The notes under the pieces: generated by a model
What the model saw: only the letters and a program-made list of their open reading frames with translations
Databases searched by the model: none
What the model was told of the DNA's origin: nothing
Translations under genes and position numbers: made by a program
Assembly (NCBI RefSeq): GCF_030144855.1
Contig: NC_082727.1
Span: 20,460,001-20,524,000, forward strand
Length of the DNA: 64,000 bases
Source of the DNA: Hypanus sabinus
Taxonomy: Eukaryota
Direction: 5' to 3'
In this document: in pieces, positions 1 to 64,000 of the stretch
Position numbering within the stretch: the first letter of the stretch is position 1
Layout of the letters: the number at the start of each line of letters is the position of its first letter

Positions 1-253
1 AGCCCACCCCCTCCCCAGTCCCACTAGTCCAGGATGCATTCTGTCTCGGAGTTCCTGGCAAACAATGATTGATGTTTCGGTTTCGAAGCCGACTCTGAAT
101 CCTCCTGCAAAATAACACCAGCCTCCCGGCTGCCGCTTCGCCCGCTCCGAGGAGCCGCAGAACTGAGGCGAATTTTATTTGTTTGGGAGATCGGGGGAGC
201 GGGTATCGCGCCTGGGAAACGCCACGGTTACCGGGCAACCCCTCTGAGCAGGG

Positions 254-701
254 ATGGATCCACTGGGCGGACCGCATCCACACTCTCAGCACGAACCCAT
301 CAGTTTTGGAATAGACCAGATCTTGAACAATCCGGATCAAGGAAGTTGCATGATTCCGAATTCGCGGCTCCAGGATGTGGACTACGGACTAGGATGCATG
401 GTCAGCGGGAGTTACAACAACGTACCGGTAAACTACGCCAACAACGGCGGCGGCGGCTACAACGGTGCCTGCAGCTTGTCCTCGCTGGCCAGTCCGTACG
501 GCGTCAACCTGGGCATGAACAGCAACGGCTTGAACCCAGCGGGTGTCATCAGGGTGCCTGCCCATCGGCCCGTGACCACCGGCGTTCACCAGCCCATGAG
601 CACGGGTGGCGCGCCTGGCCCAGCCGCCAACAATGCCCTGGGCAACATGACATTCCCGTGGATGGAGAGTAACAGGAGGTACACGAAGGACAGGTTCACA
701 G
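254..701 (+). CDS. TLX1: T-cell leukemia homeobox 1 (HOX11), coding exon 1
   Basis: Encodes eh1/TN motif EPISFGIDQIL, GVIRVPAHRP and the PBX-binding FPWMES motif. SRLQDxxYGLGC and NRRYTKDRFT match TLX1 rather than TLX3. Donor ACAG|GTAAGG, phase 1. Confidence 0.97.
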
Positions 702-2792
702 GTAAGGGGGAACGGGGACGGTGAGTTAAGACCACTAAACCCACAACAGCACCATCCCCTTCTATTTAATCACTCGCAATTCCAACCCCTTCTCCATCGT
801 CAGAGTCCGGGAGCAATCCTTATTTCCTAACCTTCCTTGTTTGTTCTCTGAAATTATCAACGCGGGCACCGGGGCGGCATTTCCGCCAGGAATCGTCTTT
901 AGGATATTTTGGCAATGACGGTCAGGATTTATATCAATAGAATGTGATTTCTTTTTAATTAAAAAGAGATAGAACCAACCAATTTAAATTAAAAACTGAT
1001 TGGAATCGGTAAAACCAAGGGACAAAGATGATCTGATAATTATCCACAAACTCCCGCCTTCCAAACATTTAACACAATTAAAGAACTGACTGACCTGTAT
1101 TAAAGCAGGTCCGGAGTATCGACTAAACATCCCTCCATAATTCACGAAGACTTTATCTAAAACCCGAACGAATTAGTCCCCTTCGGAGCGACTGGGGTTG
1201 TTTGAAGTCCAGTATTTGTTTGGATTTTCTTTTTACTGATTAAGTTCACTCAGTAAAGATTTGTCCAAAAACTACTTCCAGAATTAATTCTTCAGTGAAA
1301 CCACTTATCTGCAAATATGGAGGTCTGAGAAGTTAAAATAATTATTACATTTGGTAATGATTTATTATTGTCACATGTAGCGAGACACGGTGAAAAGCTG
1401 GAGGCGAAATCGTAATTCAATATAAAACTGAATCGATTATCTACAAATTAATGTTAGCTTGTAAAATTCAAATACATCTCATACACGTTTTATTTTATGA
1501 AACTATAACGTACTTAAATGCATCCATAAAAATCTTCTTGTTTAATCACACATTAATGCTAAAAGTGTGTGATTTAATCACTGGATTTAAATGTAATAAT
1601 CTGTCGGGATAAATTGTGTTTTAAAACTGATAGTTAAAAACAGCACATAACACTAGTTCAGTGTCGTATGTTTATTAAACGAAACCTGTTTTAAAGACAA
1701 TGATTTTATAATTCAGTTTTTTTTTACAACGTGGATTTTGAAAGTGGGGAGTTATCAGTGTGGCCTTTTTATGAGACTGTACACAGGCCTCTCCGATGCC
1801 CCGGCTCGGCCTCTCTCGCCGCGCAACTCCCCGAATTTCTGCCGCTGCATTACCGAGAGAAGGCTGCGGATCCTTGGGCAGTTTCGCCGCTTCTGCTCGA
1901 GGATCCCACGGCACATTCGTCGTCCCCGGGCCGGGCCGGGCCGGGCCGGGCTGCCGCGCTGAAATGCGGGAGACGGGTGAAATATATTTTACTTAAAGAC
2001 TGTGATATTTCCCAATGGGTTTTAATAGAATATAAAAAGGGCTTCTTCCCCCTTCCTCGCCCACCCTGTCAAACAGCCCCGGGGTGCAGGGAGCCGAGGG
2101 CCGAGGGTGTACCGGTGCGGCAACAGGCCCGAAGTCTCCGCCTTGTAACTTTGTCTCAAACCTTTTCCCTCCAACCCACACTGCCTTTCTTTTCTCTCCA
2201 TTTCTCCTTCACGTCGCTTGTTCTTTACTGACCTGTAATCCCATATGTTTCATCAATTTCCCCACTCCTACTCGATCCCTCCCGAAACCTTTCCCGTTTT
2301 CGGCGTATTTAATTTTCTTACACTCGCTTTTGATAGATTGTGCCTACACCTATCTACCCCGTACCATTCTCTCTCTGTCCCCCAACACTCGCACTTCATC
2401 CGTCCCTCATTTTCTCTCTCCTTCCTCTCTCTTTGTATTTCTGTGCCCCCGCCCTTTTGTCCAACACCTCCCCATCCCCTTCACACTAACACTGACCCTT
2501 GAGTATTTATGGATAGTTTTGAGCCCAACAATTTGACATTTATTCATATCGAAGGGCGAAGGACCCTCACATTAAACACACGAAGAATGAATCAGGACGG
2601 CCAAGGAGGAAGGTATCTGCAGCCGGGTTGGTCTGTGAAATCATTAGTCCGTGATTTAAGTTCATTTTAAAGTGAAATATGGTGACTCATTGCCCCGCAG
2701 GACTGGGTGGCCATGCGCCCCAATGGCCGGGGATTCGCGACTCTGTCCGGGCTCCGAGATTCTCCTCATCACCCGCCCGTCCTCTTTTTCAG

Positions 2793-3030
2793 TGGCCCTC
2801 TCGCCATTCACCGTGACCCGGAGGATAGGGCACCCGTACCAAAACCGCACTCCGCCGAAGAAAAAGAAACCGCGGACCTCGTTCACGCGCCTCCAGATCT
2901 GCGAGCTGGAAAAGCGCTTTCATCGCCAGAAGTACCTGGCGTCGGCCGAGAGGGCAGCGCTGGCCAAGGCCCTGAAAATGACCGACGCTCAAGTGAAAAC
3001 CTGGTTTCAGAACAGGCGGACCAAGTGGAG
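2793..3030 (+). CDS. TLX1: TLX1 coding exon 2 (homeodomain)
   Basis: Acceptor cctctttttcAG at 2791-2792. Encodes [43 protein letters not shown]...[12 protein letters not shown]. Donor GGAG|GTAAGG; phases consistent with exons 1 and 3. Confidence 0.97.
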
Positions 3031-3649
3031 GTAAGGGCCGGGCTGGGACGAGACACAGGCCAAATCCCTGGGCTGAGAACTGTAGCCTTCCTTCTCCCTG
3101 CCTCGCCATTCCCCCGCCGGCCTCTTTCCCTCCTCAACCCTCACAGTAGCAAACGCGCCGACCAAGTGACTGATGGAAGTGAAGGGGGTCAGTCTGTATT
3201 TTGTCACAAAGGTTCTTAAAAAATCAGCATCTAAATGGGGTTGCGGGACCCGGCAACTGTGGCCGGCGATTGAACAGAATGGTGGTAACATCACTGCAGA
3301 ACTCCTTTCTACAGAAGCTGAAAAAGTTGTGTCAAACTTTCAGAACTTAGTTGGGCAATAGGGAACATTTTACACCGTCCTAAATACACTGGGATTAAGA
3401 GCAAGAGGAGGCCGCTCGGCTCTTCGAGGCTGATTTGCCATTTCATAGATTCATGGAACTCCACTGTCTCATCTATCCCAGAAACTCTTCCTCCCTCGCC
3501 TACACTCCCCCCCCACCCCCAGCCTTGGAAAGATGTAAGCTCTTTACTTCGATTGTCCTTTGAGGAAGACTGTCTTCTGGGCCGGGGTGGGGAGGTGGGA
3601 ACTGATAAATCGTCTAACCCCTGTTTAAATGGACGATAAACTCAAGAGA

Positions 3650-3827
3650 TCCTGCAGATGCTGGAAATTCATCCAGAGCAACACGCGCACAAAAGTGCTG
3701 GTGGAACTCAGCAGGTCAGGTAGTATCTATGGAAAAGAGTCTACAATCGACGTTTTGGGTCGAGTGCTGATGAAAGATCTCGGCGCGAAACGTCGACTGT
3801 TTATTCATTTCTGTGGATGCTGCCTGG
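3650..3827. mobile_element. Fold-back short element related to the Penelope-like 3' tail; carries a hammerhead-like core
   Basis: Contains ctgcagatgctggaaat...gctggtggaactcagcaggtcagg and CTGATGA..GAAACGTCGACTG; same sequence family as the tail at 60085-60215. Confidence 0.7.
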
Positions 3828-6800
3828 ACGATAAATTATATTTAAATTTTAACGTGGATAGGAAGCGGGAATGCGGAGCTGGAACTGGCTTTCTTTTATC
3901 AAGTGAAAAGATTTGGTAAAAAGGGTTAACATAAATAAATCGAACGGACATTCAGGACAAGCCTATTCACGCTGAAAGTGGGGCCAACGAGGAACTCGCT
4001 CTGACGGAGAAGAAAGGCGAGGGTTAAAGGAAAGCAGGAATAACAGAGGAACGGAGGAGAAATTAAAAGTGGCCGGAGAAAGGAAGGGTGGCGTGGGAAT
4101 AAACCTCTATAGGGGCGGCTGATCGAAATCACCGGTTCCCCTTCATTCCTGGTAATAATGCTTTATCTCATTTGCTCGTTTGAGTTTAGTAACCAAGATC
4201 AAGTACGTACAGGCCGGTGAAACCTTTTCCCCGCCAGTTTCCTGCCACCCTCATCGGGCCTTAAATAAAACAGGCTGACCTGCACAATTTAACGTTTATT
4301 TATTAATTATTTCGATCGTAATTGACTTGGGTAATTGTTGCTGGTGGAAATGGACGTTTTCTTATTCAAACCAGCCGAAACCAATTACTGAAAAAAGAAA
4401 ATTTAAAAATGTTGAAAAGGCGGAAGAGTTTCAGAAGGGAATTATCCTGGGCGGCTTTTACCTCCTCCGCTGTCTAACAACCTTACTCCGCCTTCTTCGG
4501 TGAAAGGCCGTGATCCGTGTTGAATTCCGCTCTGGTAAGACAAAGAGAAACTCTGTTAGATTTCCTGTGAATAAACACTGATCGGCTTCCCGATTCCGGG
4601 ATGAACTAGTCCGACCTGACCCGATTCCTGCCTGCACTCCTGCACAGAGATCGGGGGAAGCGGGAGAAGCGTCCTGTATCCTTGGCCCATGCCTCCGGAG
4701 CCGCAGGCTTTGTGCTAAGATCGGACTCCAGCGAGCGAGCAGGAGATTTCTCGGTGAACGGGAAACGGGGGGGGGGGGGCTGGAGCCCCACGGCCAGGAG
4801 GAAGGTGGAAGAGTGGAGGGGAGTGAAGGGGGTGAATGGGGGAAGGCGGATGAAAGAAGGAAAGGTGAGGGGAAGAAGGAGGCCGAGGGAGCGTAGGTGT
4901 TCTTAATATTGAGTTGGTTTCCCGGGTGAGAGTCCTGGGACACAAAGTTACAGAACTGGAGATGTGCGTGGCGAGTATAGACTGCAGGAAAGTTTTCAGA
5001 TATCAGCAAACAGATTTGATTAAAAAAAAACAAAAATATCGCAGTAACCCCTTTTGCCCGTCCCAAACCCACCTCCCTTACTCTTAGACCTGCCACCATC
5101 TAGCCCCCCCCCCCCCCACACCACCACAACTGGGCTGAGTTCCATCTTCCCCCTGCTCCGTCCTATACGGATGGACTCCTGATTCCCGTTCGTCCTGTTC
5201 TGGTGATTCCTGGTTATCAATTCCCGCCAAATGGAAGCATCTCCCCGAATCCATTCGCCGTGGTGTAATTTTGAAAACACCTGTCCCTCGAAGAGGTTCC
5301 GGCCCGTCTCGCCTCCAGGAGATCTCTATATACCTATCATGAGCACGCCACGATATGGACACCAAGTTTCCCAGTGCGGTCCAGCCCCCCACCCCCACCA
5401 CCCGATGATTCCTGGAGTTTATCAGCATCATCAAAACACTGCAGATGCTGGACCCCGGAATCAAGACAGACTCAGTGGGTCTGGCCCGATGAAAAGTGGA
5501 GACCGCTTCTCTCTTCGGGGACGCTTTCCAATTCACCAGGCATTTCCATCATTGTTTCAGGTGGAAATGGTTTCATGCTGCTAGCGGTGTTCGTTCCCGC
5601 GTCCTCATCTCCTCGCCCCATTCACACTCTGATCTTCAATGCCTGTCGCCTCGGTGGTCAGTCCTGAAGTTAATTAGCCCACCCCCACCGCCAATGCCCC
5701 TTCAATCGCTTCCTCTTGTGACACAACCAGATCGGCAGAGATTTCATTCCTCCACCCCTGCATTCAGACATTCATAGCCGGACCACTGGGATTTCGTGCA
5801 CGTTCCTTCTCCACCCACCCACACCAGCCCACTACCCCGGCTGTCGGCCTGGACAGTGACTGCTCCCCCGACAGTCAGGTGATTGAGAACTGGGAGCGAG
5901 AGGTCCAGAGTTCGCAGAAGAAATATTAAATACTCCTCCTTCGTTACGGATTTCGTTCTCCCAATTCATCCCCACCCAAACCGCTTGCACCCTCACCTTC
6001 TCCCTCCTTCCCACACCCTCTGTCACCTCTCTTTCTCCCACTCACCCCATTTCTCTCTCTCCCCCTCTCTCTTCCTCCGTCTCTCTACCTCTCCTTTCTC
6101 GATTTTCTCTCTCGCACTAACGCACACAACTTGTCCCAGTTTTTGAACTGAAAAAAAAAACTGCGTGATATAATGATGAGGCGAACCAATTTCCAGGAAC
6201 AATTCTCCCCGCTAGCCGCTCTCGGTCTCCCCTCTCTCCACCGCCCCATTCAAAACTCTGTCCCTGTCTTAGTTCTCTTTTTCTTTACATTATCTCATCT
6301 TTTCCCTTTCTGCTTCTCGCCCCTTTTATGTTTCAATTTCCCCCACCATCCTATTTCTCTGCCCCACCACTTCCTCTACCCTTCTGCCTCCCCCCCCCCC
6401 CCCCCGCTGCCGCCCCGTTTTTGAGGCCTAGTTTTGCGGCACCTGCGTGTGACCGGGCCGGGCGGCCGTTTAAAGTGCAATTGTTTCGGTGGGTCACGGA
6501 AATCAGGTCAGGCCAGGTTGTAAATTCTCACCGCGTACTCATAGCTGCGATTCCGGGTGAGGACGATGCCTCTCGCTGGCGGGCAGACATGGACCGCTCC
6601 CGATCACAATCCGAAATTCAAAACGCATTTGCCGGGTCTGCATGTGGCACCAGATGCGAACAGTCAATAAAAAGGAGAACTGACATATGGTCTTCGGTGA
6701 AAGCGAGGGTTAGGTTGGTGGGGGGGGGGGTGGTGTGGTTGGGAACCCCGATAAACCCCAGCAAGATGGCAGGAATGGAAAGGTCAGGTTGGAAAGTGCG

Positions 6801-7794
6801 GGTCTGGACGGTGGGTAGGATCAAAGGGACGCCAGCGAGGGCAGGTTGTACCCGAGGCAGCAAAGCCTTTTCCTTAAAACAAACATTTGGGGTTGTTTAT
6901 AGGGAGATGGGCCCGAAAACAAGAATGGAATGCTCCTCACTTGGACAGAGCGTTGTTAGGGGGCAGAGAGCGTGCGCTCTGGTTGTCCTGTTACGGAAAG
7001 GTGTCCGTGGACAGAAGGCAGCGGAAGTCTGCGAGGAATGCGCAAGAAGTGCAGAGTCGTTGACACCAGGGAAAGCCTGAAGCGACGGGCAAACCTTTCA
7101 CTTGAGAGAAGAAGGGAGAGGGGGTCCGTGTACATCTGTGAAGGTTCTAACGGAGCAGAGAGTGCGCCTCCGCTGGTGGGACGAGGGAAACAGAGACCGT
7201 CGGTGTCAGCGAGGGAAATCCACAGGAACCCCTTTCCCTAGGGGGCGGTGGGAGTGTGGAGCGGTGGGGAGCGTCGATGAGTGTTCGAGCGGGAAGGGAG
7301 CGAGCAGAGGAAAGAACGGAATCGCAGAACGGAAACGGACCATTCGGCCCATCTAGTCCGTGCTGAACTATTGTTCTGCCTAGTCCCATTGACCCAGTCT
7401 TGGGCCGTGATCCTACATATCCCTCCCATCCATTTACCTATTTAAGCTTCTCTTAAGCGTTGAAATCGAACCCTCATCCAGCATTTCTGCTCGTTCACAC
7501 TGAGAATGGAGGAAATGGAGGGGTGGGGTTGGGGGATGTGGAGCCTCCAGGTGGAAAGTAAACACTAGCAGGGACTGGTTCGGCAGAGTGGCTTATTTCG
7601 GTACCATCCACCCCGTGATATCTCGTATAACGTGTGCTAATAATCCCGAGTAATGTGCTTCCCGCCGATATAATCCTGCATCGCGCATTTTACGGTGATT
7701 TTACCCAGATTTTACGGTGTTTAGCGGAATGATTCCCGAGATGAGGCTCCTCAGCTTTGAGGAAGTTTGGATTTATTTTCCTGGAAGCAAGGAT

Positions 7795-8105
7795 CGTACA
7801 GGGAATGTCGTTAGGGTATCAGGGGACTGTAGTTGGGGATCTGGGAATGTTAGAGGAACAGGGAACGTCGTTAGGGAATCCGGAAATGTTCTTAGGGGAA
7901 GATGGGATGTCGTTAGAGAACAGCGGGTGCCGTTGGTGAAACAAGGAATGTCATTAGTGGACAGGGAATGTCGTTAAGGAATCTGGGAATGTTTGGGGGA
8001 AAGGGGAATGTCGTTAAGGAATCTGGGAATGTTTGGGGGAAAGGGGATGTCGTTAGGCGACAGGGAATATCGTTAGTGGATCAGGAAATGTCGTTAAGGG
8101 ATCTG
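7795..8105. repeat. Degenerate minisatellite, ~20-bp unit (GGAATGTCGTTAGGGAxxxx)
   Basis: About 15 recurrences of ggaatgtcgtta or variants, including a near-exact ~39-bp duplication. Confidence 0.85.
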
Positions 8106-8140
8106 AGCGAGGGGTTTCGAGTCACGAGCGGTTTAGACAG

Positions 8141-8312
8141 AGCAACACACACAAAATGCTGGAGGAACTCAGCAGGCCAGACAGCATCTACGGGGAAAAA
8201 AAGTCCGAAACGTCGACTGTACTTTGTTCCCACGGAATCTGCCTGGCCTCCTGAGTTTTTCCAGCAATATGTGTGCGTTGCTTAGATTTGCAGCATCTGC
8301 AGATTTTCTCTT
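8141..8312. mobile_element. Fold-back short element related to the Penelope-like tail
   Basis: agcaacacacacaaaatgctggaggaactcagcaggccag followed by an imperfect inverted copy ending tgtgtgcgttgct. Confidence 0.75.
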
Positions 8313-11031
8313 GTTTGTGTGGAGAGCTGACGATTCCCATTGGTAGAGGGTTCAGAAGCAGTCGGCACGGTATAAAGGTGCCACAACCAAACGTGGAGGG
8401 AGCATTTCGTTTTAACACAGAATGTTTCAAGCCTGGGACCTCCTGCCACAGTTGGAAGGGGCTGATATGCTTCTTTATAGGGTTTAAATTGAACTTGAAT
8501 GAGTATCTTCATATTATCATAGAGTAATACAGCACGGAAACAGGTCATTCGGCCCACTTGGTCCATGCTAGACACAGCATCCTTCTTGCTAGGACCAGTT
8601 ACCCACATTCGCCCCATAACCCTCTCAGTCCTTTCCCTCCAACGACCTATCTCAATGCTTGCGATTAAAATTGTAACCTTAAATGTTACGATTTATCCAC
8701 CTCGACCACCTCCTCTGGCAGCTCATTACCCTCTGGGAGGGAAAATGCGTGGCTCTGGGGAGAGGGGCGTGGCGTCACTGGGGTTTTAACAACGCTGGGG
8801 TCGCTTCGGCCGATCACATTTAAACAGCATCCGGCCACGCACCTTTGGAGCTGTGATCCGCAGTTCCACATTTCAGGGACAAAGGGCGGGAGTGCACGCT
8901 CCAGATGAGTGACCGCCCCGCTGCTGTAATCGTTCTATGATCCTGATGGGGTGGTTGTCTACGACAGTCCGGAACCCAGAGGAGCGCAGAATTGGATTCA
9001 GACTATTCCTATCAGATTCCTTCTTCTTCAGCCTTTTGCCTATCACCACCCAGCTTCTTACTTCACCCCCCTTCCACCTGCTCCCTCAACTGGTCTCTTC
9101 TATCACCTACCAGCTTGTACTCCTCCCCCTCCCCTCTCTCTCTCCTATTCTGGTTTATTCCCCCTTCCTTTCCGGTTCCGAAAAAGGATCTGCACACAAA
9201 ATCTCGACTGTTTATTCCCCTCCATAGATGCTGTCTGACCCGCTGAGTTTCTTCTGAGTAGTGTGTGTGTGTGTGTGTGTCCTACTCTGGATTTCCAGCA
9301 TCTGCAGCATCTCTTTTTTTATGTTTCACATCCGAGATTTGGAAAGGAAGGCAGGAAATTGGCGCTGGGAGAAGTGAGCACTGGCCCGTGATCCATCAGC
9401 GCCGCTGGGTGCAGGGGCGTCCAGCGGGGGAAAGGATAAGCCAGCGTCTTTACAGATGAGCAACATACAATCTGCTGGAGAAACCCAGCGAATCGAGCAG
9501 CGTATGAGGGAGGACCAGAAACGTCGACGATTTCTTTCTTCCCGCTGAGTTCATCCAGCAGATTTTTTGTTGCTGAATCTCAAGAGATTGTGTAGATTGT
9601 CGCTCAAGGTTCCAGCGCGGCAGTTTCTGGAGACTCTCCCGAACAGAGTCAGAATCAGGTTTAATATCACCGGCGTACGTCGTGAAATTTGTTCTGCGGC
9701 AGCAGTACATTGCAACACATAAAAAGCTACAAGTTAAATCATCTAGATATATAATTAAATTAGTCCAAAAGGGAGCAAAAGAAAGGGGAGAGTTAGTTGT
9801 TCATTCAGAAATCTGATTGCGGAGAAGCTAAACCGTTGCGTATTCAGACTCCCTGTAACTCCTCCTGGATAGTAGCAATGAGAAAAAATGAGAAAAGGTC
9901 ATGGGGGGGGGGCGCCTTTTCGAGGCATCGCCTTTTGAAGATGTCCTCGATGCTGGGGAGGTTAGTGCCAGTGATGGAGCTGGCTGTTTACCCTGTTGGC
10001 CTTTAATTTATTCGTCCGGATCCATCCGGTCATTAGCAGGACGTATCCGAGGCATTTGGCCTGGTAATCAGGGCTGACGTGATGGGCCGAAGAGCCTGCT
10101 CCTGGGCTCTATTGCTGACTGGCCTGTCTCCAGTTCCTCATCCGTGAGCCATCTTGAGCTACAGTCTATTAGTATCGCGGACGTAAATACTGCTGATTCC
10201 AGGTTATCAACTAATTTACATTCCCTGATTGGGGTTGAGATTTCGCTGGTGGCCGCGAGTGTTCTGCTTCCCCACACACACCCAGTGTGCCGGTGAGAAT
10301 TGCTCGGTATTTCTGCCGTGCCGTTTTCCAACCGGGAGGATCTGTGACACATGGTGGGTGGCAAAGACTGAAGACTACAGTATGAATTTGGAAAAAAAAG
10401 TTTCGCAGAAATGAAAGCTGCGGGTTCGTGGCAAAGGGCGACTATTGGTTGGATATTGCGAGAGAATATAGAGCGTGCTTCCTCTGTTTGGTGGCTGTGA
10501 CCTGGGGCTCTTTCTTTGATTGGCGGACTCTGAGCGGGAGGTGGGGATTAGGTGGGACTATCTCCTTTGATTGGCTCCTCTTCTGGAAACTCCCTATGAA
10601 CCAAATCGACTAATAAGTAGAAGCATAAAGTTGGACACCGACGACTGTGGGAGGGGGTGGGGCAATGTGAACGGGATAAATGAACAGCCCTTGGTGAACT
10701 GCAGTTCGCCTGGGGCGACAACCGCGCTGATGCTGAGAAAGAGCAAGTTTTCTGTCCATTGACGGGCGCGTGAAGAGCGACGGTGAAAATTCCTAATGCA
10801 GACCCGAAGTGAGGTGGCCATGGCTACTTGTGAGAGGGAACGCTGACCGCGAGAGTTTCTGTCCCTCTGTGTATCGGAGTCACCTCCCAGCACAATATCT
10901 CTGATCAGTCGTGTGAAAGGCCCCTCTGCCCCCCTCCCCTGAGTCAGTAGTTCAAAGGGTCTAAGCAGAAGTTGGTGTGTCGAGACACACGTGTGCAGTG
11001 AAATTCCTTGCTCCTGTGAAGCTCACAGAGT

Positions 11032-11253
11032 AAATCGTGTGCACGATAATAGACACAACAATAAACACCGCGAAATCGTGTGCACGATAATAGACACAAC
11101 AATAAACACCGCGAAATCGTGTGCACGGTAATAGACACAACAATAAACACCGCGAAATCGTGTGCACGATAATAGACACAACAATAAACACCGCGAAATC
11201 GTGTGCACGGTAATAGACACAACAATAAATACCGCGAAATCGTGTGCACGGTA
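11032..11253. repeat. Tandem repeat, 41-bp unit x ~5.4
   Basis: AAATCGTGTGCACGRTAATAGACACAACAATAAAYACCGCG starting at 11032, 11073, 11114, 11155, 11196 and partial at 11237; no unique spacers. Confidence 0.95.
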
Positions 11254-11498
11254 TGATGCGCTATCTAAGAGACTGGAAGTAGAGTACAAAATGATAGGCT
11301 TGAATTAACAGCGAAAACGGGCACAACCATGTTGAAGACTGTGGGAGGAGCAGTGCCCCAATCACCTTTATCCAGGGGTCTGTGGGAGGAGCCACAGGAG
11401 CAGTCAGCAGAGGGGCGTGTCCACAGGGGTCTGTGGGAGGAGCCACAGGAACAGTCGGCAGAGGGACGTGTCCGGACAGGCATACATGGTTTACCACA
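11254..11498 (-). mobile_element. Solo LTR (245 bp) with 5-bp target-site duplication
   Basis: TG...CA termini; CGGTA on both flanks (11249-11253, 11499-11503); TATA-like and degenerate polyA-like motifs on the minus strand; internal ~50-bp duplication. Confidence 0.85.
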
Positions 11499-12520
11499 CG
11501 GTAACAATAGACACAACAATAAACACCGCGACAGCGTATAAACAGCAAACAGTGCAGACATTGTAATGCTGTTTAAAATAGTGCAAAGTACCGAAAGGGA
11601 GACAGAGAACGTGACCTCATCACCGGGAAGGGGGTGTGAAAGTGACAAACTGTTCTAATGCGAAGTTTCGCAGTCAATTCCTTTCTTCCCCCCCCCCCCC
11701 ACACCCCAACACTGCTCGACCCGCTGAGTTCCTCCAGCAGACTGTTGGTCCACCATGGGCTGTCTCTGTCGTCTTCTTGTGAAACACAGCATTGCCTCGA
11801 GGGTCTGGTAGGAGTGGGAAAAAGCCGCTGCATAGGATGTTTCCATCAGAAGGCACAGTCTCAGAATAAACGGTGAGGAGAAACGAGGAGGAATTTCTTT
11901 ATGGGATACAATAGGGTATTTAAGAGACTCTTAGATTGGTACGTGGAGCTTAAAAAAATAGAGGGCTAAAGCCGTAAGGTAATTCTAGGCAGTTTCTAGA
12001 ATAGGTTACATGGTCGGCACAACATTGTGGGCCGAAGGGCCTGTAATGAGCTGTAGATTTCTATGTCCGAGTCATCGGGGTGCATTTTAGATAGAGGTTG
12101 ATGTGTTCTTGATTGATACGAAGGGTAAGGGTTACCAGGGAAAATGGAATTGAAAAAAAATCGGCCGCGATTGAAGAGCGGAAGGGACTCAATGGGCTGA
12201 ATGGCCCAATTCTCTCCCTATATCTTACGATAACGCCATTCATTCAGTGCCCGTCAACGAATCTCGGAGTGGTATACGAATATGTACTTTAACAATACAT
12301 TTATTTTGAACTTTGAATAGTTATTGCCCACTCCTGTCCGCTGAGCCCCCCACTTCCAGTCCTTGTGGGGAAGGTTTGTTGGGAGTAGAGACCTAGTCAC
12401 ACCCTCCCCTCACCCTTCTCCCTACCCCTTCCTCCCCCCACCCCAAGGCCGGCGCCAGGTCAGGTTGATTGACAGAGTCTGTCTCTTTCTGTTTCGGTTG
12501 CTGGTTGCTCCTGGGTGAAG

Positions 12521-12743
12521 GCGGCAGACGGCGGAGGAGAGAGAGGCAGAGCGGCAACAGGCCAACCGCATCCTGATGCAGCTCCAGCAAGAGGCCTTTC
12601 AGAAGTCGCTGACCCAGCCCATCCAGCCCGACCCCATCTGCCTGCACAACGCCTCCCTGTTCGCGCTACAGAACCTGACGCCCTGGTCGGACGACAACAG
12701 TAAGATCGCCTCCGTCACCTCTGTGGCTGCATCCTGCGAATAG
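12521..12743 (+). CDS. TLX1: TLX1 coding exon 3 (C-terminus, stop TAG)
   Basis: Not in the ORF track in this frame. Manual translation after AG at 12519-12520 gives [73 protein letters not shown]. Total CDS 909 nt = 302 aa. Confidence 0.96.
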
Positions 12744-14159
12744 TCACCCGCAGCACTCCCTCTCCCCCGGGCTCCTGCTCCTCGCTTCGGGCCGAGACAC
12801 CGGGACTTGCCGGTACTGGAAGCCGGACTCCCGGAGCAGATCAGAGAGCCGAGGGCGAGGTCAGGTAACTGGCACCTTGCGTGAAACTGCATGGGCCCCG
12901 GGCAACCGGCAACGCAAACTGATTGTCTACAGGCACAGAGCCAGCGAAGGGTACCTCGGGGACAGAGAGAGCCAGCGGTAGAGATGCAAAGAGGGAGACA
13001 AGGACTCCGCACTCACAGCTCTCGGCGTCAGCCAGCCCTCTGCCACATTGTAGACCGTCCTCCACCCAAGACCCTCAACTGGCCGGTTCCAAAGTGTCTG
13101 AGACGACGGGGGTGCGGCAAGTACAAACTGGGGCTGGGTGACTCACCAACCTTCAGTGAAGCAACTGGCCTGAGTGTCAGAGTTCCCCTTCACAGTGATC
13201 GCCCACATTCACAGTGAACCCCCACCCCGTCCACAGTACATTGAACACCCTTTCACAGTGACCCCTTCCCTTCACAGTTACTCTACCCCTCATGGTGACG
13301 TTCCCTTCACAGATCCCCCCTTAGCAATGATATACCCATCCTTCAGTGACTCCCCTCCTTTCACATTGACACACCCCTCCTTCACGTTGTCCCCCTCCCG
13401 TCACGATGACCAACCTTCATTCATAGTAATTTCGCCAACGCCACATTCTTATGCCCAAATTAAATTGTTTCAAACTCTTAATTTGCTGCAAGACATTTGA
13501 AACAAAACATATAGAAAAACGCTGGAAAGACATTGGTTCGGGTTGTGTCAGCGGAGAGGGAAACAGCTCACGTTTCAGGTCAGAAACATTTCATTGTGCC
13601 TGAAAGGTGAGCTCTGTCTCTCTCTCTCTCCACAGACGCTGCCCAACCTACCCAGTATTCCCAGCAACCGCTGGTTCTGCTGCAGGTTTCAAGCAGCCGG
13701 CTGATGGTTCGTGATGGGAGGTGAACTTGCTTCTCCGCCAGCGACACCTGGTGTCCGGGAGCGGCGGCGCAATGCCCTTGGAGGCTCGGGTGATTGTGGT
13801 TGCCAGACCACGCCTGGCGTTCCTGCCCGTGAGTGACGGAGGAGGAGGTTCCTCCTCATCCAAGACACAGTGAGGGAGATCGACTGTTGGCAGTTTACAC
13901 AAGTTCTCATAACGATGACAAACCGTGCCCGCTCTCTGCCAATGGCAAGTTAGTAAAAAAAATCCAGTTAGTAAGAGGTCCCAGTTCACACTTTAAACGC
14001 TAACACACTGAACCTATCCCTGGGCTGCGGCGAAGGGGATTAATTCTGTAAGATGTAGTGAGTACACTCTAAAAGTATATCTGAAAGCGCGCCTACACAT
14101 ACACACCCACACACAAACAGTATATAAAACATATAAATGTATAAAACGGTAAAATAGTG

Positions 14160-14165
14160 ATTAAA
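14160..14165 (+). promoter_or_regulatory. Candidate TLX1 polyadenylation signal (ATTAAA)
   Basis: Variant hexamer followed by a U/GU-rich tract; the first AATAAA I saw after the stop is at ~15218. Confidence 0.3.
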
Positions 14166-17084
14166 GTATTTTGTTTTCTGAAGGTCAATTTTAACTTTAA
14201 TCGTGTGTGACAGAAATCTTAAAACCTACGATGATTTCAACACACCAGCCCGCCCTTAGCTGGGATAAAACTTACAAGAAGGTTATGCACTTATGATAAA
14301 TATTTTCAGTAATCACCTTTCTACATTTCTTGTGTAAATTATGTCTAAAATGAGGAAAGTGGAGCCGTTTCTACACGATGGCTTTGTGTATTTGAAGAAT
14401 CTCGGGTTTATTTTTGTATGAATGTTGCTTCCAAGGACAGAAACTTCGCGGTGGAACTTTTCCCGTTTTAAGAGTGGACTGCTCGAGAAGAGAGCAAAAT
14501 GCACACCGGTCCGGTCGGTCTCTGGAGAGGGGGCAGAATATCCTGCATGTCTATAGCGCCACTCCCAGGCACCTGGCGCCTAAGGGTCTGTCCGCCAGGC
14601 AGTTTGGAAATGAGATGGAAAGATTTGGGGTGGGGCACATCGTCCTGCAGTCGGAGGAGGTCAGTCATCACCGGCAGGCGTCTCCGGGTCTCTCCCTCCC
14701 CCGCCCCCGCCCCCGAGGTGACACTGGGAGGCCGATGATGTAACCCGTTTTCCCCATCCTACTTGCTCGGATCCTGCAGGTTGTTCCAGACCCATCCCCT
14801 CTCCCCACTCCCACTTTATCCGTAGGGAAATAATGATAAAGTCATGCAGCAATACAGTACGGGCACAGGCCACCCGGCCCTGCCAGTCCATGCCGACCTG
14901 GGTGCCCACACTGCCAGTGCCAATTTCCTGTTTTTGGCCCATATCCCTCCAAGCCCCGCCTCTCTGTATGTACCTGTTCCTGCCTCGGCCACTTCCTCGG
15001 GCAGCCCGGGCACCGCCCTCTGCGTGAAAAAGTTGCCGCGCAGGTCACTTTTATATGCTACCCTCTCAGCCTAGATCTATGCCCTCTAGTTTTGGATTGC
15101 CCGACCCTAGGGAAAAACTGTTACTGTCCACCCTATCGATGTGATTTTACAGCTTTCTATGTGACCGCCCTTCTTTCTGCTTCTTTCGTAGGTTTATTCT
15201 TTCTTTATTCTTTCCAGAATAAAGGCCATTCTGGCCAGCCTTTCTCTCTAGCTCTAGCCCTCTACTCATTGCAGAACTTCTCTGCAGTCCTTACAGTTCA
15301 GCCATGTCTTTCCTGTAACAGGGTGGCCAAAACTCTACACAGTTCTTCCCGTGCGGCCCCAGCGAGGACGCAAACTTTAGGTGTGGCGCACGGGCAGTTA
15401 ATACGCGCCCAAGTTAGGACCCTCCGAACAGCGCCCCCTTTATCTACTTTGACAGCCGGGGAGCTGGCGCTCACCCCCGGAGACCCTGCGTGGTGAAACC
15501 GTGATTCCCGAAGGATACGGGACCCCGGTGTGTGGGAGTTAAATCTGCGCCCGATCCCGAAAGCACTTCCATCTCTGACCCAGCGTTTTCGTGATATCGC
15601 TGTTTTGTGGTCGGGTCACGGGAGTTGCGCGTGTGATGTTCCAACCACTAACATGTAAACAGTGTAAATAAAACAGAAGTTCTTTTTCTTTGTCCGTCTT
15701 CTTGTTTCTGAGTGAGTTCCGCCGGGACCGAATCTCCCCGCAGCCGCTGCCGGCGCGGTGTCGGGGAAATGGGGAGGGGGATGCGGAGGACATAAAATAT
15801 TTTAGAGCCTTCAGTTCACCCTGTTGTGCCGACCTTTTAACCTGCTGTAAGACCAACGTAAGCCTTCCCTCCCACACAGTCCTCCACGTTCCTATATCTA
15901 AGTGTCCCCAGTGAAGATGCCTCTACCAATACACCTGACAGGGTGTTCCACACACCCATCAAAAAAATCTGGTTTCTGACATCGGACCTGTACTTTCCTC
16001 CAATCACAGTAAAGTGATGCCTCCTCCTATTGGCCATTTCCACGCTGGGAAAAAGGGTCTGGCTGTCCACCGACCTCTGCCGCTTTTCACCACTATCATG
16101 TCACCTCTCATCCTAAAATCTCCAGCTCAAAGAATTTGACGGCTGAAACATCTACTGCAGGTTTGCCGTCTGAGGGAGGGTTCAGCTTTGGGGTTGAATC
16201 GAGGGTTGTCCTCACTCATTGTGTGTCTGAGGGATAGTGGTAAAAATACCCCCCCCCCATCATCCCCGGCACTGTCTGCCCACCACCACCCTTCCTCTCC
16301 GCCCCACTTTTCATGTCGGGTCCGGGTGGTAGAGGCTCTCAGCTAGGGAGAGTCGCACCACTGCAGCGGGGTGAGTCGACCGAGCCGAATGCCCCAACTC
16401 CCCCACTCACGGCGCCGGTCAGATTCCTGCGCCCGGACTTAACACAACGGAACTCACACCGGGACGGGGGTGTGGATGGCGGATAATGGACTGGGCTAAA
16501 GGAGGCCATTTGGTCCATTGCGGCTGAAACCTGAAATCTGACTGCTGTGCTCGGTTGACTGTAGGTCACGGTCTTGTATTTGGGGGAAGGGGTGGGGGTG
16601 CGGTCAGTTCCAGGCCAACTTCTCCAGATGGAAAAATGTCCCTTCTTCCTGTCTAATCCTCCCACAAAATATGTTAAACCACTGCCCCCGGGGTTTGACC
16701 ACTCTGTTAGTGAGATAGGCTCTTGCCGTTTATTACCTCCAAGGCCCTCATTACTTTATACGCCCCAACCTACCCTCTCAGTCTCCTTTACACACTGCGG
16801 TCACGAAGGAAGTCTGTGCAGCTGACCCATTTCCTCCACCTCCCATCGATCAACCCTCTTCACACCCCACCTATACCTTTTCCACAATTCCGATATCACT
16901 AACATACCATTTGCCCTTCCTCACCGACCCGAACTCTCCATTCCTCAGTAACACACCTTCACCCCATCCCCACCAACCAAACAGTATGCAGGAAATTTGA
17001 GTGTAGTTGCTATTACTAAGGATATGGTACTTTATAGGCTGAGAAGTCTGAAGTTATAGAGGTAAGTCTTGCAAGCCTTTTCCA

Positions 17085-19890
17085 ATTCGAAAGGTTGAAC
17101 AGGTTAGGACTTTATTCTCTAAAGCATAGACAAATGAGGGGAGATTTGGTAGAGGTATATAAAACTATAGATATAGATAGGGTAAGTGCAAGAGTGCTTT
17201 TTCCAATGAGGTTAGGTGAGACTAGAATGAGAGGTCACAAGCTAAGGGTGAAAGGTGTAATGTTTAAGAGAAACACGAGGAGGATCTTCCTCACAGAGGG
17301 TGGTGAGAGTGTGGAATGAGGTTCTATTTCAACATTTAAGAGAACTGTGGATGGGTACATAGATAGGAGGTTTATGGAGGGCTATGATGTGGGTACAGGC
17401 TGTCAGGGCAGAATAATAGTTCAGCATGGACTAGATGGGACAAAGGACCTGCTTCTGAGCTATAGTGTTCTACAATTCTGTGACAAGTCAGCTGGACCAG
17501 ATAGACTACACCCCAGGATTCTAAAGAGGTTGTGGTACCATTAGTCGTGATCCTTCAAGAGTCAGTAGGTGCTAGAATGGTTCAGAAGGAATGGAAAACC
17601 ACAAATATCATTCAACTCTTTAAGAAGGGAGGGGGATAAAAGACAGGAAGTAATAGGCCAGTTAGCCTGACCTTAGTTGTTGGTAAGATGTTGAAGGTAA
17701 TTATTAAGGATGAGGTTTCGGTGTACTTTGAGGCATTGATAAAATAGATCAAAGTTTGCATCGCTTCCTTAAGGGAAAATTCTGTCTGACAAATCAGATA
17801 GAATTTTTTGAGGAAATAGCAGTCAGGATAGACAGAGGGGTGTTGTTTACTTGGATTTTCAGAACTTTGATAAGGTGCCACACATGAGGCTGCTTAATAA
17901 GTTAAGAGCCAATAGTATTGCAGGAAAGTTGCTAGCTTGGATAGAGCAACACACACAAAATGCTGGTGGAACACAGCAGGCCAGGCAGCATCTATAGAAA
18001 GAAGCAATGTCGATGTTTCGGGCCGAGACTCTGCGTTCCACCAGCATTTTGTGTGTGTTGCTTGAATTTCCAGCATCTGCAGATTTCCTCATGTTGACTG
18101 GCAGGAGGCAAAGAATGGGAATAAAGGGGGCCTTTTCTGGTTGGCTGCCAGTGACTAGTGGTGTTCCGCAGGGATCGGTGTTGGAACTGCTTCTTTTTAC
18201 ATTACATGTCAATGATTTGGATGACCAGATTTATGACTCTGTGGCCAAATTCGCAGACAGGTGTAGGGGCAGGTAGTATTGAGGAAGTGGGGGAGTCTGC
18301 AAATGGACTTGGACAGATAAGGACAATGGGCAGTGAAGTGGCAGATGGAATACAGTGTCAGGAAGTGTATGGTTATGCACTTTGATAGAAAGAACAAAGG
18401 CACGGAGAGTATTTTCTAAACAGGACATTGGAGGTGCAAAGAGCAAGATTCCCTGAAGATTAACGCAGTCTGAGTCTGTGGTAAGGAAGGCAAATGCAAT
18501 ATCAGCATTCATTCCAAGAGGATTAGAATATAAAAGCAAATCTGAGGCTTTATAAGGCATTGGTTAGGCCCCGTTGTGAGCAGTTTTGAGCCCCATACCT
18601 GAGAAAGGATGTGCTGACATTTTGGAGGGTCCAGAGGAGATCTATGAGAATGGTTGTTCCCAGAAACAACAAAGTTTAGCTAGCACATGAGGAGCAGTTG
18701 ATGGCTCTGGGCCTGTACTCCTTGGAGTTTAGAAGAATGAGGAGGGGGATCTCATTGAAAACTATTGAATATTGAAAGGCTTAGATAGAGCGCATATGTA
18801 GAGGATGCTTCCAATAGCGGGCGAGTCCAGGACCAAAGGGATGCCTCAGCATAGAAGAAGGTCCCTTTGGAACAGAATTGACATGGAATTTCTTTAGCCA
18901 GAAGATGGTGAATCTGTGGAATTCATTGCCTCAAACAGCTGTGCAGTCCAAATCACTGGGTATCTTGAAAAGTAGAGGTTTTTGAAAAGGGTGTCAAAGT
19001 CTACGTGGAGAAGGCAGGGGAATGGAGTTGACAGGGATAATAAATCAACTATGATGGAATAGTGGAACAGACTAGATGAGCCGAATGGCATAATTCACCT
19101 TCTATGTCTCATGCTCTAATGGTCAGTGGGGAGGGGAAGAGGGAGAGGATGGTTGGTAGAGGTGATAGACACGTGGAGAGGTGGGTGGATCTTGGTTAAT
19201 TTATCATTAATAAAATAGATGTAATCACCTAGTTATGTTTCAGAAGGGGGATCTCTCGTGACAGTCTAGAGACACATGCATACTCGCACTTATTTCTGAC
19301 GCAATGAGTTCAAGAGTTGGAAAGTTATGTTGCAGGTTAGGCTACACCTTCAACATTGCATTCAGTTCTAGTCGTACTACTACAGGAAGGATGTGGAGGC
19401 TTTGGAGAGGGTGCAGAAGAGGTTCAACAGGATACTGCCTGGATTAGAGGGCATCTGCGATAGGGAGAGGTGAGACAAACTTTGGTTGTTTGCTCTGGAA
19501 CAGTGGAGGCTTGGCAGAGTCCAGACAGAGGTTTATAAAATGATAAGGGACATTGATCGAGCAGACAGACAACACATTTTCCACAGAATTGAACTGTCTA
19601 TAAGGTGAGAGGGGGTAGATTCAAAGGAGGTGTGTGGGGCAGGTTTTAGTTTTACACAGAGTGGTGGGCGACTGGAATGTGTGTGTATTATTTAATTAGA
19701 GATATTTAAGGTGAGGGTGGAAGCTGATACAATAGAGGCATTTAAGAGGATCTTAGACACAGGGATACACGGAGAATGGAGGGATACAGACCACGTGATG
19801 GCAGAAGATAGTAAATGTAATAAGCATAATTAGTTAGGCACAACCTTATGGGCCGAAGGGCCTTTTCCTGTACTGTACTCTTTTGTGTTC
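17085..19890 (+). mobile_element. Cluster of decayed CR1-like LINE fragments (RT region and 3' ends)
   Basis: Fragments translate to SGVPQGSVL...HVNDLD...KFAD and LGLYSL..RQMRGDLVEVYK; many stops and frameshifts. Confidence 0.85.
17945..18093. mobile_element. Fold-back element nested inside a CR1 fragment
   Basis: Perfect 28-bp inverted repeat AGCAACACACACAAAATGCTGGTGGAAC / GTTCCACCAGCATTTTGTGTGTGTTGCT; CR1 sequence resumes after it. Confidence 0.85.
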
Positions 19891-22800
19891 TTTAAGGCAT
19901 TTGCCTAGTTTGAGATGCTGGTCCAGTGGAACAGTCTGAGAACTGTCAGTGGCCCATCACTAGAACTGCTCAGTTTAGCCTCTGCTTACTCTCAGTCACA
20001 CCCCCTCCCTTTCCTTTCTCTGGTTTATTCTCCCAGTGTCGATATGCAGCCGAATCCTAACGGGAGGCGACAGGGCGCAGAGAAGGTCTCGACTGGCTTG
20101 ACTAGGTCTCCCTAACTTAAAAGCAAATGGGGATGGCATTTACCTGCTCACTTTGAAATTCAATCTCAATCGCCCCAGCCTTTCAGACGCAATGCTGTCA
20201 TTCCCGGGAGCAGCGCAGTGATACTTAACAAAGTGCTCGGTTACAAGTTGCCCAATCACTCACAATATGAGGCTGATTCTCAAAATAAAAGCGCTTTCAC
20301 TCCTGTAAGTTGTGAGGAAATAGGTTTCACCTTCAAAATGTAAAGAAGCAAGTTTCCTGCTATTCCTACTATAATTTTATTTCAGATCAGATTGATAACC
20401 CTCTCCACGCCGTCACGAAGCCACACGCCCGTTCACACAGGAACATGCGCTCACACACTCGCTCTCACTCCGCGCTTCCTACAATTGCTCACATTGACAG
20501 TGTCGGTGGCACAGAACAAGACAATATTTCACAATTGGTAATGGTCTGAATCTGATGAAATGTTAATGAGGTGGTTCCAGTATAAATGTCCTTGATCGCG
20601 GCGGCTCATCGTACTGCTCTGGGAGTTCGGATCGAGTTTCAGTGAGTCAATTGCCCGGCACCAGTACGGGAGAGCAAGTAGACTACACCAGGATTACTGA
20701 CTCCACCTCACAACTGGATCTGAAGTATCATTGCCTGAAGCTAACATGAATCCCTGTCTCAAATGTTTAATTTGAAAACATTGCACTTCCATTAAGTTGT
20801 TTTTTTCTCTCTCTCTCTAGATATTGATCACAAATTTAAATCTTGCCAGTTTTATCCTGTGCTCCGACGTTCAGTATTTAGTGATAAACAGTAGTGGAAC
20901 GAGCTGGTAGCAGAAGTGGTGACCGCAGGTTTAATTTTAACACTTTAAAGAAATTTCGATCCAGAGGGGGTGTGGAGGAGGTGAGAGCGTGGAATGAGCT
21001 GCCATCGGAAATGGCGGAGGCGTGGGGGTGGGGTCTGGTTTGGATGGGAGGGGTATGGTCAAGATGCGGGTTGATGGGACCAGGTAGGACAACAGTTTGG
21101 CACAGACTAGCTGGTCTGAAGGATCAGTTTCTATGCTGCAGTGCTCTGTGACTCCAAACAACCGCTTCAACCCCACGGGAAATGCTGCAGTTCGGCTCTC
21201 ATGCCAGCATTTCATTTGAGCCTCGCTTAATGTGGAAATGTGCCACAAGTTTTATATTGCAGTGAAGAATCTGATTTTCACTGAGGCAGTGAGAAACAGT
21301 GACAGAGTATAGAGGTTTGGGAATTCACCATGTTTGAGGGGCAGGCTCAGCGATAGGACTAAGCAGTGGATCAGAGCAGCAGACTGCTCTGTAGTCCATA
21401 GAACGCTACATCAGCGTGCAGGCACTTTAGCCCATGATGTACTGCCAACCTTTCAACCTGCCCTAAGATCATTCTAATCCTATGTATCCCTCCAATTTTT
21501 ATCAGCCATGTCCCTAAGTATGTGTTTCTTAAACGCCCCTAAAGGATCTACCTCTACCACCAACCCCCACACTCCAGGCACCCACCACTCTCTGTATAAA
21601 AAACCTACCTCCGACATCCCATTTATACTTTCTTCCAATTGCTTTAAAATCATGACCCCCCCCCCCCGCTATTAGCCATTTCCACCCTGGGAAAAAGGTG
21701 CAGGCTGTCCAATCATCCTCTGAGCTTGACAGGGGTGTTGGGAAACAGCATCAACAGCAAGTTACCGTGTACTGAAGAGGACAGGGCAGATTGAAAAGGA
21801 AGATTTTAAGGAATTGTCTAAGACAGTCAGAAAGGTTAAGGGAGGGAATTCTCGCTCAGTGTTCAGGCAGTTGAAGGAACCACCCACATGTTCAGACATG
21901 GGGGCGATTCACAGGGGAACTCGAGTGCAGATCTCCAAGGTTGTGTTGTTGGGTTGGGAAATGTAGAGGGTCCATGAAGAAATTTGCGGACAAGGATGAT
22001 TTTTTTTTAAACAGGGCAAAGCCGATGTTTCACAACTCAAATTGTAACCTTACCAACGCCAGTGAGAGATTAAAGTCAGTACTGGTGTTGATGCTGCAAA
22101 ACGCTATGAGGGAAGTGAGATTTGTCCCCAACTCATGGAAACACTTCAGTGATTCATTAAAGGGAGGTACCACCTCTCCTATCCAGGTACAATTGTCCTG
22201 AGACGTTTGCAGGTTAATGGCTCAGATACGGTGTGGGAGGGTCACAGAGGCATGCAATACCAGAAACAGGCCATTCAGCCCACTTTGTCCATGCCAGCCA
22301 TTGCACCTACCATCTAATTCCTTCTCCTAGACTTCCACACATCTCAAGTGTTCATCTAAGTGCTTCTTAAATGTTGTGAGAGTTTCTGCCTCGCCACCCA
22401 TCGCAACCCAACTTCTAATCCCCTTCAGGAGAAAAAGATTCTTCCTCACATTCTTTCTAGCTAAGTCTTCTAGCATTCATCTCAAATCCAAAAAACAAAA
22501 GATTCTAATGATGTTAGAAATCTTGAGCAAACGTAAAATGCTGAAGGAACTCAGCAAGCCAGGTAGCACCTATTGAGGTGAATAAAAAGCTGATGTTTCA
22601 GGCCAAGACTCTTCATTTTAAACCCATAGTCTCTGCTTTTAGACATCTCTGCTGAGTGGAAAATGTTTCTCAACTATCTACATTTTCCATCCCTTCACAA
22701 GTTTGCACTCATCAGCCAGGTCCCCCCTCACCCTCCTCCATTCCAAGAAAAACAAGCCTCTTCCATCCTGTGCCTCCTCACCATGGTAACAATCCATCCC

Positions 22801-24639
22801 TGATCGGACTGTACAGCCGAGGATGGATTCCAGCAGTCACGCCTGACGTTCCGGCTCAGAGGTGTTTAACGAGTTGGGAGAAGGCTTTCAATGTAATTTG
22901 GGGAAGCTGTCGGAGAATTGCTTGGAAGGCAGACAGACACGATTGATAGTTTGATATTTTGTATTGCATGAGCAAAGGATGGGATTTAATTCAGGAAGAC
23001 CATGGGGAAGCAATGGATGTTCAGAGAAATCCTATCCAAGCACTTCATGGCAAATTCTCTGCCCGTGACCACCAAAAACCGCAGAGAGATGTGGCCTCAG
23101 CTCAGCAAGTCACAGAACCAGCCTTCCCTCAATGGACACGGTCTGTATTTCTTGCTGAGTCGGTAAAGCAGAAAGAATAATCAAAGACCCCACCCACCCC
23201 AAGCAAAAGATACAAAAGTCTGAAAGCACAGACCACCAGGCACAAAGACCCCACCATTATCAGACTCTTGAATGGTTGCCTAGAATTACAAAATGCTCTC
23301 TTTATCTACCTCATTATGGCCTTACATCATATTTTCTGCCTGCACTGCACTTTCTCTGTAACTGTAACACTTTAATCTGCACACTGTTATTGTTTTCCTG
23401 TGAACTCCCTTAATGCACTGATGTACGAACAGTATGAAAGACAAGCCACTATACCTCAGTACATGTGACAATAATACATTAACTCAGCAACGTACAAACT
23501 TCAAATGCAAAGTTCCTTGGATGGAAGCACAAGAATTTGAAGACAATTTTAAATTCTGAAGATCGATGGTTCTTGGTAACAGCAGTCACGAATCTGTCTG
23601 CAGACGACAAAATCCAGCTGATTCACAGGTACCCTTTTGCGGAGAAGATCCTGGAGCAGGAGTTGGTCATTTTCCCTCTTCCAAACTGCCTCACATTGAT
23701 TGTCTATTTCCCTCCATAGATACTGCCTGATCCAATGAGTTCCTCCAGCATTTTGTGTGTATTGCTCAGGATTTCCAGCATCTGCAGGATCTCCCATGTC
23801 TCCTAAGGGACTGTGGGGCGTGGGAGAACATGAAAGTTGTTCAGAGGCCAAGGGTGACTCAATCAGATCCTGACGGAACCATCCATGAACAGAGTACAGT
23901 CGATGTTTCGGGCCACGACCCTGCATCAGAACTCAACAGATCAAGCAGCATTTATGGGGGGAAATAGACAATTGATGTTTCAGGACGAGACCTATCATCA
24001 GAGTTAAGTGTGTTGTGAGTTGCCCCTCCATCCCTTGTAGTTCAAATGACCATCACGATCAGAGAATATATTCACTGAATCACCCTCCTCAGTTGTCTGG
24101 GGGAGAGAATACCCCACTCGGACCAGCCTCTGAGAGAAGCAATTCCTCCTCATCTCCCTCTGTATTCTGAATCAATACCTCCTGGCTCTAGATACCCTGA
24201 CTAAGGGAAACAGTCCCTCACTCTCCACCACATCGATCCCCTCAGAATCTTGTGTTCAATAAGATTTACCTTGTATATCACTAAGATATAGATTCAACCA
24301 GTGCAACCTTTCTTCATTTGTCCCCCCACCACTACTTTTCCCAGGTAATCAGCCAAGTGAACAACCTCTCTACTGCCTCCAAGTATATCCTTTCCTAAAC
24401 ATGGAAACAGAATTCTGCAGGTCTGACCCCTATCAGTGGCAAAACTTGGTCTGAAATGTTGACTGCTTGTTCCCCTCCATAGATGCTGCTTGATCTGCTG
24501 AGTTCTGATGAAGGGTCATGGCTCAAAACGTCGACTGTACTCTTTCCATGGATGCCGCCTGGGCTGCTGAGTCCTTCCAGCAGTGTGTGTGCATTGCTTT
24601 AGCTAGCCAACTTCATGCATGTTAACTATTTGTGTTTTT

Positions 24640-26215
24640 TGTTCCCCTGTAACAAGAATCCCTCTGTCCCACATTTTGTACTTTCTCTCCATTTAGATAC
24701 TGGTCACTTTCCATTCTTCCTTCCAAAGTGGAGACCCTGACATTTTTCCCAATATTATATTCCACCTGCCAAAGTTCTGCAAACACACTGAACCTCTCTT
24801 TATCCCCTGTGTGCCCCTTCCTGCTTGCTGACCCACTTATCTCTGTAACATCAGCAAATTTAGCTGCGCTACACACATGCCATTTGTCCAGGTAATTGAT
24901 ATGGACTATCAATAGTTGGGGCTTCAGCGCTGATCCCCGAGGCACTGACTGCCAGTCTGAATATGAATGATTGACACAGACGCTGTTGTGTTTAGCCATT
25001 TTGATCTATCTGTGACACTTAGCTGCTTCCTGAACATCGGCAAGACATTCTGCTCTCTCCAATCAATGCCCTCCGGGTGATGCCCCTATCCCACCGACAG
25101 GCAGAAGAGATCATTTGAACATAGTTAGACATAGGACAGTACAGCACAGTGTAGACCATTCAGCCCAAAATGTGCCAACCTTATCCTGCTCTAAGATCAG
25201 TCTAACTCTCCCCTCCCACACAACCCTCCATTTCTTTATCATCCATGTGCCTATCTAATAAATGTCCCTAATGTATCTGCCTTACCACTACCCCTGGCAG
25301 GGTATCCCACACACCTGCCACTCTCTATATAAAAAAACTAACTCCGATGTCCCCCTCCAATCACCTTAAATTATGCCCTCTCATATTAGCAATTTTCACC
25401 CTGGGAGAAAGTCTCTGGCTGTTCACTCAATCTATGCCCATTGTCATCTTGTACAACTCCATCATCAAGTCACCTCTCATCCTTTGATCCAAAGAGAAAA
25501 GCCCTATCCTCATAAGACTTGCTCACCAATCCAGGCAGCATCTTGATAAATCTCCTCTGCACATTCTCTAAAGTTTCTGCATCCTTGCTATAATGAGGTG
25601 ACCAGAACTGAACTCAATACTTCGAGTGTGGTCTAACCGGGGTTTTGTAGAGTTGCAACGTTCCCTGTAGGTCCTGAACTAAATCCCCTGACTAAAGAAG
25701 GCCAACACACCAAAACTCTTTCTTAACCACTCTATCAACTTCCACAGCAACTTTGAGGGAGCTGTAGATGTGTAAACCAAGATGTCCAGTAGTGTCTTTA
25801 GTCCAACAATTTGATACATTGAGTACACATTGGAAGGTCAAATACCATATTGAACGCTGAAAGGCCTAGATAGAGTGAATGTAGAGAGGATATGTCCTAA
25901 GCGGAAGAATCTAGAACCAGAGGGCACAGCTTCAGAATACAAAGATGCTCCTTTAGAACAGAGATGAGGAGTAAATTCTTTCACCAGAGGATGGTGAATC
26001 TGTGAAATTCATTGCCACAGACAACTGTGCAGGCCAGTTTTTTGGGTATATTTAAAATGGACGTTGATAGGTTCTTGATTAGTAAGGGTATCAAAGGTTT
26101 TGGGGAAAAGACAGGAGAATGCTTTTGAGAGGCATAATAATTCAGCCATGATGGAATGGTCGAGCAGACTTGATGGATCAAATGTCCGAATTCTGCTCCT
26201 ATGTCTTATGGTCAA
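24640..26215. mobile_element. Decayed CR1-like fragments in both orientations
   Basis: Minus-strand ORF remnant SVPRGSALKPQLLIVHINYLD..AKFAD; 3' ends similar to other CR1 copies in the window. Confidence 0.75.
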
Positions 26216-29200
26216 ACTTGATTGCAGAGTAAAGGGTTAATGGCATGATGGCATGATTCTTAGCAACGTGGAGGAACAAAGGGACAAAAGTGCATTCCAC
26301 CTCCCCCCACCCTTTCACCAGTTCTGTGCCACACCAACCTCAATGTCAGCTCGCTTAGGGATGCTGCTCCGAGCCAGCTGGCAACTTAGAGAACTTTCTA
26401 AAGGTCTACCCTTCAGGGAGACTATCAGTCTGAGGTGGAGGTATTTATAGAAAAACTGTATCAGGTAGCTTCATTCACAGAAAGCAGACATGGAAATGTA
26501 CAGTCCAAGCTAGCACCTTGGACAGGGGAGGGATCTAAGATCAGTCTAACTCTCCCCTCCCACACAACCCTCCATTTCTTTATCATCCATGTGCCAATCT
26601 ATTAAATGTCCCTAATGTATCTGCCTTACCATTACCCTTGGCAGGGTATTCCACACACCTGCCACTCTCTCTATTAAAAAAAACTAACTCCGATGTCCCC
26701 CTCCAATCACCTTAAATTATGCCCTCTCATATTAGTTAGTTAGCATGCATTGGGAGGGATCGAGCTGGCTATGAGTTACCTCACCCTGAGGCTTAACAGA
26801 ACCATCCAGGGGCTGGGGTAGAGCATTAGTCCATATCTGATTAGAATGCTTGATTCTCTCTTCTTCATTCACTTTCTTTCTGCCTCTCTCCTCTCCTCCT
26901 TCCCGTTTCCCAACGCTCTTGTTAACCGTCATTCTCGTTAACAATGTCCTGTCATTCTTTGTCACTCAGACTTACCTACCGCTATTCAAGCGCTCCATGT
27001 CAATTAGAGATTTAACAGATTATTATATCAGTCACGTTGAAAACTGAGGTGGTCAATAATCAAAACTGCATATCTGGGGCTCAATTTCTCTCACTCCTGA
27101 CAAATAAAACATTCCCACCCACGGAATTTCCTTTGCTTCATTGGTTGCTGTCAATCTCTCGCTATGTACATCTCAGCAGGGAGTATAAATTGGGTCTGTG
27201 CAGAAGGAAATCTTTTTGTCTAATCCTGCAGTCCCTGCAGCTTTTTAATACTAAAAGTAATAACTTATACAATCCTTTAAAACTGTGAAGACCACTTGTT
27301 ACAGAGTTCTCCCATCACATCCATGTCAGAATTTCAATGTTCAACTACAACCCATCAGATCAGTAAGCTCCAAGACTCAGATGATTCTTTAAAGTAACTT
27401 CTAAAAATGACATTCCAACAATCCACCCTTTTGTATGTTTTTAAGTTACTTTGTAAATATATATACTGGTCTATTAAAGGATTATAAAAGAATACAGAAC
27501 TCTAGGACGGTCTTGAACAACAAGCACAATCCCTGCAGTCAAATGACTATTTCTGCAGTGGGAGGGTTGACAGAACACAGTTGGAAAATTTACCTGTGTC
27601 TTATTCTTGTTGTGCCAGCCCTGTGGTGTGTGAGGGAGCAGTACAGAGAGAGTCTTACTCTGTATCTAACCCATACAGTCCTTGCCCTGGGATGGGGAGG
27701 GATAGGAAAGAGGGAGATACCCTACGATGTGACAGGTCAGTGGAGAAGAGACTTGCACTCCGTTTGACCTGTGCAGTATTCATCAAGTTTTTGGAAACAT
27801 TTTTGCCCAGTAGGACTGTTCCACTTCATGACAGTCCTCTACCAATGATGAAGGTTCATTCTCTCTCATTAGCGCTGCTCTCCAGTCATCGCTTCCTAGA
27901 AGACAAGCTGATTTGGCTTCACCAGCAGCTGACCCAGCGCGAGATGAGGAACTGCTACGTACTTGTTCTTGCAGAAACGTGGCTCCATGATGACATCCCA
28001 TGCATCATTAACCTTCAGACCATGCCACTCAGGGACTTGTGCTAATTTTATCCTTGTGCTATCATTGCCACAGGTGCTGTGAGTGACCATACGTATGGTG
28101 TTCTGCATCTTGCCGTTTCGTTTAGCTGAATATACTTTTGTATTATTGAATGACAATTAAACTTGAACTGGAACTTTATCTATTCTCTTTTGTTAGTTAC
28201 ATCTTGGCGCAGTAATCCTCCTGTGACCTTAAAGAAGATTTCCACAGACTCAGTAAGGCAACAGTAACCCCGATTAACTTTGAAAAGAATTTTAGGAAAA
28301 GATTTTAACAGTGCAATTGAAAGAAGTGTTATATTGCACTGATTTCCCATTATACCCTTTCATCTCCTGTGCGATTCAAGTGGACCAATCCCCTCCCATT
28401 TGCCTTCCCATTCACTTCAATTGTACAGATTCCTAATGGACCAATCTCATTCCCACTGGACGTAAAGCTGCAGAGGGCTGTAAACTCAGCAAGCTCGATC
28501 ACAAGTACTAGTCTCCCCACATCCAGGGCATCTTCAAAGGCAACATCCAATATTAAGGACCATCCACCAGCAAGGACTTGCCCTCTTATTACTACCACCA
28601 GGGAGGAAGTACAGGAGCCCCAGAGATGATGATTCTGATTCTCTGCACTCTTTTTCATTGTACAAAATCAAAATAGACCAAATATTTCCCTTTCTATTGC
28701 CCGTGGTCCTGTTCACCTCGACTGCTCATAGCCCTGCTCCATTCCCCATGTTCAGTAGGCTACATCTTGGTGTTTCTATTGAAAGATGAAGTGAGGCAAG
28801 GGCAAGTGATTCTTTATTTTTGTGGATCAGATACAAACTGAGCTGTTTGTGGACTGAGAATGCCCCTGTAATCCGAGGGTCTCTGAGAGTTGAATCGGCC
28901 CCTTCACCCGGTTGTTCTGATCTATATGTCGGGAGTTCTCTGGGAAAGGTAGCGGCTGATTTTCATGTCCTTATTCAGATTTCCTGTGCCCATTTGCTAA
29001 AGAATTCGATCAAAGCTCTAGGATTTATTTGGAGCTGGTATTTTGGCTCAGTAATGGGCTGTACTGTGCCCCTGTTAGATCTGCTGCTTGGCACACGGCA
29101 AGAGGGTTTGAAGGGTCTGCTCTCGAACCACCTGGTCTCCACAAAAATGGAAACTGCAAAGCAAAAATTTCAGAATTTATTGACCCTATTGTGTTGCATG

Positions 29201-29389
29201 AAATTACAATCCATCCCATAACCTCATTATTCCCAAACATATGATTCACATGGACCAATCCTACCCACTCACTGACATCCCACTCAGAGTTCAGAAAGTT
29301 ACGTGGCAAGCAGTTTACCTCATAATGCTTTCAGTCCCAGCCTTCATAAAATACCTCAATATCTCCCCCTTCCCTCCATCCTGTCCAGC

Positions 29390-30256
29390 CCAGAGGGCAT
29401 ACAGGAGTGAGATATGCCAACTAGTGGAGTGGTGCCCCAGCAACAACCTGGCACTCAACGTCAGTAAGACGGAAGAGCTGACTGTGGACTTCAGGAAGGG
29501 TAAGACAAAGGAACCAATCCTCACAGAGGGATCAGAAGTGGAGAGAGTGAGTAGTTTCAAGTTCCTGGGTGTCAAGATCTCTGAGAACCTAAACTGGTCC
29601 CAACCTATCGATGTAGTTATAAAGAAGGCAAGACAGCGGCTATACTTTATTAGGAGTTTGAAGAGTTTTGACATGTCAACAAATACATTCAAAAACTTCC
29701 ATAGTTGTACAGTGGAGAGCATTCTGACAGTCTGCATCACTGTCTGGTATGGAGCGGGGCTATTGCACAGGACTGAAAGAAGTTGCAGAAGGTTGTAAAT
29801 CTTGTCGGCTCCATCTTGGGTACTAGCCTACAAAGTACCCAGGACATCTTCAGGGAGTGGTGTCTCAGAAAGGCAGTGTCCATTGTTAAGGACCTCCAAC
29901 ACCCAGGGCATGCCCTTTTCTCACTGTTACCATCAGGTAGGAGATACAGAAGCCTGAAGACACACGCTCAGCTATTCAGGAACAGCTTCTTCCGCTTTGC
30001 CATCCGATTCCTAAACAGACATTAAATCTTTGGACACTACCTCACTTTTTTAAAAAAATATACAGTGTTTCTGTTTTTGCACTTTGTTTAATCTATTCAA
30101 TATACACATACTGTAATTGATTTACTTGTTTATTTTATTATTATATTTATTATTATTATTTCTCTTCTAGATTACGTATTGCATTGAACTGCTGCTGCTA
30201 AGTTAACAAATTTCATGTCACGTGCCGCTGATAATAAACCTTATTCTCATTCTGAC
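29390..30256 (+). mobile_element. Rex1/Babar-like non-LTR retrotransposon, 3' fragment
   Basis: AYRSEICQLVEWC..NNLALNVSKTEEL.VDFRK..FKFLGV..KKARQRLYF..VESILT.CITVW, then LPSGRRYRS; ends in an ATTCTG-like tail. Clade assigned by recognition only. Confidence 0.8.
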
Positions 30257-30484
30257 CTTTATTAAACCCAGCCCCCTGCCTTGTCTCCATCTCCTTTACA
30301 ACTATGAGCAGGAAAGATCTAGTGACTTCAGGTTTAAGATATTGTCTGTGCTCCAAACAATCCTCACCCTTTTTCACAATGTCCTGAAACCCCTCGAACC
30401 TGATCTAGTTCAGCACTCATGAATCTTTCCTAGTACTCAATCCATGAGTCAGAACACAGATCACGGACAATGGAACATTGAACA

Positions 30485-33480
30485 TTGTACATGGACTTCA
30501 GCAAGGCCCTCGACAAGCTCCTGCATGGGAGGTTGCTCAAGAAGCTTCATTCACTTGGCATTCAAGATGAGGCAATAAATTGGATTAGGCATTGGCTTCA
30601 TGGGAGAAGCCAGAGAGTGGTAGTAGATGGTTGCCTCTCTGACTGGAGGCCTGTGACTAGTGCTGTGCCGGCTCTATTGTTGTTCATCATCTACATCAAT
30701 GATCTGGACGATAGTGTGGTTAACTGGATCAGCAAACATGCCGATGACAGCAATACTGGGGGAGCGGTGGCCATGGAGGAGGACTATCAAAACTTGCAGC
30801 GGGATTTGGACTAGCTGGAAAAATGAGTTGGAAAATGGCAGATAGAACTTAATGCAGACACGTGTGCGGTGTTGCACTTTGGGAGGACAAACCAGAGTAG
30901 GACTTACCCAGTGAGCAGTAGGGCAAGGAGGACTGCAGTGGGACAAAGGGATCTGGGAGTAGAGATCTATAACTCCTTGAAAGTGGAGTGATAAGTAGAT
31001 AGGGTTAGAAGGAAAGTTTTAGCATAAAGACCTTCATAAATTAAAAGTATTGAGTACAGGAGTTGAGACGTTAAATTGAAATTGGAAGAGTGTGTGCAGC
31101 TTTGGTTACCGACGTACCAGAAAGATGGAAAAAGATTGAAAGGGTGCAGAGAAATTGTTAGAGATGTTGCCAGGACTTGAGGACCCAAGTAATAGGGGAA
31201 GCTCCAATAAGTTATGATGTATTCTCTAGAGCATAGGAGAATGAGGGGAGATTTGATAGAGATATACAAAAGTATGAAGGGTAAACATAGGGTAAAAACA
31301 AGCAGACTTTTTTTCACCAAAGTTGGGTGAGACTAGAACTAGAGGTCATGGGTAAAGGGTGAAAGGTAAAATGTTTAAGGGGAACATTAGGGGGAACCTC
31401 TCAGAGGCTGGTGAGTATGGAACGAGCTCCAGTGGAAGTGGTGGATGTGGGTTCGATTTCAGCATTGAAGAGAAATTTTGATAGGTATATGGCTGGGAGG
31501 GGTATGAACAACTATGGTCCAGGTGCAGTTCATGGGACTAGGCAGATGAAGAGTACAGAATGGGCTAGATGGGCTGAGGGGCCTGTTTCTCACTATAGTG
31601 TTCTTTGACTCTATGACAGCATAAGCACAGTACAAAATAGGCCCTTTGGCCCATGATGTTGAGCCAGCCTTTTAACCCACAGCAAGATCAACCTAACCCC
31701 TCCCTCCCACAGAGCCCTGCAAAGGGAATTGTCGGCCAGTTAGCCTGACTTCAGTGCTTCAGTAGATGTTGGGGTCCATTGTTAAGGATGAGGTTCTTGG
31801 AGGCACATGACTAAATAGGCCAAAGTCAACATGTTTCTCTTAAGGGGAAATCTTGTCCGACAAATCTGCTGGAAATCTTTGAGGAAATAACAGACAGGAT
31901 AGACAAAAGAGTCTTGGACTTTCAGAAGGCCTTTGACAAGCTGCTGCACATGATGCTGCTTAATAAGGTAAGAGCCCATGGAAAGTTACTAGCTTGGCTG
32001 TTTGGCAGGAGGCAAAAGGTGGGAATAAAGGGAACCCTTTCTGGATGGCTAACGGTCACTACTGCTGTGAGGAGGGTCAGTGTCAGGACCACTTCTATTC
32101 ATGTTATAGGTCAATGATTTGGATGATGGAATTGATGGCTTTGTGGTGAAGTTTGTGGATGATACGAAGCTAAGTGGAGGGCCAAGTAGCGCTGAAGAAG
32201 CAGGGAGACTGCAGAAGGAATCGGACAGATTGGGAGAATGGGAAAAGAAGTGGCAGATGAAATATGGTGTAGGGAAGTGTGTGGTAGAAGGAATAAAGGC
32301 ATGAACTGTTTTCTAATTGGGGAGAAAATCCAGAATCCTGAGTTGCAAAGGGATTTGGCTGTCCTCATGCATGATTCCCTAAAGGTTAACTTGCAGGTTG
32401 AGTCGGTGGTGAGGAAGGCAAATGCAATGTTAGTATTCATTTTGTGAGGACTAGATAATAAAAGCAAGGATGTAGAGCTGAGGCTTTTCAAGGCATTGGT
32501 CAGACCGTACTTAGAGTATTGGGAGCAGATTCAGACCCCTTATCTCGGAAAAGATGTTCTGACTTTGGAGGGGGTCCAGAGGAGCTTCACAAGAATGATT
32601 CTAGGAATAAAAGGGTTAACGTATGAGGAGCATTTAATGCCTCTGGGTCTGTACTCGCTGGAGGTTAGAAGAATGGGAGAGGTAAATCTCACTGAAACCT
32701 ATCAGACATTGAAAGGTCAAGATAGAGTCGATGTGGAGCAGATGTCTCCTATAGGGAAGAAGCCTAGGACCAGAGTGCACAGCCTCAGAATAAGGGGATG
32801 TCCCTTTAGAAAAGATGAAAAAGTTCCTTTAGCCAGAAGATAGCGAATCTGTGGAATTCATTGCTATAGGTGGCTGTGGAGGCCAAGTCATTGGGAATAT
32901 TTAAAGCCAAGGTTGACAGGTTCTTGATTAGTTGGGATGTTAAAGGTTCTGGGGCAAAGGCAGGAGAATAGAGTTGTGAGGGTTAATAAATCAGCTGTAA
33001 TCTAGTGGCAGAACAGACTCAATCGGCTGAATGGCCCAATTCTGCTCCAACGTCCTATGGTATTTTTCTAACATCCTAATGCTTCTCAGGTGTCTCTTAA
33101 TTGTTCCTAATGTACCTGCCTCTACCACCGCCCCTGGCAGGGTGTACCATGCACCCACCCCTCTCTATGTGAAAAAACCTACCTCTGACATCTCAACTAC
33201 CACCCCCCCCCCCGATATTTTCTGCCATTCACCTTAAAACTGTGCCTCGACATATTGGCCATTTCAGCCCTAGGAAATGTCTCTCTATCCACTCTTGTCA
33301 TCCTATACATCTTTCATCCACCTCATTCCAAGAAGAAAAGCCTAGCTCATTCAACCCATCCTCATAAGGCATGCTCTGTAATCCAGGCAGCATCCTGGCA
33401 CATCTCCTCTGCACCCTCTCCAAAGCTTCCACAGCCTTCCTATAATGAGAGACCAGTACTAAAGTGTGACTTAACCATGG
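30485..33480. mobile_element. Cluster of decayed CR1-like LINE copies (two plus-strand, one minus-strand 3' fragment)
   Basis: RT motifs YMDFSKALDKL, LFIIYINDLD..SKHADD, DFQKAFDKL, KFVDDTK, VRPYLEY. Confidence 0.88.
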
Positions 33481-33574
33481 TTTTATTGAACAGCAGCACC
33501 AGAGCTGGGAACATTTTCACACAGAGCTGCTTCCAAGGTAGCCACGTCCTTCCTGATCTTACAATGGGATAGGC

Positions 33575-33692
33575 TCAGGGTGAGGGTCTGTATTAGGCCA
33601 AGAGTGATGGTGGCAGTAAGGGTCAGGGTCAGGGTCAAGGTCAAGGGGAGGGTCAGGATTGGTGTAAAGGATGGAGTCGGGTCAGGGTCAGG
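33575..33692. repeat. Degenerate (AGGGTC)n hexamer repeat
   Basis: agggtcagggtcagggtcaaggtcaagggg...gggtcagggtcagggg. Confidence 0.8.
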
Positions 33693-33974
33693 GGAAGAAC
33701 AATCAAAATTCAGTGGTGGACTCACAAGATTGTTACTGCACAGAAGGAAGCCATTTGTCCATCAGCTCCATACTAGCAACTCTGACCATCCCCTCTCTTT
33801 CTCCACAGCCCTCACACATACCCACCCCTCTCACACTCACGAGTCATACAGAGATACAGGCCATTCAGCCCTTCACGTCTGCTCTGACCTTCAACCACAC
33901 AATCCCTACTGTGTGGTCAGCTCCAGACCACATTCTTGTCTTCTGCCAAATATATGAAACCCCTCTCCTTCTTA

Positions 33975-34500
33975 AACAATCCATAAACAGGGGCAGCTCC
34001 CCACCTATCAATAGGAACAAACCCCACGCACCAAAGGAACATTTCCCCCTGAAACAGTTCCCAATCCACCAATTGGAACTGACTCCACCCACAAATAGGA
34101 ACAGTTCCCAATCCACCAATTGGAACTGACTCCACCCACAAATAGGAACAGTTCCCAATCCACCAATTGGAACTGACTCCACCCACAAATAGGAACAGTT
34201 CCCAATCCACCAATTGGAACTGGCTCCACCCGCAAATAGGAACAGTTCCCATCCACGAAAATGAATATTTTCCCAACCACCATCAATACCAACAGCTCCC
34301 CACCCACCGCCAATAGAAACAATTCCCTCCAAAAATAGGGGCAGTTCCATCCCACCAATAGGAACCTCCCCACCCACCAACAGGATCTCTTCCCTGACCA
34401 CCAATAGGACTAGAAATAAACAATAACTTTATTCCTACTGAAATAAACAATTTCCCCACTCCACCAACAGGAACAGTGCCCACCCACGAATAGGGACCAT
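33975..34500. repeat. Minisatellite: 47-bp unit made of two ~23-bp subunits, degenerate flanks
   Basis: AATAGGAACAGTTCCCAATCCACCAATTGGAACTGACTCCACCCACA at 34094, 34141 and 34188. Confidence 0.9.
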
Positions 34501-34853
34501 GTCACTCCCTCCACCTTCTCTCAATCTTTCCTGTCCCCTCCCCCTCCAGAAAATCGCACAGGAGTCTTTCTCGTTGAAGATGGCCGTGACCACGACGGGT
34601 TGAATACGCTGCTTCAATAATACTGCACAATCCCACAGGGCCAGGTCTGACTGGCTCGGCAGGAGCTTCGCTCTCACGTTTGATCGCGTGGTGCCCTGAC
34701 TGGAGGTTCCTGAACTAAGCCCCACTGGGCCAGGCGCGGGCCCTGGTCTGCCCTCCACACCAACCCCAATCTCGCCACGGAGTGACGGGGTCCTTACAAG
34801 ACACCAGTTGGCCATACTGATGCTGAACTGCGGTTTTCAGGCTCCTGACTGAC

Positions 34854-35021
34854 CTGGCGTGGTCCCGTCCTCGTACCACGCTGATGTTCTCGGCTCCGAG
34901 CTGAGGGTGAAAGATGTTTATCTGGCTGTTGTCCCAAATAAACTTCACTATGGTAATGTCCCCCACGTCGAGCTCCACATCAATTACGGATGTGTACGTG
35001 GTGCCAGGATGGAGTTTAGTT
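34854..35021 (-). CDS. Pancreatic lipase-like gene, coding exon 11 (PLAT domain)
   Basis: TKLHPGTTYTSVIDVELDVGDITIVKFIWDNSQINIFHPQLGAENISVVRGRDHA; AG/GT boundaries; 168 nt, phase 2-2. Confidence 0.92.
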
Positions 35022-35312
35022 CTGGGAATCACACAGAGATTTGGTTAGTTCGCCAGTCCGACTTCAAGCACCGGGGGTGAGGCTCACTGTGTGCTCAGTG
35101 ATTGGAAAGCCTCAAACAGATCCCCAGCAACAAACTAAAGGTGGAACATCTGAAATACAGAGGTTTTGTTTTTCAATAAAGTTAGAACACAGCGCATCAA
35201 ACATTCAACAACACAATAAGGAAATGACTAATACGAGGGGACATGATTTTTCGGGAAATATTGGGGTGGGGTGTCGGAGGGAAGTGTTCTTTTTACACAG
35301 TGTGGTGGGAGG

Positions 35313-35554
35313 TGTTAAATTTTGTGGCTTCAAAACATTAAATTAGTTCAAAAGACCCGACACCGTGAATACAGGTCCAGTTCAAATTTACTTTCAGCGA
35401 GACGAGAGTGTGTCCCGTGATAGCGTGATGACGCATGCGGCACGTATTTATAAATTAGAATACGTAACGAATCAGTTTAAACAAACCTGAACTTTTAATC
35501 AACTAGATACATACAAGATTGCTCAAATATTACAGAAATATTAAATACACAACA
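35313..35554. mobile_element. Probable solo LTR inserted in a CR1 remnant
   Basis: 242-bp block with TGTT...AACA termini and internal TATAAAT interrupting CR1-like 3' sequence; no clear TSD. Confidence 0.5.
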
Positions 35555-35897
35555 GCTGGGTGGACAGGGATGATGGTGGAGGCAGATACATTAGGGCCAT
35601 TGAAGAGACTCTCAGAGGCACGTGGATGATAGAACAATGGAGGGTCATGTAGGAAAGAAGATCTAGATCGATTTTAGAGTAAGATACAAGGTCGGCACAA
35701 TACCGGGCACTGCCGTGCCTGTACTGTGCTGTAGTGTTCAATATTCTACAAAGGAACAGGCCCTTTAGCCCACGATGTTGTGCTGAGTTAGTTTCACAGT
35801 GACCGTGTGTAATAACTGAGGGCCACGGTGGTTAATGAAGGGTCTACATGTAAATAAAGTGGTATTTCAGTCAGGTTACCGAGAGGCTGCCGCTTAC

Positions 35898-36009
35898 CTT
35901 GTGACCCTGTGCTGCCGGGAGTTTCCTTTAGTGCCATACACGGCAACGTTAATGAAACCGGACACTGAATGTGAACCGGAGAGTTTCACCGACACCTCGT
36001 AACGCCAGA
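35898..36009 (-). CDS. Pancreatic lipase-like gene, coding exon 10
   Basis: Manual translation WRYEVSVKLSGSHSVSGFINVAVYGTKGNSRQHRVT; acceptor ccacAG, donor AG|GTAAGC; 112 nt. Confidence 0.92.
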
Positions 36010-36834
36010 CTGTGGAGCAAGAGTTTGTGAATCACCGCGAGGAACGGAGAGCACTTGCTGCGGGGGGGGGGGCGAGAACATGGGGAGAGGGGTAGGGAAA
36101 ATAGAACAGCGGGGAGAAGAGCCGGGCATGAGGGTCAGCAGACGTTAGATTTCAGTTGTGGATGTCTAATTGTGGTTATTGGTTCAGAGGAGTTGGGGGC
36201 GGATAGGGGTGGTCACTGGGCCAGCGGGAGGGGTTAGTCCGTTGGATTGGTGGAGATTATTGGGACAAACGATGGGGCAAGTGAAGGGATTTATTATAAA
36301 AGGGGATTAGGGTAGGTGGGAAAGTCAGACTTTGGGATATTGGAAGCGGGTTAGTTTGTGGTTTGTGGCAGTTCATTGTTGGATGGAGAGAGGGCTATTG
36401 GATGGTGTAGGGTCAGTTTTTGCAGTGGGGGTATTGGACGGAGGGGTTCACTTATGGAAGAACGGGGTGAGACAAACCCCAGTGTCAGGTGGGTCAGTAT
36501 GGAGAGAAGGAGCCAGCGTTGCATGGTGGGGTGGGGTTGTTATTGGGGAATAAGAGGTTACTGAATGGTGCAGGGTCATTGGATGGCAGGAAGGGGGCGT
36601 TATTAAATGAACATGGTTTTTTATGGGCTAGGTGTTAATGGATAGAGAGGGGCATTATGTTATGGAGGGGTTATTGGATGGAGGTGGTGACTGGATAGAG
36701 GGGGAATTTTTGGATGAGGATGGAGGGCTACCGGATGTTCCAGGGGAGGGGATGAAGGAGTGGGCCACGCTTGATGCTGGGTGGGGTGGGATGGGGTTCA
36801 GGGAGCTGCTTGGCCACTGCTGTCCATGACTCAC

Positions 36835-36964
36835 GTGCAAAAGGACTGGACTCGCCCGTGTTGAGTTGGAAGGTTTGGTGCAGCAGTCCTGGGGCAGGAC
36901 GATACTTCCCAATGTCATAGCCCATGTTGGGGCAGCCTTCAGAGGGGCACACGAAACAGTCCCC
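36835..36964 (-). CDS. Pancreatic lipase-like gene, coding exon 9
   Basis: GDCFVCPSEGCPNMGYDIGKYRPAPGLLHQTFQLNTGESSPFA; 130 nt; donor GTGAGT. Confidence 0.94.
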
Positions 36965-37149
36965 CTGCAACGGACACACAGAAATGGCCAATCACCACTA
37001 ACCCCTTTAGTGTTAGGTCTCTTCTTGTGTACGCTGGTGCAGAGTATGACTCCAGCAAACAATGGGAAGTCAGGAGTACCACAACACAGCCAATGGTACT
37101 CCTGAGCTATTTATTTCCTCAATAGTCTTATCAATGTAATTAAGGTTAG

Positions 37150-37450
37150 GGCAGGACAGTGGCATAGCAATTAGTGAAATGTATTACAGTACCAGCGTCC
37201 CAGGTTTAATTCCCGTCACTGTCTGTGAGGAGTTTTTACATTCTCCCATGACCACAGGGGTTTCCTCCAGATGCTCCGGTTTCTTCCCACAGTCCAAAGA
37301 CCAATGGGTTAGGGTTAGTAAATTGTCAGCATGCTATGTTGGCACTGGAAGCATAGCGACTCTTGAGGGATGTCCCCAGCTCATCCCCGACTGTGTTGGT
37401 CATTGACACAAATGATCCATTTCACTGTGTGACAAATAAAGCTTATCTTT
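37150..37450 (+). mobile_element. tRNA-derived V-SINE-like element
   Basis: Degenerate A/B-box head and core ggagttt...ttctccc...ggtttcctcc..tgctccggtttc.tcccaca. Sister copies at ~42530-42890, ~48640-48895, ~50965-51190 and ~63010-63305 (minus). Confidence 0.75.
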
Positions 37451-37649
37451 ACAATCTATCAGCTTCCTTCCAAAACAAGGCCAGCCTTTCCAATCCCTCC
37501 CCATAACTAAAGTCTTCCAATCCTGGCAACATCCGGGTGAATCTCCTCTGCATCCTCTTAAGCACACCACATCCTTCCTACAGCGTGGCAACTAGAGTTT
37601 CAAGTGTGCCCTAACCACTCTGCGGTCTGTGGAATTCATTTCTACTGAA

Positions 37650-38300
37650 GGATCTTGGGGTCCGAGTCCATAGGACACTCAAAGCTGCTATGCAGTTTGA
37701 CTCCAGTTAAGAAGGCATATGGAGCACTGGCCTTCACTAACCATGGGACTGAGTTTAGGAACTGAGAGGTAATATTGCAGCTATAATAGGACCCTGGTCA
37801 GACCTCACTTGGAGTAATGTGGAAACCATAGAAAGGATACAGAGGAGATTTACAAGGATGTTGCCTGAATTGGGGAGCATGCCTTATGAGAATAGGCTGA
37901 GTGAACTCACCCTTTTCTCCTTGGGACGACGGAGGATGAGAAGTGACCTGATAGAGGTGTATAAAATGATGAGAGGCATTGATCGTGTGGATAGTAAGAG
38001 GCTTTTTCCCAGGGCTGAGATGGCTAGCATGAGAGGGCACAGTTTTAAGGTGCTGAGGAGTTGGTACAGAGGAGATGTCAGGGTAGGTTTTTTACACAGG
38101 GAGTGGTGAGTGTGTGGAATGGGCTGCTGGCAACGGTGGTGAAGGCAGATACGATAGGGTCTTTTAAGAGACTTTTGGATGGGTACATGGAGCTTGGGAA
38201 AATAGAGGGCTATGGGTAACCCTAGGTAATTTCTAAGGTAGGGACGTGTTCGGCACAGGATTGTGGACCGAAGGGCCTGTATTATGCTATAGGTTTTCTA
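37650..38300 (+). mobile_element. CR1-like LINE 3' fragment
   Basis: IERIQRRFTRMLPEL...YENRL..L.LFSL.RRRMRSDLIEVYKMMRG. Confidence 0.85.
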
Positions 38301-40324
38301 ACTGACTGTGGAGGCCAAGTCACTAGGTATATTTAAAGCAGGTTCTTGATTATTCAGAGCATCATAGGTTAAGGTGAGAAGGCAAGAGAATGGAGCTGAG
38401 ACGGAAAATAAATCAGCCATGATGGACTGGCATGGCAAACTCAATACGATGATTGAGCAGATTCTACTCCTGTACCCTATGGTCTAAACAGTGTTTTTGC
38501 AAAGTTGCAATATGCAGTAACAACCTGACTTTTATATTCTCTGCCCTGACTGATGAAGGCAAGCATTGACATATGCATTTTTCGCCACTCTGTCTACCTG
38601 TGCTGCCGCTTCCGTTGAATATGGTCTCCCTATACATCAATGTTCCTTCACACCACGGGTTCACAGCCTTTGTTATGCCACGGACCCCAACCATTAACCA
38701 AAGGGGTCCCCCACTTCGTACTTTACCACTTACTGTATACCCGTACCTGACTTCCCAAAGTAGATCACATCATACTTGCTGGGTTTAAATTCCTTTTGCA
38801 GACCCCATTCGGTTCGGATTAGTGATAACAGCTCCACAATCTGTGTGTTTAGCCCGCTGATCTGCTCACTTTACACTTACCACCTGCGAGGCTAAGCACA
38901 GCTCCAATGCCATATTTAGATTTTCTGATGTCACCACTGTCGTTGGCCGACTCAAAAATGGTGCCGAATCAGCGTATGGGAGGGGGATTGAAAATCTGGC
39001 TGAGTGGTGCCACAACAACAACCTCTCACTCAATGTCAGCAAGACCAAGGAACTGATGATTGACTTTAGGATGAGGAAACCGGAGGTCCGTGAGCCAGTC
39101 CTCATTGGAGGATCAGAGGCAAAGAGAATCAACAAGAGGGGCTAAGCACACAGCCCAGTGGTGCACCTGTGCGGACGGAGATTGCGGAGGAGATGTTGCC
39201 AATCCGAACTGAGTGGGGACTGCAAGTAAGGAAATTGATGACGCAATTGTACAAGGAAGTATCGAGGCCAAAGTCTCGGATCTTATTGCTTAGCGCCCAT
39301 GATAGACTCTAGTCTCTCCAGACCCCCTCAGCCGAGCACCAATTCCAGTGCAATGCCATTGGCCATAGCTTTCCAACCAGAAAAGCATACATCCACCATT
39401 TCCCCTCTGCCTCTTATCACCAGGCCGATTTTGGATTAATTTCTCCCATTTACCTTGGATCCTACGTGCCTTAACTTTCTGGACCAGCCAACCATGTGGG
39501 ACATTGCCAGCTCCCTTTACTGAGATCCATGTTGACATCCTCGATCACTAGTCTTCAAAAGCTCAGTCAAATGGGACAGGATCTGCCTCCCACAAATCCA
39601 TGCTGACTATCCCTGCATTCCAGAATGTTCATTAATCCTGACTTTTAAGATTTTCTCTAATAGTTTTCCCTACCACTGACACATGGCTCCGTTCGCCCTG
39701 TAGTTACCTGGCTTATCCCAGCTGCTTTTCCCAAGTAAGGAACAATAGCCATTCTGCCTCTCTTTACCTGTCTGGGACTGCGTAAACCAGAAGTAGCCTA
39801 CAGTCTTATATGTAGGGTTGGTGAGTGAGAAGGGAAACTCCGTATTAATGAGATGGGGGTGGGGAGGGGGGTGGGGAGAGAATTGAACAGCTCACTGGCG
39901 CCACCATGTGGTGCCGAGGAAATCTACCTCCAAGCAAAATCCCGCACACTGAAAAGGAAACGACGTTATTTATAGAAACGACTTTCTATAAAGTACCAGC
40001 GAGAGAAAACCTTTAGTTCTTTAATGCGTTGAACTTTTCCGTTTGCGTGCGTTTGTATGCGTGAGTCTGTCTATGTGAGTGCCTGTGTGAGAGTATGAGA
40101 TAGCGGTGCTCTGACTGATCTGCTGTACCCGCCTTGGCAGTGTTTGATGCGGGCAGTCCAGAACACCCACAAACTCTCCCATTTAACACACAGCAGACAG
40201 ACCGAGACTACGGCCTTATTAGGTTCCTCCTGAATCCGGTTCAGCCTCCAGCATGCATTTGAGTGTTCATTGCTGGTGGGTTGTGGACGTGGTTACTGCG
40301 ATGGGAGAAGGATTCTGTACTTAC

Positions 40325-40443
40325 TGCCTGAAATTCCCGTTCACCGGCGCAGGAAAAGCCCTCAAACCCGTCTGGTGATCCCACACTCTCTGTGAAATAC
40401 TTCACAGCGCGGAAATGGTTGCAGGACAGAAAATTCTTTGTGC
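40325..40443 (-). CDS. Pancreatic lipase-like gene, coding exon 8 (end of lid, catalytic His)
   Basis: GTKNFLSCNHFRAVKYFTESVGSPDGFEGFSCAGEREFQA; 119 nt; donor GTAAGT. Confidence 0.94.
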
Positions 40444-41128
40444 CTGTGGGGAGCAAAACCAATTCTTCATAGGGATTCAGGTGAGCATTTGATCAGCTTA
40501 CAGGTGCTAACATAGACGGGGAAAGGCCCATACGGTGTCTGTATAACTCAGCGTGTGTGAGGGATCGATGCTCTCTATAACTTACAGAATGTCACAACCC
40601 ATATTGAAGGACGGTATCCATTAATATTGAACGCAAATGGGTGTGTTGGAGGAGAGAGAGTCCTTTGTGAACATCACAATGCACACGAGCTGTTCCTGTA
40701 GAAATCACAGAGTGTGATCCCAAGTGCCAGGCTGCACAGCGCCCCTCACCCCACAGGAGAGCAGTCAAGAGCCAATATTCACTATAAGGCAGGACGTGAC
40801 ATTCTGGAAGGGCTATTTGTTGCATAAACAGTTCTGCTCTCTTCCTCAGGGAATTAGATGGGCACTTGAGGGTGAATCATTTTCATAGCATCTTAGGGAA
40901 TGGGTCTAGACTAGATGGGCTGAATGGCCTGAACCATTCTTGTGAAAGTGTGGCATATTCTGGAACTGGAACTTGCACTGGTAGTAAGAATTCATTGGAG
41001 AGATCCAGTATCCGCGTTCCTCCCCAACACAGCCTGCGTGGGAGCTCAGTGGGACGGTGCCCCTTTAAGGAGCAGCCTGCGGTCCCCACCACAGTGTCTG
41101 AGTGACACCCACACATCCTGTCGTGTAC

Positions 41129-41248
41129 CTTCCCAGATCCCGTCCACATCCAGGATGGTTGAGATGAGATTCTTCGAGCAGCCTGGCATGTTGTCGCCAC
41201 CATTTGGGTAGAAGTCCACGTGACCACAAGGATAGGTCATTCCAAACC
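41129..41248 (-). CDS. Pancreatic lipase-like gene, coding exon 7 (lid)
   Basis: [40 protein letters not shown]; 120 nt. Confidence 0.95.
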
Positions 41249-41687
41249 CTGTGACAGAAGCGGCGAATCAGAAAGGCCAACACCCCTCCCTCACAAATCC
41301 CCCGCAGTGAGAGGCCATTGCCCACTGGCCACTCCACTCCTCTTTGGTATGGATCTCCCTCCTCCTCTCCTACTCTCACTACTCACCTGCCACTGATTTG
41401 AATCTCTGTCTCCCCCTCATTCACTCACTGTTTCAATCATCTTTCCTCATCTCAGACACTCTCGCACTTCCCTGTGCTCTTTCTCTCCCACCCTCCATCA
41501 CGCACTCTCTCTCCCCCTCCCTCTTGACATCTTACCCCTTTATCCCGAGTTGCAACCCCACACACTACCAGTGTTGCCACCCCTGACTCTGCCCCCCCGC
41601 CGTGTTAACGGTCCCTGCCTGAGCCTGTTGCCGACCCAGTGCCCTTGTCCCCCTGAGGTGTGAGGCTGTTTCGACGATGACACCCAC

Positions 41688-41807
41688 CTTTGCTGGGGTT
41701 CTTCAAGGAACCATCCGTGTGAATCACATCAACGAACAGTGCATCAGTGGGATCCAACCTCACCTCGAGAGGGGTGTTCTGGAAGTATGGGGCAACGGGA
41801 TCGAGGC
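41688..41807 (-). CDS. Pancreatic lipase-like gene, coding exon 6 (catalytic Asp)
   Basis: [40 protein letters not shown]; 120 nt. Confidence 0.95.
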
Positions 41808-42316
41808 CTGCAGAGTAATCTTGAATCAGTGTGATGTCCACAGCCTTCTGTTACAATCTAATCCTGGCTGTTACCCAGAGCCATTGCCGTGAACCTCAAA
41901 GTCCGAATTTATATCGAAGAGGGCTATTCAGCCCATTGATACTATGGCAAATCATAGAGCAGCCCCATTCATTTCCCCATACATACATTAGGGGCAATTT
42001 ACAGCAAGGTGATTAATTCCCTTACCCACATGGTGTCTGGTATGTGGGTGGAAAGTGGGGCACTGCAGGAGAGCATGCAGACTCCACACAGACAGCACTG
42101 GGGGTCAGGACTGAATCCATATTGCTGGAACTGTGTGTCTCCACTCACTATGCAGTCTATCCCCATTAATATCAAACAAACCTGCAATCCCCTCTGTAAA
42201 CAGTCCCGGTGAATTCCCCCACCCACCTTCTCCCTCATTTCGCCATCAGCCCTTCCTCCCAGTTTCCCATCCCATCACCAACCATCCAGAATCCAAGCCT
42301 GGGGAGAGAACATTAC

Positions 42317-42425
42317 CTGTAATCCGGGATATCCCTGGCTTCCTGCGTCCTACCTCACCAGCGGCGTGGGCACCCAGTCCATGCCCCACCAGGTATACAT
42401 CTGGCAAGGTGTAATTGTAGTTGCT
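42317..42425 (-). CDS. Pancreatic lipase-like gene, coding exon 5 (nucleophile elbow, Ser replaced by Gly)
   Basis: [36 protein letters not shown]; 109 nt; codon GGA at 42378-42380. Confidence 0.95.
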
Positions 42426-43036
42426 CTGTGGTGCACAAAGACAAAGAGGATGGTGAGCAGACACACCTCTGTTTCAGCACCCTAACTGGGAGCCCAAGCC
42501 CACCCCAATCTCTCTGTGAACTCCTTATGTGGCACGGTAGCATAGTGGTTAACATAACCATTACGCCATATTGCTTTCCAGTGGCTAAAGAGGAATCTAC
42601 AGAGATCCTCTTGTTTGGGGTTCAAATCCCAACATTTTCTGTCTGGAGTTTGTACGTTCTCCCTATGACTACATTTAGTTTCCTCTTGGAGCTCCAGTTT
42701 CCTCCCATCTTCCTAAAGTGTGCAAGTTAAGGTTAGTAAATTGTGGGCTTGCTATGTCGGTGCCGAAAGATTGGGTACTCTTGCGGGCTGTGCTCAGCAC
42801 GTCCTTGGACTCCGCTGGTCGTTGATACAAACTGGTCATTTCACTCTATGAATCAATATGTATGTGATAAATAAAACCGATTTCTAACCTCTGTTCTTCT
42901 GGCCATCATGCTAAACAACAAAGTCGTGCTCTGTGTGGAAAATTGGTGTGGAGGAATAATGGGAGGTGATCTCAGTAGAATAACCAGGAGAGTGAAATGC
43001 AGATTATCCGTCTGATTACATTTCGATAGCGTGTCC

Positions 43037-43338
43037 TCAGATAAGGCATCGGTCTACTGATCTGAAGGTCACTGGTTCGAGCCTTGGCTGAGGCTGTGTG
43101 TTGTGTCCTTGAGCAAGGCACTGAACAACACATTGCTCTGCGACGATACCGGTGCCAAGCTGCATGGGTCCTAGTGCCCTTCCCTTGGACAACATCGGTG
43201 GTGTGGAGAGGGGAAGGCCTGCAGCTTGGGCAACTGCCGGTCTCCCATACAACCCTGCCCAGGCCTGCGCCCTGGAAAACCTTCCAAGGCGCAAATCCAC
43301 GGTCTCACGAGACTAATGGATGCCTATTATTATTATTA
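43037..43338 (+). mobile_element. tRNA-derived SINE (second family)
   Basis: B-box GGTTCGAGCC, gtgtccttgagcaaggcactgaac core and (TAT)n tail. Confidence 0.7.
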
Positions 43339-44631
43339 GTTCCCTGTTTGGATAAGGAGTACTGGTCATTGACCCGCTCCGCGGTTGTCACGTCTAATGA
43401 GATAATTATCCAATGAACAATTAACAATGGTTTATGGCAGATTTTTCCTGCCCTACCACAGTCCACACCCTGTTCTACAGGGAACTTACAAAATAAAATC
43501 AATTCTTAATGTAACCACGAAGAAGGCACACCAGCAGCTGTATTTTGTCAGGTGTTTCAGGAGATTTGGTATGTCACTAAATCCCTTGCAAATTTCGATG
43601 GATGTACGGTGGAGAGCATTTTGATGTTACTTCACAGACTGGAATGGAGACTCCAATGCACAGGGTTACAAGCACATCCAGCTCCATCACAGGTACAAGT
43701 CCTTCTCACCATCGAGGGCACCTTCAAAAGGTGACGCCTCAAGGAGGCAGCTCTATCATGAAGGGCCCTCACCATCCAGGACGTGCCCTCTTCTCATTAC
43801 TACCATCGAGGAGCGGGTACAAAGCAACCACGTTCAACGTTTTAGGAATAGCCTTTCCCCACCGCCATCAGATTTGTGAACTGTCCATGAACCACATTAT
43901 TTTTAGTGCTGTGAACTTTGTTAGTAATTTTATGTCTTTGCATGGTACTGCTGCCACAAAACAACAAGTTTCACATCACTTTAGTCCAGTAATAATGAAT
44001 CCGTTTCTGATTCTGAATCTGAGTATACGCGGCAAGTCAGACAGTGCCCGTGGAGAAAGGGAAAATGAGTTAAGATTACAGAGCAATCACGTGACATGAG
44101 AAATGGGCGTTGTTGACACAAACTGGAGAGGCTGGTTACCTGAAGTTGTTGAAGGGCACAAGCCCTTGGTGAAACCTCACCGTGAGTTCTGTGTGAGGTT
44201 TTGCCTCCTTATCCGAGAAAGGACATTCTCACTGTGGAGGGAGAATAGCGACAGTTCGCCATCTGATTCCTGGGATGGCAGGAACAAGACTGATTCCAGA
44301 ATGGAGCAGGATTGGGTCAACTGGACAAGAGTTTAATAGACTAAATGGGCTAGAACCTGGAGCAACTGGCTAGTTCACCGTCTGGTTCCTGGGATGGTAT
44401 GGCTGACCCATGGAAGGAAATTGGGACAACTGTTTAAGAGTAGTGGACTTACTGGACTAGAAACAGGTGCCATAGCTCAATTAGAACTGAGATGAGGGGA
44501 CATTTCATCAACAGAGGGTGCGGAAGCAGTGAAATTCCCCACCACATTAATCTATGGAGAACAGCTATTTGTTGAAGGGAGAGTCAGATATTGTTTTAAA
44601 AGCTAAAGAGACTATGGGATGTGCACAAATA

Positions 44632-45285
44632 GTCAAGTCAAGTCACTTTTATTGTCATTTCGACCATAACTGCTGGTACAGTACATAGTAAAAATGAGGC
44701 AACGTTTTTTCAGGACCATGGTTTACATGACACAGTACAAAAATTAGACTGAACTACGTGAAAACACAGAAAAAAAACTACACTAGACTACAGACCTACC
44801 CAGGACTGCATAAAGTGCACAAAACAGTGCAGGCATTGCAATCAACAAGACAATAGGGCAGTAAGTTGTCAGTCCAGGCTCTGGGTATTGAGGAGTCTGA
44901 TAGCTTGGGGGAAGAAACTGTTACATAGTCTGGTCGTGAGAGCCCGAATGCTTCGGAACCTTTTCCCAGATGGCGGGAGAGAGAGGAGTTTGTATGAGGG
45001 GTGCATGGGGTCCTTCATAATGCTGTTTGCTTTGCGGATGCAGCGTGTAGTGTAAATGTCCGTAATGGCGGGAAGAGAGACCCCGATTATCTTCTCAGCT
45101 GACCTCACCATCCGCTGCAGGGTCTTGTGATCCGAGACAGTGCAGTTTCCGAACCAGGCAGTGATGCAGCTGCTCAGGATGCTCTCAATACAACCCCTGT
45201 AGAATGTGATGAGGATGGGGGGTGGGAGATGGACTTTCGCAGGAAGTAGAGACGCTGCTGGGCTTTCTTTGCTATGGAGCTGATA
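44632..45285 (-). mobile_element. Rex1/Babar-like LINE 3' fragment
   Basis: VRSAEKIIG..LP...IYTTRC.RKA.SIMKDP.HP....LSLPPSGKRFRS..TTRLCNSFFPQAIRLLN; (TTGAC)n tail on the minus strand. Confidence 0.8.
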
Positions 45286-45359
45286 TCGAAGGACATTTTA
45301 GTCAGGGGCATATTGAATGACGGAGCAGGCTTGAACGGATATCTCCTGCTCCTGGTTTA

Positions 45360-46190
45360 TAAGTTCCCATAAGGTTCCAGTGACTGCATTGCGTCTGATC
45401 AGAAGAAGAGGAGCTGTTTCCAGAGACAGCATTGTGCTTCTTTGCGACAGTGTGGGACCCTGGAGACAGAGAGGTCAGACTGGGAGTGGATGGAGAACTA
45501 AAGTGAGTGGAGATTGGAAGGCGTCCTTCGCTGACGGTTGGAGGTGTTCTGCGGGCTGGCTGTCCAGCCTGTGTTTGGTTTAGCAGCTTAGAGGAGAGCT
45601 CGCTGCGGAAGGAGTGAGAGAAGTGCTGCTTCCCTGGGAGGTGTTCAAGTCCCTGGATGGTGGGCAGAGAATCTCTCATCCATGTGTGGAAAAGGGGGGT
45701 GAGCAGGAGCGGACGCTGTTAGGGATGGAAGAATGGACATGCGCTCTGGAATGCGCAGACGGGAAGTGCGTCCACGGGTAGCTCCAGAAATATGGAGCCT
45801 CAGTTGAACGGGCAAGCTGGGGAAAAGGGAAACCCTGTGATAGCCCTGCGTGGAGCTGATGAGAGCAGAGGTGTGGGATATGAAGACGTGACTCTCGATG
45901 ACGGGAGGGGAGATGATGGTTATGGAACCAGTGGCGTGGGTAATGCTACGATCAGGGGAGAGGGAGCTGGAGGCATTGTGAGAATGGCTGGTTATCTGAG
46001 GGTGTGGACTGGTACAGGACCTTGATAAGACCTCAGCCTGAGTTCAGTGTGGCTTCAGGAGACTGACTGGAGGAAGTGCAGTCACCGTCTGTGGACTCAT
46101 GGTGGAAACTGTTGGCCAAGCATGTGTACAGAAACAGGGAGGTGGAGAAAGGAAAAGTCAGAGATGGACAACAGGAAAGGGAGGGTGCGG
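45360..46190 (-). mobile_element. Highly decayed Penelope-like element fragment
   Basis: Reverse complement resembles the 59265-59760 element (TIQG..F, agcagcacttctc, ctaaaccaaacacagg). Confidence 0.5.
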
Positions 46191-46378
46191 AGCATATGTT
46201 ACAGCACACCCTTGTTCCACCGGGAGATTGTTCCTGTTACAGCTCAGCCCTGCTTAACAGGAAGATAGTTCCTGCTACAGTCCACCTCTTTTCTACAGGG
46301 AGATTGTCACTCTTAGTCTACACTCTGTCCCCTGAAGTATTTGTTGTACAAGGTGATAGGTCCCTCACTGACACTCAC

Positions 46379-46513
46379 CTCCAGTGCATCGAGGAAGAAT
46401 GCAATTTCCGCTCCCACCACGCGGACGTTCTGTGCAGCCTGGCTAAACGCACATTGGGAGCCACCCATCCAGTCCACACCTATGCAGTTGACACCGTCCA
46501 CTTGTAGAATAGT
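46379..46513 (-). CDS. Pancreatic lipase-like gene, coding exon 4
   Basis: TILQVDGVNCIGVDWMGGSQCAFSQAAQNVRVVGAEIAFFLDALE; 135 nt; donor GTGAGT. Confidence 0.95.
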
Positions 46514-47442
46514 CTTGAAAGAGAGAGCAGAGACTGAGATAAGTCAGATCCCCACTGCACGGCAGCACTCACCGCTGTAGGTCAGACGGCACGGAAATCA
46601 GCCACTCGGCCCATCTCTTGCATGCTGTAATCGAGCCTCAAACCCTTTCCCTCCCATCCAGATTCTAACTTCCCCAAGAAGGGTCAGCTCTGGGTGGACA
46701 AATTCCCATATTTTTATCTGATGCCCGAACCCAGGATTGATCCGCTTTTCAGGTATTGTGAAAGTTTACACATTTTTAAAGTTCTCGTACATTGAAGGCC
46801 CAAGAGATTAAGTCCAAAGTTCCATGAGTGCCATGTAGTTCAATAGGACATAAATCTTAAAACAGCACAGCAGGGAAAACAGGCTCTTCGGCCCATCAGT
46901 TGCAGACTAACCATATCCCCCATTCCCTGCCCCTTCACTTCTCTGTCTAAATGCTTCATTAATACTGCTGTCATATCTAGTTCTACCAACCCTCGGTCAA
47001 AGTTCCAGGCACCCGCCACTCCGTTTTAAAAAAAAACTTGCCTCACAAACCCCGTTTTAACTTCCCTTCTCCCACCACAAACCTATGATCTCACCTACTT
47101 AACATTCCCACTCCGGGACAAAGACGCTAATCGACTCTTACCATCGTTGTGTATACTTTACTCCGGTCAGGCTTCAGCCTCGGGCGCTCCAGACAAATCA
47201 TTCTAAATCTGTCCAGCTGGTACCCAGCACCATGGTGAACCTCTTCTGCATCCTCTCCAAAGTCTCCACACCCTTCTGTAAGGAGGCGACTGGAACTGAA
47301 CACACATTCTCCAGACGCAGCCTAACCCGGACGCAACACGGATCGCTATTCTTTGTATCAGTGCTCCGACCGGCAAAGATATATTCCCACTTTCGGGGCT
47401 GCACTCAGGATTTGCTCCCATCGCCTTCGTCTCTCCTGCGAT

Positions 47443-48165
47443 GTTTGGTAATTAAGACACATCGGGGCCAGTGCATTTTGGCCCAATTAAGCACCTGCCC
47501 TAATTAGCCAAAGTTTCATGGAAATAGTTAAAAAAAGACAAACTACCATTAACTGAGTAACAAATTATGTATTTAAATGAAAGACAGAACACTATCAGTA
47601 CAATAATAGTTATCATCAGATGAATGAATCCAGTGTACTCTGCCGTCTTCTTCTGATTAACTGTAAATGAATAAAATCAGCATAGACACCTGGTGCAGAT
47701 AGTGGACTGTCTTCACATAATCCTTTCGAGGATTGCATCCTCCAAATCTTCATTTTCATTGTTACATGTAAGAGGATTATTGATACCTTCAAATTCTTCA
47801 TTGATCCTAACTTGTTGAAATAGTGCGATAGTTTCATTTTCACTCCCAGCTGTTTTTGGCATCTCCAAGCTCGAGTGTTTGAAATCACAGTGAGCAAAGC
47901 TGTTCTCTGAGTTGTCTTACAGCTTGTTTCTCGCCGGCTATCACTTCTTTTTGGACACGAACACGCTTACCTGATGCTACTTAAAAACTGTTCACTCTGA
48001 GCACAAGACTGACTCTGGTTAGAAACCGTTTGCCAATAGTATCCTGTCCCAATTAAGTGACATAGTGCCCCACAGAAACAGAACACTGGCTGTTTTCTAG
48101 ATTATTTTTTGTTCTTTAAGAGTTTGCCCAATTAACATAGCCCAATTAGCTGGAATCCACAGTAC
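47443..48165. mobile_element. Non-autonomous pogo/Tigger-like (Tc1/mariner) DNA transposon remnant
   Basis: Repeated subterminal cccaatta motifs at both ends; right end ...ggaatccacagTA; minus-strand RRQSTLDSFI* resembles a pogo-type transposase C-terminus. Confidence 0.55.
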
Positions 48166-48984
48166 TTTATTTAAATCGCAAAGAACAGATATCCCAGCAT
48201 TGATCCCTGCAGAACACACTGGTCACAGACCTCCAGCCGTAAAAACACCCTTCTACCATTACCACCAGTTTTCTCCGGACAAGTTAATTCCGGATAAAAT
48301 TTACCAGATCCACAACCTACACTGTGGATCCTACATGCCCTGATCACCTCGACCAGACCACCATAAGGGAACATGTTGAACATTTCGCTTAAGTGAACTG
48401 CCCCAGCCCGATCAGTCACCTTCATCACATCCTTAAAATGCTCAAACAAGTCTGTTAGATAGGATCTCTGCCATGCTGACTATCCCTAATAAATCAAGGA
48501 GTTTCCAAATATGAATAAAACCTGGCCTTGAGAATCTTCAATAATTTCTCGATCATTGATATAATGCTGGGATGGAACAGGCGCCCTCCCTTCGTTCATC
48601 TGCCCATCATCCCTCCCCTCACCCTCCATCCACAGTAGTGCAGAGGTTAGAGTGATACTATTGCAGCTCGGGGCATCGGAGTTGGGAGTTCATTCCTGGC
48701 ATTCTCCGTAAGGACTGTCGGTACATCCTCCCTGTGGAATGTGCGGGCTCCTCCGGCCTCCTCCCATACTCCAAGACGTTCCGGGAAGATTGGCTGGACA
48801 CTGTGCATTGTCCTGTGATTACACTGGCGTTAAATCGGGGTTGTGAAAGATTGTAGAAGGGCCTATTCCGCACAAAATCTCCAAATAAATAAATCCCTCC
48901 GGTAAGTTCACTGCTCCCCAAACAGTCTCACCAGTTCTAGAGGAACGGCAATTTTCTTCACAGCACGTCACACACCGACCTGCT

Positions 48985-49830
48985 GCTCACACCTCACTCA
49001 GACCGTCAGCTCACACCTCACACTGACACAGATCACACCTCACACTGACACAGCTCACACCTCACACTGACACAGATCACACCTCACACTCACTCACACA
49101 CACACAAACAAACATATACTAATACAGATCACACCTCACACTGACACAGATCACACCTCATACTAATACAGATCACACCTCACACTGACACAGATCACAC
49201 CTCATACTAATACAGATCACACCTCACACTGACACAGATCACACCTCATACTAATACAGATCACACCTCACACTGACACAGATCACACCTCACACTCACT
49301 CACACACACACAAACATATACTAATACAGATCGCACCTCACACTGACACAGATCACACCTCATACTGACACAGATCACACCTCACACTGACACAGATCAC
49401 ACCTCACACTAATGCAGATCGCACCTCACACTGACACAGATCACACCTCACACTCACTCACACACACACAAACATATACTAATGCAGATCGCACCTCACT
49501 CAGACCGTCAGCTCACACCTCACACTGACACAGATCACACCTCACACTGACACAGATCACACCTCACACTCACTCACACACACACAAACATATGCTAATA
49601 CAGATCACACCTCACACTGACACAGATCACACCTCATACTAATACAGATCATACCTCACACTGACACAGATCACACCTCACACTCACTCACACACACACA
49701 AACATATACTAATACAGATCACACCTCACACTGACACAGATCACACCTCATACTAATACAGATCACACCTCACACTAATGCAGATCGCACCTCACACTGA
49801 CACAGATCACACTTCACACAGACACATAGC
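48985..49830. repeat. Minisatellite, 22-bp unit CACAGATCACACCTCACACTGA, with variant units
   Basis: Roughly 30 units, with interspersed TACAGATCACACCTCATACTAA variants and recurring CACTCA(CA)nAACATATACTAA inserts. Confidence 0.95.
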
Positions 49831-49847
49831 TCGCACACAACTCCCAC

Positions 49848-49973
49848 CTTGCACAGATCCACGATCCATTGGGAATCTCCGTTTTCCAGATGTCCGTGGA
49901 TGATCAGGACACTCTTCTGATCGGTGTTGAAGTTAGAGACAGCGACTGTCTGCGGATGTGTCCCGCTGATTTC
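49848..49973 (-). CDS. Pancreatic lipase-like gene, coding exon 3
   Basis: Manual translation EISGTHPQTVAVSNFNTDQKSVLIIHGHLENGDSQWIVDLCK; 126 nt, phase 0-0. Confidence 0.93.
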
Positions 49974-51240
49974 CTACAGAGACCACACAATTAAAACTCT
50001 GTAAACGAGGCCGTGTATCCCTGGTCCGGTTGCAGAGTGGGACATGGGAAGGAGCAGCCACAAACAGGGAGAGAGGGTGGATACCGAGAGGGAAAGGTGG
50101 GTGAAGGACAGCCCTTCTCCTGAACTCCTAGCTCTGGGGGAGAAAAGAGAGCTTCACTCTCCCCCTACAATCGTGGCTTAACCACAGCTCAAGGCTCTAC
50201 TAAGGAATCTGTAAAACCACACACCACAAGACATAGGAGCAGAATTAGACCATTCGGCCCGTCGTGCCTGCTACTCCAGTCCATCATGGTTGATTTATTA
50301 TGATCCCTCTGAAACCCATTGTTCTGCCATCTCCCCGTGTGCCTTTACCAGTCAAGAACATATCAACCTGAATGTACCCAATGGTTTGGCTTCCACAGCT
50401 GTCTGGAATAGTAAATTCCACTGATTCATCACCCCCTGGCGAAAGACAATTCATCCTCTACTCTGTCCTAAAGGGAGAACAGAGAAGATGGGGTCCTATT
50501 CTGAGGCAGCACACTCCCCCACTACAGGAGCCATCCTCGCCAAGATCACTCTATCTGGCCCTTTCAATACTTTCCTGAATTCCAGCAGATACAGCCCCAA
50601 AGCCATTAAATGCTCCTCGTGCGGCATTGCTTCACACCAGGGCTCCCTGTAGTTACAGGGGCAACGCGGAAACGAAACTGCACAGAACAAGATCCCACAA
50701 AGAACAATAATGCCTAATGATGTGTACCAGCCCAAACTTCCTTTAAACATTGTAATTGTGCCCTCCTCTGTGCTTCACAAGCTTACCCCTCAGATTCCCT
50801 TCTCACCTGAAACTGTGATTTAGACTCCCCTACTCAGGGAAAGATCGTGATCGGCCACGTCAGGCGACATGGCATACGACGAGCGAGCGAACACCGGGAA
50901 AAGGACTGTGACCATCCACCTTATCTACACACTTGACGGGTTTTATCAACTTCTATCGCAGTGCCCCACGGCAGTGTGGCGGGTCGCGCAATGCCTAACA
51001 GGGTCAGCAATCGGGTTTTAATTCCCGTCGCTGTCTTGGAGTCTACATTCGCTCTGTGACTATGTGCATTTCCGCTGGTTGCTCCGGTTTCCTCTCACGT
51101 TCCTAAAGCGTATGGTTAGGGTCAGTGCGTTGGAGGCAGGCGCCACATTTTGCTGTATGTTTCAATATATGTATGTGATAAATAAACTGTAAACTTGATC
51201 TTTAGCTCTTTCTCTCCAGGGAAACCCGCCCCACTGCCAC

Positions 51241-51580
51241 GGCTGATTTATACTAGTGCGTCGCATGTACGCCGTAAGGTGACGCGGACATCCCCCGTCG
51301 CGGCGACAGCTGTGATTGGTCCGCTTGGTAGCATCGCATTTCCGGTTGCTGCTTCTCCGCCACGTGCGGGAAGTGTTCGTACCCCGATGCGAGGTAGATG
51401 AACTAAATCGTCAAGTCCACCTGCCGACGTGCGAAAGCGTTTGAAATGCATTTCCTCGTCCATGTCTCTCACGAGGAAACTCAACACAGTGGCATAGAAA
51501 CCCCACCGCCAACTAGCGTTTTGGCGCACACAACGCATGTCCGCTACGGCGTAGCCCGTACGCACAAGTATAAATCAGCC
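51241..51580. mobile_element. MITE, 340 bp, possibly PIF/Harbinger-type
   Basis: TIR GGCTGATTTATACT(A/T)GTGCGT, 20/21 match; right flank TTA; CpG-rich interior. Confidence 0.85.
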
Positions 51581-51688
51581 TTAACTCGAGCCTTCCAGAC
51601 CAGGCAACGATTTTCTCTGAACCGTCCCTAGATTAAACGCATCTGATGACTACCTTCGGCTGTTTGGCTTGGGTGAAGGTGGTGTTAC

Positions 51689-51849
51689 CTGAAAGTTGTC
51701 AGGGTTCTGCCTGGTGTAGAGCAGGAAACGGGTGCTGATTGTCTCAGGGCTCCAGGGGTCCCTGGTAACGGGTCTTTCCTTGATCCCTGTCCATGGGTAT
51801 CCAAGGGGGAAACAGCCCAGTCTATTGTAGCATATTTCATCCGGTTCAC
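51689..51849 (-). CDS. Pancreatic lipase-like gene, coding exon 2
   Basis: GEPDEICYNRLGCFPLGYPWTGIKERPVTRDPWSPETISTRFLLYTRQNPDNFQ; 161 nt. Confidence 0.95.
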
Positions 51850-53195
51850 CTGCCAACACTGAGACACAATGAAGTGCAGTCACTGGGTGACGAAGGAGCT
51901 CTCCCGTACGCCTGTCACACCGCAACCGTACCTAGCTGATTACATCTTGATGCCCAGGCTCCCAAATCAAGACCCTAACCTTCATTCGGCCTTCACAGAT
52001 GCTGCCCGACTCGCTGAGTTCATCCAGCAGTTTGCTGTCCACTCCAAATTCCAGCACCTGCAGTGCCCTGTGTCTCCGAACTTGCACAGTTGCTGTTGAG
52101 AGACCCTCTGCAATTCCCTTTGTTACCCCAACTCTATAGCCATCACTATTCCCCCTTGTTCTACCCTCCAGATCCAAAACTTTGCTCCCTAACATATCCG
52201 ATCTGGTCCCATGTTCGGACACATTCCCATTTCTGCCTCTGACCTTCATCAGCTTTTGAATTCAGTTCACATTTTAAAATGGTATCCTGTAAAACTCTGC
52301 TGGAATATTGAGTTCAGTCGGGTCCCCTTATTATAGGAAGAATGTGGATGCTTTAGAGAGGGCGGAGAGGAGATCTATTAGGCTGCTGCCTGGATTAGAG
52401 AGCATCTTTTGTGAGGAGTGGTTGAACATGCTGGGGATCTTTACTTTGGGGTGAAGGAGGATGAGAGACGACTTGGTAGAGGTGTATGGGATGTTAGGAG
52501 ACATAGAGTGGACAGTAACCACCTTTTCCCAGAGTAGAAACGGCTAATATGAGAGAGAATAATTTTAAGGTGACTGGAGGAAAGTATGGGGGGGTGGGAA
52601 TAGCTGTGTTTATATAGAGGACATCGTTTTTTAATAGAGTGTGAATGGAAAGAGCATGGAACACACTGTCAGGGGTATAGTGGTGGAGGCAGATACATTA
52701 GTGACATTTTTAAGAGACTCTTAGATAAGCACGTGGATGAAAGAACAATGAAGATCAATGCAGGAGGGAAGTGTTAGATTGATCATGTTGGTCAGCACAA
52801 CATTGCGGGCCAAAGGGTCTACTGTGCTATAAGTTCTATGTTCCATATCCCCTGTTTCCTATCCCCCATGCTTCCCCATTTCCCTGCCATTGTCCCCTCC
52901 AGCAACCTTAAAACAAATCTCTGCCTGACTCTAATTCTCACCTCCTGACCTCCTCCAATTTATCTCCCTTGAGCTAGGTTCCGAGCTCTGGAATTCTCCT
53001 CCTGATCCTCCTCTGATTCTCTCTACTCCATGAGGGCATCCCTTAAAGCCTATTTCTGCCTTTATTTCACTACTTGATTCAATTACATTTTATCTATGAA
53101 TGCAAGCCCACCCATAATGCAGGGGGAACACCATATCTCTCAGTTGAAACACCGAAGGAACCAAACCATTAACAAAATGTTTTCTGGTCAGTTAC

Positions 53196-53244
53196 CTTCG
53201 GCTTTGGTGAGAAGGAAAGTGATAGGGATCCACAGACTCAGCAT
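53196..53244 (-). CDS. Pancreatic lipase-like gene, coding exon 1 (signal peptide)
   Basis: MLSLWIPITFLLTKAE(G); acceptor tttctctttcAG directly before the ATG; donor G|GTAAC; phase matches the next exon. Confidence 0.88.
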
Positions 53245-53999
53245 CTGAAAGAGAAATGCAGCTGCTTCAAACACTCCTATGGAGTGAAGGATTTTTAAAA
53301 TGCTCACACTGACAATAACTTAAACCATGGGATTGTGTTCTCTGGAGAGAGGAAACTCTGCAAAAACAAGCTTTTCCAAAGGCTGGATGAGCTGAGTATG
53401 AGGGATTTCCCTGCGTGGCAAGTCTAGGACATGGGGAACATAGTCTGAGAACAGGCAGCTGCTTAATATAGAGATAAGGAAGTTCTTCACTCAGAGCCAG
53501 TGAAACTTTGGATTTCTCTCCCAGGAGGAAGGTCATGGAGGCTGAACTTACTCCAGCTGGAGATCAATAGACCTCTGAATATTGATGGAGTCAATGCAGG
53601 GGGGTGGCGCCATGGTAGATCAGCCAAGATAAGATGTCTGGTGGGACAGATTTATGGGCCAGGCATGTCATCCTGTTCCCAGTTCCTTCTGCCCCACTAC
53701 TGGATAGGTGGCGTCATCTGTGAGCCAGATGTTGAATCTGATCCCACCTATCTTTCAGGAAGAAGATCCCAGATCACATCGCATTGCATTAAACCTGTCT
53801 CCACGTGATTGCTTTATCCCCTCAGATCCACTCCATTGTACCTGTGGGGAAGGGATGATGGGTTGAGGGAGGAGAGCATGTGGCAGGGCAAGCTGGGAAG
53901 GCTTTACCCAAAAGCCTCCTGAGCTGGGGAATTACAGTTTTGATGGGGGGCACATAAGATTATTTTCCTTTGGAACACAAGAAGATGAGAGGAGAGTTA

Positions 54000-56285
54000 A
54001 TCTAATTGGTAGGAGGTAAAGAGTGAAAATAAATGGAACCTTTTCTGATTGGCCACCACTGACTCGTGGTGTTCCACAGCAATCAGTGTTAGGACCCCAA
54101 TTTTTACATTGTATGTCAATGATTTGGATGATGGAATTGGTGGCTCTGAGGCCAGGTTTGCAGGTGATACAAAGATAGGTGGAGGGGCAGATAGTGTTGA
54201 GAAAGCAGGGAAATTACAGAAGGACTTAGACAGATTAGCTGAATGGCAAGGAAGTGTCAGTTGGGAAGTGTATGGTCATGCACTTGGTAGAAGGAATAAA
54301 AATGTAGACTATTTTCTAATCAGGGAGAAAATTCAAAAGTCAAAGGTGCAAAGGGACTTGGGAGTCCTCACGAATGATTCCCTAAAGGTTGATTTGCAGG
54401 TTGGGTCAATGGAGTGAAAGTTAAATATAATGTTAGCATTCATTTCAAGAGTTAATAGATGCTGTTTGCTTGGATTTTCAGAAGGCCTTTGACAAGGTGC
54501 CACACAGTTAAGAGCCAATAGTACTGTATTGTAGGACAGATGCTAGTATGGATAGCGGATTGGTGGGAGAGAGAGAGGGAATAAAGGAGCCTTTTCTGTT
54601 TGGCGTCGGTGGACTAGTGGTGTTTGCAGTGGTCGGTGTTGTGACTGCTTCTTTTCACGTTACACGTCAATGAGTTGGATGACAGAATTGATGGCTTTGT
54701 GGCCATGTTTGTGGGTGATACGAAGACAGACAGGGGCAGGTAGAGTTGAGGAAGCAGGGTGTCTGCAAAAGCATTTAGACAGATTGGGAGAACGGGAAAA
54801 AAAGTGGCAGATGGAATATAATGTAGGGAAGTGTATGGTCAGGAAGTTTGTTGGAAGGAATATAGCCATAGTCTATTTTCTAAAGAATCAGAGGGTGCAA
54901 AGAGTCCTGAGGCGGGATTCCCTAAACTTGTAGGTTGAATCAGTGGGAAGGAAAGCAAATACAAAGTTCACATTAATTTCAAGAGGTCTAGCAAATAAAA
55001 GCAAGAACGTAATGTGGAGGTTTTGTAAGACATTGGTCAGTCTGCACGGAGTATTGTGAGCAGTTTTGAGCCCCTTATTTAAGAAAGGATGTATCGACAT
55101 TGGATGGGGATCAGAGGAGGTTCACGAGAATGATTCTGTGAATGAAAGACTTACCATATGAGGAGTGTTTTTTGGCTCAGAGTGTTTACTTACTGGAATT
55201 TCATTGAAACCTTTTGAATGTTGAAAAGCTTAGATAGAGTGGATGTGGAGAGGTGAGGGGGATTCTAGAACCAGAGGGCTCAGCCCCAGAATAGAAGGAA
55301 ACTCATTTAGAATGGAAATGAGGAGGAATTTCTTGGATGTACTTGTGATAAATAAAGCTAATGCTTATCTTTATACTTCCCTCCCGTCCTTCCAGAGTTA
55401 ACCAGCCCTCCAGTGGGGAAGTAGGTCTTCCTTCTTCATGCTGCCAGGGATCCTCATTACCTCATAATCTTTGATAATTTCTTCCCTCAGAATGTTGGCT
55501 TCAAAGATCTCTCTTACTCTGTGGAGCCCTCCAGAATCAGCCACATCCAATAATGCCCCCCCCCCCCCCCCGCACTCTCTCCAGGGTGTCCCATCCTTCC
55601 TGTAACATGGTGATTGGAGACATAGAGCACTACATCACGAAAACAAGCCACCCTGGCCCATCTGGTCAGAGCCAAACTCTGCTAAATCCCATCGATCCAT
55701 AACCATACCATAACCCTCCATACCCCTCCTATCCATGTAGATATACAGAATTCTTCTAGATGTTGAAACCAAACCCATGTCTATCACTTGTGGAAGTGTG
55801 GAATGCGGGCGGCTCATTCCTCACTCTCAGCACTCTTTGAGTGAAGAAGTTCTCCATAAACATTTCACCTTTCACCCTTAAATCATGGTTGGTAGTTCGA
55901 GTCTTACCCAACCTCGATGGAAAAAGCCTGCTTGTATTTACCCTATTTATACCACTTATAAATTTATCAACCTCTTTCACATCTCCATTCGGTCTCCGAC
56001 ACTCCAGGGAATAAAGTCCCAACCTATTCAGCCTTTCCCCATAACTCAGGTTCTCAAGTCCTGGCAACGTCCTTGTAACTCTTCTCTGAACACTTTCACA
56101 CTTTCAATATTACTGGTATCTTTCCTGTAGACAGGTGTTCAGAAGGGCACACAATACTCTCAACCAGTCCTCACCGATGTCTTATACGAATTCCGTAAAA
56201 CATTCCAACTCCTGTACTCAATACTTTGATTTATGAAGTTTAATGTGCCAACAACTCTCTTTACAACCGTGATGCCACTTCCATT
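54000..56285. mobile_element. Decayed CR1-like LINE copies (plus 54000-55335, minus 55620-56285)
   Basis: FTLYVNDLDDGI....RFAGDTKIGG and MPGLENLSYGERLNRLGLYSLE. Confidence 0.85.
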
Positions 56286-56521
56286 GAATTTTTGACTGAA
56301 CCGTTTATACAATTGTAGCATAACCTTCCACTGCCCCTTGTATTTTGTACCTTCCGCTGTTCCTTGCCCACCTTCTTAACCACCCCATCCACCAGCGAGA
56401 TGCCTCAGTTCCACGACGTTTCCTCCTGTCTGCCTGCCGTTGCTGCATCGGTGAGGCACACCCTCGAGTGTCCGCGAGTGGCTCACAGGGAGGGAACGGA
56501 ACGGTAAAGACAGAGACTCAC

Positions 56522-56610
56522 CTCTCACGGCTTTCAGTCCTGAGCGGGGCACTGCTGCTCTTATACCATCACAGTGACTGTGGCCCATGGCATGTGAAGG
56601 GTGCAGCTGG
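56522..56610 (-). promoter_or_regulatory. Probable lipase promoter and short non-coding exon 1
   Basis: Minus strand reads CAGCTG-CACCC-TTCACA (E-box plus TC-box-like), TATAAG at 56565-56560, then a consensus donor GAG|GTGAGT at 56522/56521. The acceptor before the ATG requires such an upstream exon. Confidence 0.65.
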
Positions 56611-59264
56611 ACGCTGAGAATGCCAAGCATGAAATCCAGATGCTCGGCTCCGTCTCTCCGACAAGGTCAGCTGATATGGGGAGAAAAACAAGCCCTGACC
56701 TTGGACTATAAACAAAACCTTGACTCTTTGTAACCAACTTGGGTTTCATCTCCTATAAATCTCCGTGATACCTGAGTAAATCTGTGGAGTGGTGGTCTCT
56801 CCTTCCTTGTTGGGGTTGATAGATGAGCCTGAGGCCTCCATCGGTCAGAGTTGATTGTAGATATTGCGTCCTAGCTGTCTAGATACACAAGCCTGGGCAG
56901 GACGATATGGAGAGCAAGCCTCAGCCCCCTCCCCCATGCATCTGATGAACCCAAATGAATGGCAGAGACCAGTACAGTTTGGTACCAGCAGCATCACAGG
57001 AGTTGCCAGTCAGCATTGAACTCAATGTAGGACTGCCCGAGGGACTCCAGCTCTGGATTTTTCCCATGAGGTTCACTCCCGAAGCCTTCCCCATGAGTGG
57101 GTTCAGCCACAAGACAGCCGAGGTTTGAGATCAGAGTTTTCCTGCTCCTAGCTGAGCCGCCAACCATGGCTGATGAGCCCCATCTGCCCAAAGCGACCGG
57201 TTTTAAGGCTCCAGTAACCCGCCTTTGCCCCTTCTCCTGTCGGTAGAAATGGTTCAGCCGGGTTCAGTAGCTAAGCCCCCCATGAAGACCAGGAGCTGGT
57301 TGTCGGAGGCTATTTGAGGCGTACATCATTTGGAGCATTTACTAGGTAGTGGAAGCTTGTTCCCATTACCATCCCTCTCCACCAGCTGTAACAACTCCAA
57401 GGATGGAGCACTGCTGTTGGCAATATCACCGTGACATGAGGTATACCTCTGAGCTATGGAAGTTTCCTGCCCCGTGTGATATAGCGGGATTCCCTGTCCC
57501 TGTAGAATATACTGGTGTACCCTGTCCCCTGTGCAATACATATGGGTTCCCTGTCCCTGACCGATAGATGCACGTGGTTACTCTATCCCTGCAATTCGCT
57601 GTAGTCTTCTTTGCTTGTGCAATATACAGGGGGTGCACATCCCTTTTGTGATACATTGCTCCACCTTATTCCTGTGTGAAGGTATATTGTTAAATTAGTA
57701 AATTCCAAGATTCAAAGTACATGTATTATCAAAGAACGTATAAATTATACAACCTTGAGATTTTTCTGCTCAAAGCAAGAAACCTGCGAAGAACCCATTT
57801 AAGAAACAAAGAAAAACCAATCCCCAATGTGCAGAGAAAGAGAGGGGGGGGGGGAGCACAAATCATCCAGACATTAGAAGCAAGCAACAATGGCATCCCA
57901 AACAAAACGGAGTTCTTAGATCCGAACCCCTGGAGCAGCCCAAAGCCTCAGTATTCAGTTCGTCGTACTAGCGGGGCAAATCACTGCAAAGTTCACAGAC
58001 ACGAAGCACGGCAGGCGGGGGTTGTCTCATAGCCCCAGTGTCGCGGAGAGAGGAGTGAAAATTGGTTTATTATTGTCATATGCAGTGAGGTGAAGTGAAA
58101 AGACTTCGTTACATCGGTACATTGAGGCAGTACGAGAGGAAACAATAACAGAATGCAGGATAAAGTGTTACAGAGGAAAGGCAGTGCAGGCCGACAATAA
58201 GGTGCAAGGCATAACGAGGTATTACTGGCAGCTTGGTGGTACACCAGTTAGTGGTGTTGTCTCATAAGTTCAGGAACCCAAGTTTGATGCCGACCCCAGG
58301 TCCGAACAGTGCCTCAGTGGCGGAGCTGATGGAAGATGATGACACATCACAGCAACAGTGAAGGTGGAGGGAGGCTGCAGCACTGAGGACTCCTCAGCCA
58401 TCTGGCACCAGACCCTGACCCCCATCTCTCAAGGACCACGTGGTGGCTGCCTGCGCATCAGCCTCCCAACCTTAGACAAAGTCACATACAGGTGTACTCC
58501 AATAAGGGAATAAACCCTTAGGGGAACATGATCCTTGGCTTCAGTTATCTCACTGCTACTACTCAGGTGCTGTCCATGTGGAGTTTGCCTGCTCTGATGG
58601 TGACGTTGCAGAATCTACCTATGCTTTAAATTTCTCCAACATCCCAACAATGCACTTCAGTTTAAAAAGGTTGTGCACTTTATCACAGAGTGGGTTATAG
58701 TGGCAAGAATCAGTGCTTAAAATAAGTATAGCGACAGTAAATACAATAGTACAAATTACATTCAGTTTTCATGTCAAGTTTATTGCCATATACTGTACAA
58801 GCCCATTTGTGCAAAGATGCAATGAAAAGGTTATTTGCATCAGCCTCACAGGCACACACATCATATAACTACATATATAGGAAAATATGAATGAAACAAA
58901 TTATATACAATATTTACAAGAAAAAAACACAATTAGAATGAGTTCCTTCAGCACTTGGAGTTGCTATATAAAATAGCCTATTTCAGTACAAAATGATGAA
59001 AGTGGTCATACTAAATGAACCGAATAGTTGAAGAGAAGTATTTTTCTTTGAACTTGGTGTATTTAAGATTTCACTACCTCGTGCTGAATGCCAGCTGCGA
59101 GAATAAGGCTCGGCCTAAATGGTGAGGATTTTTGATGATATTTGTTGCCAAGGCTTCTAACAACTTGCAACTGGGATGTGAAACACAGTTTGGCCTATAT
59201 GCTTAAAATCCCCAACACAATTTGATACTCTAGGATTCTCTCATCACCCTGAGCTACCAAGCAC

Positions 59265-60215
59265 ATCTTTCCCTCCCCCCCTTTCTGCTTTCCACAGGGA
59301 TCACTCCCTACGCAACTCCCTTGTCCATTTGTACCCCCCATCCCTTCCCACTGATCTCCCTCCTGGCACTTATCCTTGTAAGCGGAACAAGTGCGACACC
59401 TGCCCTTACCCTTCCTCCCTCACCACCATTCAGGGCCCCAGACAGTCCTTCCAGGTGAGGCGACACTTCACCTGTGAGTCGGCTGGTGTGATATACCGCG
59501 TCCGGTGCACCCGGTGTGGCCTTCTATATATTGGTGAGACCCGACACAGACTGGGAGACCATTTCACTGAATATCTACACTCCGTCCACCAGAGAAAGCA
59601 GGACCTCCCAGTGGCCACACATTTTAATTCCACAGCCCATTCCCATTCTGATATCTCTATCCATGGCCTCCTCTACTGTCAAGATGAAGCCACACTCAGG
59701 TTGGAGGAACAACACCTTATATGCCTTATATGGGTAGCCTCCAACCTGATGGCATGAACATTGAGTTCTCTAACTTCCATTAATGCCCCTCCTCCCCTTC
59801 TTACCCCACCCCTTATTTATTATTCCCCCCTTTTTTTTCTCTCTCTGCCCCTCTCACAATCACTCTTTGCCTGTTCTCCATCTCCCTCTGGTGCTCCCCT
59901 CCCCCCTTTTTTTCTCCCTAGACCTCCAGTCCCATGATCCTTTCCCTTCTCCAGCTCTGTATCCATTTTGCCAATCTCCTTTCCAGCTCTTAGCTTCACA
60001 TCTCCCAACCCCCCACCCGTCTTCTCCTATCATTTTGGATTTCCCCCTCCCCACTTTCAAATCTCTTACTATCTTATCTTTCAGTTAGTCCTAACGAAGG
60101 GTCTCGGTCCGAAATGTCGACTGTACTTCTTCCTATAGATACTGCCTGGCCTGCTGCGTTCCATCAGCATTTTGTGTGTGTTGCTTGAATTTCCAGCATC
60201 TGCAGATTTCCTCGT
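59265..60215 (+). mobile_element. Penelope-like retroelement 3' fragment (GIY-YIG endonuclease remnant plus tail)
   Basis: PCKRNKCDTC...FTCESAGVIYRVRCTRCGLLYIGETRHRL..HFTEY...PVATHFN...RLEEQHLI, then a pyrimidine-rich tract and hammerhead-like tail. Confidence 0.88.
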
Positions 60216-60504
60216 GCTTACAAAATCAGATTTATTATTATTGACATGCCACGAAATCTGTGTTTTTAAATAATGATTTGGTTTGGGGTATGACACTATT
60301 TGTATATTATTGGTGAACTTTTCCTGACCTTTCTCCATACCAAGTCTGACATGGGGGCCTGTCCCTTTAATTGATCGTCAAACTGTAAAGGAAGTTCGCT
60401 TCGGCCCTAACTATCGTAAAGAGTAGCGGGAACTGTGCCAGCACTACCGTAAAGCCGTTTCTATAAGTGTGGTCAGATGTCGTAAAAAGCGGCAGATGGT
60501 GAAA

Positions 60505-61097
60505 ATGGCGGCGGTGCCGGATCCGCCGAGTGACGGGCCGAGCCCGAGTCCCGCTGTCTCCGCGGCGCCCACCTCCACCCCCACTCCCGCCCCGGCCCCC
60601 GCCGTCGCCGCTGCTTCTCCGGCGCCCTCGCCGTCGCCCAGTCCGTCGCCAACGCTGGCGGTGAAGACGGAGACGGCGGAGAGCCCGGGGGAGGGAGGCA
60701 GGCCGGCGGCGGGTCCCGGCCCCGAGCTCAACGAGCGCCAGACCCTGCTCGCCGTGCTCCAGTTTCTGAAGAAGAACCGCTTCCGCGAGGCCGAGGAGAC
60801 ATTGCGGCGGGAGGCCAGCGTGCAGGATGCGCTGGACGACGCGCTGAGGACGGCCGGTCCCCGCGGCCCCGACTCCGTGCACCAGCCCGACGTCAGCTCG
60901 GTGCTGTCCGCCTACAGCAACCAGGGAGACCCCAGCCTCTACGAGGAGTACTACAGCGGCCTGAAGGCCTTCATCGAGGCGGCGCTGGACGCGCTGAAAG
61001 CCGAACTGGCCAGCCTGTTGTACCCGGTGTTCGTGCACCTATACCTGGAGCTGGTCTACAACGAACACGAACGTGAGGCCCGGCACTTCTTCCAGAG
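60505..61097 (+). CDS. TAF5: TFIID subunit 5, first coding exon (LisH and start of NTD2)
   Basis: aaaATGGCGGCG start in a CpG island (an in-frame ATG at 60496 is also possible); RQTLLAVLQFLKKNRFREAEETLRREA, QPDVSSVLSAY..QGDP..YEEYYSGLK, YPVFVHLYLELVYNEHE; donor AG|GTCAGC. Confidence 0.95.
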
Positions 61098-61864
61098 GTC
61101 AGCAAAGCCTCAATGTCTTACAAACCCCTTACCCGGAGCCCAAGCATGTCTGCCGCTTGTTCCACTGGACAACAATGGTGTATGGAACACTGTCAGCGTG
61201 TAAACCCATTCCTGGGGCCCAAACGAGTCTTGACACTTCAATATCTTAGCTATAGTACACAGTCTCACGGTGCGGTATGTGGAACACTGTGTCAGTGTTT
61301 AAATTCCTTACCGAGCATGAGTGGCGGCTCAGCAACACGTCACGGGTCAACGGTAGGGCACACAACCGTTTTCTGGAGGAACTCATTGGGTCGAACAGCA
61401 TCTGTGAGGGGAAAGCAACTGTCGGTAGTTCAGGCTGAAATCCTGCACTAGGACAGACAAGGTCCTGATGTAAGGCTTCAACCCAAAACAATCTGATCTA
61501 GCGCCTGGCACAGTGTGATGGGTAAATAACTTTGTGAAGCACAAAGAGGAGGCATAACATTTGTTCCACATCGAGAGTTAATGTAGTCTGGTGTCGGTGT
61601 TGCCTGTCTGCTTCTGTGTGAGGGTACACAGGCAGCTGGGAGTAGTTTCCAGCCTAGAACCCCTCCTGTTACTAGATCAAGCCCTTGCTCTGTGAATACA
61701 CACAGTGCTGGAGAAACTCAGGCCAGGCAACGTCTATAGGGGGAAATAAACAGTAAAGAAAGGGGAGGATGCCAGAATCAGAAAGTTGGGGGAAGGGAAG
61801 GACTACAAGCTGGCAGAGATGAATCATAAACACAGAGTTTGTGCAGATGCTGGAAATGCAGAGC

Positions 61865-61905
<41 letters not shown>

Positions 61906-62539
61906 AAAATGCTGGAGGAACTCGGCAGGTCACACAGCATCTATGGAAATGACGTTTCAGGCCAAGACCCTTCATCAGGACTCTTGATGCTGCCTGACCT
62001 GCTGAGTTTGTCCAGCATTTTGTATGTGCTACCAAGGTGATGGGGGAAGGCAGGTAGGTGAGGGAAGGGGAGATGAAGTGAGAAGCTGGGAGATGATAGG
62101 TGGAAATTATGTCTGCTTGAAAGTTAGGCACTTGGGCATTTTCCACTCCACAGTATGAAATTCCAGATCAGGGCCCCGTGGACAATTTCATCTGTAGCAG
62201 TCTTCAATACCGCTCAGTTATCATTGTTCAGTGACTCTTATGTAAGCATATGCAAAATAGAGATGGTTCCATTTCTAAAGGGGAAAACTGATATAATGGG
62301 AGCAAGTGAGGGGATTTCAATTACACCTCATTTAGGAAACATTTGGGAAGGACAATGCTTGTAAAGGAATCTTTATAAAGATGGGCTACCAAATCACCCC
62401 AGTTCCTATCCCTTTCTTGGTTAATTGATTCTGTTACACTGTAGCACTTAATGAGCCGTGATTTCATGCAGTGCACAACCTCACAAAGTTACATTTCCTA
62501 CAGTAGAATGCCTATTCCACCCCATTCTCCATTATTCCA

Positions 62540-62838
62540 GACAGTATTGGGCAGGGTGGAGATGCGTCTCTACCAAATGAGCTGTAAGGCGCTCCTTCCC
62601 TCTGCTAGTCTGCACACAATGTTAGGCACCTGCTTAGACCGCACCCGCCACCTGATCAGGGTCACCAGGCAGACAATCTCTGAAGAGTATTGATCATGGA
62701 TGGGGTCAACATCTTGGAAAGACACTGTCCAGAAGAAAGCAATGGCAAACCACTTCTGTAGAAACATTTGCCAAGAACAATCATGGTTGTGGAGACCATG
62801 ATCTCCCACATCATATGACACAGCACATGATGATGAAT
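62540..62838 (+). mobile_element. SINE-like element with RTE-type 3' tail
   Basis: gaagaaagcaatggcaaaccacttctgta...ttgccaagaa and (TGA)n end resemble RTE 3' termini. Confidence 0.5.
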
Positions 62839-63619
62839 ATTGAGAGGGGGACCTGGCAGAGAAGCGTGTTCCTAGAGTGAACTTGCTGCCTACTTTAGTA
62901 AGGTTGGGCATGCTTATCAGATAGATTAGTTTATAGCTGCTGGAATTTGTAAGAATGAGCAATGATGGGACACAATATTGCCATCTTTTGCACAATGGTG
63001 GTTGTCACTATTTATATATTTATCTTTATTTATAAATGCAGCACGGAATGAGCCCTTCCACACCCAGCGAGCTACACCACCCAGCAAGCCACCTATTTAA
63101 CCCTAGCCTAATCCCAGGAGAGTTTATAATAACCAGTTAATCTACTAACCAGTACATCTTTGGTGTGTGGGACGAATCTGGAGCACTCGGATGAAATGCC
63201 TTGAATCACAGGGAAAATGTACAAATTTCTTACAGACAGCATCGGAATTGAAATCCAAACTCTGATGCCCTGAGCTGTAATAACGTCACGCTATCATGGC
63301 GCCCCGTGTATAGTTTTTCATAAATTTGGTTGTATTTCGATTTATTTTCCTTAAGTATCTTGGAAATGAGTCTGTAGGTTGTGGAATCAGTTCAGAGTTG
63401 TGGTGAGTGAAGTTGTTCATGTCGGTTCAGGAGCCTGATGGTTGTAGGTTAATAATTTTTCCTGACGCTGGCGGTGTGGGACCTAAGGTTTCTGTACCTC
63501 CAGCTCAATGGAACTAATGAGAAGAGAGGATGGCCTGGATGATGGGGTTCTTGATTGCTGCTTTCTTGCTTAGTGCTCCTTGTAAATGCACTATTAACCT
63601 GGGACATGGTTTATTTCAG

Positions 63620-63935
63620 GTACCATGGAGATCAGGAAGGTTACTACCAGGATGACCTGCGAGTGCTGGCTGGGCTGTCCAAGAAAGAACACATGCAGGG
63701 TAACGAGACGGTTCTAGACTTCCGGACCAGCAAGTTTGTGCTGCGCATCTCGCGTGACTCCTACCAGTGCCTGAAACGCCACCTGCAGGAGAGGCACAAC
63801 AACCAGATCTGGAACATTGTGCAGGAGCACCTGTTCATCGACGTCTTTGATGGGATGCCCAGGAGCAAGCAGCAGATTGAGTTAACGTCTGGAGGAATGG
63901 CAGGCGAGGCCAAGAGGGAGGCCAATAAAACCAAG
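63620..63935 (+). CDS. TAF5: TAF5 second coding exon (gene continues beyond the window)
   Basis: Manual translation YHGDQEGYYQDDLRVLAGLSKKEHMQGNETVLDFRTSKFVLRISRDSYQCLKRHLQE..IWNIVQEHLFIDVFDGMPRSKQQI..GEAKREANKTK; 316 nt with AG/GT boundaries. Confidence 0.96.
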
Positions 63936-64000
63936 GTGGGCACTTGGTGGTCTTCATTCTTTGTCGGATCAGTAGGGAGTTCTGGACCTGAGTTCCCATT

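Follow-up and report, generated by a model that had tools for sequence, protein, structure and literature searches.

A conserved lipase gene of rays and skates, predicted to encode a pseudoenzyme with glycine in place of the catalytic serine

Structure and surroundings of the lipase gene

The window analysed here, a stretch of 64,000 nt from Hypanus sabinus, contains a single-copy lipase gene flanked by a TLX1-type homeobox exon and by the first exon of TAF5, which encodes LisH and NTD2 motifs and is arranged head to head with the lipase gene (Table 1). An earlier note on this DNA, made from the letters alone, had placed the gene between TLX1 and TAF5, and both neighbouring exons were identified. 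TAF5, recognized by its Pfam domains, likewise lies upstream of the orthologue and in the opposite orientation in Amblyraja and Mobula, the two species checked; the recorded neighbour gene of the Mustelus orthologue carries no Pfam annotation. Between the lipase start and TAF5 lies an ORF with Cys-rich and GIY-YIG-like stretches that is compatible with a Penelope-like element.

The lipase gene is complete. It consists of 12 coding exons running from 53244 to 29075 on the minus strand, all with AG/GT borders, which together give 1428 nt and an uninterrupted frame of 475 aa. The ten internal exons were traced through open frames, Pfam positions and splice sites. Exon 1 was located by searching for an ATG followed by a hydrophobic peptide and a phase-1 donor, and exon 12 by tblastn with the C-termini of orthologues and an AG acceptor; with this exon the frame closes at 1428 nt. 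The 11 exons of the earlier note (1349 nt, in frame and with GT-AG sites) were reproduced exactly as 49+1300 nt, all AG/GT. The number of exons had to be corrected: the terminal exon 12, which sits 5.7 kb downstream of exon 11 and is absent from the NCBI model, had been missed. For the same reason the gene encodes not five disulfide pairs and most of the PLAT domain but the whole domain and all 12 disulfide cysteines (six pairs), the sixth pair and the end of PLAT being supplied by exon 12.

The exons cover positions 2-336 of the Pfam Lipase profile PF00151, with the segment 177-215, in exon 6, placed by alignment, and PF01477 (PLAT) was matched as well. The gene thus has the layout typical of the pancreatic lipase family, with an alpha/beta-hydrolase lipase domain at the N-terminal end and PLAT at the C-terminal end, and one of its orthologues aligns end to end with the solved PNLIP, PLRP1 and PLRP2 (E = 1e-165 to 1e-173). 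Asp176 and His263 of the catalytic triad, the lid, in which 23 residues separate Cys237 from Cys261, and the RLDPTD Ca site (R190/D192/D195), all reported as retained in the earlier note, were found in the translation. The N-termini of the orthologues in Pristis, Narcine and Amblyraja match the hydrophobic peptide of exon 1, and we infer from this homology that it is a signal peptide and that the protein is secreted.

Table 1. Exons of the lipase gene and further features of the window
Feature	Position	Strand	Content
TLX1-type homeobox exon	2660..3031	+	
Exon 12, 79 nt including TAA stop (29077-29075)	29075..29153	-	last PLAT strand; FHFCG...LLPC disulfide pair
Open frames in intron 11	33868..34428	-	repeated unit of ~45 residues
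Exon 11, 168 nt	34854..35021	-	PLAT; conserved Lys of VKF(I/L)W; beta5' loop
Exon 10, 112 nt	35898..36009	-	start of PLAT (colipase-binding type) domain
Exon 9, 130 nt	36835..36964	-	end of lipase domain; Cys296/299/304
Exon 8, 119 nt	40325..40443	-	end of lid; Cys261; His263 (40417-40415)
Exon 7, 120 nt	41129..41248	-	remaining beta9 loop; clade-specific Cys221; Cys237; most of lid
Exon 6, 120 nt	41688..41807	-	Asp176 (41802-41800); Ca-site RLDPTD; start of beta9 loop
Batoid-specific residues in exon 6	41793-41791; 41691-41689	-	Ala179; Lys213 (beta9 loop)
Interspersed repeat	42072..42138		high copy; intron beside exon 5
Exon 5, 109 nt	42317..42425	-	nucleophile elbow GHGLG; Gly codon GGA (42378..42380)
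Interspersed repeat	42474..42808		high copy; intron beside exon 5
Exon 4, 135 nt	46379..46513	-	Pfam positions, splice sites
Exon 3, 126 nt	49848..49973	-	beta5 loop; oxyanion-hole Phe77 = His (codon 49892-49890)
Exon 2, 161 nt	51689..51849	-	mature N-terminus; first disulfide pair; Pfam Lipase 2-56; AG/GT
Exon 1, 49 nt	53196..53244	-	start codon; signal-peptide-like hydrophobic N-terminus (MLSLWIPITFLLTKAE + 1 nt); GT donor
ORF between lipase start and TAF5	59329..59757	+	Cys-rich and GIY-YIG-like stretches
TAF5 exon 1	60469..61203	+	LisH and NTD2 motifs

Over 433 residues, the predicted protein does not differ from the NCBI model 'pancreatic triacylglycerol lipase-like [Hypanus sabinus]'. 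That model has wrong first and last exons and contains four extra residues (SVIP), which stem from an alternative acceptor ahead of exon 11, and the NCBI model of Mobula birostris likewise misses the genuine signal-peptide and last exons; both run instead into flanking sequence or other exons. These mis-built ends could reflect thin RNA support. Exon sizes are equal to those of the window for 11 of 12 exons in Pristis and Amblyraja and for 10 of 12 in Narcine and Heptranchias. Exon 2 comprises 155 nt in Narcine and Heptranchias (161 nt in the window), and the last exon 70 nt versus 79 nt.

Two peculiarities concern the introns. The Heptranchias orthologue spans 69 kb, with an intron 7 of ~50 kb (24309-74222 of its locus) compared with 0.7-4 kb in rays. 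The long open frames within intron 11 of the window, which separates exons 11 and 12, consist of a repeated unit (…WELFLFVGGVSSNWWIGNCSYLWVESVPIGGLGTVPICGWSQFQLVD…) and resemble a tandem DNA repeat.

The nucleophile codon and its distribution among elasmobranchs

Translation of the reverse complement of exon 5 gives a 36-residue exon with AG/GT borders that contains VGHGLGAH, the codons of the elbow being GGG CAT GGA CTG GGT on the minus strand. The exon corresponds to positions 139-177 of the PF00151 profile, and the Gly encoded by GGA aligns opposite the catalytic Ser of GHSLGAH in the solved pancreatic lipases. It occupies the position of Ser152 (residue 173 of the precursor), so that Ser152 within GxSxG, the mark of an active lipase, is absent from the ray protein, which has GHGLG rather than GHSLG.

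We checked this codon in contigs assembled from sequencing runs of relatives with ~97% identical DNA (~3% diverged from the window); the matching DNA assemblies in the sequencing-run index carried the labels of at least four different organisms. GGA was unchanged in the contigs of five other runs (X1, X2, X3, X5 and X7). Over 42290-42450 the contigs of X1, X2, X3 and X5 differed from the window only by 42336 T>C (all four) and 42363 G>A (X1 and X3), both synonymous, and in X7 a single 273-nt contig covers the codon with one difference. Three further genomes, those of Pristis, Narcine and Amblyraja, likewise have GGA, Heptranchias has GGT, and the Mobula protein model also carries Gly at the nucleophile position. 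The recurrence of GGA in five runs of relatives and in three other batoid genomes excludes a base-calling or assembly error, and the probability that the codon is such an artefact is negligible. The earlier note had proposed the change from GHSLG to GHGLG and had named a Ser codon in reads as evidence against it; translation, alignment and the contigs of the five runs, from ~97%-identical relatives, all yield Gly. Its argument that GGA is at least two substitutions away from any Ser codon holds for the distance to AGY, but only one of these two steps is nonsynonymous (AGY to GGY).

The introns on both sides of exon 5 carry high-copy interspersed repeats, for which the assembler depth was in the thousands in all four runs, with many chimeric joints. 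The more distant runs X8-X20, considered as further holders of the gene, were rejected: their matches vanished once the query no longer included the intronic repeat at 42.47-42.81 kb, which indicates that they contain the repeat and not the lipase gene.

A search of a set of 5.8 billion proteins with the open frame of exon 5 gave no match, and an exhaustive protein search with exon 2 returned nothing above 63% identity. Orthologues were gathered using the Heptranchias protein as the query, which had itself surfaced in a search from a GHGLG-bearing frog protein. That protein, from Discoglossus pictus, was discarded as an orthologue; it belongs to a frog group of mostly ~347-aa proteins that are PLAT-less. 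The Heptranchias query retrieved a tight elasmobranch group with 71-83% identity to it. In a maximum-likelihood (ML) tree of 51 family members, these orthologues and the window sequence form a clade with support of 100/100, whose sister is a sturgeon sequence, and the batoids form a subclade with the same support (100/100). Mammalian PNLIP, PLRP1 and PLRP2 branch apart from it, within a tetrapod clade. A second clade comprises elasmobranch and chimaera 'PLRP2-like' proteins that are ~50% identical to the ray gene and keep the triad; elasmobranchs have two pancreatic-lipase paralogues. Both lie on one chromosome, 12.6 Mb apart in Pristis (CM019866.1) and 14.3 Mb apart in Heptranchias (CM068657.1). 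On human chromosome 10, TAF5 is separated from the PNLIP cluster by a distance similar to these 12-14 Mb.

Gly was present in all five batoids, namely Hypanus, Mobula, Pristis, Narcine and Amblyraja, with each of the four extant batoid orders represented, and in the sevengill shark Heptranchias, whose protein is on record on two contigs. Six other sharks (Pristiophorus, Heterodontus, Hemiscyllium, Scyliorhinus, Carcharodon and Mustelus) have Ser. The Gly that the earlier note proposed to look for in other rays and sharks is thus found in every batoid order; among the sharks it is present in Heptranchias, with its GGT codon, but not in the six that keep Ser.

Because rays, skates, sawfish and electric rays share Gly, we place the substitution in their common ancestor. 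The Gly/Ser pattern requires a minimum of two changes on the tree, and an approximately unbiased (AU) test did not reject a tree with all Gly sequences constrained to one clade (p = 0.10). The monophyly of sharks is accepted, and the Heptranchias protein is 83% identical to that of Ser-bearing Pristiophorus versus 71-74% to those of rays. Shark phylogeny, these identities and the different Gly codons (GGT versus GGA) lead us to read the pattern as two probable losses, one on the batoid stem and a second one in the Heptranchias lineage. The Heptranchias substitution suggests that catalysis is dispensable for the main role of this paralogue more widely.

Selection and residue changes in the Gly-bearing proteins

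The coding sequences of Pristis, Narcine, Amblyraja and Heptranchias were recovered by threading the annotated proteins onto the respective loci. Pairwise Nei-Gojobori dN/dS within the set of five Gly-bearing genes was 0.13-0.18 at dS of 0.5-1.3, and the codon-model ML estimate of omega was 0.164. Fixing omega at 1 cost 285 log-likelihood units (2ΔlnL = 569), which rejects neutrality. For the active paralogue, omega was 0.24 between Pristis and Heptranchias, a rough value since the Heptranchias model has a spurious N-terminal extension. Among the ~3%-diverged relatives, exons 5-7 differ at 4 sites in 349 nt (three of the four synonymous) and introns at ~3%, a divergence ~3.5 times lower in exons than in introns. 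Invariant columns make up 70% of the lipase domain in batoids, 63% in Ser-bearing sharks and 64% in the active paralogue; by this measure the lipase domain of batoids shows no sign of relaxation.

These values bear on whether the gene might be a pseudogene or a decaying relic that is out of use. The exons were sought in the RNA runs of the sequencing-run index, none of which contains exons of the ray gene, and the NCBI models of two species are mis-built at both ends; both observations would fit a relic. However, the frame of 475 aa is intact over 12 canonical exons, it is also intact in four further genomes with conserved exon structure, and a neutral frame would not survive the synonymous divergence of 0.5-1.0 between batoid orders. 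Given the intact frame and the strong purifying selection (omega 0.16, neutrality rejected), we conclude that the gene is not a pseudogene, for which very little probability remains. The earlier note had set a dN/dS below 1 against a value near 1 as the sign of a young pseudogene, and ~0.16, with omega = 1 rejected, is clearly of the former kind.

Several residue changes are clade-wide and include the Ser-bearing sharks. The beta5 loop is LENGD instead of IDKGE (LEHGD in Narcine and Scyliorhinus, LKNGD in Mobula), Phe77 and Cys181 are both replaced by Tyr, and a new cysteine is present at position 221. In most clade members, K, N and V stand in place of the lid-anchor residues R256, D257 and Y267. 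Only five sites are fixed in batoids relative to all Ser-bearing sharks, namely S152G, E179A, A220P, I241L and S271T, of which E179A adjoins Asp176, A220P falls in the beta9 loop and I241L in the lid. In addition, the beta9 loop of all batoids has Lys213, a position that is hydrophobic in other members, and the oxyanion position Tyr77 is changed to His in three batoids (Hypanus, Mobula and Pristis). Asp176 and His263 do not vary among the six Gly-bearing proteins, and the PLAT domain retains the conserved Lys of VKF(I/L)W, N365/Q368 and a hydrophobic beta5' loop. As R256, D257 and Y267 are altered throughout the clade and Lys213 makes the beta9 loop of batoids more polar, interface or colipase-lid contacts may differ from those of PLRP1.

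A further change lies close to the elbow. Ser144 (42402-42404 on the minus strand; precursor residue 165) is invariant in 18 of 18 Ser-bearing family members examined. Pro occupies this position in Hypanus, Mobula, Pristis, Narcine and Heptranchias; Amblyraja does not have Pro. Ser144Pro thus co-occurs with Ser152Gly in two lineages.

Relation to known lipases and possible function

Mammalian PLRP1 is likewise a two-domain member of the pancreatic lipase family that is inactive and yet retained, and it shares with the ray protein the Val after Asp-Pro (GLDPV...). In PLRP1 the Ser-Asp-His triad is complete, and Val179/Ala181 are regarded as the cause of its inactivity. The ray protein, ~51% identical to PLRP1, differs in having no nucleophile; the Val is kept and the second site is Pro rather than Ala, so that neither the inactivating pair nor the intact triad of PLRP1 is matched. 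Several orthologues of the ray gene are labelled 'inactive pancreatic lipase-related protein 1-like' by NCBI. However, the ray gene does not group with mammalian PLRP1 and is not a 1:1 orthologue of PNLIPRP1, because mammalian PNLIP, PLRP1 and PLRP2 form a tetrapod clade of their own. The separate position of the two clades agrees with the suggestion of the earlier note that the Ser-less homologue arose independently of PNLIPRP1.

The closest Ser-bearing comparison is with the orthologues of the six shark genera, which fall in the same 100/100 clade and are 70-74% identical to the ray protein. They share the LENGD beta5 loop, Tyr77, Cys221, K256/N257/V267 and Val or Ile at 178, but keep GHSLG and are free of the batoid S152G, E179A, A220P, I241L, S271T and Lys213. 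The active 'PLRP2-like' paralogue belongs to the same family, with the same domain layout, in the same species and on the same chromosome; at ~50% identity it differs in its intact triad and in its classical beta5 loop, lid-anchor and beta9 residues. Its activity was shown biochemically for stingray SPL and smooth-hound SmDL (PMC7094207, PMC3098174). We assign these digestive lipases to the 'PLRP2-like' clade judging by the reported 68% identity to a Callorhinchus lipase (PMC7094207).

In the ray gene an essential residue is missing, the gene is intact and its sequence is under purifying selection, the combination expected of a pseudoenzyme. To our knowledge, the catalytic Ser is essential in every characterised member of the pancreatic lipase family, and an alpha/beta-hydrolase lipase without a nucleophile cannot form the acyl-enzyme. 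We conclude that the ray protein is not a serine lipase, as it is devoid of the nucleophile for this intermediate, and that the gene is, on the evidence of its sequence, an old and conserved pseudoenzyme gene in which Gly has replaced the catalytic Ser. The core claim of the earlier note, an intact lipase homologue without a nucleophile, is upheld by the codon, the 475-aa frame, the Gly in four orders and the dN/dS of ~0.16.

The protein might still be a hydrolase or a transferase that uses another nucleophile or an activated water, which would account for the invariance of Asp176 and His263 in the six Gly-bearing proteins and for which the clade-specific Cys221 in the beta9 loop could be invoked. 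We consider this highly improbable. No substitute nucleophile residue is present at the elbow, and Cys221 cannot be a compensation because it also occurs in Ser-bearing sharks. The change of the oxyanion Tyr to His in three batoids, together with Lys213, looks like a loss of machinery rather than a rewiring, and the requirement for Ser in all characterised members of the family is established.

The ray gene therefore calls for a role without catalysis, and we think it probable that it encodes a conserved non-catalytic binding protein. Ser was replaced by Gly in the batoid ancestor, and the whole protein has since remained under strong purifying selection. The protein would be secreted, probably in the pancreas or intestine, and would act by binding colipase and/or the lipid-water interface without hydrolysis. 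The active paralogous digestive lipase would thereby be modulated, in the manner reported for mammalian PLRP1. Binding of colipase or the interface fits the sequence because the lid, six disulfides, Ca site, Asp176, His263, colipase-contact Lys and beta5' loop are all kept. PLRP1 was described as being without activity, binding colipase and acting as a competitive inhibitor that lowers pancreatic lipase activity (PMC6386725). Colipase and a colipase-activated lipase exist in stingrays (PMC3098174), and the pancreas of the catshark, a Ser-bearing species, expresses 'Pnliprp1', 'Pnliprp2' and colipase (PMC4362833); we assumed that the catshark 'Pnliprp1' transcript is the orthologue of the ray gene. 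By analogy with PLRP1, competition of the ray protein for colipase is conceivable, although we hold this specific step to be doubtful. Only tentatively can the proposal be widened to all rays and skates keeping a dead lipase as a regulator of fat digestion, for example by sequestration of colipase or occupancy of the lipid interface, with a recurrence in the sevengill shark.

Alternatively, the protein may have a non-digestive role as a lipid-binding or carrier protein in the liver, the yolk or reproductive tract, the blood or the skin, unrelated to colipase and comparable to the yolk proteins of Diptera. Retention of the hydrophobic pocket framework, lid and PLAT domain would suit a carrier, the RNA runs in the index provide no tie to ray pancreas, and the lid-anchor residues for the classical colipase-lid contacts are altered. 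On the other hand, of the two paralogues of elasmobranchs, two, named Pnliprp1 and Pnliprp2, were reported from catshark pancreas (PMC4362833), and conservation extends to the colipase-contact Lys and the beta5' loop. Moreover, Gly is common to egg-laying skates and live-bearing rays, and it is therefore not tied to reproductive mode. Taken together, we regard a non-digestive role as unlikely, and binding of colipase and/or the interface as the preferred reading.

In the full-text literature on PLRPs, pseudoenzymes, stingray lipase and colipase, and elasmobranch PNLIPRP1, we found no description of the Ser to Gly substitution, and a comparative study reported that the triad was conserved in all species it examined (PMC9386070). 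Dead lipase homologues as such are already known; what sets this case apart is the conservation at the level of orders, the parallel loss in a shark and the availability of comparable Ser and Gly forms. The nucleophile has been lost outright, yet the gene is conserved as tightly as its active sister across all orders of rays and skates. This is strong comparative evidence that proteins of the pancreatic lipase type can have a selected non-catalytic function. Mammalian PLRP1 has been puzzling since it is inactive with an intact triad, and the ray gene offers a clean natural case, in which the batoid Gly and shark Ser forms of one gene provide a tractable comparison. If the proposed regulatory role is correct, lipase antagonists of the PLRP1 type would have originated a second time, independently, in vertebrates, in this case with an unambiguous knockout of catalysis, and the ray gene would provide a clean natural test system for the long-unclear role of non-catalytic PLRP-type proteins. 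Public annotation names these proteins 'pancreatic triacylglycerol lipase-like' or 'PLRP2-like'. When digestive lipases are counted in ray genomes, the Gly-bearing gene should be left out.

Other pancreatic-lipase-like proteins with GHGLG were found in Discoglossus pictus, Microcaecilia unicolor and Ciona intestinalis, and all three represent events unrelated to that in elasmobranchs. The Discoglossus protein also has Asn in place of Asp176, the Microcaecilia model is a 225-aa fragment, and the Ciona protein is without a lid. Loss of the nucleophile appears to recur in the pancreatic lipase family. On a separate branch, the dipteran yolk proteins are lipase-family proteins that have lost the nucleophile as well.
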